Shown here piece after piece: positions 1 through 6,220 of a stretch of DNA of 6,220 nt. The stretch is taken from IMG/VR virus record IMGVR_UViG_2537562091_000003; one strand, 5' to 3'. A program made the position numbers and the translations under genes. The stretch is from a virus. Its lineage: Duplodnaviria > Heunggongvirae > Uroviricota > Caudoviricetes. Positions within the stretch are counted from its first letter, which is position 1. Each line of letters opens with the position of its first letter. The notes beneath the pieces are model-generated. The model made no database searches. It worked only from the letters and a program-made list of their open reading frames with translations, and had not been told where the DNA came from.

Positions 1-2
1 GT

Positions 3-449
3 ACAGATGAAGGCTGGCTGTATCTGGCAGTGGTCATTGACCTGTGGTCACGTGCCGTTATTGGCTGGTCAATGTCGCCACGCATGACGGCGCAACTGGC
101 CTGCGATGCCCTGCAGATGGCGCTGTGGCGGCGTAAGAGGCCCCGGAACGTTATCGTTCACACGGACCGTGGAGGCCAGTACTGTTCAGCAGATTATCAG
201 GCGCAACTGAAGCGGCATAATCTGCGTGGAAGTATGAGCGCAAAAGGTTGCTGCTACGATAATGCCTGCGTGGAAAGCTTCTTTCATTCGCTGAAAGTGG
301 AATGTATCCATGGAGAACACTTTATCAGCCGGGAAATAATGCGGGCAACGGTGTTTAATTATATCGAATGTGATTACAATCGGTGGCGGCGGCACAGTTG
401 GTGTGGCGGCCTCAGTCCGGAACAATTTGAAAACCAGAACCTCGCTTAG
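3..449 (+). CDS. insF: IS3-family transposase OrfB (DDE integrase catalytic region), C-terminal part; 5' end lies outside the window
   Basis: Frame-3 translation is open from base 3 ([24 protein letters not shown]...[14 protein letters not shown]...[15 protein letters not shown]...[14 protein letters not shown]) to TAG 447-449. It contains the second D and the E of the DDE motif in the contexts typical of IS3 OrfB. The M at 30 in the ORF track is an internal GTG (Val), not the true start. Confidence 0.88.
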
Positions 450-479
450 GCCTGTGTCCATATTACGTGGGTAGGATCA
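441..479. repeat. IS3 right terminal inverted repeat (IRR)
   Basis: Terminal about 39 bp ends in ...gtaggatca at 479, i.e. the TGATC... terminus of IS3 in reverse complement. The exact inner limit of the IR is approximate. Confidence 0.6.
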
Positions 480-602
480 ATTCACCTAAATACGAGGCAT
501 TGCTGTAGTTGAATTGCATTGCTGTATTAGCCTGACAGTGACAGAATACGATATTGACTCTGTCACTTGTGAAATGGTCAGAATGGTTAGCAGTTATGGT
601 GA

Positions 603-809
603 TCAGTCAACCACCAGGGAATAATCCTTCGTATTCTTATCGTGCTTTACTAACGCGGCCTCAATTGCCCTGAATGCTTCCAGAGACACTTGATGTTCTA
701 TACATGCAATTACAACATCCGGGTAACCCATCGAAATGGTGCTATTAAGCATAGTTTTTACACGAACCTGCTCCTGGGAGGGGGCATCAGTGTATTGATC
801 TTTATGCAT
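603..809 (-). CDS. hypothetical small protein (68 aa), function unknown
   Basis: ATG at 809-807 is preceded on the minus strand by GGAG with an 8-nt spacer (GGAGCGACAAAATG); stop TGA at 605-603. Not recognised by sequence. It sits where a prophage accessory gene would be expected, downstream of gnsB. An internal Met (MLNSTISM...) is an alternative shorter start. Confidence 0.45.
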
Positions 810-1020
810 TTTGTCGCTCCATGCGTTTGCTCTTCACTTACGGCTAAAAATATAACGTCAAATCACTCAGCATGAAAGAGTGAAAGATTCAGCGCGTTTC
901 CCTTACATAATCTGTCGTTTGTATTCTCTTCAGGCATACCGGAAAGACTAGGTATTGTCACACAACCAATACCATCGACAATCGAGATTTATACCTATTC
1001 GGTAATGTTTAAATATAACA

Positions 1021-1043
1021 AAACCCCGTAAAAACGAGGTTTA
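1021..1043 (-). terminator. possible weak intrinsic terminator downstream of gnsB
   Basis: Minus strand reads AACCTCG-tttta-CGGGGTT followed by TT: a roughly 7-bp stem with one G-U pair and a short U tract, about 60 nt after the gnsB stop. Confidence 0.3.
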
Positions 1044-1104
1044 TGGGTAATTTGTATTGTTGAATAGCATCTGATGAGAAATTGATGCTAATACTATAAA
1101 CAGA

Positions 1105-1278
1105 CTAGATTAAATCAATCTTGATATCATAGCTTTCAAGACCAGTCATTTTTTCCCGTGCAGTAAACTGGATACTGGTAACTTCTTTCCCGGTCTTTTT
1201 CTTAAGCTCAATGATTTTTTTTGTTATATATTCAGAAATATCTGCTTCTGTTTTTGTTTTTAACTCTTCAATGTTCAT
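1105..1278 (-). CDS. gnsB: GnsA/GnsB-family small protein (57 aa)
   Basis: Translation MNIEELKTKTEADISEYITKKIIELKKKTGKEVTSIQFTAREKMTGLESYDIKIDLI matches the length and the conserved FTAREKMTGLESYD motif of GnsA/GnsB as recalled. SD AGAGGA sits 5 nt before the ATG at 1278 (the second of two adjacent ATGs). The track ORF extending to 1371 is an unsupported N-terminal extension. Gene order gnsB-ynfN-cspI matches the Qin prophage of E. coli K-12. Confidence 0.8.
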   Translation of the reverse strand: MNIEELKTKTEADISEYITKKIIELKKKTGKEVTSIQFTAREKMTGLESYDIKIDLI

Positions 1279-1450
1279 CATTTCCTCTTTTAGTCTGTTA
1301 TGACTTTCCTGGTACACAGTAGTGTCAATTATATGGAGCAAACGTATAAAAGATAAGATGAAACATCGCAATAATCAACATACGACGGTCTAAATTTCAC
1401 ACAAACAGATAAAGATGATTATCATTTATTATCAATGCATTAGAATCAAA

Positions 1451-1606
1451 TCAATTCAAGAGTCTCATTGCTGCTTCCAGAATTTCTTCTGAAGTTACAT
1501 GTCGATCCGCTGCTACATAAATGACTTTATGATCTCCGGTCAGAGATGGAAACCCTGCAGCCATTACAGTGAGGTGTGTTGTTTCGCCATTTGGATATTC
1601 ACGCAT
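1451..1606 (-). CDS. ynfN: YnfN-like small cold-shock-associated prophage protein (51 aa)
   Basis: 51-codon ORF MREYPNGETTHLTVMAAGFPSLTGDHKVIYVAADRHVTSEEILEAAMRLLN lying between gnsB and cspI, as ynfN does in Qin. Start chosen at the internal ATG 1606-1604; GGAG lies 11 nt upstream, which is suboptimal. Alternative starts at 1627 or 1642 would give 58 or 63 aa. Assignment is by size and position, not verbatim sequence recall. Confidence 0.55.
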   Translation of the reverse strand: MREYPNGETTHLTVMAAGFPSLTGDHKVIYVAADRHVTSEEILEAAMRLLN

Positions 1607-1722
1607 GATGGTGTTAACTCCGGTCATCACTGGCACTACCATTGCTGGTTCAGAGTTAAAAAAAACTATTATTTTTTCATAATGTTACCGTAATATGTGA
1701 GTATCCATCGACTAGACACTAA

Positions 1723-1746
1723 GCAAAAAAGCTCCCGAAGGAGCCT
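1723..1746 (-). terminator. intrinsic terminator downstream of cspI
   Basis: Minus strand: GCTCC-UUCG-GGAGC (GC-rich 5-bp stem with a UUCG tetraloop; + strand 1731-1744) followed immediately by UUUUUU (complement of the A run 1725-1730). About 200 nt downstream of the cspI stop. Confidence 0.45.
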
Positions 1747-1951
1747 TCATTTTCACTTTCTTAAATCTAACGACAGACGGCTAACATTTAAGTATTGTGA
1801 AATATTATCAAATGTAATCATCATTGATTTACAAAAGATACATTTTGCCCCGAAAGGATTCCTGTCAGAAACATCAAAAGATGATGTTCTATACTGAGAA
1901 CCATGGCAACACGGGCATCTAAAGTGAATATGGTTTGTAATATTTTCTACC

Positions 1952-2164
1952 TCAAAGTGCCACAACATGAACAGCCGCGGGGCCTTTAGGTCCGTTCTCA
2001 ATACCAAATTCGACTTCCTGATTCTCAGTTAACGTTTTGAAATCGTTGCTCTGAATAGCTGAGAAATGGACAAACACATCTTTGCTACCATCTTTCGGCG
2101 TGATGAAACCAAAACCTTTTTCAGGGTTAAACCATTTCACTAAACCAGTCATTTTGTTAGACAT
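1952..2164 (-). CDS. cspI: cold-shock protein, CspA family (CspI-like), 70 aa
   Basis: Translation [70 protein letters not shown] carries the RNP1 (KGFGFI) and RNP2 (VFVHF) motifs of the cold-shock domain and matches CspI as recalled. SD AAGG precedes tandem ATG ATG; the second ATG (2164) gives the canonical MSNKM N-terminus. Confidence 0.92.
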
Positions 2165-2344
2165 CATTATTACCTTTTGAAGAAGTTAGCCCTTGGGCAG
2201 AATGGTCCGAAAAAAAATATCAGAGAGAAAAACCAACAAGGAAATCTCAAGAGGTACAAATAATAAAATTATAACAATGACTGCTTCAGATAATTTTGTA
2301 ACAAACCAGAACACCATTAACGCATGATTAACCAACCATAGCAA
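2165..2344 (-). promoter_or_regulatory. cspI promoter and long 5' untranslated leader (cspA-type)
   Basis: Minus strand has -35 TTGCTA (+ coords 2344-2339), a 17-bp spacer and -10 GTTAAT (2321-2316), in an arrangement resembling the cspA promoter (TTGCAT-17-CTTAAT). The predicted leader is about 145 nt. Just upstream of the SD the leader contains GCCCAAGGGC...AAAGGTAATA, parallel to cspA GCCGAAAGGC...AAAGGTAATA. An AT-rich UP-like region lies upstream (2345-2460). Confidence 0.5.
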
Positions 2345-2527
2345 GGATTACTTTTGTAAAGAAAAACACACGAATGAAACAATAGCTTTATTTATTAATA
2401 AAACGTGTCATTCTGTCTAATGACCTTTTATCTTACCCTTAAAATTTCAAGGATTTTGACTCATGGAAGAGTCCTTTTTATTTAAATTTCACATTCAGCG
2501 CTAAAAATAATCCGATTTAATATTAAT

Positions 2528-3555
<1,028 letters not shown>

Positions 3556-3668
3556 GGATATTTATCAGGATTTATCGGCTTCAAATCCCCGGATATGTTA
3601 AATCTTACCTCATCAGTGATGGGCACTGGCGGGAGGAGGATGTCAATCTGATAAACACAGAGGCGACT

Positions 3669-3929
3669 ATGGATTACACAAATCTACCAAAACAAACTTT
3701 TGCTGATTTAATCGCACTCAGGCAAGCAGTCGTAGCTCTAATCAACTTGTTGCCGGAGAAGGAAAAGGAATTAGTTAAAGCGCTTCTTAACAGAACTGCC
3801 GCCGATTTTTCATCATATCCACTGACAGATGACCTTGCGGACCTTCCTGAATTAATTGCAGCGTCCGCCAATAAGCTTACTGAAGAGATTTACCCTCCTC
3901 AAAAATCTTCACAAAATTCCTGCGAGTAA
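3669..3929 (+). CDS. hypothetical acidic small protein (86 aa), convergent to the lysis operon
   Basis: ATG 3669 is preceded by AGAGG with a 5-nt spacer. The product (MDYTNLPKQTFADLIALRQAVVALINLLPEKEKELVKALLNRTAADF...) looks like a real helical protein, not low-complexity. It occupies an otherwise unexplained 321-bp gap between the 183-aa gene and the lysozyme. Its 3' end overlaps the 3' end of the 183-aa gene by 53 bp. The competing minus-strand ORF 3674-3871 is Ser/Ala/Arg-rich and looks like an antisense artefact. Confidence 0.4.
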   Translation: MDYTNLPKQTFADLIALRQAVVALINLLPEKEKELVKALLNRTAADFSSYPLTDDLADLPELIAASANKLTEEIYPPQKSSQNSCE

Positions 3930-4428
3930 CTTCAATGCAATAATCGTAAAACGCCGCAAACTGCTCATCGCGGCGTTTTTTTTCATCTTCAGAAGGAATC
4001 AGCACCGACAATTTTTTATTCAGATCAGCGACGCTGCCCTCCAGTTTTTCAATGGGCGATTCAATATCATCTTTTTCTGACCGCAATGCCGTCGGTGGCG
4101 TCTTCAGAGAACCAGTAATTCTTCCCGGTAGCTTTCCTTTGTAGGTTATCCACACATTCTGCGCCTCTAAAATTATGGGGCGCTTTTCCGGCGACTGCTC
4201 ATCCCCTTCACATAACCCGGCAGCAACATCCAGGAAGACCTGTCTGATGCTCCTTCTGGCTGCTGCCTCATAAAACTCCAGCGCAGCTCCTTCAACACGG
4301 TCCATGGCGACATCCAGGCCAAAAATTTCACCGTCAAAGCGTTCTTTGTCCTGTAAGGCTACAGTTACCGTAACTTTATTCTCAAAATTACGGACTCCTT
4401 TCACAACCAGTTCATAGTCTTGAGTCAT
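3877..4428 (-). CDS. uncharacterised phage protein (183 aa) in the holin-endolysin slot; possibly a DUF1327/YdfR-type protein
   Basis: ATG 4428 lies 4 nt after the holin stop, with GAGGAGAG overlapping the end of the holin gene, indicating translational coupling. No transmembrane segment or catalytic motif was recognised. In Qin of E. coli K-12 the gene between essQ and rrrQ is ydfR; the family assignment is by position and vague recall only. Confidence 0.8.
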   Translation of the reverse strand: MTQDYELVVKGVRNFENKVTVTVALQDKERFDGEIFGLDVAMDRVEGAALEFYEAAARRSIRQVFLDVAAGLCEGDEQSPEKRPIILEAQNVWITYKGKLPGRITGSLKTPPTALRSEKDDIESPIEKLEGSVADLNKKLSVLIPSEDEKKRRDEQFAAFYDYCIEVTRRNFVKIFEEGKSLQ

Positions 4429-4432
4429 TGGA

Positions 4433-4648
4433 TTACTCTCCTCTCGCAGCCTTACGCCTGTCTTCTTTAATCTTGAAATAAAGATTTGTCAGATACGTCA
4501 GCATGCCAAATACCAGACTACCCAATACACCTATTGCCGCCCACTGTGAGGGCGTGACTTTATCGAGCAACTGTAAAAACCAGTAGCCAGCACTGCCTGC
4601 AGAGGTGCTGTAGGCGATGCCCGTTGTTAACTTATCCATGGATTTCAT
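4433..4648 (-). CDS. class II holin, phage 21 S-type pinholin with dual-start motif (71/68 aa)
   Basis: Translation [71 protein letters not shown] is near-identical to phage 21 S (S21-71) as recalled. Two in-frame ATGs (M1 and M4: MKSM) form the antiholin/holin dual-start. SD GGAGGTGAGG lies upstream. The track ORF extending to 4732 is an unsupported N-terminal extension. Confidence 0.92.
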
Positions 4649-4738
4649 AGCCTCACCTCCGCAGATAACGGATGGTGTACACGGTTTGGTTCGAAGAAGG
4701 AAAGAAGTTACATTAGCGTAAGGCCCGAACATCTATTC

Positions 4739-4770
4739 AAAAAGAAAAACGCCAGCAATTATTCTGGCGT
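4739..4770 (-). terminator. rho-independent terminator downstream of the AraC-family gene
   Basis: Minus strand: ACGCCAG-(8-nt loop)-CTGGCGT, a perfect 7-bp GC-rich stem, followed directly by TTTTCTTTTT. Located about 70 nt after the regulator's stop and about 90 nt upstream of the holin start. Confidence 0.65.
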
Positions 4771-4838
4771 AGCTAAAAATATCGTATAATCTTACACTTC
4801 AAAAAATAACTTTATAAAATGCCATCACATCATATCTT

Positions 4839-5552
4839 CTAAGAAAATCTTGATAAATATTGGTGCGGAGGCACACCAAAATATCCTCTAAAAACACTTA
4901 CAAAATATGATGCATTGTCATACCCGCATATTCCCGCCACCTTGCCGACAGTATGGTTACTGTAGATCAATAATCTTTGCGCCATCATCATTCGTTCTTC
5001 AAGAATTAATTTACTAAACGATAACCCTTCGTCTTTTAATTTTCTTTTTAACAAACTCTCGCTCATATATAATCTTGAAGATATATCACAAAGTCTCCAT
5101 GACGCTGAGATATCCGAGTGAATAATAGCCTTAACTTTACAACCTAAGCTATTAAGACTTCCGAACAAAAAACTTTGCACTATTTTCTCTGAAGATAAGA
5201 CAGCAAGACATGCAAGTGATATTTGATTTCTAACTACATCCACGGTTTTGCTATCACAATTCAAGCATGCAACCAAGTTCTTTAACAATGAAAAATCTTC
5301 ACATTCTACTATCAAGTATGACGGATAAAACCTTCTTACAGAAAAAGGTGAGAGTGTGTAGTTTTTAAAGAAATCATTAACTGTTTTCTCCTCAACATCT
5401 ACGATCATTAGATGATCTGTATTTGACGAAAAAAGATCTTTTAAATTGTATTCAATGAGGACAGCATTTCCTTTTTTAAACAAAATATCTTCTTTACCAA
5501 TTCGGACACCAAACGAGTTCAACACCAAAATGATAGAACATATGTATGGCAT
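4839..5552 (-). CDS. AraC/XylS-family transcriptional regulator (AppY/EnvY/Rns-like), AT-rich moron
   Basis: C-terminal 100 aa carry the family's double helix-turn-helix signature (WRLCDISSRLYMSESLLKRKLKDEGLSFSKLILEERMMMAQRLL...GICGYDNASYFVSVFRGYFGVPPHQY), aligning by eye with AppY/EnvY. The gene is markedly more AT-rich than the flanking lysis genes. Preferred start is ATG 5552 with SD AGGTGG 5 nt upstream; the track's start at 5561 is a GTG placed too close to that SD. Confidence 0.85.
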   Translation of the reverse strand: MPYICSIILVLNSFGVRIGKEDILFKKGNAVLIEYNLKDLFSSNTDHLMIVDVEEKTVNDFFKNYTLSPFSVRRFYPSYLIVECEDFSLLKNLVACLNCDSKTVDVVRNQISLACLAVLSSEKIVQSFLFGSLNSLGCKVKAIIHSDISASWRLCDISSRLYMSESLLKRKLKDEGLSFSKLILEERMMMAQRLLIYSNHTVGKVAGICGYDNASYFVSVFRGYFGVPPHQYLSRFS

Positions 5553-5732
5553 ATTATCCACCTGATATCATTGGGGTTACACCAGGTAAGTATAGGTGGA
5601 AAATCAATATTCGCCAGTTCAACAATAAGGAAAATCTCATTGCATCACAACTATAAAACCATGTGTTTAACTCACAAAAAACAAATCATTAAACTAATCT
5701 GTTATATTATAATAGCTGCGTGCAATAATAAT

Positions 5733-5760
5733 ATTATATGCTCTTAATATTCACTTGAAA
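5733..5760 (-). promoter_or_regulatory. candidate sigma70 promoter for the AraC-family gene, abutting the IS1 terminus
   Basis: Minus strand has a perfect -10 TATAAT (+ coords 5738-5733) with a weak -35 TTTCAA (5760-5755, 16-bp spacer) only 6 bp from the IS1 end. The region is very AT-rich, so several alternative -10-like hexamers exist, e.g. TATTATAAT about 25 bp downstream. Confidence 0.3.
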
Positions 5761-5765
5761 TATCG

Positions 5766-6220
5766 GTAATGACTCCAACTTATTGATAGTGTTTTATGTT
5801 CAGATAATGCCCGATGACTTTGTCATGCAGCTCCACCGATTTTGAGAACGACAGCGACTTCCGTCCCAGCCGTGCCAGGTGCTGCCTCAGATTCAGGTTA
5901 TGCCGCTCAATTCGCTGCGTATATCGCTTGCTGATTACGTGCAGCTTTCCCTTCAGGCGGGATTCATACAGCGGCCAGCCATCCGTCATCCATATCACCA
6001 CGTCAAAGGGTGACAGCAGGCTCATAAGACGCCCCAGCGTCGCCATAGTGCGTTCACCGAATACGTGCGCAACAACCGTCTTCCGTAGCCTGTCATACGC
6101 GTAAAACAGCCAGCGCTGGCGCGATTTAGCCCCGACATAGCCCCACTGTTCGTCCATTTCCGCGCAGACGATGACGTCACTGCCCGGCTGTATGCGCGAG
6201 GTTACCGACTGCGGCCTGAG
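5766..6220 (-). mobile_element. IS1 insertion sequence, insB-proximal end with terminal inverted repeat; element continues beyond the window end
   Basis: 5766-5788 ggtaatgactccaacttattgat is the IS1 terminal inverted repeat; the InsB reading frame follows on the minus strand and is still open at 6220. The A6C frameshift site and insA would lie just outside the window. Confidence 0.92.
5780..6220 (-). CDS. insB: IS1 transposase InsB reading frame (part of the InsAB' fusion transposase), 5' partial
   Basis: Minus-strand frame reads [146 protein letters not shown], recognised as IS1 InsB. Stop TAA at 5782-5780; the frame is open to the window edge. Confidence 0.92.

Follow-up and report, generated by a model that had tools for sequence, protein, structure and literature searches.

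The 183-codon gene between the holin and endolysin genes of this prophage is, judged by its sequence, a long-form and genuine member of the catalogued, poorly understood YdfR/DUF1327 prophage family, and its distribution shows that ydfR is an optional accessory ("moron"-type) gene in the holin-endolysin slot of the lambdoid late operon. As to what the protein does, the best explanation, still a tentative one, would be that of an optional late cytoplasmic passenger that possibly acts on RNase E, outside the lysis machinery. This optional-passenger status redirects experiments toward RNase E, RNA decay and the convergent partner gene, rather than toward lysis timing.

The window, by which we mean the whole 6,220-nucleotide stretch of DNA analyzed here, has as its host setting the Qin prophage of Escherichia coli B, which is decayed and riddled with IS elements. 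Its lysis genes run in the order S21-type holin, 183-aa ydfR, SAR-type endolysin and Rz:

4433..4648, minus strand: class II holin of the S21 (pinholin) type; MKSM dual-start motif (PF04971, E 6.1e-34; RefSeq essD)
4436..4443, minus strand: Shine-Dalgarno-like GAGGAGAG in the last holin codons (R-G-E), read from the sequence
3877..4428, minus strand: ydfR, long form of the YdfR/DUF1327 family, 183 aa and a stop codon, ATG start (PF07041 and phrog_2091)
3022..3555, minus strand: rrrQ endolysin gene, SAR-like at the N-terminus, bordering the slot on its downstream side (PF00959, E 2.6e-24)
2528..3025, minus strand: Rz-type spanin gene (DUF2514; PF10721, E 1.6e-38; phrog_312)
within 2578-2874: Rz1-like lipoprotein ORF embedded in the Rz-type gene

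On the minus strand, the holin stop codon (TAA, 4433-4435) is followed by a TCCA spacer (4429-4432) and the YdfR ATG (4426-4428), a spacing from which we infer translational coupling of ydfR to the holin gene. The initial annotation had described a 183-aa ORF between S and R in a lysis cassette of the phage-21 type, with a 4-nt gap, GAGGAGAG in the holin 3′ end and a SAR-type endolysin downstream, and had read this position as suited to joint expression with the lysis proteins. Both points are borne out, the second by a 4-nt junction that is identical in 80 of the 80 related IMG/VR loci with the holin on the contig. The endolysin has an Ala/Ser-rich N-terminus and PDB relatives that include 3hde/3hdf and RrrD 4zpu, and the Rz-type and embedded lipoprotein genes have their K-12 equivalents in rzpQ and rzoQ. 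In the E. coli B copy, the cassette is parted from the Q antiterminator by an IS3, a pseudogene and an AraC-type gene. This distance counts against the explanation of YdfR as a late passenger, and expression of the copy in this decayed prophage may be rare.

The only Pfam match of the 183-aa protein was PF07041 (DUF1327), over residues 1-112 (147.2 bits, gathering cut-off 25; E 1.6e-43), and phrog_2091 was matched over positions 1-183 of 183 (E 6.6e-109); homologues of the 183-aa protein carry the name "YdfR family protein". Its earlier description as uncharacterised is right in that no function is assigned, but the protein is catalogued, as DUF1327/YdfR and PHROG 2091, and comes with an RNase E lead. 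The HMM searches returned DUF1327 and no known enzymatic or structural family. Homologues (n = 357) were, where named, annotated in Escherichia and Shigella only. In a set of 1.84 billion proteins, the family accounted for no more than 97 clusters at the 50% identity level. The family is widespread in E. coli, with a copy in 4274 of 5426 complete genomes (megablast), and Stx-converting phages are among its carriers. A check for disruption over 56 distinct related segments found the ORF intact in 53. The protein also appears as soluble as had been noted: its peak Kyte-Doolittle 19-residue mean is 0.69 and its pI 5.0, hydropathy and Pfam revealed no membrane segment, signal or SAR sequence or muralytic domain, and no catalytic family was matched in Pfam, with NCBIfam and PADLOC giving no match to the protein.

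The sole family member with experimental data is that of K-12 (Qin, b1555), which fills the equivalent slot, with 4 nt between it and the essQ holin gene. That the K-12 slot holds a shorter ydfR (103 aa) had been recognized correctly, but the two genes do more than share a slot. They are homologous, with 68 of 74 residues (92%) identical over positions 1-74 and near-identical DNA to about codon 68. Past this point, K-12 YdfR continues into an unrelated 35-residue tail that overlaps the endolysin start, and the conserved middle, helical tail and convergent orf86 of the window gene are all missing from it. In the literature on YdfR/DUF1327, one study of the K-12 protein (PMC13232886) constitutes the functional work, the remainder being incidental mentions.

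The long form can be divided into three modules:

4213..4428, minus strand: codons 1-72, beta-beta-beta-alpha N-domain, the family's minimal domain (AF2; stand-alone homologues)
4093..4212, minus strand: codons 73-112, conserved middle EGDEQSPEKRPIILEAQNVWITYKGKLPGRITGSLKTPP, ending at the left edge of the variable cassette slot
3880..4092, minus strand: codons 113-183, helical tail encoded by the variable cassette (AF2 helices)

An AF2 model of the N-domain from a diverse alignment (pLDDT 88.4, pTM 0.73) shows three strands (residues 5-14, 18-27 and 34-43) ahead of a helix (50-74), with a Tyr-Glu pair at the helix start (Y53, E54) that is invariant across 20 diverse members. Stand-alone homologues of 72-76 aa align to this domain only. 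A double-stranded RNA-binding domain (PF00035) was considered and rejected, as there was no profile match and the model departs from the alpha-beta-beta-beta-alpha topology. Pairwise pN/pS in the N-domain was 0.36-0.52, and 0.47 when pooled over codons 1-112. Between phage alleles the N-domain reached a pN of 0.33-0.36, with ~50% identity among the main E. coli types, a variability that is unexpected for docking on an invariant essential enzyme and counts against the RNase E reading, as does the acidity of the domain (pI 4.65). The middle segment is near-invariant in E. coli forms, and its DNA shows a pS of ~0.035 between alleles whose N-domains differ at a pS of 0.7; AF2 confidence for this segment was <50. 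The variable-cassette boundary falls at about codon 112.

The accessory status of ydfR follows from where the family is found. Among phage records, the YdfR family was present in 101 and an S21-type holin in 438; the family was also found behind an HP1-family holin, and stand-alone homologues of the core domain lie between the tail genes gpM and gpL, after gpI, and beside HNH/terminase genes. Sole and consistent co-occurrence with lysis genes was thus not seen in these records. The slot is bounded by conserved flanks, one near codon 112 and the other ~55 nt before R, and at least five alternative fillings occur between them, which is the presence/absence polymorphism between conserved flanks expected of a moron. 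One-genome-per-species scans for the distant 72-76-aa homologues gave no matches. The optional presence of the gene, together with its stand-alone relatives in tail clusters, makes a dedicated lysis role unlikely.

The RNase E lead comes from a single study (PMC13232886, 2026). In two-hybrid assays, residues 1-72 of K-12 YdfR interacted with Rne(1-597) and RNase G, whereas the full-length protein was positive with Rne(1-597) only; Strep-YdfR co-purified Rne(1-598) and RNA, and over-production of YdfR altered few transcripts (PMC13232886). Because the co-purification was carried out without a nuclease control, RNA could bridge YdfR and Rne (PMC13232886). The distant 72-76-aa homologues consist of exactly the RNase E-interacting segment, and the 68/74 identity with the K-12 protein suggests that the window YdfR, too, possibly binds the N-terminal half of RNase E. 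Under the late-passenger explanation, YdfR would be made with the late and lysis proteins through read-through from the holin gene and would form no part of the lysis machinery. Its conserved N-domain would act as a small cytoplasmic binding module, with host RNase E as the indicated target, bound through its catalytic N-terminal half and possibly in company with RNA, and the heptad-like tail may serve in self-association or as a second contact. Since RNase E is the sole experimentally indicated target, the likeliest role would be modulation of host RNA decay or processing at a late stage of infection.

Small phage proteins that alter RNA stability through a host RNA-decay enzyme include the T7 gp0.7 kinase and T4 Srd. 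These two and phiKZ Dip/gp37 belong to the same functional class as that proposed for YdfR, with the difference that Dip binds the C-terminal scaffold of RNase E (PMC4980113) and YdfR reportedly the catalytic half. Moreover, Dip, gp0.7 and Srd act early, whereas ydfR sits in the late operon, and we found no sequence or fold similarity between YdfR and any of the three. If the RNase E link is true, YdfR would be the first temperate-phage late protein targeting the RNase E catalytic half.

The 3′ end of ydfR is shared with a gene that runs toward it, and two further ORFs overlap ydfR:

3669..3929, plus strand: convergent 86-aa gene orf86 (phrog_2572, 1-86/86, E 4.4e-53; RefSeq WP_001557934.1)
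3948..3983: 10-12-bp hairpin within YdfR codons ~149-161, followed on the plus strand by a U8 run
3856-4080: antisense ORF of 74 aa, no PHROG family match, treated as a shadow ORF
4173-4337: alternative-frame ORF on the same strand, no PHROG family match, treated as a shadow ORF

The 3′ end of orf86 overlaps YdfR codons 167-183 (VTRRNFVKIFEEGKSLQ) by 53 nt. A pN/pS of 0.42 in its own frame, against 2.11 in the control frame, indicates that orf86 is under purifying selection. AGAGG stands 6 nt ahead of its ATG, no orf86 promoter passed the consensus scan, and of its 18 homologue clusters, 17 were from E. coli or without a name and one was from Salmonella. The hairpin lies 19 nt past the orf86 stop on the plus strand and, with the U8 run behind it, resembles an orf86 terminator; its RNA fold was estimated at -15.9 kcal/mol (z -2.6) on the plus strand and -22.7 kcal/mol (z -3.8) on the minus strand. 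The consensus terminator scan missed it because its loop is 12 nt long. The initial annotation had placed the charged C-terminal part of YdfR under the convergent ORF. The overlap is real for codons 167-183, but the motifs quoted in its support, EKLEGSVADLNKKL and EDEKKRRDEQ, lie outside orf86 and are covered solely by the 74-aa antisense shadow ORF.

In lambda, bor and lom are optional lambdoid morons that are inserted between conserved late genes and code for envelope proteins. Like them, ydfR is present or absent among otherwise collinear phages, and orf86 resembles bor in being reverse-oriented beside the lysis genes with its own terminator-like hairpin. Unlike such morons, YdfR appears to have neither a promoter nor a terminator of its own, relying on the holin transcript and being tied to the translation signals of the late operon, and, in contrast to the envelope proteins Bor and Lom, neither YdfR nor orf86 carries a signal peptide or membrane segment.

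The pairing of DUF1327 genes with convergent small genes hints at a partner-tied rather than host-tied function, and in this respect counts against the RNase E reading. It raises the alternative, which we consider unlikely, that YdfR is half of a two-gene convergent cassette, in which the partner (here orf86) is expressed from its own promoter in the lysogen and YdfR, coming from the late transcript only, antagonizes, regulates or complements it. Such a cassette could take the form of self-immunity to a prophage exclusion or defence factor, or of control of overlapping antisense transcripts. In many settings, a convergent ORF of 70-116 aa indeed overlaps the DUF1327 3′ end or lies no more than ~30 nt from it (orf86 in the window, orf90 in locus L052, orf104 in L049, and partners in L085, L086, L087, L090, L092-L095 and L172). 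For one partner family, F4, a reciprocal search placed a DUF1327 gene in convergent orientation at a distance of 8-19 nt in 17 of 17 loci, with partner identities of 37-100% and three different genomic contexts, and the purifying selection and terminator-like hairpin of orf86 are in keeping with a partner gene. Nonetheless, except within F4, the partners show no detectable homology to one another (Smith-Waterman against 500 shuffles, p >= 0.03 uncorrected over 28 pairs), BLASTP with the partner ORFs gave no matches, and N-domain allele and partner family do not co-vary. Partnerless YdfR genes are found in K-12, the 116-aa and 296-aa forms and L088/L089, 4 of the 6 loci with the F5 partner have no DUF1327 gene, and the consensus scan yielded no promoter from which orf86 would be expressed in the lysogen. 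Nor does any partner fit a PADLOC defence model: YdfR, orf86 and seven further partner ORFs were searched against PADLOC-DB, and a single match at chance level (E 0.027) was all that came back. An apparent N-terminal helix motif shared by the partner ORFs (LRxxVxAL...LP) was ruled out by the same Smith-Waterman and BLASTP comparisons, and forward ORFs by the F5 partner or upstream of gpM (L192, L094) were rejected as remote DUF1327 members (HMM <=9 bits).

In its wider form, the cassette alternative would make DUF1327 and its abutting reverse genes a previously undescribed mobile convergent cassette of lambdoid phages, with DUF1327 controlling or counteracting the lysogen-expressed partner, a proposition that we find doubtful. 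Such a cassette may hop among late-operon slots (holin/endolysin, gpM/gpL, gpI/gpJ and pre-terminase), and the YdfR-183/orf86 pair, whose genes overlap by 53 nt and have a hairpin in common, may be one instance of it. The DUF1327 protein may then be an RNase E or RNA binder, and control may operate at the protein level or via the overlapping 3′ ends of antisense transcripts.

A lysis-timing role had also been put forward for the protein, beside anti-defence and superinfection functions, which stay candidate roles for which PADLOC gave no match. That YdfR is a cytoplasmic lysis regulator, tuning holin triggering, SAR-endolysin release or spanin action and hence the timing of lysis, is improbable, even though every E. 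coli phage locus examined has the identical holin junction (4 nt, Shine-Dalgarno sequence in the holin gene), and the K-12 ydfR deletion is among the envelope-leakage matches of the CPRG screen supplements (PMC3879167). This Keio phenotype may arise because the resistance cassette acts in a polar manner on the endolysin gene downstream. About three quarters of the phage records with an S21-type holin are without ydfR, and these counts (101 against 438 records), the HP1-family holin as a neighbor, and the stand-alone core-domain homologues in tail/terminase regions, distant from lysis genes, argue against the proposed role, as does the lack of a membrane segment in YdfR. Furthermore, S21-type holins are already supplied with an antiholin of their own via a dual start, as in S of phage 21, and the corresponding MKSM motif is seen in the window holin. 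The S21 antiholin (S21-71) is a membrane protein related to the holin and comes from the pinholin mRNA region. YdfR shares this mRNA region, but is a soluble protein with no sequence relationship to the holin, and most S21-type cassettes do without it.

The last alternative regards YdfR as a relic, of which only the 112-codon core is or was functional, with the tail an incidental read-through into an inserted orf86 cassette and the gene doing nothing in the decayed E. coli B prophage. It has genome annotation on its side: in both REL606 and ESC818, PGAP limits its annotation to codons 1-112, given as a pseudogene, and accepts orf86 as a gene, and the RefSeq wording for long ydfR is "incomplete, missing C-terminus". 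However, RefSeq labels the long form a truncated pseudogene because the convergent orf86 overlaps its last 17 codons, and the label is probably wrong; as it is applied systematically, the long form escapes proteome-based surveys of the genomes concerned. Short forms of 114-116 aa are the commonest in the family, and the many IS elements and distant Q antiterminator of this prophage are likewise what a relic might show. Among close relatives, the tail is weakly constrained (pN/pS 0.70, control frame 0.87; 15/14/15 changes at codon positions 1/2/3), which also counts against the late-passenger explanation. Yet the ORF has been kept open across three independent in-frame indels (-21, -36 and +84 nt), by which the 176-, 171- and 211-aa forms differ, and the tail module is found in frame within 296-aa forms with protein-level conservation (pN/pS 0.46). 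The module also opens a separate 209-aa gene in L172 and is the N-terminus of a separate gene in L189; Pfam recognized nothing in the C-terminal domains that the 268-, 296- and 209-aa forms carry. For the tail itself, AF2 predicts two helices with moderate confidence (residues 123-143 and 147-182; pLDDT 64-78), and the 3-4 spacing of hydrophobic residues (I126, L129, V133, L136, L140, L143) is heptad-like, in agreement with the possible coiled coil that the initial annotation had proposed for the C-terminal part. With the full-length 183-aa form also annotated in the phage genome records PhiR63_1 and 2H10, we judge the relic alternative very unlikely.

Sequence comparison shows that the 183-aa gene between the holin and endolysin genes, which the initial annotation had presented as uncharacterised, is a long-form member of the catalogued YdfR/DUF1327 family, homologous to K-12 ydfR. 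The HMM search suggested in that annotation matched Pfam DUF1327 over residues 1-112 (147 bits, E 1.6e-43) and PHROG 2091 over all 183 positions (E 6.6e-109), with no match in NCBIfam, PADLOC or PDB. K-12 ydfR had been correctly placed in the same slot of Qin, the interval between the S21-type holin gene and the endolysin gene (rrrQ), but it is a homologue of the window gene and not simply another occupant, with 68/74 N-terminal residues identical. The E. coli B and K-12 ydfR genes are near-identical in DNA to about codon 68 and have no similarity thereafter, a point that marks a mosaic junction. The family is narrow in range yet very common in E. coli. Clustered at 90%, its homologues number 357, and all that have an organism name are from Escherichia or Shigella; when 1.84 billion representatives were searched exhaustively by profile, a total of 97 clusters at 50% identity emerged. 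By megablast, 4274 of 5426 complete E. coli genomes carry a YdfR-family match and 272 carry the long form together with orf86, the convergent 86-aa gene (≥ 80% coverage). The window matches the Qin cryptic prophage of E. coli B (REL606 and other strains) at 99.9% identity, and its features, read on the minus strand in descending coordinates, are as follows.

Features of the window.
4839-5561 (-), AraC-type regulator gene, 240 aa
4749-4770, terminator-like hairpin upstream of the holin gene
4433-4648 (-), S21-type class II holin gene (PF04971, E 6.1e-34), MKSM dual start
3877-4428 (-), 183-codon ORF, YdfR long form
3948-3983, hairpin of 10-12 bp, EKKRRDEQFAAFY, folding on both strands, within YdfR codons ~149-161
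3669-3929 (+), orf86 (phrog_2572; RefSeq WP_001557934.1)
3022-3555 (-), endolysin gene (PF00959), Ala/Ser-rich SAR-like N-terminus
2528-3025 (-), Rz gene with embedded lipoprotein ORF
after Rz, cspI, ynfN and gnsB

These coordinates confirm that ydfR starts 4 nt past the holin stop, with its Shine-Dalgarno sequence, GAGGAGAG at 4436-4443, within the final holin codons. An identical 4-nt junction to an S21-type holin was found in 80 of 81 E. coli-type loci (in the remaining one, L045, ydfR follows an HP1-family holin), which supports the proposal that ydfR would be co-expressed with the lysis genes. Late expression of the window's own copy is doubtful, since the AraC-type gene, the upstream hairpin, an IS3 copy and a YbgA pseudogene separate the cassette from the Q antiterminator, which lies ~4.4 kb further upstream, past the latter two (11960-15430 in L001, the REL606 locus). 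The position of the AraC-type gene and hairpin is occupied in K-12 by ynfU, cspB and cspF. The window is flanked by IS3 and a second transposase-like fragment, probably IS1 (30-449, 5780-6157), and the cspI leader and start are covered by the Rfam cspA thermoregulator RF01766 (1906-2322 (-), 109.8 bits, E 3.5e-28).

Where orf86 is called as a gene, RefSeq (PGAP) annotates codons 1-112 of ydfR alone, as a pseudogene 'missing C-terminus' (10094-10429 in REL606; 1925-2260 in L091, the ESC818 locus), despite an intact 183-codon ORF in both strains; in phage records the annotation spans all 183 aa. The holin-to-endolysin segments of 81 loci comprised 56 distinct sequences, and the YdfR ORF was intact in 53 of them. 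Pooled pN/pS was 0.19 for the holin, 0.47 for YdfR codons 1-112, 0.70 for tail codons 113-166 (versus 0.87 in the control frame) and 0.42 for orf86 in its own frame (versus 2.11 in the control frame); the tail is therefore weakly constrained among close relatives, and orf86 is coding-like. Against the 296-aa form, tail pN/pS was 0.46, equal to the N-domain value; at greater divergence the tail does behave as protein. The 176-, 171- and 211-aa forms are set apart by three indels, all of them in frame (-21, -36 and +84 nt), and other phages have the helical tail module as the N-terminal part of a distinct gene encoding 186-209 aa. Our combined findings thus agree with the earlier view that the gene is real and argue that the YdfR long form and the overlapping orf86 are both genuine genes, the pseudogene label looking like an artefact that the annotation pipeline produces systematically when the two genes overlap convergently. 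The importance of the tail in its truncated 183-aa context is uncertain.

The overlap is smaller than first described. Codons 167-183 only (53 nt) lie under orf86, and the C-terminal motifs originally quoted as overlapped are covered only by an antisense ORF (3856-4080) without family support, which we treated as a shadow ORF. The orf86 protein is acidic and helical, with just 18 homologue clusters, of which one is from Salmonella and the other 17 are from E. coli or unnamed; no orf86 promoter passed a consensus scan. The hairpin within ydfR (plus strand -15.9 kcal/mol, z -2.6; minus strand -22.7 kcal/mol, z -3.8) looks like an orf86 terminator embedded in coding sequence, because on the plus strand it is followed by a U8 run directly past the orf86 stop, at 19 nt.

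Alignments resolve YdfR proteins of 103, 114/116, 171, 176, 183, 211, 268 and 296 aa, with a common core and differing tails. Residues 1-72 are the minimal unit, of which alone the distant 72-76-aa relatives consist, and Y53-E54 is invariant across 20 diverse members. The structure prediction proposed for the protein gave, for the N-domain with a diverse alignment (AlphaFold2; pLDDT 88.4, pTM 0.73), a confident model with an antiparallel three-stranded sheet (5-14, 18-27, 34-43) against a long helix (50-74). Residues 73-112 hardly vary among E. coli forms and were predicted at low confidence, and residues 113-183 form two predicted helices (123-143, 147-182; pLDDT 64-78). The coiled coil suspected in the tail is a reasonable prediction given the 3-4 hydrophobic spacing along these helices (I126, L129, V133, L136, L140, L143). 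Whole-length hydropathy found no hydrophobic stretch and the pI is 5.0, in line with the reported lack of a transmembrane segment and with a soluble, acidic protein. The gene is strongly mosaic (window 4093-4428 versus the related loci L047, L076 and L004); N-domain alleles diverge at pS 0.7, and codons 73-112 of the same pairs are near-identical in DNA (pS about 0.035).

The significance of the gene lies mainly in a lead to RNase E, in its recurrent convergent-partner architecture and in the apparently systematic mis-annotation of the long form. The only experimental data on YdfR are those of Gopel et al. 2026 (PMC13232886), in which a two-hybrid screen with RNase G as bait recovered the first 72 codons of K-12 ydfR three times. 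This 1-72 clone was also positive with RNase E constructs, full-length YdfR interacted with Rne(1-597) only, and chromosomally FLAG-tagged Rne(1-598) co-purified with Strep-YdfR, which also pulled down DNase-resistant nucleic acid; over-production altered few transcripts (PMC13232886). Our best explanation, offered tentatively, is that YdfR is made late and is cytoplasmic, that its N-domain may dock on the RNase E catalytic half, RNA or both, and that docked YdfR would modulate RNA decay, with the tail possibly mediating self-association. We prefer it because the part of YdfR that interacts is also the smallest unit of the family, and the window protein retains it at 92% identity. Substantial caveats are that the co-purification was performed without a nuclease control (PMC13232886), that the N-domain is acidic, and that it varies strongly among phage alleles (pN 0.33-0.36); such variation would be odd in a domain that binds a host enzyme which does not itself vary.

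The main rival to the RNase E explanation, which we consider rather improbable, is that ydfR functions as half of a two-gene convergent cassette. It draws on the finding that a small convergent ORF very often comes next after a DUF1327 gene, overlapping it or within about 30 nt (orf86 in the window; elsewhere orf90, orf104 and partners in L085-L087, L090, L092-L095 and L172). A reverse search started from one partner family, F4, gave 17 loci (partner identity 37-100%), all 17 with a convergent DUF1327 gene 8-19 nt away. These pairs of a 75-76-aa DUF1327 gene and a ~95-aa F4 gene (L092, L172-L189, also L085) occur in three contexts (between holin and endolysin, past tail gene I, and ahead of HNH/terminase) and behave as one mobile two-gene unit. 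However, partner families have no detectable homology among one another, another partner family, F5, is paired with DUF1327 in just 2 of 6 loci, numerous YdfR genes have no convergent partner, and the partner does not track the N-domain allele. In L172 (267-896, 924-1151) and L189 (3030-3590, 2775-3002), the helical module and a ~150-aa C-terminal domain make up a separate gene, 4 nt past the holin and upstream of a stand-alone DUF1327 gene; in 296-aa forms these modules are fused to DUF1327 with their order reversed. Such a pattern of fusion and fission suggests joint function of the modules.

The lysis-timing role first proposed is unlikely. Although ydfR nearly always follows an S21-type holin, the suggested co-occurrence survey did not hold in reverse: S21-type holins occur in 438 deposited phage genomes and the YdfR N-domain in just 101, and most S21-type cassettes therefore work without it. 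In supplementary files 2 and 5 of PMC3879167, the K-12 ydfR deletion is among the envelope-leakage (CPRG) hits; since ydfR sits between holin and endolysin, this phenotype could plausibly have a trivial cause, namely polarity of the resistance cassette on rrrQ. Distant stand-alone DUF1327 homologues lie outside lysis cassettes, in the gpM/gpL interval, after gpI, after the tape-measure gene, or beside a glycosyltransferase-like gene upstream of HNH/terminase. At least five alternative fillings of the slot exist between conserved flanks, at ~codon 112 on one side and ~55 nt before the endolysin ATG on the other.

Fillings of the slot.
almost nothing (116-aa form)
orf90 cassette
helical tail and orf86 (this window)
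268-aa C-terminus and convergent 104-aa ORF
296-aa C-terminus

Because of its optional presence, these alternative fillings and the stand-alone homologues, ydfR behaves as a moron-type accessory gene read as part of the late-operon transcript, an optional passenger and not a part of lysis. Of the convergent ORFs that fill the slot in other E. coli phages, orf90 (L052 2411-2683 (-), phrog_2411) overlaps a 114-aa YdfR gene by 35 nt, and orf104 (L049 4817-5131 (-), phrog_1853) lies downstream of a 268-aa YdfR gene.

What the first reader, a model, noticed from the sequence alone, without database searches (positions are those of the whole stretch)
3669..3929. Convergent 86-aa ORF embedded in the lysis operon, overlapping the 3' end of the 183-aa gene by 53 bp
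Lysis genes are normally tightly packed, but here there is a 321-bp gap between the 183-aa gene and the endolysin. The gap is filled on the opposite strand by an 86-aa ORF with a well-spaced SD (AGAGG-5nt-ATG) and a protein-like acidic helical sequence. Its transcription would be antisense to the lysis operon, which suggests an antisense or anti-lysis regulatory module, a small immunity or antitoxin-like protein, or a moron. The alternative is that the 183-aa gene's C-terminal extension and this ORF are competing interpretations of the same DNA.
Basis: seen in the sequence. Interest (0 to 1): 0.55.

Follow-up and report, generated by a model that had tools for sequence, protein, structure and literature searches.

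The report
Opposite-strand moron gene in lysis cassette
The 86-codon ORF is a real, conserved small prophage gene of unknown function, built like a "moron" and sitting in a cassette-swapping hotspot beside the endolysin gene, always tail-to-tail with a partner gene whose end it overlaps, which makes it a useful but not extraordinary lead.

Summary
ORF 3669-3929 (+, 86 aa) has AGAGG-5 nt-ATG, fills the 321-bp ydfR/endolysin gap and overlaps the 183-aa gene by 53 bp. It is a real gene, already catalogued as hypothetical (phrog_2572, RefSeq WP_001557934.1). An exhaustive search found 41-57% identical homologues in three clades, with between-clade dN/dS of 0.2-0.35. Only this frame is stop-free in all clades.

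The two readings do not compete. The C-terminal extension of the 183-aa gene ("B") is also coding: four in-frame length variants exist, and stand-alone 67-73-aa versions. A and B travel together, convergent and overlapping by 53-59 bp, in four genomic contexts.

A hairpin follows A's stop and lies inside B. In this clade it carries a T8 tract.

Upstream lies a conserved motif and -10-like hexamer. In E. coli phages the same leader precedes at least five unrelated small opposite-strand ORFs, or none. This is moron architecture in a cargo-exchange hotspot.

Function is unknown. The model is an acidic three-helix bundle with no informative fold or family match. Promoter use and expression are untested. 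Nothing supports an anti-lysis or antitoxin role.

The parts
3558..3576 (+). Conserved motif ATATTTATCAGGATTTATC: two TTTATC(A/G)G units 10 bp apart, directly abutting the endolysin start codon (CAT, 3553-3555). The second TTTATC (3571-3576) is the candidate -35.
   Evidence: The motif is invariant in all three clades of the A gene, including contexts with no endolysin next to it. In an IMG/VR scan, 107 of 109 instances abut an endolysin start. It is also present where no + strand cargo exists, so it may serve the endolysin as well or instead.
3594..3599 (+). Candidate -10 hexamer TATGTT, 17 nt after TTTATC. This is a weak sigma-70-like promoter (3/6 plus 4/6).
   Evidence: TATGTT, TATTGT or TATATT occurs at this fixed offset in 43 of 49 unique leader variants. 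One further variant carries the same hexamer shifted by a 1-nt insertion. Five variants lack it, all without + cargo (L114 type and L115/L132 type). It falls below the threshold of the promoter scanner, which reports nothing here. The assignment is inferred, not shown.
3613..3629 (+). Leader stem-loop (T)CAGTG-ATGGG-CACTG(G). It reads GCCAGTG-GTGGG-CACTGGC in most relatives.
   Evidence: It is shared by the leaders of the A, C3, C4, C5 and C6 cargo types. Substitutions do not discriminate between the two strands and no compensatory pair was seen. This is an observation only.
3659..3663 (+). Shine-Dalgarno AGAGG, 5 nt before the ATG.
   Evidence: An SD-like AAGGA 6 nt before the start (GTG or ATG) is kept in the other two clades.
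3669..3929 (+). Gene A: 86-aa acidic protein modelled as a three-helix bundle (phrog_2572; RefSeq WP_001557934.1, 'hypothetical protein').
   Evidence: Between-clade dN 0.3-0.45, dS 0.9-2, omega 0.2-0.35. It is the only stop-free frame in all clades. The AF2 model has helices 8-26, 30-48 and 56-74 at pLDDT 71.
3877..3929 (.). 53-bp 3'-3' overlap of gene A with the 183-aa gene.
   Evidence: The overlap is 53 bp in the E. coli clade and 59 bp in the two other clades, in every locus examined. In the overlap, A's frame looks more constrained (omega 0.5-0.7) than B's (1.1-2.4) between clades. These estimates are biased by the overlap itself.
3948..3983 (+). Hairpin AAAACGCCGC-12 nt-GCGGCGTTTT followed by a T run (T8 = 3976-3983), 19 nt after A's stop. 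It is a candidate intrinsic terminator of A and lies inside the coding sequence of the convergent gene (KKRRDEQFAAFY).
   Evidence: RNA fold gives -15.9 kcal/mol, z -2.6 on the + strand and -14.6 kcal/mol for the core. Eight core pairs are kept in all clades, with one compensatory GC->AU change in clade 3 that costs R->H and A->V in the minus frame. Shuffle statistics are not significant because only three clades vary. The T tract is strong only in this clade. The terminator scanner missed it because its loop limit is 8 nt.
3877..4092 (-). Module B: residues about 113-183 of the 183-aa ORF, a helical segment plus the conserved tail KKRRDEQFAAFYDYCIEVTRRNFVKIFEEGKSLQ. It is the convergent partner of A.
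   Evidence: In-frame length variants of 169, 171, 176 and 211 aa all rejoin the same tail. It is a stand-alone 67-aa gene between holin and A in L093 and a stand-alone 73-aa gene after the Rz-like gene in Salmonella prophages. Within-clade omega is 0.15-0.7. PHROG hits are phrog_2091, phrog_36381 and phrog_15975.
4093..4428 (-). DUF1327 (YdfR) domain, fused here to module B in one 183-aa ORF (3877-4428).
   Evidence: Pfam PF07041, E 1.6e-43, residues 1-112. The full length matches phrog_2091. PGAP calls it a truncated pseudogene, which the in-frame variants contradict.

Best explanation
The ORF is a genuine gene ('A'). It belongs to a self-contained, horizontally exchanged accessory cassette (a moron) inserted head-on into the late/lysis operon of a phage-21-type lysis cassette, between the DUF1327 (ydfR) gene and the SAR-type endolysin gene.

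Proposed working, with shown and inferred steps marked:

(1) Transcription starts at a weak promoter in the conserved leader next to the endolysin start (TTTATC-17 nt-TATGTT). It runs opposite to the lysis genes. This step is inferred.

(2) The mRNA carries its own SD and ATG, and encodes an 86-aa acidic protein modelled as a three-helix bundle. That the frame is coding and under purifying selection is shown by comparative sequence; translation itself was not observed.

(3) Transcription ends at a hairpin plus U8 that lies inside the coding region of the convergent gene B. The 3' roughly 105 nt of the A mRNA is therefore antisense to the end of B. The structure is shown; termination is inferred.

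(4) Because the unit is autonomous, A would be made when the late operon is silent, in the lysogen or cryptic prophage or early after entry. Q-antiterminated late transcription running head-on through it would then shut it down. This step is inferred.

(5) The protein most likely acts by binding another protein: a host factor, a competing-phage factor, or the tail of B. It is small, soluble, acidic and helical, without catalytic or membrane features. This step is inferred and the target is unknown.

A is one of at least six unrelated small cargo genes that occupy the same slot behind the same leader. That pattern marks it as a dispensable accessory gene rather than part of the core lysis machinery.
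For: Real gene:
- Full-length match to phrog_2572 and a RefSeq CDS.
- The identical protein occurs on at least 1000 contigs.
- The module is present in 294-353 of 5426 complete E. coli genomes and in inducible phages PhiR63_1, PhiR12 and 2H10.
- Exhaustive phmmer and a profile search found 38-57% identical homologues.
- Between-clade omega is 0.2-0.35 with saturated dS.
- It is the only frame open in all clades.
- Start position, SD and acidic charge are conserved.

Cassette or moron:
- It is absent from collinear cassettes such as L114.
- 40 of 109 sampled slots are empty.
- GC is 41% against 49-52% in the flanks.
- Hairpin plus U-rich tracts follow A, C5 and C6 on the + strand (-12 to -19 kcal/mol).
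- A leader of about 75 nt is shared by cargo families phrog_2572, 10490, 1853, 18136 and 25324. Cargo C2 (phrog_2411) shares only its first ~45 nt.
- The -10-like hexamer is present wherever a cargo or leader remnant is present, and absent from the no-cargo leader types.

Not a frame artefact: the partner gene B is independently conserved.
Against: - No promoter reaches the scanner's consensus threshold upstream of A in any clade. The proposed -35 is only 3/6.
- The TTTATCAGGnTTTATC repeat also occurs where there is no cargo, so it may belong to the endolysin.
- No transcript, ribosome or peptide evidence was available.
- Within the E. coli clade, selection on the protein is weak (omega about 0.65, P=0.15; some close pairs at or above 1).
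- Four unique sequences have ATG->ACG at the start and one has Q19*.
- The U tract after the hairpin is weak in clades 2 and 3.
- The same hairpin-encoding motif (KKRRDEQFAAFYDYC) occurs in a 329-aa DUF1327 protein without A, so the hairpin is not exclusive to A.
Confidence: 0.62

Rival explanations
1. Lysis-timing or antisense regulator. A's transcript, and possibly its protein, exists to modulate the late operon. Convergent transcription and the roughly 105-nt RNA duplex with the 3' end of ydfR/B would trigger transcriptional interference or RNase III/RNase E processing. That would uncouple or damp expression of the downstream endolysin and spanin genes and delay lysis.
For: The 3'-3' overlap (53-59 bp) and a hairpin inside B are conserved in every context. 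A lies between holin/ydfR and endolysin, so the late mRNA must carry antisense-A. The DUF1327 protein YdfR was reported to bind the RNase E catalytic domain and possibly RNA (PMC13232886), which links the neighbourhood to RNA decay.
Against: About a third of sampled cassettes have an empty slot and the rest carry unrelated cargo, which is not expected of a core timing device. In Salmonella prophages A-B sits after the last lysis gene, next to cos and the terminase genes, where no lysis gene lies downstream. Purifying selection acts on the amino-acid sequence, so the protein matters and not only the RNA. The product has no holin-like or antiholin-like membrane segment.
Confidence: 0.15
2. Cognate protein pair. 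A is a neutraliser or immunity partner of B (or the reverse), in the manner of a toxin-antidote or inhibitor-target pair. They are co-inherited because they work together. A is made in the lysogen and B only late.
For: A is never found without the B tail in the 13 representative loci, across four different gene neighbourhoods and three kinds of N-terminal partner for B. A is acidic (-5.5) and the B tail is rich in K/R. Another cargo (C5) also comes with its own specific ydfR tail.
Against: The linkage may be purely physical. A's last 18-19 codons and its terminator are the B tail on the other strand, so no intact A can move without it. B diverges much faster than A (between-clade dN 0.9-1.2 against 0.3-0.45). 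Convergent orientation is not the operon layout of type II toxin-antitoxin pairs. There are no PADLOC hits. B-like tails occur without A.
Confidence: 0.12
3. Anti-defence or superinfection-related cargo. The slot is an arms-race hotspot, and A is a small acidic protein inhibitor of a host defence or of a competing phage.
For: Six unrelated small ORF families alternate behind one leader. Omega near or above 1 between close relatives, against 0.25 between clades, hints at episodic diversification, though the counts are small. The size, charge and helical-bundle build are typical of such inhibitors. There is a weak sequence match to AcrIIC4 (E 0.12).
Against: The AcrIIC4 match is not significant and Foldseek finds no structural match. 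No cargo family has any annotated function. No regulator gene of the Aca type is adjacent. The location inside the late region is atypical for early-acting inhibitors.
Confidence: 0.08
4. Non-functional or decaying ORF: an open frame kept by recent common descent, or by constraints on the other strand, with no product.
For: Within-clade omega is not significantly below 1. Start-codon loss and a nonsense variant exist. The window itself is an IS-flanked prophage remnant.
Against: Homologues at 38-57% identity keep length, start, SD, charge and helix pattern with omega 0.2-0.35. 208 of the ORF's 261 bp overlap no minus-strand ORF that is conserved in other clades. The ORF is identical in inducible phages.
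Confidence: 0.03

Closest known systems
Morons of lambdoid phages (as defined for HK97/HK022 by Juhala, Hendrix and colleagues; recalled from memory, not re-read here)
   Same: It is extra DNA between two genes that are adjacent in related phages. It has its own terminator-like hairpin and a candidate promoter. Its GC content is lower than the flanks. It is dispensable and variable between relatives.
   Different: It is inserted inside the lysis cassette and head-on to it. Its 3' end and terminator are embedded in the coding sequence of the convergent gene. The slot offers a shared leader to several alternative cargo genes. Expression from the prophage is not shown.
Lambda bor (lysogen-expressed gene next to Rz, transcribed opposite to the late operon; recalled from memory)
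   Same: It has the opposite orientation to the late genes at the lysis end of the genome. In Salmonella prophages A occupies the position after the Rz-like gene and before cos and the terminase genes.
   Different: Bor is a lipoprotein. A has no signal peptide, lipobox or hydrophobic segment (its longest hydrophobic run is 6 residues). There is no sequence similarity. A overlaps its convergent neighbour.
Convergent antisense pairs with 3' overlap (lambda OOP RNA against cII; type I toxin-antitoxin pairs such as txpA/RatA of Bacillus subtilis; recalled from memory)
   Same: Two convergent transcription units have 3' ends that overlap by tens of bases, so complementary RNAs must form if both are made.
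   Different: Here both partners are protein-coding and under amino-acid selection. Neither product is a small hydrophobic toxin. No RNA-level regulation has been shown.
AcrIIC4-like small helical anti-CRISPR proteins
   Same: The size (86-93 aa), all-helical build, acidic charge and prophage origin are similar. The profile of the A family gives a weak hit (E 0.12 over residues 25-86).
YdfR/DUF1327 (the neighbour, not the ORF itself)
   Same: The 183-aa convergent gene carries a full DUF1327 domain. K-12 YdfR binds the RNase E N-terminal domain through residues 1-72 (PMC13232886).
   Different: K-12 YdfR is 103 aa and lacks module B. The A gene is absent from K-12 Qin (K-12-type records match only 824/830-1101 of the 1101-bp query).

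Membership tests
Moron (autonomous accessory cassette in a temperate phage) | Extra DNA present in some genomes and absent from otherwise collinear relatives | tested here: met
   L114 has ydfR 63 bp from the endolysin with no + ORF. 40 of 109 sampled slots are empty.
Moron (autonomous accessory cassette in a temperate phage) | Own transcription terminator | tested here: met
   A 10-bp stem plus U8 lies 19 nt after the stop (-14.6 to -15.9 kcal/mol, z -2.6). This is in silico only, and the simple scanner did not flag it because its loop limit is 8 nt.
Moron (autonomous accessory cassette in a temperate phage) | Own promoter | tested here: inconclusive
   A conserved TTTATC-17 nt-TATGTT tracks cargo presence. 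It scores only 7/12, and no scanner hit was found upstream of A in three clades.
Moron (autonomous accessory cassette in a temperate phage) | Base composition different from the flanking phage genes | tested here: met
   A is 41.4% GC (GC3 36%), against 51.7% for the endolysin and 48.8% for the DUF1327 domain.
Moron (autonomous accessory cassette in a temperate phage) | Expressed from the repressed prophage | not testable with these tools
   No transcriptome or proteome data could be consulted. A literature search for the accession found nothing.
Type II toxin-antitoxin pair | Two co-directional, co-transcribed adjacent genes, with family signatures for toxin or antitoxin | tested here: not met
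   The genes are convergent. There are no Pfam, NCBIfam or PADLOC hits for A or B.
Type I toxin-antitoxin / antisense RNA pair | A small hydrophobic toxin peptide and a non-coding antisense RNA | tested here: not met
   Both partners are soluble proteins under amino-acid selection. No Rfam family matches in the region. Only the convergent 3' overlap is shared.
Holin / antiholin / spanin (core lysis proteins) | A transmembrane segment, signal-anchor or lipobox | tested here: not met
   The longest hydrophobic run is 6 residues and GRAVY is -0.2. The model is a soluble helical bundle.
Anti-CRISPR AcrIIC4 | Significant sequence or fold similarity | tested here: not met
phrog_2572 (protein family of unknown function) | Full-length match to the family profile | tested here: met
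   E 4.4e-53 over residues 1-86 of an 86-position profile. The distant homologues P0019 and P0023 also match it.
DUF1823 (label given to the homologue in the PhiR12 phage records) | Pfam PF08853 match above the gathering score | tested here: not met
   12.9 bits against a cut-off of 25, E 0.13. The label in those records is not supported.

The most novel reading that the evidence does not exclude
The DNA next to the endolysin start codon is a dedicated expression platform: a shared promoter and stem-loop leader that reads against the lysis operon. Lambdoid phages of E. coli use it to swap small inhibitor genes. At least six unrelated families, all of unknown function, occupy it.

Each cargo brings its own C-terminal tail for the convergent ydfR gene, so cargo and tail would form cognate pairs. 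On this reading, A would be a new family of small acidic protein inhibitors (anti-defence, superinfection-related, or an antidote to its partner B). Its synthesis would be hard-wired to stop when late transcription collides with it.

If correct, this defines a new accessory-gene hotspot. It would also give a functional handle on DUF1327/YdfR, an RNase E-binding protein of unknown role.
Probability: 0.15. Interest if true: 0.72.

Novelty: new member of a known kind. Interest (0 to 1): 0.42.

Why it matters
It settles an annotation conflict. Phage records call only the 183-aa gene or call both genes, while RefSeq calls the 86-aa gene and labels ydfR a truncated pseudogene. The comparative data say both are real and that they overlap.

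It also shows that a spot inside the supposedly compact lysis cassette of phage-21-type prophages is a cargo-exchange site. The module is carried by roughly 5-6% of complete E. coli genomes. The site holds a shared leader and several orphan small-protein families. Such sites have repeatedly turned out to hold defence, anti-defence or host-conversion genes, so these families are reasonable candidates for screening.

The always-overlapping convergent A/B pair is a clean natural case for studying how two coding frames and an RNA hairpin share the same DNA. None of this changes current understanding unless a function is found.

Tried and rejected
- **Family searches.** Pfam, NCBIfam and PADLOC gave nothing for A, for B or for the other cargo ORFs. 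PHROGs gave only families of unknown function.
- **AcrIIC4 lead.** It was rejected as not significant.
- **TPR/CHAT protein.** A 975-aa eukaryotic-type protein hit by phmmer (P0020, 8 stretches) is repeat-driven similarity, not homology.
- **Six-frame test within the E. coli clade.** It cannot separate the + frame from the antisense frame, because the third codon positions coincide, and it is not significant. It was superseded by the between-clade comparison.
- **Strand assignment by G-U wobble.** Neither hairpin could be assigned: about 3:1 for the terminator hairpin and about 5:4 for the leader hairpin.
- **Homology among cargo ORFs.** A, C2 and C3 show no detectable homology to each other.
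- **Rfam.** There is no known RNA family in the region.
- **GTDB representative genomes.** The scan returned only one E. coli locus.
- **Literature.** Nothing was found on this ORF. The 'DUF1823' label in phage records is a sub-threshold hit.
- **Possible regulator site.** On the minus strand the 10-bp-phased repeat reads ATAAA-N5-ATAAA, which resembles response-regulator direct repeats such as the CpxR consensus GTAAA-N5-GTAAA as I recall it. I did not test this and make no claim.

Full report
**1. What the window is**

The window is an IS-flanked remnant of a lambdoid, Qin-like prophage. A 1.1-kb segment around the finding (3400-4500) is 100% identical to E. coli B-lineage strain AS19. The minus strand carries a phage-21-type lysis cassette:
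- a class II holin (Phage_holin_2_1; annotated start gives 4433-4648);
- a 183-aa DUF1327/YdfR-family ORF (3877-4428);
- a phage lysozyme (3022-3555);
- a DUF2514 Rz-like gene (2528-3025).

These are followed by cspI, ynfQ, ynfN and gnsB.

**2.

- ORF 3669-3929 (+) encodes 86 aa.
- AGAGG lies at 3659-3663, 5 nt before the ATG.
- The ydfR-to-endolysin gap (3556-3876) is 321 bp.
- The overlap with the 183-aa ORF (3877-3929) is 53 bp.

Annotators disagree about this DNA. RefSeq/PGAP calls the 86-aa ORF (WP_001557934.1, hypothetical) and marks ydfR as a pseudogene "missing C-terminus". The records for phages PhiR63_1 and 2H10 call only the 183-aa gene. PhiR12_2 calls both. Both products match full-length PHROG families of unknown function, phrog_2572 and phrog_2091.

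**3. Is the + frame coding?**

Close relatives alone do not answer this. I compared 63 unique sequences from IMG/VR, phage and genome records. The ORF region is 92-100% identical, which is more conserved than its flanks. The 39 single-site variants split 15 synonymous to 24 non-synonymous. That gives omega about 0.65 with P=0.15. The same count applies to the antisense frame whose third positions coincide. Four unique sequences have ATG->ACG and one has Q19*.

The decisive evidence came from an exhaustive phmmer search and a profile search. These found 89-93-aa homologues at 38-57% identity (P0019, P0021, P0023, P0025, P0026).

There are three clades:
- c1, E. coli, 86 aa;
- c2, Salmonella prophages, 93 aa, GTG start;
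- c3, metagenomic E. coli-like phages, 89-93 aa.

Between clades dS is saturated (0.9-2) while dN is 0.3-0.45, giving omega 0.2-0.35. For helices 1-2 omega is 0.14-0.43. In 13 representative loci the A frame is the only one of six without stops. The start position, an SD 5-6 nt upstream, 23 invariant residues and a net charge of -5.4 to -5.5 are all conserved. The family is narrow: 12 hits in 1.84 billion representative proteins. I conclude that A is a real protein-coding gene. Its within-clade drift and occasional inactivation are what one expects of a dispensable accessory gene.

**4. The minus frame is coding too**

The C-terminal extension of the 183-aa ORF occurs in in-frame length variants of 169, 171, 176 and 211 aa. 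All of them rejoin the tail KKRRDEQFAAFYDYCIEVTRRNFVK(I/A)FEE(G/S)KSLQ*.

The same module, which I call B, also exists as a stand-alone gene:
- 67 aa, directly after the holin in L093;
- 73 aa, start-stop coupled to the DUF2514 Rz-like gene in Salmonella prophages.

In c3 it is fused to DUF1327 (243 aa) or to another N-terminal part (144 aa). Within clades, B's non-overlapping part has omega 0.15-0.7.

**5. A and B form a mobile convergent pair**

In every locus examined, A and B are tail-to-tail and overlap by 53 bp (c1) or 59 bp (c2, c3). Four neighbourhoods were seen:
- holin, DUF1327::B, then A convergent, then endolysin (this window);
- holin, B, then A convergent, then endolysin (L093);
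- Rz-like gene, B, then A convergent, then cos and terminase (Salmonella, the place lambda uses for bor);
- a DUF3927/antiterminator context (L107).

A is the better-conserved partner: between-clade dN is 0.3-0.45 for A against 0.9-1.2 for B. In the overlap, A's frame also looks more constrained.

The linkage may be functional. It may equally be forced, because A's last 18-19 codons and its terminator are B's tail read on the other strand.

**6. The 3' hairpin**

Nineteen nt after A's stop lies AAAACGCCGC-12 nt-GCGGCGTTTT followed by further T's (T8 at 3976-3983). The fold gives -15.9 kcal/mol with z -2.6 on the + strand. On the minus strand the stem folds at least as well, but the U tract behind it is poor.

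Eight core pairs are kept in all three clades, even though synonymous sites elsewhere are saturated. Clade 3 carries one compensatory GC->AU change that costs R->H and A->V in B. With only three independent lineages, the shuffle controls are not significant. The U tract is strong only in c1.

The same motif also occurs in a 329-aa DUF1327 protein without A (L115). I read the hairpin as A's terminator in this clade. Confidence in that reading is moderate.

**7. The 5' side and the hotspot**

Directly after the endolysin start codon lies ATATTTATCAGGATTTATC (3558-3576). Seventeen nt after its second TTTATC comes TATGTT (3594-3599). Both are invariant across the three A clades, including contexts with no endolysin nearby.

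I scanned IMG/VR for the motif. The small ORFs found downstream, opposite to the lysis operon, fell into these groups:

| Cargo | Size | PHROG family | Instances |
|---|---|---|---|
| A family | 86-93 aa | phrog_2572 | 16 |
| C2 | 90 aa | phrog_2411 | 27 |
| C3 | 95 aa | phrog_10490 | 2 |
| C4 | 104 aa | phrog_1853 | at least 6 |
| C5 | 87-91 aa | phrog_18136 | at least 4 |
| C6 | 98 aa | phrog_25324 | 2 |
| none | - | - | 40 |

The cargo starts lie 103-126 nt from the motif. The families are unrelated to each other and have no Pfam match.

Cargo types A (c1), C3, C4, C5 and C6 share a leader of about 75 nt. It ends in the stem-loop GCCAGTG-GTGGG-CACTGGC, which in the window is 3613-3629. C2 shares only the first ~45 nt and has its own stem-loop further on. 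The -10-like hexamer is absent exactly from the leader types that have no cargo. C5 and C6 also end in + strand hairpins followed by U tracts. A and B are lower in GC than their flanks.

Together this is textbook moron architecture in a cassette-exchange hotspot. However, no promoter reaches the scanner's consensus threshold. The repeat itself also occurs without cargo. Promoter function therefore remains an inference.

**8. What the protein does is unknown**

AF2 gives a three-helix bundle (helices 8-26, 30-48, 56-74; pLDDT 71) with or without the alignment. Structure and sequence comparisons were uninformative:
- Foldseek against PDB: 0 hits.
- BFVD: nothing below E=1.
- Profile against PDB sequences: AcrIIC4 at E 0.12, not significant.
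- PADLOC: nothing.

All database names for the protein are "hypothetical protein". The only relevant experimental literature concerns the neighbour. [quoted passage not shown]

**9. Verdict**

The finding is real, and it is a gene. The best-supported account is an autonomous accessory cassette transcribed against the lysis operon. Its product is a small acidic helical protein, probably a binder of another protein. It would be made while the late operon is silent and switched off by head-on late transcription.

A lysis-timing or antisense role, a cognate A-B pair, and an anti-defence role remain possible and are ranked below. The module occurs in 294-353 of 5426 complete E. coli genomes. As a kind it is a known thing, a moron. 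The conserved overlap with a partner gene and the shared-leader cargo slot are features worth a follow-up experiment.

Noticed in passing
window 3877-4428 (-): RefSeq/PGAP annotates this ydfR-family gene as a pseudogene 'missing C-terminus', covering residues 1-112 only. Yet the 183-aa form matches phrog_2091 end to end, and in-frame variants of 169-211 aa keep the same tail. It is probably a mis-annotation, caused by a family model that covers only the DUF1327 domain.
   Followed up: yes
L088 1738-2430 (-); L138; L115 1699-2688 (-): The C-terminal extensions of DUF1327 genes are mosaics that track the opposite-strand cargo. Cargo C5 comes with the tail ...KKSTPTKNEVLAADEMKETIL...EHFQQP*. The 211-aa L088 protein carries that segment spliced in frame before the A-type tail. 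L115 has the KKRRDEQFAAFYDYC motif followed by an unrelated domain of about 130 aa and no + cargo.
   Followed up: partly
window 3640-3651 (+): A three-codon mini-ORF ATG TCA ATC TGA (MSI*) lies in A's leader, preceded in this clade by GGGAGGAGG. The ATGTCAATCTGATAA string is kept in both E. coli subclades. Its significance is unknown.
   Followed up: no
window 3558-3576: A 10-bp-phased direct repeat TTTATCAGG/TTTATCGG (ATAAA-N5-ATAAA on the other strand) abuts the endolysin start. It is kept even in cassettes with no opposite-strand cargo and in Salmonella contexts with no endolysin. It could be an operator for a tandem-binding regulator or an element of endolysin expression. It remains unexplained.
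   Followed up: partly
window 3750-3770 (+): The GAGAAGGAAAAGGAA (EKEKE) stretch of gene A shows in-frame indels of +6 and -6 nt in relatives (P0002, P0004). Other in-frame deletions occur near the C-terminus (P0009, P0010).
   Followed up: no
window 2578-2874 (-): An ORF embedded in another frame of the Rz-like gene contains [23 protein letters not shown], a signal peptide plus lipobox, followed by a proline-rich segment. This looks like an Rz1-type o-spanin. It is not annotated in the RefSeq record of the identical strain.
   Followed up: no
window 1906-2322 (-): A cspA-type thermoregulator (RF01766, 109.8 bits, E 3.5e-28) spans the cspI gene and its 5' UTR.
   Followed up: no
window 4839-5561 (-), 30-449 (+), 5780-6157 (-): A 240-aa AraC-family regulator (HTH_18/HTH_AraC) sits just upstream of the holin, where the late promoter and antiterminator would be expected. 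The region is bracketed by IS3-family and IS1-like transposase fragments. A terminator-like hairpin lies at 4770-4749 (-). The lysis operon here has probably lost its native late control.
   Followed up: no
L117 1501-1722; P0012, P0013: Some genomes carry A truncated after about 49-66 codons. L117 shows one case, an IS3-family insertion. This is consistent with a dispensable gene.
   Followed up: partly
L097 1255-1300; L102 about 4925-4970: In the Salmonella clade the leader of A contains a 10-bp inverted repeat, ATCCGAACCA...TGGTTCGGAT. It encloses the GTGGTGGGACACTG segment, and the repeat arms differ between L097 and L102. This may be a clade-specific 5' UTR structure.
   Followed up: no

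Follow-up and report, generated by a model that had tools for sequence, protein, structure and literature searches.

The window analysed here, a stretch of 6,220 nt, ends inside a copy of IS1 that begins 212 bp upstream of the ATG of a regulator gene, and the locus raises the question of whether this IS1 is an insertion acting on the regulator or the mark of a larger rearrangement. The minus strand of the window is the late region of a Qin-type lambdoid prophage of E. coli. Read from high to low coordinates, it carries IS1, the regulator gene, a hairpin, the holin gene, a disrupted ydfR, rrrQ, rzpQ, cspI, ynfQ, ynfN, gnsB, a small open reading frame (ORF) and IS3. Over bases 1-5764, the window shares 99.9% identity with E. 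coli B REL606 and relatives. It departs from REL606 by four substitutions and a single 1-bp deletion, all outside 4400-5764. Homology to IS1-free relatives such as REL606 breaks off exactly at 5764, so that IS1 starts at 5765. The sequence-only reading was right that the IS1 is real, with its terminus placed one base off at 5766, and its figure of about 210 bp for the distance to the regulator agrees with our 212 bp to the ATG at 5552 (203 bp to an upstream in-frame GTG at 5561).

The window corresponds to one contig of the draft scaffold GL872249.1 (GCA_000191015.1) and matches positions 4806-11025 of locus L016 with 100% identity. Its IS1 portion (5765..6220, minus strand) comprises the right-inverted-repeat end and 456 of the 768 bp of an IS1A-type element, and all 456 bases agree with IS1A-family copies from many E. 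coli genomes (100% identity), with a median of about 11 matching places per genome. The 23-bp right terminal inverted repeat, GGTAATGACTCCAACTTATTGAT, occupies 5765-5787 (no strand assigned; L016 5239-5261), and the left inverted repeat, GGTGATGCTGCCAACTTACTGAT, lies at L016 4051-4073, giving terminal repeats of about 23 bp at both ends. A 125-aa ORF at 5780..6157 (minus strand) is the C-terminal part of the insB reading frame and matches the IS1 transposase model NF033558 (E 4.4e-37; 127.9 bits, cut-off 100); a 91-aa InsA ORF in L016 matches PF03811 and PF12759.

The window stops at a scaffold gap inside IS1, where Ns fill L016 4424-4805. The contig across this gap holds 373 bp of IS1 counted from the left repeat, and 61 identical bases overlap the window end; the assigned gap size of 382 Ns is wrong. 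Merging the two contig ends over the scaffold gap, on which the length rests, gives an IS1 of 373 + 456 - 61 = 768 bp from the left repeat (L016 4051) to the right repeat (5261). Beyond the left repeat, the scaffold continues with a 5′-truncated Qin integrase and then rspB, rspA and ynfA, a side that is collinear with the Qin end in REL606 and represents the Qin host boundary. The nine bases on each side of IS1, ACTGTTTTG and GATATTTCA, are not a 9-bp target duplication; by contrast, a perfect 9-bp duplication flanks each of five simple IS1 insertions known at the locus from other strains. The sequence-only reading had taken the element for a simple insertion and suggested looking beyond it for the Q antiterminator gene and for a target-site duplication. 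What adjoins IS1 there is an integrase remnant followed by host genes, with Q missing and no duplication, which contradicts a simple insertion and fits the larger rearrangement junction that it had named as an alternative, though the rearrangement lies within the prophage.

At the scaffold level, the two flanks of IS1 map to REL606 positions 1614460 and 1628802 in the same orientation, and the REL606 interval between the joints (1614461-1628801) measures 14,341 bp. On the regulator side, the missing DNA comprises the distal 194 bp of the spacer upstream of the regulator, a YbgA-like gene (interrupted by IS3 in REL606), a lipocalin gene and the Q antiterminator gene. Further on, it includes a DUF968 remnant, rem, hokD, queH, replication genes and cro/cI-like (immunity) genes and, towards the integrase, dicB, ydfD, an exonuclease gene, xis and the first ~178 nt of int. 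A single IS1 without a duplication between collinear but distant sequences is the signature of an adjacent deletion or of recombination between two IS1 copies. The absence of a 9-bp duplication together with the collinear, distant flanks therefore places IS1 at a deletion joint, and we put the probability at about 80% that it is the collinear joint of a deletion that removed some 14.3 kb from a decayed Qin-type prophage of E. coli.

The joint is known from one draft assembly, in which the link through IS1 is a scaffold join across a multicopy repeat with no spanning read or contig seen, and a wrong join would restore a simple insertion. The YbgA-like gene, the lipocalin gene, Q and the rest of the prophage would then lie beyond IS1, beginning with a 9-bp duplication of TGAAATATC and continuing with TTCATATAAAAACAG..., that is, the remaining spacer and the YbgA-like gene. 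The multicopy nature of IS1 and the end of the window at an N gap inside the element leave room for such an error, and simple insertions with duplications are known in the regulator spacer of ET650, AMSCJX03 and 19M19. However, what the scaffold places across the gap is the integrase end of this prophage, in collinear orientation, and through the identical overlap it brings IS1 to precisely 768 bp, a combination that a chance misjoin among many IS1 ends would rarely give, and mate pairs from the unique flank would be expected to link to a YbgA-like side had one existed. A simple insertion is thus quite unlikely. The junction of IS1 with the regulator flank has no identical copy among 5,426 complete E. 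coli genomes or species-representative genomes. The integrase-to-IS1 junction is likewise absent from the 5,426 complete genomes, where the nearest junctions lie 1 and 3 bp off and derive from other deletions.

The likeliest origin of the deletion joint would be an IS1-mediated adjacent deletion, in which intramolecular transposition proceeded from an IS1 that already lay at one or other junction; the alternative route would be homologous recombination between two copies of IS1. Both routes would leave one IS1 and no target duplication, and the order of events, like the choice between transposition and IS1 x IS1 recombination, does not appear separable from the sequence. Deletions in other strains support an IS1-driven process. 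In JX21CE8 and 23CRST027, the IS1 left-repeat junction lies 1 bp further into the integrase and the deletion extends to dicB. In strain a7, the junction in the integrase is 3 bp away and the deletion reaches ydfK, removing nearly the whole prophage, and MLI104K1 carries a separate IS1-bounded deletion in the regulator spacer, beginning 379 bp ahead of the gene. Known IS1 deletion cases include the classic gal-region deletions and the IS-bounded deletions in E. coli B evolution lines. The present locus resembles IS1-mediated adjacent deletions in having a single IS1 at the joint, no target duplication and collinear flanks and, across the other strains, in the nested deletions of unequal length that start from nearly one point. 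It differs in that neither junction is common to another genome, so that a ‘fixed’ end is not identifiable.

The integrase junctions form a pattern of their own. Three independent IS1 left-repeat junctions fall no more than 3 bp apart in the Qin integrase (L016 4042-4053; L019 about 4250; L020 about 4253), after ...CTGTTTTG, ...TTTTGC and ...TTTTGCAT, and their far end points differ, lying in the regulator spacer, in dicB and in ydfK. This integrase site resembles a hot spot for IS1 targeting from which prophage deletions have repeatedly arisen.

What the deletion removed can be read from relatives that lack IS1 here. Ten IS-free contigs with an identical regulator share one gene order: DUF968, Q (125 aa), lipocalin on the opposite strand, the YbgA-like gene (319 aa), the 406-bp spacer, the regulator, holin, YdfR, lysozyme and Rz. 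The viable phage IdasGreatGrand (47.9 kb) has the same layout with a regulator that is 86% identical; in its L028 1940-6568, genes of lipocalin size and YbgA-like size and the regulator gene lie between Q and holin with matching sizes and order. The same cassette also occurs in DLP12-type prophages, and in about a dozen records of lambda-derived phages a regulator gene with 77% identity lies close to the right genome end. In the IS1-free relatives and in IdasGreatGrand, Q ends ~2.2 kb upstream of the regulator, with the lipocalin and YbgA-like genes between them. A terminator-like hairpin lies ~100 bp downstream of Q (L003 3861-3884), and by analogy with lambda the late promoter pR' and the terminator tR' would be expected at this hairpin, just downstream of Q. 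The site of IS1, which had been proposed as the place where Q and the late promoter should sit, is instead the cargo region of the prophage.

In lambdoid phages, the interval between Q and the lysis genes is a moron (cargo) slot, the position that stx holds in Stx phages. In Qin-type and DLP12-type prophages, as in IdasGreatGrand, the slot is filled by the lipocalin, YbgA-like and regulator genes; unlike the usual arrangement, the regulator here has an apparent terminator and a promoter-like site of its own, and in the source genome there is no upstream late promoter. A known parallel is nmpC::IS5 in the DLP12 prophage of K-12, where an IS also lies in the cargo region between quuD (Q) and the essD holin of a cryptic lambdoid prophage. 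There, however, a cargo gene was interrupted and Q was kept, whereas here Q and everything upstream of it are missing.

Downstream of the regulator, the lysis genes stand in lambdoid order as holin, endolysin and Rz (PF04971, PF00959, PF10721). The first lysis gene (4433..4648, minus strand) encodes a holin of the phage 21 S family, essD/essQ type (PF04971, 6.1e-34; 216 nt as essD in RefSeq). It is followed by the lysozyme RrrQ (3022..3555, minus strand; PF00959 and annotation) and the Rz-like protein RzpQ (2528..3025, minus strand; DUF2514, PF10721). This RzpQ is a strain-specific variant that differs from the REL606 protein; exact matches to it lie in three contigs, one of them the 2.49-Mb GL872249.1. 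Q and the late promoter are missing between IS1 and the integrase in L016, which bears out the proposal that the lysis cassette is uncoupled from late transcription: at the scaffold level, the lysis genes are permanently severed from Q-dependent late transcription, and the remnant, with int truncated and xis gone, is unable to excise. The further idea that IS1 locked the prophage in does not hold, because the prophage was already defective through the IS3-bounded loss of structural genes and the disruption of ydfR.

The remainder of the window bears other traces of decay and strain variation. The disrupted ydfR region (3669-4428) contains an ORF at 3877-4428 of 183 aa with DUF1327 only in its first 112 residues (103-104 aa in relatives), and an 86-aa ORF without a family match lies on the opposite strand at 3669-3929, between ydfR and the lysozyme gene, two genes that overlap or adjoin in relatives; RefSeq lists ydfR as a pseudogene in REL606. 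Compared with REL606, a T run at 1671 has lost 1 bp where ynfN begins, and the longest ORF there is 63 aa (1451-1642), not the 76-aa YnfN. The other repeat-bounded contig end is an IS3 end (1..479, plus strand), placed by sequence comparison, and the far side of this junction holds a truncated tail-tip gene in REL606 but a DUF1441 (small-terminase-like) gene in the source scaffold; differing between strains, it may be another rearrangement joint. A cspA-type RNA thermoregulator (Rfam RF01766, 109.8 bits) at 1906-2322 (minus strand) covers the leader and start of the cold-shock gene cspI. The Rfam scan returned nothing for 5553-6220 and, in the window, this thermoregulator upstream of cspI alone.

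The regulator gene that IS1 faces (4839..5552, minus strand) is intact and encodes a 237-aa protein of the AraC/XylS family (WP_001146314.1), recognized by Pfam HTH_18. Its ATG at 5552 coincides with the RefSeq start and follows a Shine-Dalgarno-like GGTGGA motif. The C terminus carries a double helix-turn-helix of AraC type, with HTH_18 (3.1e-16, 59.9 bits) and HTH_AraC (42.6 bits) both above cut-off. Over its full length, the protein is 30% identical to AppY (4e-42) and 29% identical to YdeO (2e-33), and it scores 112.3 bits against the YdeO equivalog model, below the cut-off of 348; judged by sequence similarity, it is a relative of YdeO and AppY and not an orthologue. Annotation sources name it only ‘helix-turn-helix domain-containing protein’, its accession appeared in no paper, and a literature search for Qin prophage with AraC gave nothing relevant. 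AraC/XylS regulators of acid resistance encoded on prophages or islands include AppY (of DLP12), YdeO and the E. coli O157:H7 proteins PsrA, PsrB and PatE (PMC10057817, PMC10877973). The present regulator resembles this group in its size, AT-rich gene and prophage location, with the sequence comparison covering AppY and YdeO.

The regulator gene has a G+C content of 33% (0.30-0.36 across the gene). Between it and the holin gene, the terminator scan reported an intrinsic-terminator-like hairpin followed by a T run (4749..4770, minus strand), pointing to the regulator as a separate transcription unit. In the intact phage, late transcripts made by Q-modified polymerase would have needed to read through this hairpin. 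Retaining the conserved proximal spacer and its own terminator, the regulator is most probably an autonomous unit and one that is probably repressed by H-NS.

The retained spacer (5553..5764, minus strand) is the proximal 212 bp of 406 bp and, by alignment, is identical to that of IS1-free relatives. Its G+C content is 27-34%, with a value of 0.27 at 5601-5800, as expected from the earlier description of the region as AT-rich. A TATAAT in native sequence lies at 5733..5738 (minus strand), 27-32 bp from the IS end; at its -35 position, with a 17-bp spacing, stands ATTTCA (5761-5756), which matches TTGACA at three of six bases. This weak pairing, put forward earlier as a candidate promoter, is indeed present, but it is no better than chance as a promoter: the consensus promoter scan did not report the pair, the window holds 8 TATAAT motifs against 5.67 +/- 2.23 expected (40 of 200 shuffles reach 8), and 4700-6220 contains 6 promoter-like sites against 4.4 +/- 2.0 in shuffles. 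The only scan-reported promoter-like site on the regulator strand in the retained spacer is TTGTGA-16-TATAGT (9/12; 5650..5677, minus strand), located in a segment common to both spacer alleles. The best-scoring site in the spacer, TTTACA-16-TATGAT (10/12; L003 5642-5669), is conserved in both alleles and was deleted here, as it lies upstream of the joint. The two alleles differ by a 54-bp segment that is found in Qin/REL606-type loci and missing from DLP12-type loci; by alignment it corresponds approximately to window 5711-5764 (about L003 5759-5812) and holds both the -35 of the TATAAT and the IS1 joint. A hybrid promoter between IS1 and its flank was considered and rejected, as no minus-strand site across 5765 reaches the scan threshold; judged by eye, the TTGGAG of the right repeat would have AAGTGA or TCAAGT as its partner.

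Whether the joint also changed expression of the regulator is a separate matter, and activation by IS1 is compatible with a deletion joint; both can hold. In the bgl operon, activated by upstream IS1 or IS5 (PMC11043490, PMC9678765), insertions in either orientation up to ~200 bp upstream of the promoter relieve repression by H-NS (PMC11043490), and expression of AppY depends on H-NS among other regulators (PMC10057817). By analogy, GC-rich IS1 sequence replacing the AT-rich DNA upstream of -212 could disrupt H-NS silencing, or admit weak read-through from the transposase, and raise expression of the regulator. This is a reasonable analogy, resting on the bgl precedent and by the H-NS dependence of AppY, a related prophage regulator, although we consider such activation unlikely on balance. 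The G+C content (30-33% for the spacer, 33% for the gene) is of the right kind, and insAB' is read in the same direction as the regulator, with no terminator-like site between the two in the scan. The same spacer has, moreover, received five independent IS1 events, 191-401 bp away from the ATG and in either orientation. AMSCJX03 (191 bp) and 19M19 (401 bp) have the left repeat nearest the regulator and a target duplication, ET650 (about 239 bp) has the right repeat nearest and a duplication, and the source strain (212 bp) and MLI104K1 (379 bp) have the right repeat nearest and no duplication. An apparent orientation bias, with all three same-strand matches right-repeat-first, was a search artefact: a chimeric query with the other IS1 end found two opposite insertions. 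In ET650 (L013 3470-4236, 5210-5977), a homologous regulator in a DLP12-type prophage at bioA-ybhB lies between two inverted IS1-family copies, an upstream one with a 9-bp duplication and a downstream one at a deletion that removed the lysis genes, so that the arrangement resembles a composite transposon.

IS1 prefers AT-rich targets, and recurrent insertion in this spacer is therefore expected without selection, from target preference alone. IS1 also interrupts the regulator gene in NCTC11023 and the YbgA-like gene in MINF_9A. The searches reached ~120 bp into the regulator gene and gave counts of 4-5 for the spacer against 1 for the gene, which do not amount to a valid enrichment test. Also against activation, the IS1 promoter is weak (PMC11043490), and a hybrid promoter over the junction scores below the scan threshold. 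The likeness to bgl extends to an IS1 ~200 bp upstream, in an AT-rich region, of a horizontally acquired and probably H-NS-bound gene, with both orientations among strains; the present event differs in being a 14-kb deletion, not an insertion. Compared with bgl-type activation, in which the IS lies upstream of the promoter in AT-rich DNA, the region here is AT-rich, but of the promoter candidates one is retained and a better-scoring one deleted. The opposite outcome must also be weighed: with the better-scoring distal site gone, lower expression of the regulator is as plausible as higher. If the main promoter lay in the deleted distal spacer, transcription would be reduced or abolished, a doubtful prospect in our estimation, suggested by the 10/12 site upstream of the joint in both alleles. 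However, consensus matches of this kind number 9 against 7.6 +/- 2.6 in shuffles, the site would give a 5′ leader of >300 nt and has a terminator-like hairpin immediately after it, and the proximal ~190 bp, downstream of the 54-bp segment, is the better-conserved half of the spacer, with its own promoter-like site. A stronger proposal, that the 406-bp spacer is a natural ‘IS switch’ in which repeated IS1 events were selected for relieving H-NS silencing, seems very unlikely. Were it true, the regulator would be turned on and would rewire host stress or acid-resistance genes, making the locus a wild-strain counterpart of bgl activation.

Taken as a deletion joint, the IS1 feature is ordinary decay of a cryptic prophage. 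It provides an example of an IS that erodes such a prophage yet spares cargo: one IS1 event took Q, immunity, replication and excision functions and left an intact regulator and the lysis cassette. It also cautions that an IS end at a contig edge is not to be read as a simple insertion. The wider interest is limited to the AppY/YdeO-like regulator, which Qin-type and DLP12-type prophages and a viable phage carry as standard cargo, and whose spacer has been repeatedly struck by IS1; if these spacer insertions changed expression of the regulator, the host regulon would alter.
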